A stretch of 59,008 bases of DNA, counting the filler. It is 5 parts of 5 records of this genome, joined end to end, with 100 filler letters (N's around TTAATTAATTAA, not from the genome) between each part and the next. Parts side by side here need not be neighbours in the genome. Positions count along the whole stretch, not along the records: positions 50,958 to 59,008 come from DRR723986_19975; 4 more parts are not named here. The stretch is one strand, 5' to 3'. The position numbers and the translations under genes are program-made. The notes beneath the pieces were generated by a model, which searched no databases, was not told where the DNA came from, and saw only the letters and a list, made by a program, of their open reading frames with translations. Each line of letters begins with the position of its first letter. The first letter of the stretch is position 1. Below, one piece after another: positions 1 through 59,008 of the stretch.

Positions 1-1
1 A

Positions 2-610
2 GTTGAGTTTATTAATTAAAGGAACTTTGCTGCTAATTTTATTTCTCCTTTTTTAAATGAAATAAAAGTTCCTAACCCAGTTTTAGTTTTTGGCCTTTCA
101 GCATTGAATAATTTCTCTTAAGTAAATATTACATTCTTCAATCTTGAGCATCAAGATGAAATGCTAGAATTAGTTAAATCCGAGTCTTTTAGAAATGCTC
201 TTATTTCAACAAATAGGCAAAATGAGTTAATCCATGTTTTTATTTCTGAATACATGGATGATATTAAATTCAATATGAAATCCATTAAAGACTATGAGTC
301 AGATGTAAAGTTGTTTTATAATAATGTAGGTGTTTTAGGGTCGGCAACTGCGAATGGATGGGAAAAGAGTATACCAATGACGCTTATTGATCCAAAACTA
401 AACATTTGGGAGATAAATATAGAACTAAACAAAGGAGCTGTGAAATTTAGAACCAACGAAAGCTGGACTACCAATTGGGGAGGAGACACATTCCCAAAAG
501 GCACTTGTATTTATTTTGGGAATAATATAGAAGTAAAAGAAGCTGGGAATTACAACATTAGACTAGATTTATTAAAAAAGACATATCAATTTATACCTGT
601 AAGCGAATGA
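2..610 (+). pseudogene. 3' part of a probable DUF6090-type gene with a C-terminal SusE/SusF-like carbohydrate-binding module; 5' end missing, in-frame stops
   Basis: ORF 161-610 ends in a SusE/F-like module (VGVLGSATANGW...VKFRTNESWTTNWGG...GNYNIRLD). The same frame upstream reads like protein but has TAA at 17-19 and 119-121. Its stop overlaps the next ATG (ATGA 607-610). Confidence 0.55.
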
Positions 611-1341
611 TTAAATTCTTCAGACACATTCGTAAATCACTAATCCAAAAAAATCAGATGGGAAAGTACTTTAAATACGCTATCGGTGAAATACTACTAG
701 TGGTAATTGGAATTTTAATAGCATTACAGATTAACAATTAGAATGAAAATAGAAAAAAAATCATTAAAAAACGAATACAAAACAGCCTTGATTAATGATT
801 ACACAAAAGATACCTTACAACTTAATGCAAGACTATTAAGTAATAAACAAAGGTTAACAAAATTAGACAGTTTAGGGACAAATTTTGAAGAAGTGCATTA
901 TCGAATAGAAGATTATATAGATATTCTTCTCAATGAAATCGGTGGTATTAGAGTTACTAATATTTATAATACTAATAGTTTTAATTTACTTATATCTGGT
1001 GGCAATATAGACTTGTTAGAGAAATCTTTACGTACAGAACTCATGGAGCTCAATAGACTTCAAAATTATGAGAATACAGTACAAAATGGTAATAAAGATT
1101 ATCTATTTAGATTCATGGAAGAAATAAGCTTAAAGTACCCTTCTTATGGCCACCCATATAACGACGACATGACTTCAAAACTATTATGGAAAAATGTAAA
1201 GTTAGAGGATATATCAAAAGATGTTACAGCTTTAATTAGTCAAGAATATTATACATTGAGTCGGTATATTGAGCTGTCAGAGAGAGAGTTCTTCATCAGA
1301 CTGAATTGGTTTTAAAAATGTTAAATCAAGAAAATGATTAA
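607..1341 (+). pseudogene. DUF6090-family gene disrupted by one nonsense codon and two frameshifts
   Basis: From 607 it reads MIKFFRHIRKSLIQKNQMGKYFKYAIGEILLVVIGILIALQINN*NENRK, with TAG at 739-741 where W is expected. A +1 shift in the A8 run (753-760) joins ORF 743-1315. A +2 shift in (AG)5 at 1279-1288 restores ...ERVLHQTELVLKMLNQEND* ending at 1341. Confidence 0.8.
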
Positions 1342-1471
1342 ATTCTTCCGCCATATTCGTCGTTCATTAATCCAAACAACTGTTTTGTCATTCCTGCGAA
1401 GGCAGGAATCCACTATGAATCAAAACAGAATTATTAGTTCAAAACTTCTCAATAAAATTTCACTTCATTAA
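1334..1471 (+). pseudogene. 5' remnant of a third DUF6090-type gene containing a palindromic element
   Basis: MIKFFRHIRRSLIQTTVLSFLRRQESTMNQN...*; the first ~43 nt closely repeat 607-649. Confidence 0.65.
1387..1411. repeat. Short palindromic REP/RPE-like element GTCATTCCTGCGAAGGCAGGAATCC
   Basis: Perfect 8-bp stem ATTCCTGC/GCAGGAAT with GAAG loop; matches the widespread GTCATTCCCGCGAAGGCGGGAATCC repeat type. Confidence 0.8.
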
Positions 1472-1616
1472 AACAACTCAAAGTCACATTTCTTAACTTT
1501 AAGAACAATTTAACAACAGCCCAAAATCTAAACCAATAAAAACTGGCGTACTTATTTAACAAGAAAGTACCTACCTCTCTTTTTTAAGTCGAAGTTTTAC
1601 CACTAAATCCATCAAC

Positions 1617-4600
1617 ATGAAAATCAAAAAGCACCTTGCCTTCCTAGCTCTAATTGTAATCGCTATTTCATGTAAAAAAAAGCCTATAGAAACGGATAAT
1701 ATCTTTAAGTATAGAGATTATATAAGCTATACAACATCTGGAGTCGTTTCGGTACAATCACCAATTAAGATTAATCTTGCAGAGGAAGTTGAAGGCTGGG
1801 AAGCAGAGCAAGAGCTTGATGCTAGTTTAATTAAAACACAACCACATATTCAAGGTACTCTAAAAACACTCAATAAACACACACTTTTATTTACACCAGA
1901 TGAAGCACTAGAACCTGCAACAGCTTATGGTGTTACTGTAAAACTTGGTGACATTTATAAAGACATTCCTCAAGAATTTAGTAACTACACCTTTGAGTTT
2001 AAAACCATAACTCCAAGCTTCACCATTATGATCAACAATTTGCAATCCTACAGCAAGGAATGGCAATATGTCCTAGGTCAATTGTGCTCTTCAGACGTGA
2101 TTACTTTAGAAGAAGCTAAGCAATTAGTCACTGCAAAACAGTATAAAAAAGACTTAACTATTGTTTGGTTAGAAGAACCAAAACCTTCAAAATATTTTGA
2201 GTTTAGAATAGACAGTATTAAGCGTGAGATAGAAGATAGTAAAATTGACATTACTTGGAATGGCAAAACCATTAAAGCCGAAAATAAAGGCGAGAACTTT
2301 ATTACCATTCCTGGTAAAAACAACTTTAGTATTGTAGAAACACATGTGTATCAAAACCCAGAGCAATACCTGTCACTTAACTTTTCAGATCCTCTAAAAA
2401 AGCAACAAAACTTTGCTGGTTTAGTAACTATTGAAAATGTAAAAAACCCAAGATATATTGTCGATGGTAATGTATTAAAGGTATATCCAGACAATAAATT
2501 AGTAGGTGACATAAGGGTTGATGTCTTTACTGGCATTAAAAACACCGACGGTTTTAAACTCAAAAATCCGTTTACACAAACACTAACCTTTGAAGAACTA
2601 AAGCCACAAGTCCGTTTAATTAGTAATGGCTCTATTTTACCAAATTCATCCGATTTAAAATTCAATTTCGAAGCTGTTAATCTCAGTAAAGTCGATGTAC
2701 GCGTCATCAAAATTTTTGAAGACAATGTGCTACAGTTCCTTCAGGAAAACAACATGAACAGCAACAACGAATACCATATAAAACATGTTGGTCGTCGCAT
2801 TGCAAAAGAAACGATTACTTTAATACAAGACGCCTCTCAAAACACAGGAAAGTGGAAAGCCTACAGTATTGATTTATCAAAATATTTACAAGCAGATCCT
2901 GGTGCTATTTATCGTGTGGAATTGAGTTATAAAAAAGACTATTCGCTATACGATTGTTCATCTAAATCCGAAACTACAGAAGTTGATGAAGACGATTACT
3001 ATGATGACTACTACGACGATTATTACGAAGAAGATTTTTACGCTTCTGATGACATTTCTGAAGAAGAGCAAGAGTTGAGAGAAGAGCGTTATTGGGATAA
3101 CCTAAGCTACAGCTATAGAAACACCAATTACAGATATAGAGATCGCGATAATCCATGTACCGATTCGTACTTTAACTATGGTAGCAGAACAGTATCAATT
3201 AACTTAATTGGTTCTAATCTTGGTGTTATCGCTAAGCAAGGCAATGACAATACCTACTTCTTTGCGATAACTAATATTCTGTCTACAAATCCTGAAGCAA
3301 GTGCCTCAGTGACTTTATATAACTACCAACAACAGGAACTCGCTAAAGGTAATACAAACAGCGAAGGCATCATAGAACTCGATACTAAAAAACGTGCAGC
3401 TTTTGCCATCGTTTCTAAAGGTAAAAATGTAAGCTATGTACGTTTGTTTGATGGTAATTCTTTATCCCTTAGTAAGTTCGATGTCTCAGGTAATCGCTTA
3501 CAACGTGGTCTAAAAGGTTACATATATGGAGAGCGTGGTGTTTGGAGACCTGGTGATAGTTTATTCTTAACCTTTGTACTAAATGATAAGGCGAATAAGT
3601 TACCTAAACGTCATCCTGTAAAACTAGAAATCACTGATCCTGTTGGTAAATTAGTTTACCGAAAAGTGTCTGTAGATAATATCAATAATTTCTACGATTT
3701 TAAAGTCCCTACGTCTTCAGATTATAAAACAGGAAACTACAATGCCAAGGTATCTGTTGGTGGAGCCAATTTTACTAAAAACCTAAAAGTTGAAACGGTT
3801 AAACCCAACCGTCTCAAAATTAAAATGGACTTTAAAGCGAAGGTTTTAAAAGTTAAAGAAACTTTAGAAGTCGATTTAAATGTAACGTGGCTACATGGTG
3901 CACCAGCAAAGAATTTAAAAGCAGAAGTCAAGGCAAAATTTACTACAGCCTATACAAGTTTTAAGGGCTACAAGAACTACGTTTTTAACGACCCAACAAA
4001 GAATTTTAATACTGAAGAAACCAATGTGTTTGAAGGCAATTTAGATGCTAACGGAAATGCTAAAGTAGATTCAGAATTGAACATTGGACATAATGCTCCA
4101 GGTATGCTGAATGCGCAATTCTTAGTCAGAGCTTTTGAAAATGGTGGTGATTTTTCTCTTGATGCTTTCACGATACCTTATGCACCTTACGAGAGTTTTA
4201 TAGGGTTGCAATCACCTAAAGGCAACAACTATGGTTCATTCTATACAGATGAAAATCACACCTTTGATATTGCCACAGTAACTGCGGATGGTAAACCGAT
4301 TCAACGCAATAATTTAGTGGTAAAAGTTTATCGCATCGAATGGCGTTGGTGGTGGAATTCATCTTACGATAATCTGTCTAGCTATGTCTCCAGTAGTTAC
4401 CACAGACCTGTACAGCAATATTCTATTAATACTGATGCCAAAGGAAAGGCAAGTTTTAAAGTTAATATTCCAGAAAATGAAAGAGGTCGTTATTTAATTA
4501 GAGTGTTCGATCCTGCAAGTGGACATGCTACAGGACGTACGGCTTATTTCTATAAAAACTGGTGGTCTAACTCATCTTCAGGTGATAAAGAAGCTGCTAA

Positions 4601-7205
4601 AATGTTAGTCTTCTCCACAGATAAAGAAAACTATAATGTTGGTGATACGGCCAAATTAACCTTCCCTTCTGGTACTGAAGGTAGAGCCTTAGTAAGTATA
4701 GAAAACGGCACTGAAGTATTACAATACCAATGGGTAAAAACCAAGCAAGGAGAAACTACGATTGATATTCCTGTGACGGCTAAAATGGCACCAAACGTAT
4801 TTATTAATATTTCATTATTACAACCACATGCTATAACCTCAAATGATTTACCGATTCGTTTGTATGGTTTGATTCCTATGATGGTAGAAAATCCTGAGAC
4901 AAAATTAGAGCCTCAAATCAGTATGCCAGATGTGATCAAACCAGAGCAATCTTATGAAATCAAAGTCTCAGAAAAGAACAGCAAGGCAATGACGTACACC
5001 ATTGCTGTGGTTGAAGAAGGACTGTTAGATTTAACACGATTTAAAACACCAAACGCTTGGAATAACTTTTACGCTCGTGAAGCCTTAGGCGTAAAAACTT
5101 GGGATATTTTCGATGATGTTATTGGAGCATACTCTGGTAGCATTGACCAAGTGTTCGCTATTGGTGGAGATGGAGCTGCAGCTAAAGGCAAGAATAAAAA
5201 AGCGAATCGTTTTAAACCTGTAGTGACGTATTTAGGGCCATTCTTATTAAATGAAGGACAGACCAATACACATCAACTCAAAATGCCAAATTATGTGGGT
5301 GCTGTACGTACCATGGTTGTGGCAGGCAATAACAATAATGAAGCTTATGGCAGTGCTGAAAAATCAGTGAAGGTTAAAAAACCATTAATGGTTCTGGCGA
5401 CTTTACCAAGGAAGTTGAGTCCAGGTGAAAAAGTGACACTACCAGTTACCGTTTTCGCCATGGAAGACAAAGTAAAAAACGTGAATCTATCCGTAAATCT
5501 TAGTGATGGGATTACGATAAAAGGAAACAGAACACAATCATTAAAATTCAGCAAACCAGATGAGAAAATGGTGTATTTTGAGTTGGATGTGACCAAAGCC
5601 AAAGGCATCAACACCATTGAAGTTGTTGCTACCGGAAATGGAGAGAAGTCCACTTATAAAGTTGAAATTGATGTAGAGAATCCTAATCCAATGACCTCTC
5701 GAGTGATTGATAAGGAATTACAAGCCAATAGCAATCAAACGATAGATTTTTCAACCTTTGGAGTACCAGGAAGTAACCATGCAACAGTAGAGTTTTCAAC
5801 CTTGCCACCAATGGACTTCTCAAAACGTATGGAATACCTTATTCGTTATCCTCATGGTTGTGTTGAGCAAACGACCTCTAGTATATTTCCACAATTGTAC
5901 TTAGCTGATGTATTCGATTTAACAGATAAAAAGAAAAAGGAAGTGCAGCGCAATATTGAAATTGCTATTAGCAAGTTAGGTCGTTTTCAGAATGCTACTG
6001 GTGGATTAGGCTATTGGATGGGTGAAAATTCAGTTAATGATTGGGGAACAAGTTATGCTGGTCATTTTATGATTGAAGCTGAGAAAAAAGGCTTCGTTTT
6101 ACCACTAAGTTTTAAAAACAATTGGATTAATTATCAAAGACAAGCAGCTCGTAATTGGCGACCAAGCTATAGAAACCGAAATAGTGATTTTGCTCAGGCG
6201 TATCGCTTGTATACTTTGGCCTTAGCTGGAAGTCCTGATTTAGCAAGTATGAATAGATTACGTGAGTTTGAAGAAATTTCTAACAATGCAAAATGGAGAT
6301 TGGCAGCTGCTTATGCCTTAGCAGGTCAAAAAGAAGCTAGCGATGCGATTTCACAATCAGCTAATATCGATTTTGTTGCAGATGAAGCAGACAACTACAC
6401 CTATGGTTCCATATATAGAAATAGAGCTATGGCACTTGAAACAATGCTATTAACCAATCATCCTAAAAAGACAGACTTAGCTAAGAGTATTGCTAAATCC
6501 TTATCTAGTGATCGTTGGATGAGCACACAAACCACAGCTTATAATCTTTTGGCTCTAGGAAAGATGATAAAGCAAAATGGTGGTAAAGATCTAAAGGTTA
6601 ACTACACTATTAATGGTAAAACAGAAACTATCGATACCAAAAATGGAATTGCACAACGTAATATTCCAGTAAATGATGGAGCTAATAAAATAAGCATCTC
6701 AAACGGAAAAGATAATCTGGTTTATGTGCGCATTTTAAATTCTGGAAGATTAAAACTAGGAGAGGAATTAGCAGAACAACGTGGATTCTCCATCTCAACA
6801 GTGTATAAAGATTTAAAAGGCAACAAGATTGATGTTACTAAGTTACAACAAGGTCAGGATTTTGTGGCAACGGTTAGTATTTCTAATTTAACGAGAGATT
6901 ATGTTAATGATGTGGCATTGACGCAGATTTTTCCATCAGGTTGGGATATCGTCAACACACGTTTTACAGACTTTGGAGATACTACGGTTAGTCAAGCCAG
7001 ATTTACAGGTATACGAGACGACCGTGTGAACTTCTATTTTGACATGAGTAGAAAAGGCAAGTACGGCACAAAGACCTTTACTGTAATGTTAAATGCATCT
7101 TATTTAGGTACCTATTACTTGCCAGGAGCACAAGCTGAAGCGATGTACGATAATGATGATTATCTCGTAAGAAATAAAGGCCAATGGGTCACTGTAGAAA
7201 AATAA
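1617..7205 (+). CDS. Bacterial alpha-2-macroglobulin (YfhM-like) lipoprotein
   Basis: 1862 aa; lipobox IAISC; MG-domain motif ERGVWRPGD; thioester motif YPHGCVEQ; C-terminal IRDDRV and AEAMYD; pbpC on the same contig. Confidence 0.95.
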   Translation: MKIKKHLAFLALIVIAISCKKKPIETDNIFKYRDYISYTTSGVVSVQSPIKINLAEEVEGWEAEQELDASLIKTQPHIQGTLKTLNKHTLLFTPDEALEPATAYGVTVKLGDIYKDIPQEFSNYTFEFKTITPSFTIMINNLQSYSKEWQYVLGQLCSSDVITLEEAKQLVTAKQYKKDLTIVWLEEPKPSKYFEFRIDSIKREIEDSKIDITWNGKTIKAENKGENFITIPGKNNFSIVETHVYQNPEQYLSLNFSDPLKKQQNFAGLVTIENVKNPRYIVDGNVLKVYPDNKLVGDIRVDVFTGIKNTDGFKLKNPFTQTLTFEELKPQVRLISNGSILPNSSDLKFNFEAVNLSKVDVRVIKIFEDNVLQFLQENNMNSNNEYHIKHVGRRIAKETITLIQDASQNTGKWKAYSIDLSKYLQADPGAIYRVELSYKKDYSLYDCSSKSETTEVDEDDYYDDYYDDYYEEDFYASDDISEEEQELREERYWDNLSYSYRNTNYRYRDRDNPCTDSYFNYGSRTVSINLIGSNLGVIAKQGNDNTYFFAITNILSTNPEASASVTLYNYQQQELAKGNTNSEGIIELDTKKRAAFAIVSKGKNVSYVRLFDGNSLSLSKFDVSGNRLQRGLKGYIYGERGVWRPGDSLFLTFVLNDKANKLPKRHPVKLEITDPVGKLVYRKVSVDNINNFYDFKVPTSSDYKTGNYNAKVSVGGANFTKNLKVETVKPNRLKIKMDFKAKVLKVKETLEVDLNVTWLHGAPAKNLKAEVKAKFTTAYTSFKGYKNYVFNDPTKNFNTEETNVFEGNLDANGNAKVDSELNIGHNAPGMLNAQFLVRAFENGGDFSLDAFTIPYAPYESFIGLQSPKGNNYGSFYTDENHTFDIATVTADGKPIQRNNLVVKVYRIEWRWWWNSSYDNLSSYVSSSYHRPVQQYSINTDAKGKASFKVNIPENERGRYLIRVFDPASGHATGRTAYFYKNWWSNSSSGDKEAAKMLVFSTDKENYNVGDTAKLTFPSGTEGRALVSIENGTEVLQYQWVKTKQGETTIDIPVTAKMAPNVFINISLLQPHAITSNDLPIRLYGLIPMMVENPETKLEPQISMPDVIKPEQSYEIKVSEKNSKAMTYTIAVVEEGLLDLTRFKTPNAWNNFYAREALGVKTWDIFDDVIGAYSGSIDQVFAIGGDGAAAKGKNKKANRFKPVVTYLGPFLLNEGQTNTHQLKMPNYVGAVRTMVVAGNNNNEAYGSAEKSVKVKKPLMVLATLPRKLSPGEKVTLPVTVFAMEDKVKNVNLSVNLSDGITIKGNRTQSLKFSKPDEKMVYFELDVTKAKGINTIEVVATGNGEKSTYKVEIDVENPNPMTSRVIDKELQANSNQTIDFSTFGVPGSNHATVEFSTLPPMDFSKRMEYLIRYPHGCVEQTTSSIFPQLYLADVFDLTDKKKKEVQRNIEIAISKLGRFQNATGGLGYWMGENSVNDWGTSYAGHFMIEAEKKGFVLPLSFKNNWINYQRQAARNWRPSYRNRNSDFAQAYRLYTLALAGSPDLASMNRLREFEEISNNAKWRLAAAYALAGQKEASDAISQSANIDFVADEADNYTYGSIYRNRAMALETMLLTNHPKKTDLAKSIAKSLSSDRWMSTQTTAYNLLALGKMIKQNGGKDLKVNYTINGKTETIDTKNGIAQRNIPVNDGANKISISNGKDNLVYVRILNSGRLKLGEELAEQRGFSISTVYKDLKGNKIDVTKLQQGQDFVATVSISNLTRDYVNDVALTQIFPSGWDIVNTRFTDFGDTTVSQARFTGIRDDRVNFYFDMSRKGKYGTKTFTVMLNASYLGTYYLPGAQAEAMYDNDDYLVRNKGQWVTVEK

Positions 7206-7299
7206 AGAACTAAAACATAAACTAAACTCTTGTCGGTCGACAGGCAAGATTCCTAAGAAAAACAAACCGCTAAAATGTTTAACTTAAAAACAAGAAATT

Positions 7300-8151
7300 A
7301 TGAACTATTTAAAAAAGATTTTAGCGATCGCATTAGTATTCAATGCAGTAATTGCAACAGCACAGCAAAACGCCTATGTGGCAGCTGAAAGTGGATTATC
7401 TCTTAGAGATCAACCTGACGTCAGTGGAAAAATGTTGACCAAATTAGCCTATGGCGAAGTGATTGGTGTCTTGGAAGAAACCGATAAAAATTTGGTGGTC
7501 CTAGATGGTGGAGAAAAAATTAGCGGAAAATGGGTAAAGGTTGAAACCAGAAACCACATTGGTTACGTTTTCAATGGCTATTTATCGCCAAATAAAATAG
7601 CTCGCACAATTCGAGTTACACTTAATAATCTCAATGTAGAAATTAAAAACTTAGCAACGAGTGACTATAAAAGGTTACATCGATTAAAAGAAGATGAGTC
7701 AATTACAATTAATGTAGATGAAAGCGATTCACCAGAAGGTAAAGAAATTGTTCTAATCGATAATGACTACAAGCAAGTTAGCATGTTTCAACAATACGAA
7801 AACAGCTTCTCTTTTATGAGTTCTGATGCCAATTGCAACACTAATGAGTGGAAACAATATGATACTGAATGGAAGCCATTGAAGCAATTAAAATCAAATA
7901 CTTTTGAGACTTTGGCCTATACTGAAAAGGATTGGATTACTTTTATAGAAACGGCAACGAGAGATTTAAAAGATGATGTTGTTGATAAATGCGGTGAAGA
8001 CTGGCTAGCTTATGTAAAAACCATTGATAATATTAAGGATTTTCCAGTTAGTGTTTCTACGAATCGTGTTTTTATTAAATTTATATTGACAGATTTTGAA
8101 GATAAGGTCACAGAAAAAATCATAGAATTTGAAATACCAGAAGGCTCATAA
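7300..8151 (+). CDS. Secreted SH3b-domain protein
   Basis: Signal peptide ending AQQ; SH3b motif AESGLSLRDQP...KLAYGE...WVKV...GYVFNGYL. Confidence 0.8.
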   Translation: MNYLKKILAIALVFNAVIATAQQNAYVAAESGLSLRDQPDVSGKMLTKLAYGEVIGVLEETDKNLVVLDGGEKISGKWVKVETRNHIGYVFNGYLSPNKIARTIRVTLNNLNVEIKNLATSDYKRLHRLKEDESITINVDESDSPEGKEIVLIDNDYKQVSMFQQYENSFSFMSSDANCNTNEWKQYDTEWKPLKQLKSNTFETLAYTEKDWITFIETATRDLKDDVVDKCGEDWLAYVKTIDNIKDFPVSVSTNRVFIKFILTDFEDKVTEKIIEFEIPEGS

Positions 8152-8154
8152 ACA

Positions 8155-8514
8155 ATGAAAAACTTTAAACCATACTTTGCTGTAATATTTACATCAACAC
8201 AGACAGAATATACCGAAGGTTATGCTGAAATGGCTGAAAAAATGGAATCTTTAGCCAAACAACAAAAAGGTTATCTAGGTATTGATAGTGCAAGAAACGA
8301 CACTTCGACTGTGCTTCGACAAGCTCAGCATAGCAAGCTCAATGCAGGTGTAGGTATTACAGTGAGTTATTGGGAAAGTTTAGATGCCATTAAAAACTGG
8401 AAAGTCAATTCTGCGCACTTATTTGCCCAACAAAAAGGACGTGAGCAATGGTACAATTGGTATAATGTAAGAATATGTAAAATTGAACGTGAGTATGAGT
8501 TTAAACTAGATTAA
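8155..8514 (+). CDS. Antibiotic-biosynthesis-monooxygenase (ABM) family protein with an in-frame palindromic insertion
   Basis: YFAVIFTS...GYLGIDSAR...GITVSYWESLDAIKNWK...H..AQ..GR..WY pattern; extra TSTVLRQAQHSKLNAG segment. Confidence 0.85.
   Translation: MKNFKPYFAVIFTSTQTEYTEGYAEMAEKMESLAKQQKGYLGIDSARNDTSTVLRQAQHSKLNAGVGITVSYWESLDAIKNWKVNSAHLFAQQKGREQWYNWYNVRICKIEREYEFKLD
8302..8349. repeat. Nested CTTCGAC...GCTCA palindromic elements, in frame (48 nt)
   Basis: ACTTCGACT-[GTGCTTCGACAAGCTCAGCATAGC]-AAGCTCAATGCAGGT contains two CTTCGAC and two AAGCTCA copies. Confidence 0.7.
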
Positions 8515-11500
8515 CGTTTCAAGGTAAAATGGGCTTTAAACTCTTTTTTATTTCCTGTTGTTGGTTCGTTATATTCTACTAAAAACCAATAATCACTTGT
8601 TGGCATCATATTGCCGTTATAGGTGCCGTTCCAACCTGATCCTGTTGGACTGAGTTGCTTTAACAACTTTCCATAGCGGTCAAATATATAAATTTTTGCA
8701 CTGCTTCCAATACCTGCAATGTTCCAAGTGTCATGATTGCCATCTCCATTGGGTGTAAAGTACAGTGGGTAATCGATTACAAACACTGGTACTACTGCTA
8801 TACCACAGCCATTCTTGTCTCTTGCAATTACTTCATGCTCTCCTGTCGATACTCCTGTAAAGGTACCACTATCCTGCCATGGTCCTCCATCTAAACTATA
8901 CTCATAATCTCCTGGTCCCGTCGCTACTGCTTCTATAACGTGATTATTTGCAAAAGCTTGTGTCACCACATCAGCTACCAAGGTCGGTGGCTCGCTCTCT
9001 ATCACTTCGGTACTGTCTGAGTTGGTACAGTTGGTCTGCGTTGAGGTACTGATGTCCGTAACGATAACACTATAGGTTCCCCCTTGTAACGGGCTTATAC
9101 TTGGACTTGTTGCTCCGGCTAATACTGATCCATCTAAGGACCACTCAAAACTATAATCTGTCTGTGATAAGCCTGTGTCTAATACTAATGGATCTAATAC
9201 TTCTGTACCATTGGTACTCACACATAATATATAACTGTCCTCTAAATTGAAGTTCGGTAATGGATTCACCTGAAGGGTTAAATCTGTGACTGCATAACAG
9301 ATCGATCCGTCTTGTTGATTATCAAACGTGCCGTCATTATTTAAATCTACTGGATCACCAAGGCCATCTCCATCTATGTCTACAAAATCGATAATGCCAT
9401 CGGCATTGGTATCTATAGCATCCGATAAGCCATCTCCATCGACATCTACCAAATCAAACACTCCATCTGCATCAGTATCATAGGTGTCTATTGTCCCATC
9501 AGCATCCAGGTCTAAGCCTGCTGTCAGTGCGGACAGATCTAAGGCGATACCGATAACCGATAAGGCATTGTTATCTACTCTAGCATAAATCACCTGTGGG
9601 TTGATTACGTTTTCGTAAAGGGTCGGTAATGGATTTACATTAAGGTTGGCATCGGCTTCCGTAGCATAGTAGCTCACAATATAGTTCACCGGATCCTGAC
9701 CATCAAGTACCAAGGCGTCTTGGGTCGATAAATCGAACTGTACACTGTCGTTAATCGGATTACCATCGGTTTCCATAGTGTCATCACACTCCTGGTAAAC
9801 AATTGGATCCATATCTGGATTTGCCTCTGCGGCTTCGTCTACTTGGATATCAAAACGTTGGGTGCTAATTGAGCAGCCTGTTGTGTTGTCCGTAATCGTT
9901 ACAAATATCTGTTGTGGATTACTTGTATTGATATAAGGACTTACCAAAGCGTTCATGCCAGCTTGTGCATCTGCAAGGTTATCGTGATAGGTCACTATGT
10001 ACTGATTTGGATCTTGTCCATTCAATACTTCAGCGTCCTTACTCGTTAAATCAAAACTGTCAAAACCATCTGTATTAAGTTCGCACTGTATAAAGTTAGT
10101 CACAGCTACCACTTCTGGTAACGGATTAACGCGTATGGTAAAGTCTACTACGGTATAACAGCCTGTTACATCATTAGTCACTCTGACATAGATCTCTTGT
10201 TCTGGTGTCTGGGTGTTGGTATACTGGGTTGGATCTACTATTGGGTTGTCTCCCGTATCAGCATCTTCTGCTGTCTCATGATAGGTCGGTGTCACTCCTG
10301 CTTCACCATTGAGCAACAACACTTCGTTTTCTGTTAGATCAAATAGCTCTACTCCATCTCCGGTATTGATCTCATCACATAACTCTAAATCTGGTAACTG
10401 ATCACTCGCTGTTGGCGTTGGATTTGGCAGTACACGTATGGTCATCGTGGTAAAGTCTACACAACCAGTATCGGTATCGGTAACCACAACATACAAGGTC
10501 TGTGGGTTGGCTGGTAAGCCTCCTACTGAGGTATTGGTGTAGGCTGTTGGGTCTGGAATAGCATTCATCTGCGCTTGTGCATCCGCATCCGTTTCATAAT
10601 ACGCTACAGACCAACTGGCATTGCCTCCTGTGATCTCTGCATCTTTTACCGTCAAATTAAATTCAGTCATCTCATCTCCTGGAGATTCCCCTAAATCATC
10701 ACACAACTCTAATGGTGTTGGTTGTACCGCTGTGGGTGGTAATTCTACTTGTAATTCAAACTCACCCGTGTCTTCACACATCGTCGTTGGGTTGAATAAA
10801 CGTACATAAATCGTCTGTGGATTTGATACGTTGGTATAGTTCCCTACATTAATAATAGGGTTGTTACCGGTCTGGGCATCGGCTGCACTGACATGATAGG
10901 TCAATAAAACATCCGCTGGGTTCTGAGTCCCTAATATATCGGCTTCTCTTATGGTTAAATCAAACTGTGTGATACCATCATTGTCTGTATCGCAAATGAT
11001 AATTGGTTCTAAACTCGTCGGTACTTCTGGTGATGGGACTACTATGAGCTCTAAAGTGTTTAAGGTTAAACTGTAGCAGCCCGTTAGCGTGTTCTCTGAA
11101 CGTACATAAATCATCTGGCTGTTGGCTACGATATTTGTATAGGGACTGGCCAGTGGATTGTCTCCCATCTCTGCGTCTTCCTGGGTCTCATGGTAACTAA
11201 TTACCACATCGGATTCTCCATTGGTAATCGCTACCGTACGAATCGTTAAATCAAATGCTGCAAAACCATCATTGTCATCATCACAAACTTCTATAGGTTC
11301 TGGATTCTGCTCTGGTGATGGTAATGGATTGACTCTTAAGGTTACCGTAATGGTACTATAACAGCCTGTGATATCATTCTGTGCTCTTACATAGATCGTC
11401 TGTGCATTGCTCGTATTGATATAGGGACTTACGATTGGACTGGTCGCATTGTCAGCGTCCATCTGTGTCTCATAATAGGTCAATGTAATACCCGTTTGGC

Positions 11501-14500
11501 CATTGAGGATTTCTGCATTGGCGTCTTCTAGGGTAAAGGGCTCTTGCTCATCTCCTGGATTGTCTACATCACACAAGGCTAGTGGCATTGGTTGTACTAA
11601 TACAGGTAATGGGTTAACGATAAGTTCTAAGGACGTGACCTTATAACAGCCTTCTACTGTATTAGTATCTTCTACGCGTATCCATATCAAATGGGTGTCT
11701 GGCTGGGTGTTGGTATAAGCGTTTGGATTCCCTATAGGGTTGCTCGGTGTATTGGCTTCCAATGCCGTCTCGTAATAACTTAAAATATACTGGGTCGGGT
11801 CTAGACCTCCTAAAACTTCTGAGGCCTTACTGGTTAAATCAAACATCGCAAATCCGTCTGCGGATACATCATCACAGGCTTCTAATGGTGTTGGATCTAC
11901 AATCTGTGGACTCGGCTCTACAATTAATACCAACTCGACTACGGTAGCACAGTCTGTCGCTATGGTGGCACTCTCTACTCTTACATAAAGTGTTTGCATG
12001 TTAACCACTATGTTATTGTAAACCGTGCTTGTATCTATAGCGTCTACATCATTATCGGCATTGGCCTGTGTCTCATGATAACTCACCGTGAGACCTAACG
12101 CCCCACCTGTAATCTCTGCTTCGGCATCGGTCAAGGTAAAAAGCCCAAAACCATCATTGTCCGGATCACAATACCTCAAGGGCTCTGGTGTATTGGCTAC
12201 TGGTGCCTGCTCAACCACCAAATCTAAGGTCGTTGTATCATAACAGCCCGTGCCATTGTCTTCTACTCTTACATATACTGTCTGTGGATTACTTATATTG
12301 GTATAAGGCACAGCCAAAGGACTGACATTACCATCAGCATCCGCCTGGGTTAAATAATAATTTACTGAATACCCTGGATTGTTACCGCTGATCTCTAAAT
12401 TTTTAATACTTAAATCTATCTCCGTTAAGCCATCTGGTACTCCGTCATCACAAACTTCTAATGGGGTGGGTACGATAACTACTGGTAAGGGGTTGGCTGT
12501 AAATTGTACAATACTACTATTTGAGCAAATACCTGAGGTAATATATTCTATAGAGTACGTCGCACCTGGCGTACCATTGGTGACATCTCCTGTATTAGGA
12601 TCAATAATCGCCGCATCCATTGGTAAAGGGTTAAAAATGAAGATTCCTCCTAATGTCCCTGTTATAGTAACTAATCCTCCATCACAAGTTGGGTCTACAC
12701 TAAAACTGGCATCATCAATTGGTAAAGCATTAAAGGTTACAACCTCTGTATCTGAACATAGCCCTCCGGTTGTATAAGTAACAGAATAGGAAGCGCCTGG
12801 TGTACCACCAGTGATGTCTCCCGTGGTTGGATCTATGACTGCTGCATCTGCTGGTACCACATCAAAACTAAAGGTTCCTCCTGTGGTGCCTGTAACTGTT
12901 GCTGTACCTCCATCACAGCTTGGCGTTACCGTAAATGAGGCATCGTCGGAAGTGGTTACCGTTACATTTTGAGTTAAAGATTGTGGGCAATTACCAGCTG
13001 TAGTATATTCTACAGTATAGGTCGTGCCAGAGACACCATTAATAATGGTACCTGTATTCGAATCGATTACGGCAGTGTCCGTCGGTAACGGATTAAATGC
13101 AAATGTACCACCAACATCACCTGTAACTGTTGCTGTTGCTCCATCACATGTAGCAGTTAGTGTAAAACCTGGGTCATCTAAAGTTAATACTGTTAATACT
13201 TGAATACTTGATGTTGGGCAAATACCCGAAGTTATATACTCTATAGTATAACTAGAACCCGGAGTTGCGCTGGTAACTTCACCTGTGTTCGGATCAATTA
13301 CTGCCGCATCAGTCGGCAAAGGATTGAAAATAAAGGTACCACCTAAATCACCCGTTATACTAGCCGTACCACCATCACAAGTTGGTGTCACAGTAAATGA
13401 AGAGTCGTCTTGAGTTAGGACTGTGAAAGTTAGTGTAAAAACATCTGGACATACTCCACTCGTAGTGTATTGCACTTCATAAGGCAAGCCAGAAATAGCT
13501 CCTGTGACTTCACCTGTAACAGGGTCAATATTTACGCCTAATCCTGGAAAACCTGTAAATTCAAATATCCCACCTGGCGTTATTAAGGGGCTATTTACTG
13601 TTGCCCCATCACAAGTTGGAGTGACATCAAATGTTGCGTCATCCAATGGATTAACAACAACTTCTAATGTTGTTGAAGATGCGCATTGATCATTATCTGG
13701 CGTAAACGTATAGGTTGTCGTAGCCAAATTATTTAAAGCTGGACTCCAACTTCCTAAAATTCCATTATTTGAAGTTAGAGGTAATGGCGCTAAAATATCA
13801 CCTACACAAATATCTGGAATGGTACCAAATGTTGGTGTACCTACCGGTGAAACATTAATCGTAATCTCTTCTGAGGTTGTTTCACCGCAGTTATCAGTAA
13901 TACTAACCGTGTAAGTTGTAGTAACAGCAGGAGATAAGACAGGGTTAGGAATATTGGGATCACTTACACCCGCTATTGGTGTCCATGAATATGCAGAACC
14001 ACTAGGTATTGTGGCGTCAACACTATAACTATCTCCGACACAAATATTTTGATCTTCGAATAATAGATTATCCACAAATGTTATACTATTAAAACAGACC
14101 TGATGCAGATTTGACAAACCGCCTGTAGATCCAACAAAACCAAAAAATATAGTATCATCATCATTGAAAATATTAGCTTCAATATCAAAGTTAAGGCTGA
14201 GGCGTAATTGACAATCAAAGTATACGTCGAAGACTTGTGTGGTTGCATTCCATTGAATTTTTATTTCATGATCAACACCATCTTCGATATTAGCACTAAT
14301 AGAACTTGCTTGAATAGGACCCGCCAGATTATTAAAAGCAATACCATGATTTGGTTCACCATCCCTTAATATAGCGACATGGTCAGCTGTTAAATCATTG
14401 TTTTCACCATTAAAATAAGTATCAAACTCTACGATAAGAGACTGTGAAATACCATCAAAACCCAAACCACCACCTAGACCGCCAATTACTGGAGTATCAT

Positions 14501-14780
14501 CTCTTTTAAAAACCAATGCCATACCATCAGCGCCATTCGCATCTTTATTCCCAAAATTATTTTGATAATAGATTGTAAAATCCTCACCAAAATTTATAGT
14601 ATTATCATACCAAACTCCACCTGACTGATTTAGTAAATCTGGTGTAATTCTATAACAGTTATTGCCTAAATCAACAGCGTCACCTATTGTGGTAGCATTA
14701 AGTTGTGCATAAATCTCTCCTGAAAAAAGAGATATGCATAAAAATAAGAGGAGTTTAAGATCTAATCGAGGATTTTGCAC
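8511..14780 (-). CDS. Large T9SS type-B cargo adhesin: L-type lectin domain, Ig-like repeats, gliding-motility-type CTD
   Basis: 2089 aa, GTG start; lectin motifs GADGMALVF and IVEFDTY; many Ig-like repeats; CTD YPLYFTPNGDGNHDTWNI...IFDRYGKLL...SDYWF...HFTLKR. Confidence 0.92.
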   Translation of the reverse strand: MQNPRLDLKLLLFLCISLFSGEIYAQLNATTIGDAVDLGNNCYRITPDLLNQSGGVWYDNTINFGEDFTIYYQNNFGNKDANGADGMALVFKRDDTPVIGGLGGGLGFDGISQSLIVEFDTYFNGENNDLTADHVAILRDGEPNHGIAFNNLAGPIQASSISANIEDGVDHEIKIQWNATTQVFDVYFDCQLRLSLNFDIEANIFNDDDTIFFGFVGSTGGLSNLHQVCFNSITFVDNLLFEDQNICVGDSYSVDATIPSGSAYSWTPIAGVSDPNIPNPVLSPAVTTTYTVSITDNCGETTSEEITINVSPVGTPTFGTIPDICVGDILAPLPLTSNNGILGSWSPALNNLATTTYTFTPDNDQCASSTTLEVVVNPLDDATFDVTPTCDGATVNSPLITPGGIFEFTGFPGLGVNIDPVTGEVTGAISGLPYEVQYTTSGVCPDVFTLTFTVLTQDDSSFTVTPTCDGGTASITGDLGGTFIFNPLPTDAAVIDPNTGEVTSATPGSSYTIEYITSGICPTSSIQVLTVLTLDDPGFTLTATCDGATATVTGDVGGTFAFNPLPTDTAVIDSNTGTIINGVSGTTYTVEYTTAGNCPQSLTQNVTVTTSDDASFTVTPSCDGGTATVTGTTGGTFSFDVVPADAAVIDPTTGDITGGTPGASYSVTYTTGGLCSDTEVVTFNALPIDDASFSVDPTCDGGLVTITGTLGGIFIFNPLPMDAAIIDPNTGDVTNGTPGATYSIEYITSGICSNSSIVQFTANPLPVVIVPTPLEVCDDGVPDGLTEIDLSIKNLEISGNNPGYSVNYYLTQADADGNVSPLAVPYTNISNPQTVYVRVEDNGTGCYDTTTLDLVVEQAPVANTPEPLRYCDPDNDGFGLFTLTDAEAEITGGALGLTVSYHETQANADNDVDAIDTSTVYNNIVVNMQTLYVRVESATIATDCATVVELVLIVEPSPQIVDPTPLEACDDVSADGFAMFDLTSKASEVLGGLDPTQYILSYYETALEANTPSNPIGNPNAYTNTQPDTHLIWIRVEDTNTVEGCYKVTSLELIVNPLPVLVQPMPLALCDVDNPGDEQEPFTLEDANAEILNGQTGITLTYYETQMDADNATSPIVSPYINTSNAQTIYVRAQNDITGCYSTITVTLRVNPLPSPEQNPEPIEVCDDDNDGFAAFDLTIRTVAITNGESDVVISYHETQEDAEMGDNPLASPYTNIVANSQMIYVRSENTLTGCYSLTLNTLELIVVPSPEVPTSLEPIIICDTDNDGITQFDLTIREADILGTQNPADVLLTYHVSAADAQTGNNPIINVGNYTNVSNPQTIYVRLFNPTTMCEDTGEFELQVELPPTAVQPTPLELCDDLGESPGDEMTEFNLTVKDAEITGGNASWSVAYYETDADAQAQMNAIPDPTAYTNTSVGGLPANPQTLYVVVTDTDTGCVDFTTMTIRVLPNPTPTASDQLPDLELCDEINTGDGVELFDLTENEVLLLNGEAGVTPTYHETAEDADTGDNPIVDPTQYTNTQTPEQEIYVRVTNDVTGCYTVVDFTIRVNPLPEVVAVTNFIQCELNTDGFDSFDLTSKDAEVLNGQDPNQYIVTYHDNLADAQAGMNALVSPYINTSNPQQIFVTITDNTTGCSISTQRFDIQVDEAAEANPDMDPIVYQECDDTMETDGNPINDSVQFDLSTQDALVLDGQDPVNYIVSYYATEADANLNVNPLPTLYENVINPQVIYARVDNNALSVIGIALDLSALTAGLDLDADGTIDTYDTDADGVFDLVDVDGDGLSDAIDTNADGIIDFVDIDGDGLGDPVDLNNDGTFDNQQDGSICYAVTDLTLQVNPLPNFNLEDSYILCVSTNGTEVLDPLVLDTGLSQTDYSFEWSLDGSVLAGATSPSISPLQGGTYSVIVTDISTSTQTNCTNSDSTEVIESEPPTLVADVVTQAFANNHVIEAVATGPGDYEYSLDGGPWQDSGTFTGVSTGEHEVIARDKNGCGIAVVPVFVIDYPLYFTPNGDGNHDTWNIAGIGSSAKIYIFDRYGKLLKQLSPTGSGWNGTYNGNMMPTSDYWFLVEYNEPTTGNKKEFKAHFTLKR

Positions 14781-14934
14781 GCTTAAATATATAGATAAGT
14801 TTGTGTACTAATTTTAACTTTTCGATGAAAAGGTTCTAAAATCAGCTTTTATATAGTACTTGTATAGGATATGTATAGTTTAATAACTAATAATACGGTA
14901 AAACAAATTTTTTGTTAGTTTTTAACTGGCTTTT

Positions 14935-16686
14935 TTACTTGCTAATGTACACCCAACCTGTTCGGCTTTTACTACCACCTTCATAAATCATTGTATAGAA
15001 ATAAGTCCCGACCGGAAGTTCTTCCCCGTCATTAGTTTGCCCTTCCCATTCATTAGTGTAATTGTCTTTTGCATAAACTAAGGTACCATTTCTATTAAAT
15101 ATTTCAATTTTTGTTACGGCAAAATTCCTTAAATCAAAGTTGTCATTAAAGCCAGGTGAAACACTAGGTGAAATACCTTGAGGAATAATACAGTTTCCCG
15201 TTTGTAATTCTGCCAGAACGCTAATCGTTGTTCTTGTTAAAGAAACGCATCCCGTTATTTCATTTACAGCTTCTGCATAATAAGTGCCTAATTCTGTCGC
15301 TATCAAAGTTACACTATCTAATAAAAGCAAGTTTCCACCGACTTCTGCATCATACCAATTAACAATAACATCAGTATTTACAGATGCAAATAGTTCAGCC
15401 TCATTCGTTTCACAATTAATTCCGACATCACCATCAACGATTGGAGGGTCAGGATTTGTTTTTACTGAACTCACTTCTGTTCTTACAGATGAGACACACC
15501 CGGTTATGTCATCTATAGCTTCTCCATAATACGTTCCTTCATCATTAACTAAATAAGCATTGCTATTCTGTAACAATAAATTCCCACCTGTAGGTGAATC
15601 ATACCAATTGACGGAAATTCCGGTTGGAACAGAAACAAGTAGTAGTGCCTCATTAAGACTACAATTAAAGTCTACATCGCCATTACTAACTGGTGCTGCT
15701 GGACCTTGGACAACTGTTATTTGATAAGTGTCCGAAAATGTTATGCAATCAGAATTATTTAAATTTGCTGCAAACTCTGCTACTTTTGCTCGGTAATATG
15801 TTGTTACGTTTACTCCAGCTATATTTAAATCTTCGTTTGTTTCGCCAGCAATATCTGACCAGACTTCACCGTCAGAGCTAGTTTGCCATTGATAAAAATG
15901 AGAACTGAAAACCACATTATCTGGAATAGCAGTTAATGTATCGGAGTAAGGGGTTTCTGAGCTACAAATGTTCACTGAAGGATTATTATTACTGTCCTCA
16001 ACGGCAATTAAATCTCCACAACTTTTAAAAACAATATCGTCAATAGCTAAATCATTACCACATCCTCCTACACCATTATTAATCATCTTTAAAATCACTT
16101 CAGTTTGACTTGGAAGGGTTTGAAAAACCAACCCATATTGATCCCAAGTAGGTTGGGCTGTAGCAAAAATATCTCCAGTATCACCACTTGCTAATAAATT
16201 AGTATCGGTACTATCCCATATTTGAAAACTGACATTAACAGGTATTTCTATACCTTGATTAACACAGAAACCAGGTACTTTTAAAAAATTAAACAACCAA
16301 GCGGAAAATTCATAGGTTGTTGTTTCACATAGTCCAGAAACTTTTGTCCTGTAAAATTCACCAGGATTAAAATCAGCATTTACGATAAGAAATTTTCCAT
16401 CTACATCATCTGGAGTGTGATCTTCAACTTCATGCCAATCATACGGATTCCCGAAGGATCCATTAGCTACGGTATAAAATCCATCATCGGGATAACCAGA
16501 AGTATATGTATAGGTCGTTGTTCCATCAGGAAGACTAGAATTTACAATTCCGGTTCCAAAATCTTCATTAAATATGGGATCCCCAGAATTTCCTTGACAG
16601 AATCCTAATTGTGCATTTATGTCTTTTGAAAGAAAAGAAATACATAGGATAAGTAGTATTTTAAGATCTAAATGAGTGTTTCGCAC
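14935..16686 (-). CDS. T9SS type-B cargo protein; probable GTG start at 16686
   Basis: Signal peptide MRNTHLDLKILLILCISFLSKDINAQ parallels that of the downstream gene; GNDLAIDDI domain; two Ig-like VNWYD repeats; CTD IPQGISP...IFNRNG...GTYFY...GWVYI. Confidence 0.88.
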   Translation of the reverse strand: MRNTHLDLKILLILCISFLSKDINAQLGFCQGNSGDPIFNEDFGTGIVNSSLPDGTTTYTYTSGYPDDGFYTVANGSFGNPYDWHEVEDHTPDDVDGKFLIVNADFNPGEFYRTKVSGLCETTTYEFSAWLFNFLKVPGFCVNQGIEIPVNVSFQIWDSTDTNLLASGDTGDIFATAQPTWDQYGLVFQTLPSQTEVILKMINNGVGGCGNDLAIDDIVFKSCGDLIAVEDSNNNPSVNICSSETPYSDTLTAIPDNVVFSSHFYQWQTSSDGEVWSDIAGETNEDLNIAGVNVTTYYRAKVAEFAANLNNSDCITFSDTYQITVVQGPAAPVSNGDVDFNCSLNEALLLVSVPTGISVNWYDSPTGGNLLLQNSNAYLVNDEGTYYGEAIDDITGCVSSVRTEVSSVKTNPDPPIVDGDVGINCETNEAELFASVNTDVIVNWYDAEVGGNLLLLDSVTLIATELGTYYAEAVNEITGCVSLTRTTISVLAELQTGNCIIPQGISPSVSPGFNDNFDLRNFAVTKIEIFNRNGTLVYAKDNYTNEWEGQTNDGEELPVGTYFYTMIYEGGSKSRTGWVYISK

Positions 16687-16753
16687 GTTTAATATTTTAT
16701 AGATGCATTGTACGTAATGATATAACCTTTTTAGAAAAACCATTCATTAAAAC

Positions 16754-16761
16754 TACCTTTG
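16754..16761 (+). promoter_or_regulatory. Bacteroidota -7 promoter element (TAnnTTTG) for pbpC
   Basis: TACCTTTG ends 8 nt before the ATG at 16770. Confidence 0.6.
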
Positions 16762-16769
16762 TATAGGAC

Positions 16770-19121
16770 ATGTATAGGTTAATTAAATATTTTAAGAATA
16801 ATCGTAAAAAATCTTTAGTCATTTTTGGGCTTTTTGTTGCTTACTATTTTTGTTTACCTAAACAATTATTCAAAGACCCAACCGCAACCGTTATAATAAG
16901 TAGCTCTAATGATCTGCTAGGAGCTTTAATTGCTGATGATGGTCAATGGAGATTTCCTGCCAGTGATAGCATTCCAGATAAGTTTAAAACGTGTATTCTT
17001 CATTTTGAGGATGAATACTTTTACAGGCATCCTGGCTTTAATCCTATTTCAATTTTTAAAGCTTTAAAAGGAAATTTAAGTTCAGGTTCTGTAACTCGTG
17101 GCGGAAGTACCATTACACAGCAAGTTATTCGCCTATCTCGTAAAGGGCAATCCAGAACTTATATCGAAAAATTTAAAGAAATAATTCTCGCCACACGATT
17201 AGAATTTAGACTTTCAAAAGATGAAATACTAAACCTATATGCAAGCTATGCTCCTTTTGGAGGGAATGTTGTGGGTATAGATGCCGCTTCATGGCGCTAC
17301 TTTAATAGTCCTGCTTCAAATTTATCATGGGCTGAAAGTGCATCACTTGCCGTTTTGCCCAATGCACCAAGTTTAATCTATCCTGGGAAAAACCAAAAAA
17401 GATTACTAGACAAGCGTAATCGCTTATTAAAAAAATTATTTGATAATGGTACCATTGACGAATTAACCTATAATTTATCAATTGCTGAAGGCTTACCTCA
17501 AAAACCGTATCCGTTACCTCAAATTGCACCGCACTTACTTCAAAAAGTGGCCAAAAAAAATAAAGGGAAGCGCATAAAAACAACACTCAACATTTCACTA
17601 CAGGAGCAAACAAATACCATTGTAAAACGACATTACAATCTTCTAAAACAAAATGAGATTTACAATATTTCTGTTTTAGTTTTAGATGTGAATACCAGAG
17701 AAGTTTTAACCTATATTGGAAATTCACCTACGGATAATGCACATCAAAAAAGTGTTGATATTATTGATAAGCCAAGAAGTACAGGAAGTATATTAAAACC
17801 CTTTTTATATGCATCAATGCTCGATGCTGGTGATTTATTGCCAAACACTTTAGTTGCCGATGTGCCAACCCAATTTGGAAGCTACCAACCTGAAAATTTT
17901 AATAAATCTTATGATGGAGCTGTACACGCCAATGAAGCACTATCACGCTCTTTAAATGTGCCTGCTGTGCGTATGTTACAAGATTTTGGTTTAGATCGTT
18001 TTTATCATTATTTAAAACAACTCAAACTAAAAGATTTAAAATATAATGCGAATCATTATGGCTTATCACTAGTTCTTGGTGGTGCAGAAAGTAACCTTTG
18101 GGATTTATGTAAAAGTTATGCCGCTATGGCCTCAACTTTAAATCATTTCAACGATAATTCTAGTCAATACTTTACAGAAGAATTTGTGCAACCAATTTAC
18201 AATTCGGACTCCACAATTGACTTTGGCAATCTGTGCGACGAGAAAACCGTTTTTGATGCTGCCTCAATCTATCTGACTTTTGAAAGTATGAAGCAAGTTA
18301 ATAGACCAGAAAGTGATGAAAGCTGGGAATTTTACGATTCTTCAAAAGAGATTGCATGGAAAACAGGGACAAGTTTTGGGTTTAGAGATGCTTGGGCAAT
18401 CGGGACAACAAAAGATTATGTAGTAGGTGTTTGGGTTGGAAATGCTGATGGAGAAGGCAGACCTGGATTAGTTGGTGTGCAAACAGCAGCACCAATTTTA
18501 TTTGACGTCTTTGACCTTTTACCAAAGAGTGACTGGTTTACAAAACCGTATGATGAGATGACCGAAGTATCCATTTGCAAAAAAAGTGGCTACAGAGCAT
18601 CAACTATTTGTGAAGATACTGAGTTAAGATATATACAGGTTTCTGGTCAGAAAACACATCCATGTCCATTTCATCAATTGGTGCATTTAGATGTATCAGA
18701 ACGTTTTCAGATTAATTCATCTTGTGAAAGCGTGTCTTACATTAATACTAAGCCATGGTTTATACTTACACCGTTACAGGCTTTTTATTTTAAAAATAAA
18801 AATCCTTTCTATAAACCACTTCCGCCATTTCGTAATGACTGTGTCAAAGCTTCTGATGTAAGCATGGAATTTATTTATCCCAATCAACAAAGTTCCATTT
18901 TTTTACCAAAAGATTTTAATGGAAATACTAATGAACTAATTCTAAGAGTGGCACATTCTAAACCTGAATTAAAACTCTATTGGTATATTGATAATCAGTT
19001 TATTGGATTAACAAAAGATATACATGATATGGCTGTTTTACCCAATGAAGGAGGTCATCTAATAACCGTGGTTGATGAGTTAGGAAATGAGTTGAAACAT
19101 AAAATTACAATTTCAGAGTAG
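16770..19121 (+). CDS. pbpC: Penicillin-binding protein 1C
   Basis: Transglycosylase motifs FEDEYFY.HPG and GGSTITQQ; transpeptidase motifs STGSILKPF, SLN, KTGTS; Cys-rich PBP1C C-terminus. Confidence 0.93.
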   Translation: MYRLIKYFKNNRKKSLVIFGLFVAYYFCLPKQLFKDPTATVIISSSNDLLGALIADDGQWRFPASDSIPDKFKTCILHFEDEYFYRHPGFNPISIFKALKGNLSSGSVTRGGSTITQQVIRLSRKGQSRTYIEKFKEIILATRLEFRLSKDEILNLYASYAPFGGNVVGIDAASWRYFNSPASNLSWAESASLAVLPNAPSLIYPGKNQKRLLDKRNRLLKKLFDNGTIDELTYNLSIAEGLPQKPYPLPQIAPHLLQKVAKKNKGKRIKTTLNISLQEQTNTIVKRHYNLLKQNEIYNISVLVLDVNTREVLTYIGNSPTDNAHQKSVDIIDKPRSTGSILKPFLYASMLDAGDLLPNTLVADVPTQFGSYQPENFNKSYDGAVHANEALSRSLNVPAVRMLQDFGLDRFYHYLKQLKLKDLKYNANHYGLSLVLGGAESNLWDLCKSYAAMASTLNHFNDNSSQYFTEEFVQPIYNSDSTIDFGNLCDEKTVFDAASIYLTFESMKQVNRPESDESWEFYDSSKEIAWKTGTSFGFRDAWAIGTTKDYVVGVWVGNADGEGRPGLVGVQTAAPILFDVFDLLPKSDWFTKPYDEMTEVSICKKSGYRASTICEDTELRYIQVSGQKTHPCPFHQLVHLDVSERFQINSSCESVSYINTKPWFILTPLQAFYFKNKNPFYKPLPPFRNDCVKASDVSMEFIYPNQQSSIFLPKDFNGNTNELILRVAHSKPELKLYWYIDNQFIGLTKDIHDMAVLPNEGGHLITVVDELGNELKHKITISE

Positions 19122-19143
19122 TCAAAATTACGGGTCAAATCCT

Positions 19144-19151
19144 TACTTTTG
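19144..19151 (+). promoter_or_regulatory. Bacteroidota -7 promoter element (TAnnTTTG)
   Basis: TACTTTTG upstream of the ATG at 19175. Confidence 0.55.
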
Positions 19152-19174
19152 TATCTAATAATCAACTAATATTT

Positions 19175-19612
19175 ATGGAAATTGTTCAATTTATACATTC
19201 ATACTGGGCTTATTTAGTATTACTAGTTCTCGTTTTAGCAACCTTTAATGCTTTAATTAAATTTTTTGGTAATAAAGAATTTGATGCGAAAGATTTTAGG
19301 ATATCCCTATTTGCTTTAATTACAATGCACATTCAACTATTAATCGGAATAGTACTCTTCTTCCTAAAAGATTATTTTGGTACCATAAAAGAAGTTGGTG
19401 GTATGGGAGAGGTAATGAAAAACTCAGAATTAAGAGACCTTATTATTGAGCATCCTACAACCATGATAATTGCGGTAGCTTTGGTAACTATTGGTTACTC
19501 AAAGCATAAAAAGAAATTAACCTCTAAACCAAAGTTTAAAATGCTAGCTATTTTTTATACTATAGCTTTGGTCTTAGTTCTTGCGAAGATTCCATGGAAT
19601 CTTTGGTTTTAA
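19175..19612 (+). CDS. Conserved 4-TM membrane protein with His residues (cytochrome b-like)
   Basis: Four hydrophobic segments; HS.W, H.Q and EHP motifs. Confidence 0.75.
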   Translation: MEIVQFIHSYWAYLVLLVLVLATFNALIKFFGNKEFDAKDFRISLFALITMHIQLLIGIVLFFLKDYFGTIKEVGGMGEVMKNSELRDLIIEHPTTMIIAVALVTIGYSKHKKKLTSKPKFKMLAIFYTIALVLVLAKIPWNLWF

Positions 19613-19615
19613 ACA

Positions 19616-19715
19616 NNNNNNNNNNNNNNNNNNNNNNNNNNNNNNNNNNNNNNNNNNNNTTAATTAATTAANNNNNNNNNNNNNNNNNNNNNNNNNNNNN
19701 NNNNNNNNNNNNNNN
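19616..19715. other. Artificial contig-joining spacer (N44-TTAATTAATTAA-N44)
   Basis: 100-nt N run with a central six-frame-stop 12-mer at 19660-19671; sequence shifts from AT-rich to GC-rich across it. Confidence 0.99.
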
Positions 19716-21425
19716 GTTCAGCGCCAGCAGGTTGGTCTGTTCGGCAATGTCGGTGATCAGCTTGACCACTTCGCTGATCCGGTTGGCCGCTTCCGCGAGC
19801 CCCTCGATCTTGCGGTTTGTCGACTGGGCCTGTTCCACGGCGTGGGAGGCAATCTCGGTGGACTGGGTCATCTGGCGGGAAATTTCACCGACCGATGCCA
19901 TCAGTTCTTCAGCCGCGGACGCAACCGTTTCCACGTTCGACGACGCTTCCTCGGAAGCGGCAGCCACTGCCGTGCTCTTCTCGCTGGTGTCGTCGGCTCC
20001 CGCCGTCAGCGTCATCGATGCCGCGTTGAGGTCCTGCACCTGGTGCATCACCGTCTGGGTCAGCTCTGAGATCTGGCGGTCGAAATCCTGCGACAGCTCG
20101 CTGATCCGGCCTGCACGCGCCAGCTGCTGACGCTGCGCTTCTTCCTGCTCGGCGGCCAGTGCCTCGGCCTGCCGGGCCTTGTCGCGGAAGACTTCCAGCG
20201 CCTTGCTGATCTCGCCGATTTCGTCCTGGCGGTCGGTATCGTGGATCGGCTCGTCGTAACGGCGATCGATGAGCGCCTGGATGCTGCGCACGGCGCGCTC
20301 CAGCGGACGGCGAACAATCGTGTTACCGACAAGATAGATGGAAAGAGCCACGACGATGAGCAACACGACACCCACACCGACGATCATGGTCGTGATCGAA
20401 GACGAAGCCGCATTGAGGGTCGCCAGCGGCACGTTGACCACCACGGCAAGCTTGGCATCGGTACCGGTCACATGGACCGGCATGACGATGCGGTGCACTT
20501 CCGTGCCAAGCGTGTTGGAATATCCGTCATAGGCAAATGGTTCGCCGTTCTTGACCGCCGCCAGAAGCTTGTCCTGCACGGCAAGGTCGGCTTCGGACTG
20601 GCCTTCCATCCATGGCTTGCCGAGAACGGCCGGGTCGGCGTGAGCAATCCAGACGCCGTTCTGCGACAGGAGGTGAACCGATCCCGTGTCCAGTGGCCGT
20701 TGCTGGCCAAGCACTTCGGACAGCGGGGTCAGAAGGATGTCGCCTCCGGCAGCACCAATCACCTTGGACCCGTCTCGGATCGGCGAGGAGAACGACACAC
20801 CGGTCACGGTCTTGCCATCGGCTTCCCAGCTGTAGGGTTCCGTCATGTAGTCCTTGCCGGACACATAGGCACCATTGAACCAGAGGTCGCTGGTTGCACT
20901 CAGATCACCGACGGCGATCTTCTCGATGGGCCGGTAGGCCAGCGTCCCATCCGCCTTGCGGAAGTAATAGGGCTGCCATTCGCCATCTTCGGCCCATTTC
21001 TCGTCGCCCTTGAACTCGGCATCCTTGCCGTCGAGCTCGTCTCCGGCAACCACGCCCCAGGTGCCCGAAAGGTCCTTGTTGGTCAGCGTCAGGTTTTCAA
21101 CGACGGCGTTCCAGGCTTCACGGTCGACCGATCCGGCCTTCTTCATGCCGCCGAGGGAACTTGCCAGCGTCTGTGCGGATTTCAGGCCGTTTTCAAGGCC
21201 GCGCTGGACGAATTGCGCCTGCTCGCGTGCCACTGTCTCGGCTTCGGACCGGGCAAGATCTCCCGTAATGCGGGACGCTTCCCATCCGATAAAACTGATG
21301 CCGACCACAAGGGCAACCGTCAGGGTCGCCGCACTGGCCCCAATGAGCTTTGTTGTGACCTTCGCTCTTCTAAACACCGGCAATCTCCGCGAATCGCAAG
21401 AAAACGGCAGGCGAATACCTGCCAA
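19716..21425 (-). CDS. Methyl-accepting chemotaxis protein (Cache sensor, HAMP); 3'-truncated by the contig end, exact start uncertain
   Basis: Two TM segments, periplasmic Cache-like domain, HAMP (DEIGEISKALEVF), signalling hairpin IAEQTNLLALN. Confidence 0.93.
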
Positions 21426-21550
21426 AGCTTGCTGCAGACTACCCGTTGGGCGTTAACAAGGTCTTCAGTGGGAGGGTTTTTCTTAATGACCCCTGTCATT
21501 TTTGACAGTAATTTTGGATCGTTAGCTTGCTAATGTTTTACAAGCTCAGA

Positions 21551-21584
21551 TGAAGTGCCGGTTCGAATGAAAACCGGCACTTCA
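21551..21584 (-). terminator. Hairpin downstream of purH (probable intrinsic terminator)
   Basis: 13-bp perfect inverted repeat TGAAGTGCCGGTT / AACCGGCACTTCA, 22 nt after the purH stop. Confidence 0.7.
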
Positions 21585-21606
21585 ATTCATCGGCGAATAC
21601 CCGAAA

Positions 21607-23223
21607 TCAGTGCCGGAAATGACGCATGCCGGTCATGACCATGGCAAGGCCAGCGTCGTCGGCTGCCGCAATCACGTCGTCATCGCGCATGGAGCCACCC
21701 GGCTGGATAACGGCTGTCGCACCGGCTTCGGCGGCAGACAGAAGGCCGTCGGCAAACGGGAAGAACGCATCGGAGGCGACCACGCATCCCTTCGTCAGCG
21801 GTTCGGAAAGACCGGCGGCCTCGGTCGCGTCCAGAGCCTTGCGGGCAGCGATGCGTGCGGAATCCACACGACTCATCTGACCGGCCCCGACACCAATGGT
21901 CGCACCGTCCTTGGCATAGACGATGGCATTGGACTTCACGTGCTTGGCGACCCGGAAGGCGAATTTCAGATCGGCCAGTTCCTGCTCGCTCGGCGCGCGC
22001 TTGGTAACGACCTTGAGATCAAGGTCATCGACCACACCGTTGTCGCGTGACTGGACCAGAAGACCACCGGCAACGGACTTGACGAAGAGACCCTTGGCGC
22101 GTGCATCGGCGAGGCCGCCGGTGACCAGAAGGCGCAGGTTCTTCTTCGCCGCGATGATTTCGCGTGCGGCGTCGTCCGCATCCGGCGCGATGATCACTTC
22201 CGTGAAGATCTTGACGATTTCCTCGGCCGCAGCGGCATCCAGTGTCTGGTTCAGGGCGACGATGCCGCCGAAGGCTGAAACCGGATCGCAGCGCAGGGCC
22301 AGCTCGTAGGCTTCCTTCAGGCTTGCGCCTTCGGCTACGCCGCACGGGTTTGCGTGCTTGATGATGGCAACAGCACTGGTGCGGGCCGGATCGAACTCGC
22401 TCACCAGCTCAAACGCGGCATCGGTGTCATTGATGTTGTTGTAGGACAGGGTCTTGCCCTGAAGCTGCCTGGCCGTGGCAACACCCGGGCGCTGCTCACC
22501 GGTGGTGTAGAAACCGGCCGTCTGATGCGGGTTTTCGCCATAGCGCATGACTTCGGCAAGCGAACCGCCAACCGCACGGTGGGCGGGCGTTGCTTCGCCC
22601 AGCTGATCCGCCATCCAGTTGGAGACGGCGGCATCATAGGCAGCCGTGCGGGCAAAGGCCTTTTGCGCCAGTTTCTTGCGCAGGGCCAGCGGGGCTTTGC
22701 CGCCATTGGCATCAAGCTCGGAAATTACTGCATCGTAGTCGGCCGGGTCGGTGACCACGGTAACATAGGCATGGTTCTTGGCGGCTGCACGGGTCATCGC
22801 CGGTCCACCAATGTCGATGTTCTCGATGCCGGTTGCGTAGTCGGCGCCGGAGGCGACAACGTCCTCGAACGGATAGAGATTGCCGCAGAAGAGATCGATG
22901 CCGACGATGTCATGCTCGCTCATCGCCTTCTGGTGGTCGGCATCATCACGGATCGACAGCAGACCACCGTGGACCTTCGGATGCAGCGTCTTCACACGGC
23001 CGTCCATGATTTCCGGAAAGCCCGTGACTTCCGAAATGTCCAGAACCGCAAGCCCGGCTTCCTTCAGCGCCTTGTAGGAACCGCCGGTGGAGACCAGCTC
23101 GACACCGCGCTCGGACAGCGCTTTTGCAAAGTCGACAAGACCGGTCTTGTCGAAGACGGACAGAAGGGCGCGCTTGACGGGAACCAGCTCGGGAACGGGT
23201 ACGGCTTTGGACACAATGGCCAT
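21607..23223 (-). CDS. purH: Bifunctional AICAR transformylase/IMP cyclohydrolase
   Basis: [47 protein letters not shown], terminal RHFRH; ATG at 23223. Confidence 0.98.
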
Positions 23224-23298
23224 GAATTTGCCTCGCAATTGGGGACGGTCCGGGAGTTGCCGTCGCCCTATCACGTCTTCAGCAAAAGCGGAAGGTCT

Positions 23299-25059
23299 CT
23301 ATTCTTCCAGCGGGAGTTCGTCCGGCTCGTCAAAATCGCTGGTGCCGCGCCGGCTGAGTTTGGCCGTCGCCGTCTTGCGGAACTGCCACCCCACGGAGGG
23401 GGCCTCGAGCACGGCACCGGAGATCACGATCTGCTCGGTCTTGCGGTGGCCGTAGACATCCGAAAGATAGATGCTTTCTTCCAGCATGACCTCGGTCCCG
23501 GGCGCTTCGAATTCCCAGGCTTCACCGTCCCGGCACACCAGGAGCACCGCTGATCCGCCGCGGATGAGCGAGCTGCGCAGGCCCGGATGCAGGTGAAAGC
23601 GGATTGCGTAGCGGTTTTCGCTGTCCACAGGACCGATTGCCGAAAACGTGTCGATGCCGTCCAGCACCGTGCCGTCGCCTGCAAGGCGAATGTCACGCTC
23701 ATGCAGGACATGGAACTCGCTGGCATAACCGTCATGGGAGGCCGTGATCCGGCTGCCGGCCGCATCGTCTTCCCGCTCCACCGGCACCCTGACCGGACCG
23801 GACAGGATAGGTGCGCCCAGAATATGCCCGAACGGCCGGTTCGACAGGAACCGGCAGGAGGACGTATCCTCGATCACCGCCGTGGAATGGGCAGGCGTCG
23901 AGCGGCTGACCCGGCGCCAGGCCGGATTGGACTTGGGCGAGACGCCGCAATTGACGACGATCCGGTTGTTGCCGGAGGAGAATTCGAACGAAAGACAGCC
24001 TGCATGAGCGTCGCCGGAAACGCCGATGGCCGGGGCAGGGCCGGTGTCGATCAGGACAACGGAATTGCCACCGGTTAAGCGCTGATAGCCCGAATGCGGC
24101 GCATTCTGCGGTGGGGCACCCCGTGCATCGTCATATGCAAGGATGGTGGCGACAAGGTCGCTCGGCGTCGAGCCCATGCCGTTGAAATGGGCAAGCGCCC
24201 CGTCGCCATGACGGAAGAAGCGCAGCAGTGGCATCATCCGGTCCACCGACTGCACCATCGCCGGCGGAACTTCCAGCCCCTGGGCAACGAAGGCCTGGCG
24301 AACCGGCAGCAGGTCCGCGAGGATGTCGATCAGCGCTTTCGGATTGCGCGAGATATGGCCGCCATCGGGCAGGATCTGGCGTGTCAGCTCCTGATCGAGA
24401 CGCCGGATGCTCTGGCGTGCAAAGCGGCCCTGTCCGGCCATGGAAATACAGGCGGACGCCATGGCGAGGGCTGCATGCAGGCGCTCGACACCGTCTTCCG
24501 TTTCATTGATGGTCTGGCGCAGGTAACGCACCTGGCGGGCCAGTGACCGCACGAAACTGCGGTAGAATTCGTGATCGCCGTCCTGAAGAATGAAGGGCGA
24601 ATGCGCCAGCCAGGACAGAATGCGGCGGGTCACGACCGACGCTTCCCAGCCGATGTCGTGCCAACGACCGCAGAACTTGATCCAGTCCTCCACCAGCGCC
24701 CGGGCATTTTGCCGGGAAATCTGACTGTCGGCGGCGCGAAGGTCCCGCATCCAGCCGAAGCTGTGAAGCTCACGCTGCCAGTCTTCGTGAACGGCCTGAA
24801 GCTCGAACGGAGATCTGCCTTGCGTCTCCACCAGATGGCCGGAGAACAGGAAGCGGCCGCCATAAATATCGGCAGCATTGGTCGCGTCGGCAGTGCGCAG
24901 ATCCTGCGGCGCGATGAGCAGGCGCGCAGGCACAGCCGAAAACGGCTGCATGCGGAACAGCGGCCCGCCATGCATCCATTTCAAGGAGCGTTGCCAAATA
25001 TGCAGGGCCACAAGCCGCCAGATGCGGCTTCTTTCACTCAGGCTTGCAGTATTCACCAA
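23299..25059 (-). CDS. Heparinase II/III-like protein
   Basis: QILPDGGHISRNP, RHGDGALAHFNG, HAGCLSFEFS, RSTPAHST, ASHDGY motifs. Confidence 0.85.
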   Translation of the reverse strand: MVNTASLSERSRIWRLVALHIWQRSLKWMHGGPLFRMQPFSAVPARLLIAPQDLRTADATNAADIYGGRFLFSGHLVETQGRSPFELQAVHEDWQRELHSFGWMRDLRAADSQISRQNARALVEDWIKFCGRWHDIGWEASVVTRRILSWLAHSPFILQDGDHEFYRSFVRSLARQVRYLRQTINETEDGVERLHAALAMASACISMAGQGRFARQSIRRLDQELTRQILPDGGHISRNPKALIDILADLLPVRQAFVAQGLEVPPAMVQSVDRMMPLLRFFRHGDGALAHFNGMGSTPSDLVATILAYDDARGAPPQNAPHSGYQRLTGGNSVVLIDTGPAPAIGVSGDAHAGCLSFEFSSGNNRIVVNCGVSPKSNPAWRRVSRSTPAHSTAVIEDTSSCRFLSNRPFGHILGAPILSGPVRVPVEREDDAAGSRITASHDGYASEFHVLHERDIRLAGDGTVLDGIDTFSAIGPVDSENRYAIRFHLHPGLRSSLIRGGSAVLLVCRDGEAWEFEAPGTEVMLEESIYLSDVYGHRKTEQIVISGAVLEAPSVGWQFRKTATAKLSRRGTSDFDEPDELPLEE

Positions 25060-25184
25060 ACCATCTCCAAAACTGATGGTTTCTGCGCGTTTATGGGGAA
25101 TCTCCGGTGTCTAATTCAGGAAACGAACCATTAAGGTTAGCATTTCATTTAAAGAATCATTGCAAGTGAACAGTTTATTCCGCG

Positions 25185-26561
25185 TTAAAACCGGCGGAAC
25201 CTTGCGGCAAAAAAGCCGTCCATGCCCTTGCTCACCGGATCCAAGGCGGCGCTATGGCAGGGCAGACAGCGAAGATAGCCTTCATTTGTGACACATTCGG
25301 CAAGGCCGCCCACCTCTGCGGACTCGACCGGAACCAGTTCGATTTTTCCGGCCTGGCGCTCCAGAAAACCGGCCACCTGGGCTTCGCCTTCCGCCGCTTC
25401 CAGCGAACAGGTACAATAGACGACCAGCCCACCCGGCTTGACCCAGCCCATCACCCTGTCCAGCAATTCGCTCTGGATTTCCGTCAGCTTTTCAATGTCG
25501 TAAGGCTTCTTGATCCAGGCCACATCGGGGTGCCGGCGGATCGTGCCTGTCGCGCTGCAGGGCGCATCGAGCAGGATCGCATCAAAGAGATCCTCCGGCT
25601 CAAAGGCCCGCAAATCCGCCGCAACCGTTTCAACACTCAGGCCGAGCCGCGTCATGTTTTCTTCAAGACGTTTCAGGCGCGCCTTTGAAATATCGACCGC
25701 GGTTACACTTGCACCCGCGGCCGCCAATTGTGCGGTCTTGCCGCCAGGTGCAGCGCAAAGATCGGCAACACGCAGATCCTTCACGTCACCAAGAAGCCGG
25801 GCGGGAAGCGCCGCGGCAGCATCCTGCACCCACCACTGGCCGTCGCCATAGCCCTCAAGTGCATCGACAGCGCCCTTGCGCACGAGGCGGATGCTGCCCG
25901 CACCCACAATCTGGCCGTCCAGCTTCCGGGCCCATTCTTCTGGATCCGCTTTCACCGACAGATCCAGCGCAGCTTCACTTTCGTGGGCCCGCGCGATCTC
26001 GCGCGCTGTCTCCACTCCATAGGCTGCCTGCCAGCTTTCCATCAGCCAGTCCGGTGTGTTCAGCACCGCCGGATCAAGATCACCGGTCACTTCGTCCCGC
26101 TCGCGCCCGAGCCGGCGCAACACACCGTTGACTAGGCCCTTGTAGGGACGGGCCCGGCGGTCGAGACCGGCATGATCAACAGCAAGAGAGACAGCAGCAC
26201 GGTCCGGAATGTCGAGAAACAGCATCTGGGCAATGGCCACATGCAGGATATCCAGGATCCGGCCTGTCTTTTCAGGGATCGGCCGATCAAGCAACCGATC
26301 CAGGATTTCAGCGATTTCACCCCGGTGGCGCAAGGCCGCACCGATGATTGCGCGAACCAGCGAACGATCGTTGCCGGCCAGCGCGCGAAATCCGGAGTGG
26401 CCGGAGGTGATATCCAGCTCGCCATCGAGAGGCCGTTTCTTGTGAACGACGTTGCCAAGAATATCGGCAGCCACCTTGCGTGCGGCAAACCCCGGCTTTT
26501 CGGCCTGTTCGGGTGCCGGTTTGCCTGAAGGCTTCTGTTTGTTGTTCGGCCGTTTGGTCAA
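25185..26561 (-). CDS. rsmB: RsmB/Sun family 16S rRNA m5C methyltransferase with NusB-like N-terminus
   Basis: VQDAAA, DLCAAPGGKT, LDAPCSATG, YCTCS, DGFF. Confidence 0.88.
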   Translation of the reverse strand: MTKRPNNKQKPSGKPAPEQAEKPGFAARKVAADILGNVVHKKRPLDGELDITSGHSGFRALAGNDRSLVRAIIGAALRHRGEIAEILDRLLDRPIPEKTGRILDILHVAIAQMLFLDIPDRAAVSLAVDHAGLDRRARPYKGLVNGVLRRLGRERDEVTGDLDPAVLNTPDWLMESWQAAYGVETAREIARAHESEAALDLSVKADPEEWARKLDGQIVGAGSIRLVRKGAVDALEGYGDGQWWVQDAAAALPARLLGDVKDLRVADLCAAPGGKTAQLAAAGASVTAVDISKARLKRLEENMTRLGLSVETVAADLRAFEPEDLFDAILLDAPCSATGTIRRHPDVAWIKKPYDIEKLTEIQSELLDRVMGWVKPGGLVVYCTCSLEAAEGEAQVAGFLERQAGKIELVPVESAEVGGLAECVTNEGYLRCLPCHSAALDPVSKGMDGFFAARFRRF

Positions 26562-26725
26562 GGCTCAATCCATTCACGCGCCCGGCCCTGCTGTTACGGC
26601 CGGTATCAAAATCAAGCGCCGCAGACCGGTCTGCCGGTCGCGGCGCATCTGGTCATACTAAAGCCGGGTGGTCATCCGGCAAAGTTGTTTTTGTCAAAGA
26701 AGCTGACGTTCCGGGGGACTGTGGC

Positions 26726-27703
26726 CTATCCCCACGGCCCTTTTGGACGGCCCGGCGCGGAGGACGGCCCCGTCGGGCCGGCGCCGCTCCACGGGCCGGC
26801 CTGCTGTGGAGCCTGGCGGGTAAATGACATGGGACCACTTCTGCCGCCCCTGCCACCGGTGCCCAGACCTGCATCCGACAGCTTGCGCAGTTCGTCGATC
26901 CGGTTCTGGGTGTTCGGGTGGGTGGAGAACAGATTGTCCATCCGCTCGCCTGATAGCGGATTCATGATGAACATATGCGCGGTTGCCGGGTTCGCTTCCG
27001 CATCCGGGTTATGGATGTGCTCCACCCCGCGCGAGATCTTCGCAAGTGCTGAAGCCAGCCACATGGGTTCGCCGCAGATCTGAGCGCCCATCCGGTCGGC
27101 CGCATATTCGCGCGTCCGGGAGATCGCCATCTGCACGACCATTGCCGCCAGCGGCGCCACGACCATCATCAGGATAACCCCGACGATGCCCAGCGGATTG
27201 TTGCGGTTGCCGCCGAAGAAGAAGGCAAAGTTGGCCAGCATGGAAATCGCACCGGCGATTGTCGCCGTGATCGTCATGATCAGCGTGTCGTGGTTCTTCA
27301 CATGGGCCAGCTCATGGGCCATCACACCGGCAATCTCCTCGGACGTCAGCATGTCGAGCAGGCCGGTCGTTGCCGCTACGGCAGCGTTTTGCGGGTTGCG
27401 GCCGGTCGCAAAGGCATTCGGCTGCGGATTGTCGATGATGTAGACCTTGGGCATGGGCAACTCGGCATTCTGCGCCAGCTGCCGTATCATCCGGTAGAAC
27501 TCCGGCGCTTCGCGCTCACCCACTTCCCTGGCATGATGCATGCGCAGGACCATCTTGTCCGCGTTCCAGTAACTGAACAGGTTCATGGCGGCCGCAATAA
27601 GCAGCGCGATCAGCATGCCCGACTGACCGCCGATCATGAAACCGATCCCCATGAACAAGGCGGTCATCCCCGCCAGAAGCATTGCCGTGCGAATGTAGTT
27701 CAT
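26726..27703 (-). CDS. htpX: Zinc metalloprotease HtpX
   Basis: [30 protein letters not shown] at 27703. Confidence 0.95.
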
Positions 27704-27859
27704 CGCCGCTTGTTTCCGTTTCTGTCCTGTTTTCGACTGCTTGCAAGAAGGCGCATAATGGCCTTTGTATCCGTCCAACAGATGGGGAGTGCTGCCATTC
27801 TTGGCAAGATTACCCTATATACGCCAGACAAGACTGCAAACTGAATGACCCGAAGAGCC

Positions 27860-28123
27860 ATGACAGAAACACCGGACAACCCGACGAGCCGTTATAGCCA
27901 GAACGAGGCTCCCTCCCTGAAGACCAATGTCGAGGAAGCTCCGAAGCGGAAATTCGAGGACCTGCCACCGGCAGCCCAGCGCGCCCTGAAGGAAGCCGAA
28001 GAACGGCGCAAGGAAATCGACGCAAGACAGCAGAACATGGCCGAAGAGGTCAACGGACGCGGCGGCCTGGAACCCACCCGCTACGACGATTGGGAGATCA
28101 AGGGACTGACCTCGGATTTCTGA
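27860..28123 (+). CDS. DUF1674 family protein
   Basis: AAQRALKEAEERR...GLEPTRYDDWEIKG...DF. Confidence 0.85.
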   Translation: MTETPDNPTSRYSQNEAPSLKTNVEEAPKRKFEDLPPAAQRALKEAEERRKEIDARQQNMAEEVNGRGGLEPTRYDDWEIKGLTSDF

Positions 28124-28190
28124 GGGAATGTTCAGCCGCTCCGCCTGTCGGGGACACCTTTAACGGCGGCAGGCAATCCAGTTTGCCAAT

Positions 28191-28847
28191 TCAGTTTGCC
28201 AGCTTGCGCACTTCCGCTGCCACTGCCCTGGCGAGATCTGCCTGCGGCTCCGCATCGAAATGGACGGCATCAATCGGGCTGGCGGAAATCACCGTTCCTG
28301 TATCGAAGAAAGCTGCACCATATTCAGCAGCTTTCTCCCGGTAGCAGGCGGCCAGGCGATGGGATTCCGTGACGCTTTGTTCGCTGAACTGTGCCACGAA
28401 AGGTGTGCCTGCCAGCGGTGCCAGCGGCGGCGGTGACATCAGCAGCACCTTTGGCGCCCGGCCTTCGACATCGTCGGTTGGCCTGCGGGCAAAATCCAGC
28501 AAGCGCCCCATGGCAATCGCGATTGTTTCAGCGTTCATGCCGAAACGGGCCTGAAGGTCGTTGGTGCCGAGCATGATGATCAGAATGTCTATCGGCATAT
28601 GCGTCTTGCGAACGGTTGCCAGATGCGCGAGACCGTTCTTGTCGCCTTTGACCGGATCCTCGAACACGGTTGTTCGGCCGTTTACGCCTTCTTCGGCCAC
28701 ATAAAACCCGTCACCAAGCTCCTTCTGCAGAAGCCGGGTCCAGCGGATGTCGTGGCCATACCTGGATTTGTCGACCGGATTGAATCCCCAGGTGAGAGAA
28801 TCGCCGAAGCAGACGACGCTTATCGGATTTTTTGTTGTTTTCGACAT
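28191..28847 (-). CDS. SGNH/GDSL hydrolase
   Basis: FGDSLTWG, EEGVNGRTT, MLGTND, DAVH blocks. Confidence 0.92.
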   Translation of the reverse strand: MSKTTKNPISVVCFGDSLTWGFNPVDKSRYGHDIRWTRLLQKELGDGFYVAEEGVNGRTTVFEDPVKGDKNGLAHLATVRKTHMPIDILIIMLGTNDLQARFGMNAETIAIAMGRLLDFARRPTDDVEGRAPKVLLMSPPPLAPLAGTPFVAQFSEQSVTESHRLAACYREKAAEYGAAFFDTGTVISASPIDAVHFDAEPQADLARAVAAEVRKLAN

Positions 28848-28939
28848 CGTATAACCTGTTAAGGTGAGCTGCCTTTTTTAAAGACACCAAGCAAAATTGT
28901 ATTTTTTACCGATTATCGGCTCTCAAGCACGAGAACAAA

Positions 28940-30013
28940 ATGCCTTTTACAATTATGTCAATTCAGTTCTCCGTCGGAGATTCAGACGCATACAATTTCT
29001 ACAACGACGTCACCATCGTTCAAGGACTTCTGAACGACCACTATCAGGAAAACGCAGCTTTTGCCGCTGCTGTCGGTGACCGGCTTTCGGTTGACGGCGA
29101 TTGCGGATCGCTGACCAAAAGCGCAATCCGTTCCTTTCAGACAGTGGTCATGCGCAAAAGCGCGGGTTGGGCAGACGGTCGTGTTGATCCTGGCGGGCAA
29201 ACCTGGCGCGCGCTGAACGGCAACCTTGCGTCGGTCGGGGCCATAAGTCCCGCTCCGCTGGACCAGAGCACTCTCGGTACCATAGAATCTTCACTTGGCA
29301 ATTCCGGGTCCTATGCAATGTTCCGGCAAGGCAATTACGCCACGCACCTGGGCAACAGCTCTCGGTATGATTCCAACAAGAACGATACAATCGACGCGGA
29401 CGACAAGTTTGCGACCATCGCCAGCCACGGCTGCTGCTTGTGCACGCTCACTATGGCGGCAACCGCAATAGGCAACCGGGTGCCTTCCTATTGGCCGGAA
29501 GGTATCACGCCCAAATCGCTCACACCGCTAATTGCCAATACCATTTGCAAGAACGCGGGCGCCTATACTGGCTACAGCTTGAACATGAGCACGGCAGCAA
29601 ATGCGCTCGGCATGCTGGGAACCCACTACGGCTTCGGGTCAAGCCTGCCGTCCAACGCCGTCGATATTCTTCTGGGGCATCTGGCCGGTGGTAATCCTGT
29701 AGCGCTGCATGTCGATTACAAGAAAGGTGGCAGCGGCGATCACTGGGTGCTGGCAACGCGGAAAATTAACGACTTTGAAGCAGATGTGGAGGCGATCGAC
29801 CCGGCCTCTGGCGGACGGATGAAATTCACCCGGATGAACGTTTTCAACAGCCGCTACAACGACCAGGGTCCGGAGGAGAAAAAAGGCATCCTCTTCGGAA
29901 TTCCCGCATTCGGGGGGACCGCAAGCCAGTCCAGACGGGACAAGCAGTTCGACTACATCGTCGTGCGTTTCATGACGCTGAGATCCTCGGCCGGAATATC
30001 CGGTGTCTATTGA
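28940..30013 (+). CDS. Peptidoglycan-binding domain fused to a C39-like papain-fold cysteine peptidase
   Basis: N-terminal VQGLLN...VDGDCGSLTKSAIRSFQ...DGRVDPGGQTWRAL; C-terminal HGCCLCTLTM...DHWVL...IDP. Confidence 0.65.
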   Translation: MPFTIMSIQFSVGDSDAYNFYNDVTIVQGLLNDHYQENAAFAAAVGDRLSVDGDCGSLTKSAIRSFQTVVMRKSAGWADGRVDPGGQTWRALNGNLASVGAISPAPLDQSTLGTIESSLGNSGSYAMFRQGNYATHLGNSSRYDSNKNDTIDADDKFATIASHGCCLCTLTMAATAIGNRVPSYWPEGITPKSLTPLIANTICKNAGAYTGYSLNMSTAANALGMLGTHYGFGSSLPSNAVDILLGHLAGGNPVALHVDYKKGGSGDHWVLATRKINDFEADVEAIDPASGGRMKFTRMNVFNSRYNDQGPEEKKGILFGIPAFGGTASQSRRDKQFDYIVVRFMTLRSSAGISGVY

Positions 30014-30111
30014 CGTATTTCCTGTGCCCTGCCCCGCTTGGTTAATAAGGGATTTACCACACTGGCTATAGGGTCTGAGCAAAGTTATGCGTAACGAGTG
30101 CCGGATCATTC

Positions 30112-31347
30112 ATGCTTGCCAGCAAAAAAGCCTACCAGCGCGGTGTGTCCCTGCCGAGCTCCAATCCGTTTCAACGCCTTGCCGAACTGCTGAGCGGCGA
30201 GACGCCGGGGCTCGACCCGATTGTCATGACGATTGGCGAACCGCAACACGCCATTCCTGATTTTACCGCGGAAGTTCTGGCTGAAAATATGGCCGGTTTC
30301 CGCCGTTATCCGCCGATCGACGGCTCGCCTGAATTCCGTTCGGCCGTCGCATCCTGGCTGGATCGCCGATACAATCTGGGTGGGTTGATCGACGCCGACC
30401 ATGGTGTGCTGCCGCTGAACGGGTCTCGCGAAGGACTTTCCTTCGGCGCCATTGCCGCCCGCGATCAGCTGAACAAGGGTCTGGACCACCCTGTGGTGAT
30501 TCTGCCCAACCCGTTCTACCAGACCTATGCTGCCGCAGCGCATGTCGCCGATGCGGAGGCCGTGCTGCTCGACGCGGTTGCGGGAAACAATTTTCTGCCG
30601 GATCTCGACAGCCTCGATGCGGAGCTGCTGGAAAGGACCGTCGCCTTTTACGTCGCCTCGCCCACAAATCCGGAAGGGTTTGTGGCCGATACCGCCTACT
30701 GGCAGCGCCTGATCGGTCTCGCCCGCAAGCATCGCTTCTATGTCTTTGCAGACGAATGCTATTCGGAAATCTATCGCGAGACGCCGCCAATCGGCATTCT
30801 GGAAGCGGCCAGGGATCTGAATGAAGAGCAGGGCGGCGGCTTTGCCAACATCATCGTCCTCAATTCGCTGTCCAAACGCTCCAACCTGGCGGGCCTGCGC
30901 TGCGGCTTTGCGGCAGGCGATCCCGAATTCCTGAAAAAATGGGCGAAGTTCAGAGGCCTTGCCGCACCGCAGGTGCCGCTGCCGGCACAGGCAGTTGCCG
31001 TCCGGGCCTATCAGGACGAAACCCACGTCATTGAAAACCGCAGGCTCTACAACGAAAAATTCGAAGCTGCCGAAAAACACCTCGGCCCGATCCTTGGGCC
31101 GGTTACGCCTGACGCAGGGTTCTTCCTGTGGCTGGATATCAGCCGCTGGGGCGACGCCGTTGCGGTCACGAAGGCACTCTGGACCGAAATCGGGCTCAAG
31201 GTGCTGCCGGGCAGCTACCTTGCCTCGGACCAGTCGGACGGCAGCAATCCGGGGCGGAACTATATTCGCATCAGCCTGACGGCTCCTCTTGAGCAGACAG
31301 AGATCGCTCTGGAGCGTCTGGCAAAATGGTTGGGGGACAAGGCATGA
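30112..31347 (+). CDS. Class I/II PLP aminotransferase (DapC-like)
   Basis: [42 protein letters not shown]. Confidence 0.9.
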
Positions 31348-32879
31348 GGCGGGCCAGCGCAGTTCGCGGCAACGGCCGCAGATCTTCGGTTGACCTACTG
31401 GACACCGAGAGCCCACTGAAGCGGTTCATCCGGCGCAATCTTGTCGGGGCCGCGGGTCTCGGTATCATCGCGCTGGCGGCAATGCTCGCGGCAAGCCTTG
31501 CCACCTGGTCCGTCAGCGACCCGAGCTTCAATCATGCCACCGGTGGCCAGGTGCGCAACGCCCTTGGAACACCGGGCGCTGTTCTTGCAGACATTCTGAT
31601 GCAGACCATCGGCCTGGCGACGGCCGTGTTTCTGATTCCTCTGGTTCTGTGGGGCTGGCGGCTTCTGACCGGCCACGCGCTTGGCATCGGCCGCAAGCGC
31701 CTGGTCTACTGGCTGATCGGCACAAGCCTTGCCGCAGGAGCCCTGGCGTCGCTGCCGGTTCCCGAAAGCTGGCCGCTACCGACCGGTCTCGGCGGCTTTT
31801 TCGGCGACACCGTTCACCATTTGCCTGCGCTCGTTACCGACAACATGACAAGCGGCGCCGCCACGATCGTCGGCGTGCTTGGTCTTGGCGTACCGGCTAT
31901 CCTGTGCCTGCTGGCAGCTGCCGGTTGGCTGGGCAGCATCGGCGCTCCGTCCGTACGGATTGAGCCTGTGGCCGGTCCTGTCGGTCACGGCAAGGCCGCC
32001 GAGCATGAACTCGACTTTGACGACGACGATGGCGAGTCCCGCATCGGTATCTTCATGAGTGCATTCGTCGGCCAGATGGAGCATTTCGGTCTTCAGGCTG
32101 CCGCACAGGTGCGCCGGTTGACCGGCTTGAAGCGCAGCCAGGCCCAGGACGAAGAAGAATACTGGGACGAGGATGAGGACGACACCGACTACGAGCCGGA
32201 AGACACTCGCCAGGGCAGCCGCCTGAAGGCATTCCGCAAGGCCCTTGCCGGCCGGTTGATGCCGCAAGATGACGACGGCCTCGACGACTTCTACCAGCGT
32301 GGCCGTCATGCGGACGACGGTGACGAACCTTACGCTGAAGAATACTACGACGAGGAAGGCGACACCTTCGAGCCGGACGATCTGATGATCGACAAGGGGC
32401 CCGTCAACGGTCGTCCCGCGGTCCCGGTCGGCATTGCCGCGCCGGAGGCTCAGCAGGCGCCTGCGCAACCGGCAGCGAATGGCCGCGTCATTCCGCAGGC
32501 ACCGCGTCCGAAGCAGAGCAAACGTGCGATCGAGGAAGCTCAGCCATCCTTCCTCGGAGCCCCGGAAGAGTACGAATTGCCTCCGCTGCGGCTGCTGGCC
32601 GAGCCGAAGGTGGCCGGCAAGGTGCCGGGTCTGTCCGCCGATGCGCTGGAACAGAATGCCCGCATCCTGGAAGGCGTGCTTGAGGATTTCGGTGTTCGCG
32701 GCGAAATCATCGAGGTTCGACCCGGTCCGGTCGTGACCCTGTACGAACTGGAACCGGCACCTGGCATCAAGTCCTCGCGTGTCATCGGTCTTGCGGACGA
32801 TATCGCCCGCTCGATGAGCGCGATTTCCGCCCGTGTGGCGGTGATCCCGGGCAAGAACGCCATCGGTATCGAACTGCCG
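31344..32879 (+). CDS. ftsK: DNA translocase FtsK; 3'-truncated by the contig end
   Basis: N-terminal membrane domain (DPSFN, N.LG..GA), acidic linker, alpha domain [20 protein letters not shown]...IGIELP; ATGA overlap with the upstream gene. Confidence 0.95.
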
Positions 32880-32979
32880 NNNNNNNNNNNNNNNNNNNNN
32901 NNNNNNNNNNNNNNNNNNNNNNNTTAATTAATTAANNNNNNNNNNNNNNNNNNNNNNNNNNNNNNNNNNNNNNNNNNNN
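32880..32979. other. Artificial contig-joining spacer
   Basis: Same N/TTAATTAATTAA/N structure; truncates ftsK. Confidence 0.99.
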
Positions 32980-33006
32980 CACCTGTTAGCCTGTGGCTAA
33001 CAGGTG
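32980..33006. repeat. REP-like hairpin at the contig edge
   Basis: 11-bp perfect stem CACCTGTTAGC/GCTAACAGGTG with a 5-nt loop. Confidence 0.6.
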
Positions 33007-33176
33007 GTGCTGGTTTTAGAATTCAGTCCCCAAACCCAAATCCTCACCTCAAATTTTCATTTCCCAGAATAAATCCTTAAAATCCCAATCAATCAAATAA
33101 CCATAACCGACCCAAACATCCGTTTTCCCAAACCAATCCCAAACAATCCCGGCGCCCAACAACACGGCCATATTCC

Positions 33177-34037
33177 ATGCGTCCAATTACCAGCACCATA
33201 TCACCAGGCCTCCTTTCCCTGCTCCTCTTTACCTGCCTTGCTGTGCTGACAGCCTGCGATGACGGCTACCAACGCCCGACCTCCGACGATCCGTACGCCG
33301 ACTATCGCTACCTGCCCGCCGGTAAACATACGCTTGACGTCCTGGTCGATGAGTTTGACCGCAGCGACGTTTTTGCTGTGCTTGAACTTAATCAAACCAC
33401 GTCCGAAATCTTTAAACTGATTGATCCGGCCAACGACACCTGGCAAGAATTCGATTTGATAGAACACATCGGAAGAGCCAGAACCTATAGAATTGAAGGC
33501 AGCCGCCCCGCGTCCGTCGGTGAACTTAAAGTTAACAATCAGGTTTTTAGTGAGATTGCATCCGGCAGTTATGTCGCTCCTGGCGCGGAAGATGAGGCTG
33601 AACCTGAGCTGTTTTTTGCTACGGCAAACAATCAGATTAACATCCAGGGCAACAGCGAGTTTCCACAGTTTTCAGAGACTGCCTCGTTTGCAGCAGCGCC
33701 AAGGTTTACGAATATCGTGCGCGGCCAAAAGATTTCGCGGGCATCCAACTTTGTGTTTGAATGGAGCGGCCTGAATGCCGGATACGCCGACTTTGAACTC
33801 ACTGTGGCCGAAAGTTACGCAGAGCCAAGACAAGGACCGGTTTATTCAGTTATACGATTTATCGATAATAATGGCACACAAACGCTCAGGCCGAGAGAAA
33901 TTGAGAACCTGCCCAATGGCCGAGCCGAAGTCCTGGTGCGTCAATTTGAAACTATTCCCCTGCTGCTGCCCAATCAAGAGCGCATGTACGTCGTTGGAAT
34001 TTCGGCGCACAAGTTGATGATTGAACTGGTTGATTGA
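33177..34037 (+). CDS. Hypothetical lipoprotein
   Basis: Hydrophobic signal with lipobox LTAC; beta-rich mature region. Confidence 0.75.
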   Translation: MRPITSTISPGLLSLLLFTCLAVLTACDDGYQRPTSDDPYADYRYLPAGKHTLDVLVDEFDRSDVFAVLELNQTTSEIFKLIDPANDTWQEFDLIEHIGRARTYRIEGSRPASVGELKVNNQVFSEIASGSYVAPGAEDEAEPELFFATANNQINIQGNSEFPQFSETASFAAAPRFTNIVRGQKISRASNFVFEWSGLNAGYADFELTVAESYAEPRQGPVYSVIRFIDNNGTQTLRPREIENLPNGRAEVLVRQFETIPLLLPNQERMYVVGISAHKLMIELVD

Positions 34038-34060
34038 CCGTTTGACCGTTTGACCGTTTG
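34034..34060. repeat. Tandem repeat (TTGACCGT)x3 plus TTG
   Basis: Directly visible; overlaps the lipoprotein stop codon. Confidence 0.9.
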
Positions 34061-34386
34061 TATTAACAATTAAAGCTAAGACTCGCGGACTCCTGAACTT
34101 AACATTTCAGAAAACAGACTGACCGACTTCAGGACTTAACACTTTTAACACCGTGACTAACAAGAAGCTCAAAAAGCAAGCCCGAATTCAGGAGGGCGCT
34201 GCAATCAAAATGAAACAAATTATCGACAGTGATTCCCAATGCTGCACCGCGCTAACAGCCTGGCGGCAGGCAAACTCGCAAATTGTTAAACACCAAATGC
34301 CACAAACACAAAAGTCCCGTAAACTTGAGCTTCACTTGGCTCAGAATCTACAGGACTTAAACTTTTAAGCGGCTGACTTAACAGAA

Positions 34387-35025
34387 TTACTTGCGCTCGC
34401 TGACCGGAACAATTTTAATGCTCGCAATGAACTCCGCAAAACTGGGAGCCAACTTGTACAGAGTCGCAAAGTTAATCGTGTCGCGTACCGCGTCAAATTC
34501 CTCGCCTTCGCCTTTTTCGACGATTGCATCAAAATTGGGAATCTTCTCCTGCGCGTCGGCAATCTTGCGCTCAAAGTAGTCCTTGGCCCAGGGTTGATGC
34601 CAGTTGTAGTACCAGTAGTAAACGCTGCCAAAGTCGTCTTCGCGCAGTGAAAGGCAGATAATGCTGTGTGAAGCCGTAAGACCAATGCCAACAACATCAC
34701 GCGGCAGGAACTCCTCTATCTGATAGGTCTCGTTCATGCCCAGAAGGTAGTTCGGCCCCTCAAAGTCCACCAGGCTGTGATCCTGCCCCACAAAACCAAA
34801 GAACTCCTCTACACAGTCCCTGACTTTGCCGGAGCGGCCATCAACTTCGGTTTGTTTGATATCCGTGCGCAGCATGTAGTCCGCATCCGGATTGGCTTCG
34901 CCGCCATTGTAGGTCAGCAAAAAGTTGACGTAATCTTCCGGTAGTTTACGTCCAAAGTGGCGTTCGAGTTCTTCAATGTGTTTCCGCTCGAGCGTCGGAA
35001 GCGAATTCATCAACTTGATGCGCAT
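34387..35025 (-). CDS. SMI1/KNR4 (SUKH) family immunity protein
   Basis: IEELERHFGRKLPEDYVNFLLTYNGG...IG...ICLSL..DFGSVYYW...LAPSFAEFI. Confidence 0.88.
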   Translation of the reverse strand: MRIKLMNSLPTLERKHIEELERHFGRKLPEDYVNFLLTYNGGEANPDADYMLRTDIKQTEVDGRSGKVRDCVEEFFGFVGQDHSLVDFEGPNYLLGMNETYQIEEFLPRDVVGIGLTASHSIICLSLREDDFGSVYYWYYNWHQPWAKDYFERKIADAQEKIPNFDAIVEKGEGEEFDAVRDTINFATLYKLAPSFAEFIASIKIVPVSERK

Positions 35026-35286
35026 GCAGTCTCCGCAATTGATCGGTATGTTGTGAACGATTCACATTACGTCCATACAATGCTCTACTTTATAGATCGT
35101 TCTTCCGCGCCATGCACACGCGCAAAACGCGCTGCAGGTCAAAAAATCGGACGAACTCCCCAGGATTGCATTGCCGCCTGTTCCAGGCTGACAGAAACGT
35201 GGAACCGAACCAGACCTTTTTTCTACTAAATCTGTCCCCGCGACGGGCGAAATGACGCCTGTATTGTACCGAGAGAAGAATTAACC

Positions 35287-36774
35287 ATGGCGCGCTTCCG
35301 TTTTGACCCACGCATCCTACAATACTTTGAGCGCTATCGGCCAATTATCGACTCCTGGGACGCGTTTTGTGAAGCTCTGCAACGCCCACTTCCCAACTGC
35401 ATTTGGTCCAACGCCACACGCATTCAGCCGGCTGAATTTGAAGAACATTTGCGTGCCGACGGCATTCAGTTTGAAGGCCTGCCCTGGATGTCGGGTGCTT
35501 ACAGGATTCTGGATGAGACGGCACCGGGAACCCACTGGACATATTTAGCTGGACTGAGCCACGTACAGGAAGAAGTCTCGATGATTCCGCCGCTGGTGCT
35601 TGATCCGCAGCCCGGCGAAACGGTTCTGGACATGTGTGCCGCGCCCGGCAATAAAACCGCGCAGATTGCAATTCAAATGCAGAATCGCGGCAGCGTCGTG
35701 GCCAACGACGCGTCATTCGGTCGCTTCCCCGGTATGCGCGGAACACTCGAACGCCTCGGCGCACTAAACGTCACCCTCACCAACTACGACGCCACGCAGC
35801 TGCAAACCGGCACACATCTGTTTGACAGAGTTCTGGCAGACGTCCCCTGCTCCTGTGAAGGCACGACACGCAAAAACTCGCAGGTTGTACGGCGAATAGC
35901 CAATCGTCCGGCACTGTTTCCCGGCATCCGAACTCAGCAAGACATTTTACGGCGAGCGGTGCGCCTGTGCCGTCCCGGCGGAACGATTGTTTACGCCACC
36001 TGTACGTATGCGCCTGAGGAAAATGAAGCCGTAGTCGACAAAATCCTGCGCGAGTTTGGTGCGGGCGTCGTGAGCCTGCGCAGTGTTACACTCCCCGGTT
36101 TACAGTCCTCGCCAGGCATCACGGAGTGGGAGGGCACATCTTTCCATGCGGATATGCACAAAAGCATACGCGTCTGGCCACAGCAAAACGATAGCGGTGG
36201 TTTTTACGTGGCCCTACTGCAACGCGGTGCGCAGGAACTACCGGGCGATGCGGATCAGGTGCACAACAAAAAAGGCAGCCCCGCAGCCGACTATCACTTT
36301 AATCAGTATGCGCAGCACGAACTGGATTCGGCGGCTTTGGCGGAGTATCTGCGTGTACGCTTTGACATCGACCCACGCTTCTTTAATGCTTTTAAGCTCT
36401 ATCAACCCACGGCGGCACAAATCTATCTGGCAGACAAATCGACTTTTTGCCCTGCGGAACTGCTACAACATACGCTGGGCCTGGCACTGGTGCGTATCGG
36501 AACGCGGCGCGAGCCCAAGTTGAGCAAGGACGGAGCCAAGGTAATTGGCGGACTGGCACGGCGGCATGTGCTCGATTTAAGCCGGCAGGAGCGCGATGAC
36601 TTTTTGGCAAGGCGTGAAATTGTGCTTTCTGAGGAGCAACGCAATCATCACTGTGTGGACTGGCGGCAGGGCTACATTATTATGCGTTACGCTGGTTGTA
36701 CGCTTGGGGTTGGATTTTATCGGCCGCAGCCGGGATCAATTGAAAGTCTGTTTCCTAAGGCTTTGGCGCGTTGA
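35287..36774 (+). CDS. RsmF/YebU-like NOL1/NOP2/Sun rRNA m5C methyltransferase
   Basis: QEEVSMIP, LDMCAAPGNKT, ADVPCSCEG, YATCTYAPEENE, GGFY; PUA-like C-terminus. Confidence 0.9.
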   Translation: MARFRFDPRILQYFERYRPIIDSWDAFCEALQRPLPNCIWSNATRIQPAEFEEHLRADGIQFEGLPWMSGAYRILDETAPGTHWTYLAGLSHVQEEVSMIPPLVLDPQPGETVLDMCAAPGNKTAQIAIQMQNRGSVVANDASFGRFPGMRGTLERLGALNVTLTNYDATQLQTGTHLFDRVLADVPCSCEGTTRKNSQVVRRIANRPALFPGIRTQQDILRRAVRLCRPGGTIVYATCTYAPEENEAVVDKILREFGAGVVSLRSVTLPGLQSSPGITEWEGTSFHADMHKSIRVWPQQNDSGGFYVALLQRGAQELPGDADQVHNKKGSPAADYHFNQYAQHELDSAALAEYLRVRFDIDPRFFNAFKLYQPTAAQIYLADKSTFCPAELLQHTLGLALVRIGTRREPKLSKDGAKVIGGLARRHVLDLSRQERDDFLARREIVLSEEQRNHHCVDWRQGYIIMRYAGCTLGVGFYRPQPGSIESLFPKALAR

Positions 36775-37396
36775 TCGCTGTTTAGAATTCTGGATGTTTC
36801 GTTTTTACACGAAGTGATCAACGAGTTGCATATTCCGGCACTTGACTTCTTGAGCGCTTCGCCCCATCACTGCGTTCGTGGTGGCTTGCTGTTTCCTCTT
36901 GTTAGTTGTTGAGTTGGAAGATTCACGCCGCTGAATTGCTGAACCGGCTTGAGTTTTGGTCTCAAAATTGCACCGCTTTAGGCTTACAGGCTTGCAGCAA
37001 CACCAACATTAGCACTACTTTTGCCTTTGAGAGAGGCGTTTCTGCTAACATGGCACGATGGCATGCCTGAAGCACACAGTCCGGATGACAATTTGTGCAT
37101 GTGCAAAACGTTGCTGTTTTTTTTGAGATGGCTCGCAGGCGCTGACTCTTATTCTGATATCCGCGCAGCCATCGTTTGAACTGCTCAAATTTCGTCGATA
37201 CAACATGATATTGACATGCACTAAGTTGTTTAGATCGGTGCATTGTCTACGTCTCCAGCCGCATTCCATGCCGAACCTGTTATTTTTCGGATAGACATGT
37301 GCGGCTGACAGCAAGGGGCGCTGTTCGTGGGACAAATCAATTTGAACTTTCTGGGACTAAATACAAGTTGTACCATACTCTCCTAAGGATGTTGAA

Positions 37397-39907
37397 ATGA
37401 GTTTCATTCAACGACTGTTTGCGGTGTCTGCCTTGGCACTTTTTGCGTGTTTTGCGAGCACTTTTGCACAGATGGCCAACGTGCAGATTATTCATAACTC
37501 GTCTGACCCGGCAGCTGCAATTGTTGACATCTATATTAATGACAACAAAAGCCTGGATGATTTCGCCTATCGTTCAGCGTCACCGTTCGTTCCCATTCCC
37601 GCAGGATTTGAGATTATCGCCAAGATCGCAGCATCGGACAGCGAAAATGCGGACGACAAAATCATTGCAACCATCAGTCTTGGTGCACTCGAAGATGGCC
37701 AAAACTACGTCATTGTTGCCAACGGCGTCCTTGGTGAGAACTTCAACAATGGCGGTGATGAGTCACGCAATATTGATTTTAACCTCTATACTGTCGGCAA
37801 CGCGCGCCAGCTGTCTAGCGGCGGTGCAGGTTTTGTTGACGTCGCTGTATTTCACGGCGTTACCGACGCACCTGCAGTAGATATTTTCATCGACATAGCT
37901 GGCGAACCCCTGTTTAGAAATGTGGAATACGGTCAATTTTCAGAATACGTTTCGCTGCCGGCGAGTGATGAATACATCTTCACTGTCACAGAGGCCGGCA
38001 ATCCCGAGGCAGTTCTGGATCGTTTCCTGGCACCTCTTAAAACAGCAGACCGTGCGGCTGCAGTTATCTGTGCTACTGGTTTTGCAACTCCTGGTGACGA
38101 GCCGGGTATGCCATCAGCTGAAGACTACGCTTTTGGCCTGCTTGTGCCATTCCCCTTTGGTGGACAGGTTTTGTTGCCAAATGATATTGCACGCGTACAA
38201 ATTGTGCACAATTCGTCCATGGAAGCGGCCGACAAAGTTGACATCTATGTTAATGGCTTGAAGCCAGAAATTCTTGACGATCTGGAGTATCGCTCAGCAA
38301 CTCGTTTTATTGACGTTCCAGCCGGCATTGACGTTACGGTTGTTATAGCACAATCCACAAGTACGGCCGTTGATCAGGATGTCCTCGCAACAGTTGAACT
38401 CGGTGAATTAGTTTCAGGCCAAAGTTATGTAGCGGTTGCCAATGGCATTATTGGTACTGAAGGATTCAACAACCCAGATCCAGACAATCGCTCAATCATC
38501 CTTGACCTCTATCTACTTCCGGGGCAGGAAACAAATGATGTCGAAGACGAAGTTGCTGCGAATTTCTTCCATGGTGTTACAGATGCACCAGCTATTGATG
38601 TCTATGGTGAAGAGGTTGATGAAGCCATTTTCTCCAATCTGGATTATGCCGAACAGACTGGCTACTTGACGTTTGATAACTTTGATACCGCAATTGAAGT
38701 CACTGAGGCTGATAACCCTGGGAATGTTCTTGGCGTGTTTAATCTGCCGTTTGCAGATTTCGGCGGACAAGGTGTTACAATTATTAGCTCTGGATTCCAG
38801 ACGCCTGGAGACGAAGAAATTACTGACAATGGCACCTACGATTTTAAGTTGTTGCTTATTGAGCCTTCTGGTTTTGTAGATATTCTGGACGCGGAACTTC
38901 CTGAGCCAACAGCTCAAGTGCAGGTAATCCATAACTCTTCTCTTCCAGCAGCAGCGACAGTTGATATATACATTAATGGCGAGAAGTCTGCGATTCTGGA
39001 CGATTTTGCCTATCGCACAGCAACGCCATTCCTGGAACTACCGGCCGAAGTCGAGCTTACCATCGTTATCGCAGCTGCGAACAGCACAGGTGTTGACGAT
39101 CAGGTATTGGACACTTTCGACGGGCAACTGTCGGCGGACAATGCCTACGTCTTGATTGCCAATGGCACTCCCGGCGAGGGCTGGAACAATGGCGGTGACG
39201 CTAACCGCAACATTGATCTTGAACTCTTTACCTTGGGCGGCCGCACAGAGGCCATGTCAAATTCAGACCTGGACATCATGGTTTTCCACGGTGTAACTGA
39301 TGCTCCGGCCGTCGACATCTATACTGACTTTTCGGCCGCATCACCGACTATTGGTGGTTTAGATTACGGAATTGCAACGGACTACATTACAGTTCCAGCA
39401 GCTCCTTTGAACCTCTTCCTCACAGCTGCAGGCAGCAAAGAAACATATGTTGGTGGTTATCAGTTTTTCCTGACAAATCTAGCTGGCGAGTCGGCAGTTG
39501 TTTTGGCAACGGGCTTCCTGAGCCCCGAAGACGAGCCAGGTCCACCGCCTGCTGGTTATGAGTTTGGTCTGATCGCTGTATTGGCAGATGGAACGATTCT
39601 GACTCCTTCCGTCGTGTCGAGCGTTAGCGAAGAAGCGCGTGAGATCGAATCCGCCAGTGTTAAGATCACACCAAACCCCGTCAGCGAACGTGCTGAGCTG
39701 AGTTTTGTCATGAGTGAAACTGCTGAAGTCCGCGTTTTTCTGACTGATGCACGTGGTGCTACCGTTACCGACTTCAATGCCGGCATCTTGCCAGTTGGTC
39801 AACATAACATGACTCTGCCGATTCAAAATCTGGCGAGCGGTGCGTACAACGTCATAATTATGACTGCGACCGGTGCGCAGCAAACGCAGCTGAACCTTGT
39901 GCGTTGA
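37397..39907 (+). CDS. DUF4397-repeat protein with T9SS type-A CTD (paralog 1)
   Basis: Signal peptide; three VQ.[IV]HN / FHGVTDAPA.D module pairs; CTD TPNPVSERAELSF...LASGAY...LNLVR. Confidence 0.85.
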   Translation: MSFIQRLFAVSALALFACFASTFAQMANVQIIHNSSDPAAAIVDIYINDNKSLDDFAYRSASPFVPIPAGFEIIAKIAASDSENADDKIIATISLGALEDGQNYVIVANGVLGENFNNGGDESRNIDFNLYTVGNARQLSSGGAGFVDVAVFHGVTDAPAVDIFIDIAGEPLFRNVEYGQFSEYVSLPASDEYIFTVTEAGNPEAVLDRFLAPLKTADRAAAVICATGFATPGDEPGMPSAEDYAFGLLVPFPFGGQVLLPNDIARVQIVHNSSMEAADKVDIYVNGLKPEILDDLEYRSATRFIDVPAGIDVTVVIAQSTSTAVDQDVLATVELGELVSGQSYVAVANGIIGTEGFNNPDPDNRSIILDLYLLPGQETNDVEDEVAANFFHGVTDAPAIDVYGEEVDEAIFSNLDYAEQTGYLTFDNFDTAIEVTEADNPGNVLGVFNLPFADFGGQGVTIISSGFQTPGDEEITDNGTYDFKLLLIEPSGFVDILDAELPEPTAQVQVIHNSSLPAAATVDIYINGEKSAILDDFAYRTATPFLELPAEVELTIVIAAANSTGVDDQVLDTFDGQLSADNAYVLIANGTPGEGWNNGGDANRNIDLELFTLGGRTEAMSNSDLDIMVFHGVTDAPAVDIYTDFSAASPTIGGLDYGIATDYITVPAAPLNLFLTAAGSKETYVGGYQFFLTNLAGESAVVLATGFLSPEDEPGPPPAGYEFGLIAVLADGTILTPSVVSSVSEEAREIESASVKITPNPVSERAELSFVMSETAEVRVFLTDARGATVTDFNAGILPVGQHNMTLPIQNLASGAYNVIIMTATGAQQTQLNLVR

Positions 39908-39995
39908 TCAAACGCTATCATTTGAGTACGGCTGATGTTTGCGGTCCTGAATTTTCGGACTGAATCGTAGTCATACTCTGGTAATAACACTTACT

Positions 39996-40035
39996 AACAG
40001 CCTCGGGTTATCTTACCCGGGGCTGTTTGTGTTTA
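39996..40035 (+). terminator. Intrinsic terminator after paralog 1
   Basis: AACAGCCTCGGGT...ACCCGGGGCTGTT stem followed by TGTGTTT. Confidence 0.75.
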
Positions 40036-40678
40036 AACCTCGCTCTACACGCGCCGCACTTTCACCTTGATATTGATCGCCAGGCCCTTTGCGCCGGGCC
40101 CACTTCGGGCCTGAGACCGGCTTAATGGCTTGCTTTATAATTTTGTTAGTACATGTGCTGCAAATCTTCACCCGCCGATCCGCTCCAGCCTTCAGCAGTT
40201 TCGTCATGAAAGTTTGCCGTTCCACGCCGCAAGGTTTGGCAGGGCTCACTGAGAGCCCTAGCTTTGTCATCGGAAGGACGTACAAACCATCAGGGCACGT
40301 TGGGATGTACGAATTTGCAGACAAGGCAACAATTTTGTGAAACCACATTGTGTTGCAGTGGTTATTACGATGGGCACTTAAGCACTGACTCGCAAACCGA
40401 TAACCGGGCACCCATCTTTGAATAGTTAAGCGTTATTACGGTCGACGCGGCCAGGTCGCCTATGACTTGTTTAAGTCGCCGTAAGCCGTCCCGCACACGC
40501 GCTCAGTTGTGTTCTAGTCTTCGGACTACAACTTAAACAACAATCCAACATTTGGATAAAAGAGTGTGGCAGACAGTTGAGATAGTGGGGGCACTATCTT
40601 CACCCGAGTCTGGGACAAATGAATCTGGAACTATCTGAGATTTTAAATTTTTTATCATCTTCTCCGAAGGGTGTTGTT

Positions 40679-43192
40679 ATGACATTCATGCAACGACTAG
40701 TCGCGGCTTGCACCGTGGCATTAATCGCGCTCAGTGCGCAAGCGTTTTCGCAAGCAAATGTTCAGGTTATTCACAACGCAGCCGACCCTGCGGCCGCAGT
40801 GGTTGATATCTATGTTAACGACAGCAAACCGGAAGTTTTTGACAACTTTGCATTCCGCAGTGCTTCGCCGTTTCTGCCCCTGCCTGCCGGGGTTGACATT
40901 ATCGTAAAAATTGCAGGCCCCGAAAGTGCAGATGCAAGTGATCAGATAATTGCAACCATTAACCTGGGGCAGTTAACTGACGGTGAAAATTACGTGGTTG
41001 TAGCCAATGGCGTATTGGGTGAAAACTTTAACAATGGCGGTGATGAAAATCGCAGCATTGCGTTTAACTTATTCACATCCGGCAATGCTCGGCAACTGTC
41101 AAGCGGTGGAATGGGATTTGTTGACGTCGCCGTCTTCCACGGTGTGACCGATGCACCGGCTGTAGACGTCTACGCCGACATCACCGGTGACCCGCTGGTG
41201 AGTAATCTGGACTATGGACAATTCTCCGACTACATCACTTTGCCTGCCAGCGACGAATATGTTTTGACCGTCACGGTAGCCGGTAACAAAGACGCTGTTG
41301 TAGACCGCTTCCTGGCTCCGTTGGCAACTGCCAATCGTGCTGCGGCCGTCGTATGCGCAACTGGTTTTGCCACTCCTGGCGATGAGCCGGGCATGCCGTC
41401 CGCTGAGGACTATTCCTTTGGTTTAATGGTTCCATTTCCATTTGGTGGTCAGGTATTGCTGCCAAATGACATTGCGCGTGTACAGATTATACACAATGCT
41501 TCATTGCCCGCAGCAGCTGTGGTTGATCTTTATGTTAATGGTTTGAAGTCTGACGTACTTGATGACGTGGCATATCGCACTGCGACGCGCTTTCTTGACG
41601 TTCCTGCCGGTGTTGACGTAACGGTTACCGTTGCAGCTTCTACGAGTACGGATGTTAATGACGGCGTAATTGCTACCGTTGAGCTTGGTCAATTGGAAAC
41701 CGGCAACAGTTACGTAGCGATTGCCAACGGTATTGCGGGTGAAGGATTTAACAATCCCGATCCAGATAACCGCATGATTGGATTTAACATCTATGCACTG
41801 GCGGGTCAGGAAAGTACCGACGTAGAAAACGAAGTAGCTGTGAATGTCTTCCATGGTGCAACCGATGCACCGGCTGTGGATGTCTATGCCGACATCAATG
41901 CTGAGCCGCTGATTCCAAATCTGGACTACGGCAACGCTACCGGTTATGTAAACCTGCCGGCTGTTGAATCTGCTCTGACGGTTACTGCAGCAGGCAGCAA
42001 AGAAGTTGTTGTGGGAACATTTACTGCTCCACTGCAAATCCTGGGCGGCCAGGCAATCAATGTAGTTGCCTCCGGTTTCCTTTCTCCGCAAGATGAAGCT
42101 GTAGAAGATGATGGTACCTACGACTTTGAACTGATTGCAGTTCTGCCTGATGGCACTGTGGTAGTTCTGGAGCAAGACGCTCAAGCAGGTACGGCACAGG
42201 TACAGGTGATTCACAACTCTTCCCTGCCCGCGGCGGCAACTGTAGACATTTATGTTAACGGTGCCAAACCCGAACTGCTCAACGACTTCGCATATCGCGA
42301 TGCAACGCCATATCTGGACCTGCCTGCCGACGTTGAAATTGAAGTCGTCATCGCTGGTCCGGGCAGTACCGACGTATCTGATCAGGTGCTTGGTACATTT
42401 AACCTGGGCACCTTGACTGCAGACGCAGCCTATGTCCTGATTGCAAACGGTATCGCCGGCGAAGGCTGGAATAACGGCGGCGGTATGGAACGCAACATCG
42501 GGCTTAACCTATATCCGCTGGGCGGACGCACAGAAGCTTTGGCGGGCACGGATGTTGACCTGGCAATCTTCCACGGCGTTACCGATGCACCGGCTGTTGA
42601 CATCTACACAGATTTCTCTGCCGATATGCCAACCGTTCCAAATCTTGACTACGGCATGGCCACAGACTACATTTCGGTTCCGGCCGCTCCACTTAACACC
42701 TTTATTACCGCAGCAGGCAGTAAAGAGACCTTTGTTGGTGGTTACCGCTTTAACCTGACAGGTGCCGGCGGCGCCACGGCAGTTGTACTGGCTACAGGAT
42801 TCCTGAGCCCGGCAGACGAGCCAGGTCCTCCTCCGGCCGGTTATGAGTTTGGCCTGATTGCCGTCCTGAATGACGGAACGGTTGTAACTCCAGATGTAGT
42901 TTCGAGCGTTAGCGAAGAAGCGCGTGAAATCGCATCGGCCAGCGTGAATATCATGCCAAATCCAGTCAGCGATCGTGCCGAACTCAGTTTTGTGATGAGC
43001 GAAACTGCGGAAGTACGGATTCTGATGACGGATGCACGCGGCGCGATCGTTACTGAAATCAATTCCGGATTGCTGCCGCTTGGCCGGCACAATCTGAACC
43101 TGCCGATCCAAAGTTTGGCGAACGGTGCATATAGCGTCGTGATCATGACCGAAACCGGTGCGCAGCAGATTCAACTCAACGTTGTCCGTTAA
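40679..43192 (+). CDS. DUF4397-repeat protein with T9SS type-A CTD (paralog 2); probable start at 40679
   Basis: Collinear with 37397-39907; MTFMQRL aligns with MSFIQRL, and the 5' leaders are homologous. Confidence 0.85.
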   Translation: MTFMQRLVAACTVALIALSAQAFSQANVQVIHNAADPAAAVVDIYVNDSKPEVFDNFAFRSASPFLPLPAGVDIIVKIAGPESADASDQIIATINLGQLTDGENYVVVANGVLGENFNNGGDENRSIAFNLFTSGNARQLSSGGMGFVDVAVFHGVTDAPAVDVYADITGDPLVSNLDYGQFSDYITLPASDEYVLTVTVAGNKDAVVDRFLAPLATANRAAAVVCATGFATPGDEPGMPSAEDYSFGLMVPFPFGGQVLLPNDIARVQIIHNASLPAAAVVDLYVNGLKSDVLDDVAYRTATRFLDVPAGVDVTVTVAASTSTDVNDGVIATVELGQLETGNSYVAIANGIAGEGFNNPDPDNRMIGFNIYALAGQESTDVENEVAVNVFHGATDAPAVDVYADINAEPLIPNLDYGNATGYVNLPAVESALTVTAAGSKEVVVGTFTAPLQILGGQAINVVASGFLSPQDEAVEDDGTYDFELIAVLPDGTVVVLEQDAQAGTAQVQVIHNSSLPAAATVDIYVNGAKPELLNDFAYRDATPYLDLPADVEIEVVIAGPGSTDVSDQVLGTFNLGTLTADAAYVLIANGIAGEGWNNGGGMERNIGLNLYPLGGRTEALAGTDVDLAIFHGVTDAPAVDIYTDFSADMPTVPNLDYGMATDYISVPAAPLNTFITAAGSKETFVGGYRFNLTGAGGATAVVLATGFLSPADEPGPPPAGYEFGLIAVLNDGTVVTPDVVSSVSEEAREIASASVNIMPNPVSDRAELSFVMSETAEVRILMTDARGAIVTEINSGLLPLGRHNLNLPIQSLANGAYSVVIMTETGAQQIQLNVVR

Positions 43193-43270
43193 GCAGTCTG
43201 GAAACGCTGCAGGTTCTGGCGCCAGCGACGTCAGCCTAAGAATTTGGTACTGTGTACCTAACAATCAGCT

Positions 43271-43313
43271 AACAGGAGCCCCAGCCAATTTGGCTGGGGC
43301 TCTTCTGTTATTT
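43271..43313 (+). terminator. Intrinsic terminator after paralog 2
   Basis: 12-bp stem GAGCCCCAGCCA/TGGCTGGGGCTC followed by TTCTGTTATTT. Confidence 0.8.
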
Positions 43314-43475
43314 GATGTACGTCAAACTGTGTGGCGGACAGCCTTGACGAAGACCCGGGAATGAAAGCTGAAGACCCGGTGCAAAACAAAACCGCCTTTA
43401 AAAAGCCACACGTAGTGTGAGCGCCCCGCCAGAAACATTCCATACGCAGAAAAGCATTTGTAGCAGCGCCGGAGA

Positions 43476-43510
43476 ATATTTGGCCCGGATATTTGGCCCG
43501 ATAATTTGGC
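43476..43510. repeat. Degenerate tandem repeat, ATATTTGGCCCG(G) x ~2.8
   Basis: ATATTTGGCCCGG-ATATTTGGCCCG-ATAATTTGGC. Confidence 0.75.
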
Positions 43511-43789
43511 TAATGCGGCTGAATCGCGATCTGTATCGGTATACGCTGTGAACGGTTATTCAACAGATGTTGCGTCTGCAATTGCAGGCTTACCAAAGTC
43601 CAAAGATGGAAGGTGAGAGCCGCTCCAGACGAATGTGAGTAACGTGCTCCAATTTTTGTGGCGAGTAATCGACATGTAATTGTTTGGCAACATGATTGAA
43701 ACATTATACGGCGCGGAAAAGTCACCAGATGTGCAAAGTCCGTGGAGTTGCGGGCGAAGAAATTCGAACGGCAATTCAAGATGAGTCCT

Positions 43790-43889
43790 NNNNNNNNNNN
43801 NNNNNNNNNNNNNNNNNNNNNNNNNNNNNNNNNTTAATTAATTAANNNNNNNNNNNNNNNNNNNNNNNNNNNNNNNNNNNNNNNNNNNN
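43790..43889. other. Artificial contig-joining spacer
   Basis: Same structure; truncates lgt. Confidence 0.99.
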
Positions 43890-44381
43890 GCGGCCCCAAA
43901 GTTCGGCGTTGATGAAGTTCGCAACGCGGCCCAGCAACAGGCCGGGCGCAAGGCCTAGGCAGATCATATCGGCGGTTGCCAGTTTCGGGATGGCGTGGCG
44001 CTGGGTATAGGCAAAGCCCGCGATGATCACGCCAAGGGCGCCGCCATGAAAGGACATGCCGCCCTGCCAGACCTGAAGGATCTGGCCGGGATGGGCGAGG
44101 TAGTGTGCGGGCTGGTAAAACAGGACATATCCCAGACGGCCGCCCAGAATGACCCCAAGTATGACCCAGAACAGCATATCCTCGACCTGTTGCGGGGTCA
44201 TCGGCGGGGTGTCTTTGCGCCAAAGGCTGGTATTTCGCACAGCGCGAAGCACAATGCGCCATCCCAGCAGAATGCCGACGATATAGGCCAGCGCATACCA
44301 ACGCAGGGCAAAGGTCATGCCAAACAAAGAGACAGAAAAGATCTCGGGGGCGATATCGGGAAAGGGGATCAATGCGGTCAT
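43890..44381 (-). CDS. lgt: Prolipoprotein diacylglyceryl transferase; 3'-truncated
   Basis: [42 protein letters not shown] at 44381. Confidence 0.95.
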
Positions 44382-44477
44382 GGCGCTGATTGAGCGTGCC
44401 GCGCCGGGGAAGTCAACCTTGCGAGCGGCGGACCGAGGCCCCATATAGAGATTAACACAACGCGCCGGAGGCCAGAC

Positions 44478-44717
44478 ATGCAAACCCGTAACAAGATTTT
44501 TGACGATATCAGCCAGATGATGACCAACGCCATGGGCGTGGCGCAGGGCGCGAAAGACGAAGCCGAGACCGCCATGAAAGGCATGATGGACCGTTGGCTG
44601 GCGGATCGCGATTTTGTCACCCGCGAAGAGTTCGACGCGGTGCGGGCGATGGCCCAGAAAGCGCGCGAAGAGAACGAAGCGCTCAAGGCGCGGCTGGACG
44701 CGCTTGAGGCTAAATAG
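44478..44717 (+). CDS. ubiK: UbiK/BMFP family accessory factor
   Basis: [24 protein letters not shown] coiled coil; divergent from lgt. Confidence 0.85.
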
Positions 44718-45061
44718 GCGCAATCCAAAGGCGGCGCTGCCGCGCCATTTTGATTTATTGCAAGCTGAGACTGATCACCCGGACTGCCCGCGCGGCGTCC
44801 GGGTGTTTTGTTGTTCTTGAGTTTTTCTTGCCAAATGAAGAGAAGTGCCGCGTTATTTTGATGTGCGGGCCGACTTACACACAAGATATTGGAGTTATCC
44901 CCCACGATTTGTGGTTATCCCCAGAAAAGGGGTTGCCAGATGCGCCTGCTGCCCGCACCATATCTAGTATAGGCGCTGGGTCGCCCCACGCCTTTTAGTG
45001 CAGGCATCCATGTTTGGTGGCAGAATTGCCTCTGGATCGGGATAAAAAAAGAGGTGGCGAA

Positions 45062-45562
45062 ATGGCCCTGTCCGAGCAGTACCTTGAAGAAGATATTCAC
45101 CCCATTGATATTGTTGAGCATTTGGCGGCTCATCATGAGTGGGATTTTGACCGCATTGCGGATGACCAGATTGCGATGGCTGTGGAGGGGCAGTGGCGCA
45201 CCTATTCCATCACGCTGGCCTGGTCATCCTATGATGAGACATTGCGCCTGATCTGTACCTTTGAGATGGAGCCGCCCGCCGAAAAACTGCCCAAGCTTTA
45301 TGAGCTTCTCAACAATGTGAACGATCAATGTTGGGCTGGTGCCTTTACCTATTGGGCCGAGCAGAAGTTGATGGTTTATCGCTATGGTCTGGTGCTGGCG
45401 GGGGGCAATGTTGCCTCGGCTGAGCAGATCGATACGATGATTGGTGCCGCCGTGATGAGCGCAGAGCGTTATTATCCTGCCTTGCAGCTTTTGGTCTGGG
45501 GGGACCGGACGCCGGAAGAGGCCATTCAGGTTGCCATTGCAGAGGCCTACGGGCGGGCGTAA
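45062..45562 (+). CDS. YbjN-domain protein
   Basis: HPIDIVE...VEGQWRTY...ERYYPALQ...YGRA; GAGGTGG Shine-Dalgarno before the ATG at 45062. Confidence 0.8.
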   Translation: MALSEQYLEEDIHPIDIVEHLAAHHEWDFDRIADDQIAMAVEGQWRTYSITLAWSSYDETLRLICTFEMEPPAEKLPKLYELLNNVNDQCWAGAFTYWAEQKLMVYRYGLVLAGGNVASAEQIDTMIGAAVMSAERYYPALQLLVWGDRTPEEAIQVAIAEAYGRA

Positions 45563-45594
45563 CACTTTGCCCCGGAACAACCGGGGGAAATTTC

Positions 45595-46410
45595 ATGAAA
45601 GACAGCCGAATTGCATCGGGCGGCCTTGTGTTGCTGGGATGTGGCAAGATGGGATCAGCGATGTTGGCCGGATGGCTGGCGCGCGGATTGCCGGCGACGT
45701 CGGTCTGGGTTAAGGATCCCTATCCATCTGAATGGTTGCAGGCGCAGGGCGTACATCTGAACCAACCTTTGCCAGAGACGCCGGCGGTGGTGCTGGTGGC
45801 GGTCAAACCGCAGATGATGGCGGAGGCCTTGCCCACCTTGCAGATGATGGGCAAGGGCGAGACGGTTTTTGTCAGCGTCGCCGCCGGAACCACGATATCT
45901 TATTTCGAAGAGGTGCTTGGCGCAGGCACGCCTGTTGTGCGGGCAATGCCCAACACGCCCGCTGCGATCTCGCAGGGGATCACGGCGATTGTGGCCAATC
46001 ATGCTGCGGGGGCTGCGGGCTTGGATGAGGCAGAGGCACTGTTGTCGGCGGTGGGCGCTGTTGTCCGCTTGTCGCATGAGGCGCAGATAGATGCGGTCAC
46101 CGGGGTCAGCGGATCTGGCCCGGCTTACGTGTTCCATATGATAGAGACCATGGCGGCGGCGGGTGAGGCGCAGGGGTTGCCAGCCGATCTATCAATGCAA
46201 TTGGCCAAGGCAACCGTGGCGGGGGCGGGTGCCTTGGCGATGGCGGCAGAGGAAAGCCCAACGCAGTTGCGGGTTAATGTGACCAGCCCGAATGGCACCA
46301 CGCAGGCCGCGCTTGAGGTGTTGATGGATGAAACTGACGGTTTTCCTGCCTTGCTGCGGCGGGCGGTGAAGGCGGCAACGGACAGATCAAAGGAACTGGC
46401 AAGTGGCTGA
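45595..46410 (+). CDS. proC: Pyrroline-5-carboxylate reductase
   Basis: GCGKMG, AVKPQ, RAMPNTP, SGSGPAY, VTSPNGTT. Confidence 0.96.
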   Translation: MKDSRIASGGLVLLGCGKMGSAMLAGWLARGLPATSVWVKDPYPSEWLQAQGVHLNQPLPETPAVVLVAVKPQMMAEALPTLQMMGKGETVFVSVAAGTTISYFEEVLGAGTPVVRAMPNTPAAISQGITAIVANHAAGAAGLDEAEALLSAVGAVVRLSHEAQIDAVTGVSGSGPAYVFHMIETMAAAGEAQGLPADLSMQLAKATVAGAGALAMAAEESPTQLRVNVTSPNGTTQAALEVLMDETDGFPALLRRAVKAATDRSKELASG

Positions 46411-46741
46411 GATATCGTTTGATGACTTCATGAAAGTCGATATTCGGGTGGGCACTGTGACGCGGGCCGAACCCTTTCCCGAGGCGCGCAAACCTGCGAT
46501 CAAGATGTGGATCGATTTTGGGCCGGAGATTGGCGAGCGCAAAACATCGGCGCAGATCACCGTGCATTACACGCCCGAGACATTGGTCGGGCGGCAGGTG
46601 ATGGGCGTGGTGAACTTCCCGCCCCGGCAAATCGGCCCGTTTATGTCCGAGGTGCTGGTCCTGGGAACGCCTGATGCGGAGGGGGCGATTGTGCTGTTGC
46701 AGCCGGGCCAGGATGTGCCGAACGGAGGGCGGATGCATTGA
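46403..46741 (+). CDS. csaA: CsaA/Trbp111 tRNA-binding chaperone
   Basis: FMKVDIRVG, ARKPA, SAQIT, VNFPPRQIG, SEVLVLG. Confidence 0.9.
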   Translation: MAEISFDDFMKVDIRVGTVTRAEPFPEARKPAIKMWIDFGPEIGERKTSAQITVHYTPETLVGRQVMGVVNFPPRQIGPFMSEVLVLGTPDAEGAIVLLQPGQDVPNGGRMH

Positions 46742-47688
46742 CCAAGGTGTTGATAACGCGGCCCTTGCCGGAGGCCGTTACATCGCAGTTGGGCGGTGTT
46801 GATTTGACAGTCCGAAGCGAAACATTGCCCCTAACGGCCACAGAATTGCGGGCCGCATTGTCCGAGTATGACGCGGTTTTGCCGACCTTGGGCGATGCAT
46901 TCTCGGCCGAGGTCTTTGCAGATGTGCCTGCCCCGCGTTGCCGGATTTTGGCGAACTTTGGGGTTGGATATAACCACATTGATGCAGCCGCGGCCAAGGC
47001 GGCAGGCATCACCGTGACCAACACGCCCGGCGCTGTGACCGATGCCACAGCGGATATCGCGATGACGCTGATGTTGATGTCCGCGCGGCGGGCTGGCGAG
47101 GGGGAGCGGTTTGTGCGTTCCGGCACCTGGCCGGGTTGGCATCCGACTCAGATGCTGGGCCTGCATCTGACGGGCAAGACGGTTGGGATCGTTGGTATGG
47201 GCCGGATCGGACAGGCGATTGCGCGGCGCTGTCATTATGGGTTTGGCATGGATGTGGCCTATTTCAGCCGCAGCGAAAAGACGCTGGCCTACCCGGCGCA
47301 GCAGTATTCTGATCTCAAACAGATGGCGGGGCAGGTTGATGTCTTGGTGGCCGCCGTGCCGGGCAGTGCGCAGACCTATCATCTGATTGACGGACCGGTG
47401 CTGGATGCGATGCGGCCCCATGGGCATCTGATCAACATTTCGCGGGGCGATGTCGTTGAGGAGGCGGCGTTGATCGCGGCCTTGCAAGACCGGCGTATCG
47501 GCGGTGCCGGTTTGGATGTTTATGAGTTTGAGCCAAAGGTGCCAGCGGCACTGCGGGCGTTGGACAATGTTGTGCTTCTGCCGCATCTGGGTACCTCGGC
47601 GCTTGAGGTGCGGATTGAGATGGGGCTGATGGCGGTGGACAACATCCAGGCGTTTCTGGCCGGAAAGACGCCGCCGAATATGGTTTAG
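46738..47688 (+). CDS. D-isomer-specific 2-hydroxyacid dehydrogenase (glyoxylate/hydroxypyruvate reductase type)
   Basis: NFGVGYNHID, GMGRIG, INISRG, GLDVYEFEP, LPHLG. Confidence 0.92.
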   Translation: MTKVLITRPLPEAVTSQLGGVDLTVRSETLPLTATELRAALSEYDAVLPTLGDAFSAEVFADVPAPRCRILANFGVGYNHIDAAAAKAAGITVTNTPGAVTDATADIAMTLMLMSARRAGEGERFVRSGTWPGWHPTQMLGLHLTGKTVGIVGMGRIGQAIARRCHYGFGMDVAYFSRSEKTLAYPAQQYSDLKQMAGQVDVLVAAVPGSAQTYHLIDGPVLDAMRPHGHLINISRGDVVEEAALIAALQDRRIGGAGLDVYEFEPKVPAALRALDNVVLLPHLGTSALEVRIEMGLMAVDNIQAFLAGKTPPNMV

Positions 47689-47730
47689 GGGCGGCGCTGC
47701 GCCGGATGGTCGGTGCAGCGCCAGCTGATC

Positions 47731-48933
47731 CTAGTTGACGGTCCGCCATTTGGGCAGGCGAATGATGGCCACGGTCTGCGTGGGTTCGGCACGGACCTCG
47801 AATTCGCCGCCATGCAGTTCAACCAGTTTGCGGGTCAATGGCAGGCCAAGGCCAAGCCCGCCGCCGGTGCCGCGTTTTTCAACATCGCCGCCCACGATGA
47901 AGGGTTTGTAAAGTTCGGCCAGTTCGACATGGTCATCAATGCTCCCGTTATCGGAGACGCAAATCTCGACGTTTCCGGCCGGATCATGACCACAAGAGAT
48001 CGCAATTTCGTCGCCGCCATGCAGGACGGAATTGAGCATCAGGGATGTCAGGCAAATCTTGATATGTTCTTGGTCTACGAGGATCTCGCCGTGCATATCG
48101 GATGTTGGCGTGGTGATGGTCTTGCCAACTTCGGCCACGCTGAATTGATGGTTTTGCTGCACGTCATCCAAAAGCTCAGCCATATTTGTGGATTGTTCGT
48201 TCAGCTGCAATTCACCCGTATTGATGTTGCTGAATTTCAGAATCGAATCGATCAGTGTGGACAGGTGTTCGCTGGATTTGATTGAACTGTTGGCCAGTTT
48301 CTTGCTGACCTGATCATCGAGCCGCGATTCCAGAATGCGCATGGCGCCATGGACAATTGTCAGCGGTGTGCGCAACTCATGCCCCACAAGGGTGAGAAAG
48401 GCCGACTGGCCTTGATCGCTGGGCAGGGCGGCTGGTTCTGCGGGGGCTTTTTCCAAGGCGGCGACAATAGCGCGGCCCATATCCTTGAGCACGGCCATAT
48501 CGCGTTCGCTTGGCGCGTCATGCGGGACCAGATCCAATGCACACAGGCTGCCAAAGCGATAGCCGGACGACAAAATCAACGGCACACCAGCATAGAAACG
48601 GGCCTGCGGGCCACCCTCGGCCACCATGGGGTGATCGGCAAACTTGGGGTCTTTGCTGAGATCAGGGATGATCATCGGTTGTTCGGTCATGATCGTATGT
48701 GTGCAGAACGATTGGTTCTTTGGCATCTCACCCAGCTCGATGCCGACCACAGATTTGTACCATTGCGTATCCTGTTCAACGACAGAGATATGCGCAATCG
48801 GACAACCAAACAGCTTGGCCGTGGCATCGCACAGCGCGTCAAACACTGCTTCGTTTTCGCGGGTCAGACCCGGCACATGCTGCACCGCTGCAACACGGGC
48901 TTCTTCATTGAAGGGAATTGGGTGGGTTCTCAT
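47731..48933 (-). CDS. Cytoplasmic GAF-domain histidine kinase
   Basis: GAF motifs SFCTHTI, RFYAGVPL, GSLCALD; H-box HELRTPL; G-boxes DNG and GLGLGL; probable ATG at 48933. Confidence 0.9.
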   Translation of the reverse strand: MRTHPIPFNEEARVAAVQHVPGLTRENEAVFDALCDATAKLFGCPIAHISVVEQDTQWYKSVVGIELGEMPKNQSFCTHTIMTEQPMIIPDLSKDPKFADHPMVAEGGPQARFYAGVPLILSSGYRFGSLCALDLVPHDAPSERDMAVLKDMGRAIVAALEKAPAEPAALPSDQGQSAFLTLVGHELRTPLTIVHGAMRILESRLDDQVSKKLANSSIKSSEHLSTLIDSILKFSNINTGELQLNEQSTNMAELLDDVQQNHQFSVAEVGKTITTPTSDMHGEILVDQEHIKICLTSLMLNSVLHGGDEIAISCGHDPAGNVEICVSDNGSIDDHVELAELYKPFIVGGDVEKRGTGGGLGLGLPLTRKLVELHGGEFEVRAEPTQTVAIIRLPKWRTVN

Positions 48934-49046
48934 ATCCGGCCTCAATTGTTTTGAGTTCAAATCAATATTTTTGCCAGTGTTAAGGGAACATCGGGTCAAA
49001 AATCGGGCAGGACTTCGGTAATAATTTGCTGGCAAGTTAGGATGGA

Positions 49047-49625
49047 TTAGCCTTCGACAGCTTCACGCCAGTGGCGGCGGCACAATGACACATAGGTCTC
49101 GTTTCCGCCGATCTGCACCTGAGCGCCATCTTTCAGAACCGCGCCATCTGCACCTGTGCGCACAACCATGGTCGCCTTTTTTCCGCAGTGGCAGATGGTG
49201 CGGACTTCGCGCATTTCATCGCTCAGCGCCAGCAGGGTGGCCGATCCGGGAAACAGCTCTCCGCGGAAATCCACACGAAGGCCGAAACACATGATCGGGA
49301 CCCGCAGATCGTCCACAGCGCGGGCCAGTTGCCACACCTGTTCGGGCTGCAGAAACTGTGCCTCATCAATGAACACACAGGCGCAGGGCCCGGCGTCGAT
49401 CCGATTTTCAATCTTGGCAAAGAGATCTTCGTCGGGGGCAAAGGTATCGGCCTTTTCGCCAATGCCGATCCGCGAGGCGATGCGCCCTTCGCCGGCGCGA
49501 TTGTCAAACTGGGCGGTCAAAAGATAGGGCACCATGCCCCGTTCGACATAGTTATGGGCCGCCTGAAGCAGGACCGTAGATTTGCCCGCGTTCATGGTGG
49601 AGTAGTGAAAGTACAGTTTTGCCAT
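49047..49625 (-). CDS. tdk: Thymidine kinase
   Basis: MNAGKST, IDEAQFL, GLRVDF, CHCG, SLCRRH. Confidence 0.96.
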   Translation of the reverse strand: MAKLYFHYSTMNAGKSTVLLQAAHNYVERGMVPYLLTAQFDNRAGEGRIASRIGIGEKADTFAPDEDLFAKIENRIDAGPCACVFIDEAQFLQPEQVWQLARAVDDLRVPIMCFGLRVDFRGELFPGSATLLALSDEMREVRTICHCGKKATMVVRTGADGAVLKDGAQVQIGGNETYVSLCRRHWREAVEG

Positions 49626-49832
49626 GGCCGTGTTGGTACGCCATAGGGCGGGCGGGCTTCAAGCGGCCGAGGGGTGAAAACCTGACCTTGGCTGCAATTT
49701 CCGCTGAGGCCAAAAGAAGCAGATGCCGTTTTATAAATGACAAGTCGGGGTGGTTTGAGTAAGGGGGCTACCAACGGGCCGGTTTTCTGCGACAATAAGA
49801 AACGGGCAAGCGAGTGGCGGGGAGGCTGAGAC

Positions 49833-50294
49833 ATGGCCGGTATGGGCAGTTATCTGAAGAAACACACCGAGGCGTTGGTGAAAGAAGTTGGCATTGAGCC
49901 CGCGTGCGAAGTGACCGGCAAATCCAAGGCGACGCTGGGGCGTTATTATTCCGACAACCCCGAACATGCCGACCGCTTTATGCCTATTGATGCCGTGGCG
50001 CAGTTGGAAGAGGCGGCGGGCTATCCTCATGTCACGGTCGCCTTGGCCGAGCTGCGCGGCGTTGCCTTGAACTTCGAAGACCGGCGCGCCAATTCCGAAC
50101 GTTCAGGCAATGTGAATTCGGATGTGATCGCGCTCAGCCAACGGTTCGCGCTTTTGATGGCAGAGTATCAGCAGTCCATCGAAGACGGGCAGATCTCGGT
50201 GAACGAGGCCAAGCGTTTGCTGAAAGAAACCACCCTGTTGCAGCAGGTTCTGGTGGATATGAAACTGAACCTCGAAGACGAAAGCGGCGGGTAG
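49833..50294 (+). CDS. Hypothetical protein resembling the phage CII-like regulator family
   Basis: HTH-like GKSKATLGRYYS, FMPIDAV..LE, and DGQISVNEA motif; GGAGG Shine-Dalgarno. Confidence 0.6.
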   Translation: MAGMGSYLKKHTEALVKEVGIEPACEVTGKSKATLGRYYSDNPEHADRFMPIDAVAQLEEAAGYPHVTVALAELRGVALNFEDRRANSERSGNVNSDVIALSQRFALLMAEYQQSIEDGQISVNEAKRLLKETTLLQQVLVDMKLNLEDESGG

Positions 50295-50311
50295 CGGGGC
50301 CGCGGCAGGCG

Positions 50312-50857
50312 TCAGCCGTGCCGCTGCACCACAACAGAGCCGACAGAATAGCCTGCACCAAACGAACAGATCAGCCCGGTGTCGCCGTCGTTCATATCGC
50401 CGGAATGTTTGGAAAAGGCGATGATCGATCCGGCCGATGAGGTGTTGGCGTATTCTTGCAGGATATTGGGCTGCTCGCCCGGCTCCGGCGTCCGGCCCAG
50501 AACCTTGCGGCCGATAAAATCGTTCATGGATTTGTTGGCCTGATGCAGCCACAACCGTTTGAGATCGTTGGCATTCACACCCTCTTCGGCCATATGCCCT
50601 GCGATATGTTCGGCCACCAGCGGCAGCACCTCTTTGAACACCTTACGACCGTTCTGCATGAACTGCATATCGCGGCGATCCTTGACCCCATCCGGGCGCG
50701 AGCGACGCAAAAAGCCGTTATTGTTGCGGATGTTGTTGGAAAAGTCCGTGGCGCAACGGGTTGATTTGATTTCGAAATAAGGGCCGGTTGCCGCTTCTTC
50801 GCGCTCAATCAATGTGGCGGTGGCCACATCGCCAAAGATGAAATGGCAATCACGGTC
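50312..50857 (-). CDS. Beta-ketoacyl-ACP synthase III (FabH-like), C-terminal part; 5'-truncated
   Basis: FIFGDVATA, GRKVFKEV, WLHQAN, YANTSSAGS, FGAGYS. Confidence 0.92.
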   Translation of the reverse strand, partial: DRDCHFIFGDVATATLIEREEAATGPYFEIKSTRCATDFSNNIRNNNGFLRRSRPDGVKDRRDMQFMQNGRKVFKEVLPLVAEHIAGHMAEEGVNANDLKRLWLHQANKSMNDFIGRKVLGRTPEPGEQPNILQEYANTSSAGSIIAFSKHSGDMNDGDTGLICSFGAGYSVGSVVVQRHG

Positions 50858-50957
50858 NNNNNNNNNNNNNNNNNNNNNNNNNNNNNNNNNNNNNNNNNNN
50901 NTTAATTAATTAANNNNNNNNNNNNNNNNNNNNNNNNNNNNNNNNNNNNNNNNNNNN
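50858..50957. other. Artificial contig-joining spacer
   Basis: Same structure; truncates the KAS III gene. Confidence 0.99.
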
Positions 50958-51346
50958 ATACGCATGTATTCGGCGGAACAGAGTGGGAGAGGGCAAAGCC
51001 CGACCCACGGCCCTGAACGGGGCTGTCAATCGGCCACATTTGCGAAGAAAATGTCTGCGCCAAAATCAGACGCCAATTTGCGTCGCGAGGAATGGCCTGC
51101 CTGCAGGACAGGGGAAATTGATGGCTGATTTTGGGGATGGACTAAGGTTGACCGCCACGGTCAGGGATGTTGGGCGGACCAAACAAAATGAGTGATGCCT
51201 GGATCGGGTGAGCGGGCCAACGGCCCGTTGAGACCCGATACAGTCCGTTTGTAAAAGCCGTCCCGACGGGACGACAATCATGTAATTTCGTGGTTAAGGT
51301 GTGCTGTGCAAGAAAATATCAGAATCGTGTCTTCAAGGAATAAAAC

Positions 51347-52264
51347 GTGCAATCAGAGGGCTCATTCGGTCGAACAATCCAGCTTTTCCTCGTAGACGGG
51401 AAGCCAACCGGGCTGCGAAAAGCGACGATCCATGGTTGGACAGGCTTGCTTTTCGTAAGTGGGGCTTCAGCTTTCGGCGACCTTGCCGCTCGTGAAGAGG
51501 TCGATCGAACTGGCATCTACATATTGTCGGGTCCTGATCCGGAAAAGGCCGGTGCAACCCGCGCCTATATTGGATCTGGGAACTCTGTGGCTGAGAGGAT
51601 CAAGCAAAGCGCGATCAAAAGAGATTTCTGGGAAACGGCCATCACCATAACGACAAGTGACGACGACCTATCCAAAGGGCACGCAGAGTATCTTGAGGCG
51701 CGGCTCATAGAACAAGCTGCTCAAGCAGGTCGCGTCACCTTGGACAACGGCACGCAACCGGACACAAGCAGACGACGACTGCCAGAGGCCGACGTCGCCA
51801 ATATGGAGCAATTTCTTTCAAACCTGCGCATCATCCTGCCCGTGATCGGCCTGGACATGCTCAAACCACAACCGCGCGCGGTGACACAGACAGCGAAGCC
51901 GGTCGACGAGCGGACCGAAGGAGAAGTGCAGTTCGAGATCCGCCACAAGAGCGGAGTCAAAGCGACTGCTGTCGAAGAAGACGGCGAATTTGTTGTACTG
52001 GAAGGGTCCGAGGCGCTCACTGAAACCGGCTATGTCCAACAGAGCTACGGCGGCTTGAAGGAAAAGCTCATTTCAGACGGCATTTTGGTTGCGGACGGCA
52101 ACCAAAAACTCAGATTCACGAAACCTTGGTCGTTCAATAGTCCATCGGCGGCCGCTGCTGTAGTCTTGGATCGAAACAGCAACGGACGTCTAGAATGGAA
52201 GGTCAAAGGATCGAAGCAAACCTACCATGACTGGCAGCAAGCTGAAGCTGGTACCCCCTCCTAA
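51347..52264 (+). CDS. GIY-YIG nuclease with C-terminal DUF4357 (RAMA-related) domain
   Basis: TGIYILSG...AYIGSG...YLEARLI...LDN; C-terminal FVVLEGS...FNSPSAAAAVVLDRNSNGRLEWK. Confidence 0.88.
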   Translation: MQSEGSFGRTIQLFLVDGKPTGLRKATIHGWTGLLFVSGASAFGDLAAREEVDRTGIYILSGPDPEKAGATRAYIGSGNSVAERIKQSAIKRDFWETAITITTSDDDLSKGHAEYLEARLIEQAAQAGRVTLDNGTQPDTSRRRLPEADVANMEQFLSNLRIILPVIGLDMLKPQPRAVTQTAKPVDERTEGEVQFEIRHKSGVKATAVEEDGEFVVLEGSEALTETGYVQQSYGGLKEKLISDGILVADGNQKLRFTKPWSFNSPSAAAAVVLDRNSNGRLEWKVKGSKQTYHDWQQAEAGTPS

Positions 52265-52608
52265 GTGGTGCCCCAACATCACAGAACTTTTCCATTCAGT
52301 CCTTCAAACCTCAATGATAGTTGCCGAGCCCCAATTGAGAGTAGCCACTGCTCGTTGAAACCCTAATCAGTTGATCGGAATTCATCTCTCGCACGCGAAA
52401 CTGCCGGTTCCGCAACTGGTGCGCTGCAGATGCTGGCCACAAGAGGCTGGTTCTTAAGACGCATCAAATCGAAAGCCTTGCCGCAGCGCTTCGCACCAGA
52501 CGCATCGACTGTACGACCGCGAGACAATGCAGCAGGAAGAATGGGTCTCCGTTCCGTCCGTTGCAAATTTCGTCCACATAACGCAGAGTAGCGCTAAAGA
52601 GTCACTCG

Positions 52609-53064
52609 ATGAGATCAAATGACGTAATGGTGAGAGCAAATAACGTAAGCAAAAGCCTTCGCGAGGAAATCGGCGGACGCTTGGCGAAAATCAGAGAGCA
52701 TTTCGACTTCAGCCAGTCGGAAATGGCCGAAAAGATTGGTGTTTCTTCTCGGAGCTATCAAAATTACGAGCAAGGAAAACGCGAGCTACCCAGCTCACTT
52801 CTTTTCAACTTGCAAGAATCGCTGGGCGTGAGCAGTCACTGGTTACTCACTGGACAGGATGGACCTCTCCATCGTAGCCCCGCGAAAATCGCACGTGAGG
52901 CGATGGAAGACATCGCCGTCGTTGCGCAGACGGCCGGTCTGTCACCTTCACTATCGAAAATCCCTGAGGTTCTCGAAATCGCTATCGAACAAGAAATGGC
53001 GATGAGACCTATGAAGCCTGACGAGGTTGAGCGCATTTTGAGACTGGCGAGTGACAAGAAATGA
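52609..53064 (+). CDS. XRE-family HTH regulator (controller-protein-like); start uncertain
   Basis: RLAKIRE...SQSEMAEKIGVSSRSYQNYEQGKRE...WLLTG. Confidence 0.88.
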   Translation: MRSNDVMVRANNVSKSLREEIGGRLAKIREHFDFSQSEMAEKIGVSSRSYQNYEQGKRELPSSLLFNLQESLGVSSHWLLTGQDGPLHRSPAKIAREAMEDIAVVAQTAGLSPSLSKIPEVLEIAIEQEMAMRPMKPDEVERILRLASDKK

Positions 53065-53714
53065 CCGAACAAAGCAGGCAGATTAAGAACAAAAAGCGCG
53101 TAGCGGATCACGGCGAGGTCTTCACCCACGAACGGGAAGTGCAAGCAATGCTCGACCTTGTTGAGCACGAGAGCTTTCGGATCGACTCGCGATTTCTGGA
53201 ACCAGCCTGTGGCGACGGGAACTTTTTGGTACCGGTCCTTGAGCGCAAGCTCGAAACGGTTAGACAGCGCTACGCCCGATCTCAATCAGACTTTGAACGA
53301 AACAGCCTGATCGCACTGTCCAGCGTCTATGGCGTTGATATCCTGCAAGACAACGTGGAAGCATGCCGCTCCCGTCTCTTCGGTATCTACGACACCACAT
53401 ATGCGGAGGCCTTCGGTAAAAACACGAAGGCGGATTGCCTTAATGCGGCCAGGACCATTTTGTCCAAGAACATCCTTTGGGGAGACGCCCTCTTAATGCT
53501 TCGGGCAGATGGAAGCGGTGATCCAATCGTCTTCACCGAATGGACCGCAGTCAACGGTCGGAAGATCAAACGACGAGAATACACCTTGGCAAATCTGCTC
53601 GCATATCAGCCCTTCGAGGGCGAGAGCCTATTCTCAGACTTAGGCGAACAGGCATTCATCCCTAAGCCTGTCCGCGAGTACCCCCTTGTTGATTATCTTG
53701 AGCTTGCCGAATGA
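53061..53714 (+). CDS. SAM-binding DNA-methyltransferase-like subunit lacking catalytic motif IV
   Basis: HGEVFT (X), FLEPACGDGNFL (I), YGVDI (II), NILWGDAL (III); no (N/D)PP(Y/F) in 217 aa. Confidence 0.85.
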   Translation: MTEQSRQIKNKKRVADHGEVFTHEREVQAMLDLVEHESFRIDSRFLEPACGDGNFLVPVLERKLETVRQRYARSQSDFERNSLIALSSVYGVDILQDNVEACRSRLFGIYDTTYAEAFGKNTKADCLNAARTILSKNILWGDALLMLRADGSGDPIVFTEWTAVNGRKIKRREYTLANLLAYQPFEGESLFSDLGEQAFIPKPVREYPLVDYLELAE

Positions 53715-55237
53715 CTTTTCAAATCAGCCACAATCCAGACGTGCTCACGTGTCTCGCAAATCTAAGCAACGATGAAGTTTTCACGCCGCCCGCCTTTGCG
53801 AACCGAATGCTTGACGAGTTACCTTCAGCTTTGTGGTCCAATCCTGATGCCAAGTTCCTCGACCCTTTCAGCAAAACTGGTGTCTTTCTGCGAGAAATCG
53901 CGAAGCGCCTGAACGAAGGGTTGCGGCCTGCCTTCCCAGACGATCAGGAAAGGCTCAATCACATCCTCACAAACCAAGTCTTCGGGATTGCCCTGACAGA
54001 GCTAACCGCTTTGATCAGCCGCCGGAGTCTTTACTGCTCGAAGATGGCCGATGGCAGGTATTCGATTTGTGATGTGTTCGATGAAAAGGACGGCAATATC
54101 ATCTACGAGAACCGTCAGCACACGTGGGAAGGTGGCAAGTGCAAATTTTGTGGGGCGGCTCAGTCTGTTTACGAGCGATCTGATGATTTGGAAAATTACG
54201 CTTACCTTCTGCTCCATCACGAGAAACCCGAGGAGATTTTCGACGTGAAATTTGATGTGATTATCGGCAACCCGCCCTATCAGCTTTCAGACGGCGGACA
54301 TGGCGCGAGCGCGAAGCCGATCTATCACAAGTTCGTCGAACAAGCGAAAAAGCTTCAACCCTCGTATCTCTCGATGGTTATCCCGGCGCGCTGGTATTCC
54401 GGCGGCAAGGGCCTGGACGACTTCCGCGCTGACATGCTGAAGGACCGACGAATGCGCAAGCTGGTCGACTACCCGAAGCTCTATGATGCCTTCCCAGGTG
54501 TCAAGATCAGAGGCGGCATCTGCTACTTCCTTTGGGAGAAAAACCATGACGGGATGTGCGAAGTACAAACGATGTGGGATGGGGAACCGCTGGGTGAGCC
54601 GGTAGCGCGATATCTCGATCAGTTTGATGTACTTGTGCGCAGGAACGAGGCGGTATCCGTTCTCGAAAAAATTCAGGCTTTCAGACATGAAGGGGTTGCC
54701 GAACCGACGTTCGATACGATTGTTTCCCGTTCGAAACCGTTTGGCTTCCGCACCAACTTCCATGGAAAACCTGACGCGGAAGGTCTTGATGATCCTATCA
54801 AGCTCTACGGTTCCCAAAAAATCTCATGGATTGAGCGCAACATCATTACTCAAAACGCAGACTGGATTGAGCGTTGGAAAGTGCTGATGAGCGCCGTTCA
54901 AGGCACAAGTGCGGCGGTCGAAACAAAATTTCTGAGCAACCCGATAGTATCCGGTCCCGGCGAAATATGCACTGAAACGTATGTAGTGGCCGGGCAGTTC
55001 GAAACAGAAGATGAAGCCGAGTACTGCGCTAGCTATTTGAGAACGCGGTTTGCACGCTTTTTTGTGTCACTAAGAAAGGCAGCACAACATGCTTCGCGAG
55101 ACGTCTATTCATTTGTGCCCTTGGTTCCCCTTGATCGCCACTGGACGGACCAAGAGCTCTACCAAAGGTACGAGCTTACCGATGAAGAGGTCGGGTTCAT
55201 CGAAGCTACCGTAGCTCCAATGGAGCAGCGTCGATGA
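53711..55237 (+). CDS. Eco57I-type N6-adenine DNA methyltransferase with a C-terminal target-recognition region
   Basis: DEVFTP, FLDPFSKTGVFL, DVIIGNPPY, IPARW, C-terminal LYQRYELTDEEVGFIE. Confidence 0.9.
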   Translation: MTFQISHNPDVLTCLANLSNDEVFTPPAFANRMLDELPSALWSNPDAKFLDPFSKTGVFLREIAKRLNEGLRPAFPDDQERLNHILTNQVFGIALTELTALISRRSLYCSKMADGRYSICDVFDEKDGNIIYENRQHTWEGGKCKFCGAAQSVYERSDDLENYAYLLLHHEKPEEIFDVKFDVIIGNPPYQLSDGGHGASAKPIYHKFVEQAKKLQPSYLSMVIPARWYSGGKGLDDFRADMLKDRRMRKLVDYPKLYDAFPGVKIRGGICYFLWEKNHDGMCEVQTMWDGEPLGEPVARYLDQFDVLVRRNEAVSVLEKIQAFRHEGVAEPTFDTIVSRSKPFGFRTNFHGKPDAEGLDDPIKLYGSQKISWIERNIITQNADWIERWKVLMSAVQGTSAAVETKFLSNPIVSGPGEICTETYVVAGQFETEDEAEYCASYLRTRFARFFVSLRKAAQHASRDVYSFVPLVPLDRHWTDQELYQRYELTDEEVGFIEATVAPMEQRR

Positions 55238-57726
55238 CGCAGGAGCTCTTCCCCGACAAGGTGGATCTGCAACCGAAGATCTACGCCTACGCCGACACCA
55301 ACCCGGAACTCAACGGCCTCTTGAAGGTTGGCTACACGACCCAAGAGGTAGCTGACCGGGTCGCGCAACAGTACCCCACTCTTAGGCCTGGTTCTCGACC
55401 CTATAAGATCGTTTTCGAAGAATCCGCGATGCGCAACGATGGCAGCGCCTTTAGTGACCACGATGTTCACCGAGCCCTGCGCAAGGCCGGTTTCGCCAAC
55501 CCGAAAGGCGAATGGTTCAAATGCCGCGTCAAAGATGTCGCCGCCGTTGTAGGCCAGATCGCCCGTGGCGAAGAGAAGTTCGTTGCACGAAATCTGTCGT
55601 TCGGCATGCGCCCAGAGCAAAGAGCGGCTGTTGAAAAGGCGGCTGTGTATATTTCTTCGTATCGGTCTGAGAATGATGGCGCGACACCCCATTTCCTCTG
55701 GAATGCGAAAATGCGCTTCGGTAAGACATTCGCGGCTTATCAGCTTGCACTTCGCATGGGCTGGACGAAGGTTCTCGTGTTGACTTTCAAACCAGCTGTT
55801 CAAAACGCTTGGGAAGAAGACCTCCAGTCCCATGTTGATTTCGATGGCTGGCAATTCACCTCGCGCGATGGCGTTCCGTTCGAAGAGATCGACACTAATC
55901 GTCCCTTCGTCTGCTTCGGTTCATTTCAGGACTATCTGGGAAAAAACAGCGCGGGTGGCATCAAGCCAAAGAATGAATGGGTTCATACAACCAACTGGGA
56001 TTGCGTCATTTTTGACGAATACCATTATGGGGCATGGCGCGAAAACGCCAAGGAATTGTTTGAACAGGAAAGTGCGGCGGAACGGAAGGCTCAGGTTGGA
56101 GAAGGTATCGAGTACTTTGACCAGGAAAACCTACCGATCACGACCGATGCTTACCTTTACCTGTCTGGAACACCGTTCCGCGCAATCGAGTCGGGCGAGT
56201 TTATTGAAGAGCAAATCTTCAACTGGACGTACTCGGACGAACAGAGAGCCAAGGCTGAATGGGAAGGGCCAGACAACCCCTACGCTGCACTGCCCCGCAT
56301 GGTCTTGATGACGTATAAGCTCCCCGACGAAATCTCCGCCGTGGCTGACGGTGGTGAGTTTGATGGCTTTGATTTGAATGCGTTCTTTTCAGCGGAAGGC
56401 GTTGGACCGGACGCACGCTTTAAGTATCACGATGAGATACAAAAATGGCTCGACCTTATCCGTGGCGCTCACATGCCCACAGCCACGGACAGCCTAAAAC
56501 TGGGCGCAAAGAAGCCGCCCTTACCGTTTTCGCATGGTCCCCTGCTACGAGTGCTGAATCATACGTTCTGGTTCTTGCCAACCGTTGCAGCCTGTCATGC
56601 CATGGCAAATCTCTTGGCAGAGCCTCAGAACACCTTCTATCATGACTACAAAATAGTCGTCGCAGCAGGTACAGGGGCCGGAATGGGCGTTCACGCACTC
56701 AAGCCTGTGCTCAACGCGATGGACGACCCACTTGAGAGCAAAAGCATCACTTTATCTTGTGGAAAGCTGACGACAGGGGTTTCAGTCAAACCCTGGACCG
56801 GCATCTTCATGCTTCGAAATTCTTCAAGCCCTGAAACCTACTTTCAAGCGGCGTTTCGGGTTCAGACACCGTGGGCGATCTCAAATCCCGACGGTCTGTC
56901 CCCCAACAAACAAGAGATTATCAAGAAAGAGTGCTATGTTTTTGATTTTGCACCAAATCGGGCGCTTTCGCAGATCGCAGACTACAGCTGCCGTCTGAAC
57001 GTAGGCGAAAGTAATCCCGAGAAAAAGGTAGCTGAATTTATCAATTTCCTTCCGGTACTAGCCTATGACGGAAGCGCGATGGAACGCTTAGACGCTGCCA
57101 AAATCCTAGACATTGCAATGAGCGGAACATCGGCAACCCTGTTGGCCAGACGTTGGGAGAGCGCCTTGCTTGTCAACGTTGACAACGCAACGCTTGAACG
57201 GTTGATGAAAAACCAGAAAGCGATGGACGCCTTGATGAGCATCGAGGGCTTTCGCTCTCTGAACGCGGACATCGAGACGATCATCAATAAGTCAGAAAGC
57301 ATCAAGAAGGCCAAGACCGAAGCGAATGAGCGAGAGCTCACAAAGAAAGAAAAGAAGAAGCTCTCGGAGGAGGAGAAAGAGTACAAGAGCCTCAGGAAGC
57401 AAATTCAGGAAAAGCTGATTAAGTTCGCTACGCGGATTCCGGTGTTTATGTATCTGACAGACTATCGCGAACGCAGCCTGAAAGATGTGATCACCCAACT
57501 TGAACCTGGATTGTTTAAGAAGGTGACGGGTCTTGATGTCGCTGATTTTGAATTGCTGGTCAGCTTGGATGTGTTCAACAGCAGCTTAATGAATGACGCA
57601 GTCTACAAGTTCAAACGCTACGAGGATTCAAGTCTGAACTATGCTGGCTTCACCAAACACGATGCAACGGACCTAGGGCTTTTTGACACCGTCGTCGATA
57701 GAGATGAAAGCTCTCGGGTGATGTAA
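55234..57726 (+). CDS. T5orf172/GIY-YIG-like nuclease fused to an SF2 (ResIII-like) helicase; putative restriction subunit
   Basis: IYAY...LLKVGYT...DHDVH...GEWF; Walker A AKMRFGKT, Walker B FDEYH, motif III LSGTPF, LTTGV, YFQAAFRVQTP. Confidence 0.88.
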   Translation: MTQELFPDKVDLQPKIYAYADTNPELNGLLKVGYTTQEVADRVAQQYPTLRPGSRPYKIVFEESAMRNDGSAFSDHDVHRALRKAGFANPKGEWFKCRVKDVAAVVGQIARGEEKFVARNLSFGMRPEQRAAVEKAAVYISSYRSENDGATPHFLWNAKMRFGKTFAAYQLALRMGWTKVLVLTFKPAVQNAWEEDLQSHVDFDGWQFTSRDGVPFEEIDTNRPFVCFGSFQDYLGKNSAGGIKPKNEWVHTTNWDCVIFDEYHYGAWRENAKELFEQESAAERKAQVGEGIEYFDQENLPITTDAYLYLSGTPFRAIESGEFIEEQIFNWTYSDEQRAKAEWEGPDNPYAALPRMVLMTYKLPDEISAVADGGEFDGFDLNAFFSAEGVGPDARFKYHDEIQKWLDLIRGAHMPTATDSLKLGAKKPPLPFSHGPLLRVLNHTFWFLPTVAACHAMANLLAEPQNTFYHDYKIVVAAGTGAGMGVHALKPVLNAMDDPLESKSITLSCGKLTTGVSVKPWTGIFMLRNSSSPETYFQAAFRVQTPWAISNPDGLSPNKQEIIKKECYVFDFAPNRALSQIADYSCRLNVGESNPEKKVAEFINFLPVLAYDGSAMERLDAAKILDIAMSGTSATLLARRWESALLVNVDNATLERLMKNQKAMDALMSIEGFRSLNADIETIINKSESIKKAKTEANERELTKKEKKKLSEEEKEYKSLRKQIQEKLIKFATRIPVFMYLTDYRERSLKDVITQLEPGLFKKVTGLDVADFELLVSLDVFNSSLMNDAVYKFKRYEDSSLNYAGFTKHDATDLGLFDTVVDRDESSRVM

Positions 57727-57885
57727 TGGGCAAAGCTATCTACCCATGGACAAACGCCAATGGTTTTAGGGGCTGTCTACCACCGGCGTGTCCCTCTTGT
57801 TCACAACTATCCTGTGATCCTATCTGGAGTTCGACCTCAGAACAGAGGCAGCCCAATTTCGCATGCTTTGGGCCGTTCGCCGACT

Positions 57886-58416
57886 TCACGCAACTGCAGC
57901 GAACTGGTCTTCAGCCCAACGGCGAATCTTGTCCTCTCTCGGCATGCCTCGATATTGGCGCGGAGTATTCCAAGCTTGGGTGGATGGGTGCCCCGTTCGG
58001 TAGGCACTTATGTCAGGCATATGCGCTTCAAACACTTCGTGGGCGAACTGTGCCGCCTTTCCCAGATAAACGATGATTTCGGGCTGAACGCGTTGCAAAC
58101 GGGCAATGAGCCTAGCTCGGTTCTCGGGTGCCAGAACGTGCTGTTTGCGTGGCTGCGTGCTCCCATCATATCCCTCGCGCTCGGGATATCTTGGCAGTGA
58201 ATGTGCATTGACTAAGCTGTAGGCATCCAGTTGCGGCGATGGAAGAACCCGCGGATACAGGACCTGCAAGCGTTGCAGCATGATTTCAAGATTTTGTCCG
58301 GACTGCCCTGCGAAAGGCCGTCCGTCCCGTTCTTCTTCACGTCCAGGACAGGCCCCGACCAACAGTACTCTTGGATGTACATCGACAAATCTGAAATCAG
58401 CAGCGTTCCTACACAT
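57886..58416 (-). CDS. Uracil-DNA glycosylase superfamily protein
   Basis: VLLVGACPGREE...GRPFAGQSG, LVNA, PEIIVYLGKAA, GHPS. Confidence 0.8.
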   Translation of the reverse strand: MCRNAADFRFVDVHPRVLLVGACPGREEERDGRPFAGQSGQNLEIMLQRLQVLYPRVLPSPQLDAYSLVNAHSLPRYPEREGYDGSTQPRKQHVLAPENRARLIARLQRVQPEIIVYLGKAAQFAHEVFEAHMPDISAYRTGHPSTQAWNTPRQYRGMPREDKIRRWAEDQFAAVA

Positions 58417-58583
58417 CTCGAAAACCTAGCCGACCATGATCGGAAACCCAAGGGCACCGGCGACGGGGTGCGAATACATCCTTACAGTCCAGCCGATAGT
58501 GAAGTGAATACCGCAGAAATCAATCTGCCATCACCACGAAATTTCACCTGAAAGCCGAACTACAGCTTAGTTCTATCGCCTCA

Positions 58584-58615
58584 GAAGAAAGCCAGGGCGG
58601 GCAACCCGCCCTGGC
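58584..58615 (-). terminator. Intrinsic terminator of the 65-aa gene
   Basis: 11-bp perfect stem GCCAGGGCGGG/CCCGCCCTGGC followed on the minus strand by TTTCTTC. Confidence 0.8.
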
Positions 58616-58622
58616 ACTGAGG

Positions 58623-58820
58623 TCATTCGGTGACCGGTTCTTCATCGCGGCGCGGGAAGGCGACCATTTCGACATCGGGGAACATGCTGTGTTTGACGTT
58701 GATCGAGGTGATGTTGCCGCTGTCGTCGGTGTTGACGAAGAGGACGCCGCAGCGATCCCAGAAGTTCTTGCCGTCTTTTTCGCCGGATTTGACGTTCAGT
58801 TTCAGAGTTTGAGTAGCCAT
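58623..58820 (-). CDS. Small beta-rich protein of the kind found on alphaproteobacterial mobile elements
   Basis: 65 aa; KDGKNFWDRCGVLF motif; acidic tail; GAGG Shine-Dalgarno and its own terminator. Confidence 0.7.
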   Translation of the reverse strand: MATQTLKLNVKSGEKDGKNFWDRCGVLFVNTDDSGNITSINVKHSMFPDVEMVAFPRRDEEPVTE

Positions 58821-59008
58821 TTTTTGATCCTCACTTTGAGTGTTTCGATGAACATGACCAAAGCTGGCACCAAGGGGCTGTCAGCGAGAAACTTGGCTCG
58901 CGAGGAATGCGCTGGCGCAGGGGAATTTTCTTGTTGAAGCGGGGCTTGCACCGCGTCTGCTACGGCTGCCCGCTTATGTTCAGCAATCAGAAACACGGCG
59001 TTGAGGGA

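What the first reader, a model, noticed from the sequence alone, without database searches (positions are those of the whole stretch)
52609..57726. Four-gene coupled operon: XRE, two MTase-like subunits and a nuclease-helicase; candidate non-canonical restriction/defence system
Seen: all three junctions are ATGA stop/start overlaps (53061-53064, 53711-53714, 55234-55237), which implies one translationally coupled unit. Established: type I systems need HsdS with PD-(D/E)xK HsdR. Type III systems pair a beta-class Mod with a Res carrying a C-terminal PD-(D/E)xK nuclease. Type ISP enzymes fuse all activities in one chain. Here there is no HsdS, the MTase has gamma-class order (motif I before NPPY), there is an extra short MTase-like subunit, and the helicase has an N-terminal T5orf172/GIY-YIG-like nuclease. 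Inference: an ATP-dependent RM-like anti-phage or anti-plasmid system outside the textbook types, probably autoregulated by the XRE protein. Homologous gene sets probably exist in databases under generic names; I know of no biochemical characterisation.
Basis: partly seen in the sequence, partly recalled or inferred. Interest (0 to 1): 0.78.

Follow-up and report, generated by a model that had tools for sequence, protein, structure and literature searches.

The report
DrdVI-type restriction-modification operon with regulator
This is a real four-gene operon, but its three core genes belong to an already named and widespread restriction-modification family (DrdVI type), so it is an ordinary new member with one unsolved detail: why the methylase comes in two pieces.

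Summary
Four same-strand ORFs (52609-57726) are joined by three ATGA stop/start overlaps. They encode an XRE-type HTH protein, a short MTase-like protein (M1), an Eco57I-type gamma-class N6-adenine MTase with a C-terminal TRD (M2), and a T5orf172/GIY-YIG plus SF2-ATPase protein (R).

The system is not outside known kinds. M1, M2 and R match the DrdVI system of Deinococcus wulumuqiensis plasmid pDrdVI over their full lengths, at 45%, 49% and 57% identity. REBASE and NEB file DrdVI as Type IIG, with an m6A motif of GCAGCC and M1+M2 called a "split methylase". MaeIV (GCACY) is a second characterised relative.

The M1-M2-R order is kept in 59 of 63 genome loci that had enough upstream sequence. 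At least 596 relatives of R turned up in a scan of species-representative genomes.

The XRE gene is a local addition. None of the 88 related loci held a homologue, and only 1 of 50 ORFs upstream of M1 was comparable.

I found no printed account of cleavage, ATP dependence or phage restriction for this family. By domain logic it most resembles a split Type ISP enzyme with a GIY-YIG nuclease.

The window is five contigs joined by artificial linkers. The operon sits on an 8-kb piece (50958-59008).

Novelty: new member of a known kind.

The parts
52609..53064 (+). XRE-family HTH protein (151 aa). A local, non-conserved first gene of the operon and a candidate controller.
   Evidence: HTH_3 2.8e-11 and HTH_19 4e-11. 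PADLOC Control_protein 1.4e-4 and RmrA N-terminal HTH 2.2e-7. Its stop overlaps the M1 start. No homologue in 88 related loci by blastp at 1e-5.
52610..52648 (+). 18-nt direct repeat in two copies, 21 bp apart, at the very start of the XRE ORF. Either a candidate operator or a 7-codon tandem duplication.
   Evidence: the repeat finder family D1, 16 of 18 bases identical. Function not tested.
53061..53714 (+). M1: short MTase-like subunit with motifs X, I, II and III and no NPPY. Homologue of M1.DrdVI.
   Evidence: 45% identity to the pDrdVI 212-aa protein over residues 8-217, E 2e-57. Motif I FLEPACGxGNFL (bases 53193-53228) is invariant in 51 of 51 sequences, and the motif II position is acidic in 51 of 51.
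53711..55237 (+). M2: gamma-class N6-adenine MTase with a paralogous N'-half, a Cys/His insert, NPPY (54269-54280) and a variable C-terminal TRD (about 54578-55120). Homologue of M2.DrdVI.
   Evidence: 49% identity full-length to the pDrdVI 539-aa protein. Eco57I Pfam 1.4e-32. NPPYQ in 58 of 58 sequences. AF2 model pLDDT 86.6. Foldseek best matches are CamA, PglX/BrxX, TaqI, LlaBIII, MmeI and BpuSI.
55234..57726 (+). R: GIY-YIG/T5orf172 nuclease (about 55282-55560), SF2 ATPase/translocase (about 55603-56973; Walker A GKT 55720-55728, DEYH 56014-56025) and a conserved helical C-terminal region (56974-57726). Homologue of the DrdVI endonuclease-translocase.
   Evidence: 57% identity full-length to the pDrdVI 851-aa protein. 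T5orf172 1.7e-10. Nuclease residues Y17, K31, G33, R42 and E93, plus GKT, DEYH, SGTP and QAAFR, are invariant in 51 of 51 sequences.
51347..52264 (+). Neighbouring gene, not part of the operon: a DUF4357 protein (I read a GIY-YIG-like motif in it by eye) that matches the PADLOC defence candidate PDC-S14.
   Evidence: PDC-S14 5e-116. DUF4357 1.6e-15. No homologue in the related loci.
50858..50957 (.). Artificial contig-joining linker (N44-TTAATTAATTAA-N44). It marks the left end of the 8-kb contig that carries the operon.

Best explanation
This is a member of the DrdVI family of restriction-modification systems, with an XRE regulator gene added in front. REBASE labels the family 'Type IIG' with a split methylase.

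Shown by homology: M1 and M2 together correspond to the M1/M2 pairs of DrdVI and MaeIV. Each of those pairs was cloned together and matched to an m6A motif: GCAGCC for DrdVI by expression in E. coli, and GCACY for MaeIV by SMRT sequencing of the expressing clone. M2 carries the catalytic NPPY and the only TRD, so it reads the site and methylates one adenine. R corresponds to the DrdVI endonuclease-translocase.

Inferred: on an unmethylated site the M2(+M1) module recruits or licenses R. The SF2 motor of R uses ATP to move along double-stranded DNA, and its N-terminal GIY-YIG domain cuts away from the site. GCAGCC has an adenine on one strand only, so the family probably protects by one-strand methylation. 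Like Type ISP and Type III enzymes, it would then need two suitably oriented sites (collision or co-operation) to cut.

Inferred: M1 supplies a canonical SAM-binding half-domain that M2's own divergent N'-half no longer provides.

Inferred: XRE binds near its own start and tunes operon expression, as controller proteins do in other RM systems.
For: Full-length BLASTP matches to the three pDrdVI proteins at 45%, 49% and 57%. The published motif and naming of DrdVI and MaeIV (PMC6430315 whole text; PMC4996451 and PMC10113651 passages). PADLOC RM models hit all three proteins.

The M1-M2-R order on one strand is seen in 6 of 8 plasmid neighbourhoods inspected. One more is M1 plus an R-M2 fusion, and one is interrupted by a transposon. 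It is also seen in 59 of 63 genome loci with at least 2400 bp upstream of R. The four exceptions are two contig-end cuts, one divergent M1 found by tblastn, and one decayed locus.

All catalytic motifs are intact and invariant across relatives. In Firmicutes plasmids R and M2 are fused in the order nuclease-ATPase-MTase-TRD, with M1 still separate. That is the Type ISP domain order.

The M2 fold matches single-chain gamma MTase-TRD enzymes, including LlaBIII (4xqk_B, E 5.5e-10).

For the role of M1: its motif I is canonical in 51 of 51 sequences and its motif II position is acidic in 51 of 51. M2 instead has K55 (58 of 58) and A94 (51 of 58) at the matching positions. Single-chain relatives such as P0011 and P0059 (a cluster of 148 members) join an M1-type N-half (56% identity to M1 residues 7-173) directly to the M2 C-half and lack the N'-half.
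Against: No cleavage, ATPase or phage-restriction data for any family member were found in print, so steps after methylation rest on analogy.

R has no sequence-detectable relative among solved structures, either by phmmer or by a family profile. Its AF2 model is weak (pLDDT 64.7, pTM 0.44). Its Foldseek matches have TM-scores of about 0.2 and show only a generic Snf2-like SF2 motor, with SauUSI at rank 10 and LlaBIII at rank 30.

The AF2 model of M2 alone packs its own N'-half onto the C-half as a complete Rossmann fold. That leaves no obvious place for M1 and argues against simple complementation.

The recognition site of this particular M2 is unknown. Its TRD is variable, and its closest M2 relatives are only 62-64% identical.

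XRE is absent from relatives, so nothing supports its regulatory role beyond position and the repeat at 52610-52648.
Confidence: 0.85

Rival explanations
1. It is a genuinely unclassified, non-canonical defence system outside all RM types.
For: It fits none of the textbook definitions of Type I, III, ISP or classical IIG (see the membership rows). Restriction biochemistry is unpublished as far as my searches reach.
Against: The three core genes match a named REBASE system full-length. [quoted passage not shown] DrdVI'. PADLOC already holds models for it. Blow et al. [quoted passage not shown]
Confidence: 0.05
2. It is a methylation-based exclusion system that acts without cutting DNA (BREX-like), with R serving as a motor or remodeller only.
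For: The M2 model's second and third best fold matches are PglX/BrxX of BREX (8c45_A and 9ewz_C, E 2.2e-15). M1 has weak hits to PglX and MAD2 models.
Against: No other BREX or MADS genes lie on the 8-kb contig. The GIY-YIG-type residues of R are invariant in 51 of 51 relatives, which argues for a working nuclease. The BREX and MADS scores are far below the family cut-offs (19-20 bits against 400-720).
Confidence: 0.05
3. M1 is not part of the catalytic methylase. It is a regulatory or structural pseudo-enzyme, for example a SAM sensor or a partner that controls when R is licensed. M2 alone methylates.
For: M2 has a complete predicted Rossmann fold of its own, with NPPY and a TRD. M1 lacks NPPY in all 51 sequences. 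M1 stays a separate gene even where R and M2 are fused.
Against: Single-chain relatives use the M1-type N-half, not the N'-half. No complete locus in the sample lacked M1. The depositors cloned M1 and M2 together and call them a split methylase.
Confidence: 0.3
4. The XRE gene belongs to something else, such as an antitoxin or a regulator of the neighbouring PDC-S14 gene or of a mobile element, and only happens to abut M1.
For: XRE is absent from all 88 related loci. It has weak antitoxin-type HTH hits (Xre-like-HTH 2.3e-7, MqsA 1.1e-3). HigB/HTH_3 pairs occur as cargo inside related loci.
Against: A 4-bp ATGA overlap with M1 on the same strand. A 344-bp non-coding gap separates it from PDC-S14. 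No toxin-like ORF adjoins it. One relative, L049, independently has a 94-aa HTH_3 gene overlapping its M1 start.
Confidence: 0.15

Closest known systems
DrdVI (Deinococcus wulumuqiensis NEB 479, plasmid pDrdVI; REBASE 'Type IIG'; M1-2.DrdVI, m6A GCAGCC) and MaeIV (Methanococcus aeolicus; GCACY)
   Same: The same three proteins in the same order. Identity is 45%, 49% and 57% over full length, and the same motifs are present.
   Different: The TRD sequence differs, so the recognition site is probably different and is unknown. The window has an XRE gene fused onto the front of the operon, which pDrdVI lacks.
Type ISP enzymes LlaGI and LlaBIII
   Same: The same set of activities and, in the fused Firmicutes relatives, the same order: nuclease, SF2 ATPase, gamma N6A-MTase, TRD. 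The M2 model matches the LlaBIII MTase-TRD (4xqk_B, E 5.5e-10). Probable one-strand methylation of an asymmetric site is inferred from the DrdVI motif.
   Different: Three polypeptides instead of one. A GIY-YIG/T5orf172 nuclease instead of an Mrr-type PD-(D/E)xK nuclease (the latter per PMC3553950 abstract). An extra M1 subunit. No sequence-level match of R to LlaBIII.
'Type IIG-like' split systems such as OspHL35III (MmeI-like MTase/TRD + translocase + GIY-YIG endonuclease)
   Same: One TRD serves the whole system, and the MTase is separate from a translocase and a GIY-YIG nuclease (PMC4752239 and PMC2731913, passages).
   Different: In those systems the translocase and the nuclease are separate proteins and the MTase is MmeI-like in one piece. 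Here the nuclease and translocase are fused and the MTase is Eco57I-type with an extra M1.
Type I RM loci
   Same: A separate ATP-dependent R subunit. Relatives carry the same kind of cargo genes between the modification genes and R (YhcG/DUF1016, RhuM, Fic, AlbA_2). This matches what is reported between core genes of Type I loci (PMC9881135, passage).
   Different: No HsdS. The TRD is inside M2. The nuclease is GIY-YIG-type and N-terminal, not PD-(D/E)xK.

Membership tests
DrdVI family (REBASE Type IIG, split M1/M2 + GIY-YIG translocase-endonuclease) | Homologue of M1.DrdVI (short N-terminal-half MTase) | tested here: met
   45% identity over residues 8-217, E 2e-57
DrdVI family (REBASE Type IIG, split M1/M2 + GIY-YIG translocase-endonuclease) | Homologue of M2.DrdVI (Eco57I-type MTase with NPPY and TRD) | tested here: met
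   49% identity over residues 8-505; NPPY present
DrdVI family (REBASE Type IIG, split M1/M2 + GIY-YIG translocase-endonuclease) | Homologue of the DrdVI fused GIY-YIG endonuclease-translocase | tested here: met
   57% identity over residues 3-821; T5orf172 1.7e-10
DrdVI family (REBASE Type IIG, split M1/M2 + GIY-YIG translocase-endonuclease) | Gene order M1-M2-R on one strand | tested here: met
DrdVI family (REBASE Type IIG, split M1/M2 + GIY-YIG translocase-endonuclease) | m6A methylation of a short asymmetric motif by M1+M2 | not testable with these tools
   Needs a methylome of an expressing clone
Type ISP (LlaGI/LlaBIII) | All activities in a single polypeptide | tested here: not met
   Three separate ORFs. 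Fused R-M2 forms exist in relatives, but M1 stays separate.
Type ISP (LlaGI/LlaBIII) | Mrr-family PD-(D/E)xK nuclease domain | tested here: not met
   The N-terminal domain is T5orf172/MUG113, i.e. GIY-YIG-type
Type ISP (LlaGI/LlaBIII) | Sequence homology of the motor to LlaBIII | tested here: not met
   No PDB hit by phmmer or by family profile. There is only a low-TM fold match at rank 30.
Type ISP (LlaGI/LlaBIII) | Translocation-collision cleavage between head-to-head sites | not testable with these tools
   Biochemistry needed
Type I RM | Separate HsdS specificity subunit and an HsdR with a PD-(D/E)xK nuclease | tested here: not met
   No HsdS-like ORF on the contig. The variable C-terminal part of M2 is the TRD. 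The nuclease is GIY-YIG-type.
Type III RM | Beta-class Mod (motif IV before motif I) and a Res with a C-terminal PD-(D/E)xK nuclease | tested here: not met
   In M2 the order is motif X (residues 21-27), motif I (49-60), NPPY (187-190), then TRD. The nuclease is N-terminal. ResIII scores 21.8 bits against a cut-off of 22.5.
Classical Type IIG/IIL (MmeI, Eco57I, BpuSI) | Endonuclease and MTase in one chain, with no NTP-driven motor | tested here: not met
   The nuclease is on R, together with Walker A GKT and DEYH
Classical Type IIG/IIL (MmeI, Eco57I, BpuSI) | A single TRD serving both modification and restriction | tested here: met
   The only variable TRD-like region is in M2
C-protein-controlled RM systems | A small HTH controller conserved with the system and binding operator repeats (C-boxes) | tested here: inconclusive
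   An HTH gene is present and coupled, and an 18-nt repeat sits at its start. However, no homologue occurs in 88 related loci, and only 1 of 50 ORFs upstream of M1 is a small HTH_3.

The most novel reading that the evidence does not exclude
The DrdVI family is a natural three-lobed methyltransferase. The working SAM-binding lobe (M1) has been moved to its own small polypeptide. M2 keeps a degenerate paralogous lobe (K55 and A94 variants plus a Cys/His insert) that has been re-used, for example to dock or license the GIY-YIG translocase. M1 supply or SAM occupancy would then act as the switch between modification and ATP-driven restriction. That would be a new way of coupling cofactor sensing to a Type ISP-like motor nuclease. 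The XRE gene of this operon would be an extra layer on top.
Probability: 0.25. Interest if true: 0.55.

Novelty: new member of a known kind. Interest (0 to 1): 0.3.

Why it matters
For annotation, this operon should be called a DrdVI-type (REBASE Type IIG-like, ATP-dependent) RM system rather than a new defence system.

The family is large. R has 1055 cluster representatives at E<=1e-30, and at least 596 loci were found in a scan of one genome for each of 185,579 bacterial and archaeal species. It is spread across many phyla at 59-76% identity (best segment), and it is carried on plasmids and occasionally on phages.

Despite that, its restriction mechanism and the reason for the two-piece methylase are not in print as far as I could search. 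The family, not this particular copy, is therefore a fair target for biochemistry. It would extend the Type ISP translocation-collision model to a GIY-YIG nuclease and a multi-subunit build.

Tried and rejected
1. Complex prediction on M2+M1 returned 'no answer' (score 0.00 in both runs, and the tool did not use my alignments). This counts neither for nor against binding.

2. Sequence searches of the PDB with R, M2 and M1, and with their family profiles, gave nothing significant. The best results were 3ufb, a Type I M subunit, at E 0.0019 for the M1 profile, and PglX 8c45 at E 0.03 for the M2 profile.

3. The fold search with the R model gave only low-TM generic SF2/Snf2 matches. The model itself is weak (pLDDT 64.7), so I draw nothing beyond 'SF2 dsDNA-motor-like'.

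4. The megablast of the region against plasmids found no match.

5. The sigma-70 promoter scan found no site upstream of XRE: 3 sites in 8 kb against 4.6 expected. The organism's promoter type is unknown.

6. I first read the genes left of 50858 (tdk, a fabH fragment, proC, lgt) as chromosomal context. I rejected this once the artificial linkers were found.

7. I looked for island-flanking repeats around the operon and found nothing convincing.

8. The ESM Atlas search with M1 returned only its own family, short 'MmeI-like DNA-methyltransferase domain' proteins of about 200-230 aa. The Atlas held no structure for it.

9. Reference 29, cited for DrdVI in PMC4996451, is an unrelated genome announcement, so it gives no primary description.

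10. One paper reading failed on term syntax and was repeated with valid terms.


Full report
OBSERVATION. The four ORFs exist as described: 52609-53064 (151 aa), 53061-53714 (217 aa), 53711-55237 (508 aa) and 55234-57726 (830 aa), all on the + strand. The three junctions read ATGA at exactly the stated coordinates. Pfam gives the following:
- HTH_3 (2.8e-11) for the first ORF.
- Only a sub-threshold MmeI_Mtase N-terminal match (3e-05, profile positions 20-112 of 259) for the second.
- Eco57I PF07669 (1.4e-32) for the third.
- T5orf172 (1.7e-10), MUG113 (2.4e-06) and a just sub-threshold ResIII match (1.9e-04) for the fourth.

A fifth ORF starts on the last base of the R stop codon (57726-58076). 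It has no family match and is antisense to a UDG-family gene at 57886-58416. I treat it as spurious.

THE WINDOW IS A CONCATENATION. Four N44-TTAATTAATTAA-N44 linkers lie at 19616-19715, 32880-32979, 43790-43889 and 50858-50957. They coincide with abrupt G+C jumps. The operon therefore lies on an 8051-bp contig (50958-59008). That contig also holds a DUF4357 gene at 51347-52264, which matches the PADLOC candidate PDC-S14 at 5e-116, and the convergent UDG-family gene. Genes to the left of 50858 are not physical neighbours and say nothing about the operon's setting.

WHAT IT IS. A tblastn of R against PLSDB plasmids found 81 records, 15 of them covering at least 80% of R. One is plasmid pDrdVI of Deinococcus wulumuqiensis NEB 479. 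[quoted passage not shown] Pairwise BLASTP gives:
- M1: 45% identity (residues 8-217, E 2e-57).
- M2: 49% identity (residues 8-505).
- R: 57% identity (residues 3-821).

[quoted passage not shown] PADLOC's REBASE-derived models agree. M2 hits MTase_II PDLC03375 (7.8e-53). M1 hits MTase_II PDLC03313 (2.4e-11). Both R (profile positions 178-801) and M2 (991-1356) hit the 1359-position REase_MTase_IIG model PDLC03626, which shows that a fused form is already catalogued.

That test is met for the three core genes.

CONSERVATION. I inspected eight plasmid neighbourhoods:
- Six have M1-M2-R contiguous: Rhizobium, Deinococcus, Variovorax, Mycolicibacterium, Legionella and Sphingopyxis.
- Enterococcus has M1 plus a 1456-aa R-M2 fusion.
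- In the Corynebacterium plasmid the M1/M2 match (H32) lies about 6.8 kb upstream of R, separated by transposase and aph genes.

Further Firmicutes plasmids show a fusion of about 1460-1480 aa plus a separate M1 of 235-248 aa, in either gene order.

The 80 best loci (59-76% identity in the best segment) come from many phyla and are mostly MAGs.

In a script, 63 loci had at least 2400 bp upstream of R:
- 59 have both M1 and M2.
- 3 have M2 only.
- 1 has M1 only.

On inspection, two of the 'M2-only' loci are cut by the contig end. The third (L075) has a divergent M1 (25.7% identity, E 2e-6). The 'M1-only' locus (L068) has lost M2 and has R in two frames. No complete locus lacked M1.

R is the most conserved protein (mean column identity 67%), against 51% for M1 and 50% for M2. 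A full-library phmmer search with R gives 4006, 2660 and 1055 cluster representatives at E<=1e-3, 1e-10 and 1e-30. In the phage collection 5 of 50,697 records match and 2 cover at least 80% of R. The one I opened, PV036449.1, has ORFs of 260 aa (unannotated) and 506 aa ('DNA methyltransferase') directly upstream of the R match; I did not align them to M1 and M2.

XRE IS NOT PART OF THE CONSERVED SYSTEM. Blastp at 1e-5 found no homologue of XRE, PDC-S14 or the UDG-family protein in any of the 88 loci then held. There were 56 ORFs immediately upstream of M1. I scanned 50 with Pfam, dropping six ORFs of 479 aa or more. Results:
- One (L049, 94 aa, HTH_3) is a small same-strand HTH gene that overlaps the M1 start, as in the window.
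- L024 has a 371-aa HTH_26 protein.
- L018 has a divergent ArsR-type gene.

The window's XRE is therefore a local recruitment. Its position and the 4-bp overlap make a controller role reasonable. An 18-nt direct repeat (16 of 18 identical, 21 bp apart) lies at 52610-52648, right at its start. It could be an operator, or it could be just a seven-codon duplication. Nothing here tests this.

CARGO HOT-SPOT. In 35 of the 72 loci that have both M2 and R, the two genes overlap or abut. In 3 the gap is 46-100 bp, and in 34 it is 291-2979 bp. The script listed 53 gap ORFs. I scanned 40 of them, dropping 13, mostly small minus-strand ORFs. They include:
- YhcG/DUF1016 (4, one of them a fragment).
- RhuM (3).
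- AlbA_2 + HATPase_c_4 (3).
- HigB-like + HTH_3 pairs (4).
- Other HTH_3 proteins (3).
- Fic.
- AAA_15 + DUF4276.
- Two transposases.

The same kinds of genes are reported between the core genes of Type I RM loci (PMC9881135, passage).

ANATOMY AND LIKELY MECHANISM. M2 has motif X (residues 21-27), a motif I variant (49-60), NPPYQ (187-191, invariant in 58 of 58) and a variable C-terminal region. That is the gamma-class order. The class definition comes from established MTase nomenclature, which I recall rather than tested. Its AF2 model is confident (pLDDT 86.6, pTM 0.84). Its best fold matches are all one-chain gamma MTase-TRD modules:
- CamA (7lni_A, E 2.4e-16, TM 0.58).
- PglX/BrxX.
- TaqI.
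- BseCI.
- LlaBIII (4xqk_B, E 5.5e-10).
- MmeI.
- BpuSI.

In R, several features are invariant in 51 of 51 relatives. These are the GIY-YIG-type residues (Y17, K31, G33, R42, E93), Walker A (GKT 163-165), DEYH (261-264), SGTP (311-314) and QAAFR (538-542). The R model is weak (pLDDT 64.7), so the fold search supports only a generic Snf2-like SF2 double-stranded-DNA motor. SauUSI is at rank 10 and LlaBIII at rank 30, with TM-scores of about 0.2.

The DrdVI motif GCAGCC has an adenine on one strand only. The family therefore probably protects by one-strand methylation, as Type III, Type ISP and MmeI-type enzymes do. Those enzymes avoid self-cutting after replication by requiring two oriented sites.

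Putting this together, I infer a Type ISP-like cycle. M2(+M1) reads an asymmetric site. If the site is unmethylated, R is engaged, translocates on ATP and cuts non-specifically on collision or stalling. Only the methylation step is backed by experiments, and those were done on homologues.

THE M1 PUZZLE. A profile-profile comparison shows that M1 (residues 3-99) and the first 100 residues of M2 are paralogous (96.6% probability, 24% identity).
- M1 keeps the canonical motif I (FLEPACGxGNFL, 51 of 51) and the acidic motif II residue (D in 40, E in 11), but it has no NPPY.
- M2 has Lys in place of the first glycine (K55, 58 of 58) and Ala at the acidic position (A94, 51 of 58).
- M2 also has a conserved Cys/His insert (C109 in 57 of 58; H137, C144 and C147 in 58 of 58).

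A 'longer' homologue search with M1 found 107 proteins. Many are 470-580 aa long and carry PF07669. In the six I read, five join an M1-type N-half directly to the M2 C-half (…FDV[IV][IV]GNPPYQ…) and lack the N'-half: P0011, P0059 (a cluster of 148 members), P0020, P0005 and P0071. The sixth, P0004 (743 aa), is a plain M1-M2 fusion. P0011 is 56% identical to M1 residues 7-173, and its residues 194-513 align to M2 residues 182-505.

This favours M1 as the genuine SAM-binding lobe. Against it, the M2 model folds its own N'-half onto the C-half as a complete Rossmann domain. I found no printed test of M1 or M2 alone.

COMPARISON AND NOVELTY. The operon is a member of the DrdVI family, and all four testable features are met. 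It works most like a Type ISP enzyme split into subunits, but it is not a member of that type. It has three chains and a GIY-YIG-type rather than an Mrr-type nuclease, and R shows no sequence match to LlaBIII. It also fails the defining features of Type I (no HsdS), of Type III (gamma rather than beta order, N-terminal nuclease) and of classical Type IIG (separate nuclease, ATPase motor). It does share the single-TRD logic that led REBASE to file such systems as 'Type IIG-like' (PMC4752239, passages; PMC2731913, passage).

The literature searches found no paper describing cleavage, ATP dependence or phage defence for DrdVI-type systems. REBASE itself, the bioRxiv supplements, and the metagenome and viral contig collections could not be consulted.

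VERDICT. The operon is a new member of a known kind, an ordinary copy of a widespread but mechanistically under-studied RM family. Its one local peculiarity is the XRE gene. The one open family-level question is the role of M1. Interest: 0.3.

Noticed in passing
window 19616-19715, 32880-32979, 43790-43889, 50858-50957: Four artificial linkers (N44-TTAATTAATTAA-N44) join five separate contigs. The G+C content of the pieces is very different (about 35%, 60% and 47-62%), so the pieces may not even come from one organism. Any finding that spans these points is an artefact.
   Followed up: yes
window 51347-52264 (+): A DUF4357 protein, 344 bp upstream of the operon, matches the PADLOC defence candidate PDC-S14 at 5e-116. 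By eye I read GIY-YIG-like motifs in it. No homologue occurs next to the 88 related loci.
   Followed up: partly
window 57886-58416 (-): A uracil-DNA glycosylase superfamily gene (PF03167, 5.8e-16; partial family-4 and UdgX-like matches) converges on the end of R.
   Followed up: no
window 52610-52648: An 18-nt direct repeat with 21-bp spacing lies at the start of the XRE ORF. It also duplicates seven codons (RSNDV / RANNV). It may be an operator or a simple duplication.
   Followed up: partly
L009-L088, between M2 and R: In 34 of 72 related loci, 0.3-3 kb of cargo sits between M2 and R: YhcG/DUF1016, RhuM, AlbA_2/HATPase_c_4, Fic, HigB-HTH pairs, AAA_15+DUF4276 and transposases. This is the same assortment known from inside Type I RM loci.
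   Followed up: partly
L035 3953-5455 and 5608-6999: One Polaribacter locus carries two tandem M2 copies (500 and 463 aa) between M1 and R. They may be alternative specificities.
   Followed up: no
L002 (NZ_CP015624.1) and one search hit H32: In a Corynebacterium crudilactis plasmid the M1/M2 genes and R are separated by about 6.8 kb. The intervening DNA holds a Tn3-family transposase, a recombinase, IS1133 and aph(3'')-Ib/aph(6)-Id.
   Followed up: partly
window 37397-39907 and 40619-43192 (+): Two large paralogous DUF4397-repeat proteins (836 and 857 aa) lie on another contig of the window. The second has a weak, sub-threshold T9SS C-terminal sorting-domain match (5.5e-05, 23.8 bits against a 27-bit cut-off).
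   Followed up: no
L092 (PV036449.1, 13729-16024 and 10793-13717 of the record): A complete phage genome from the phage collection carries an R homologue (61% identity to the window's R). ORFs of 260 aa (unannotated) and 506 aa ('DNA methyltransferase') lie directly upstream, and an excisionase gene lies nearby. I did not align the two upstream ORFs to M1 and M2.
   Followed up: partly
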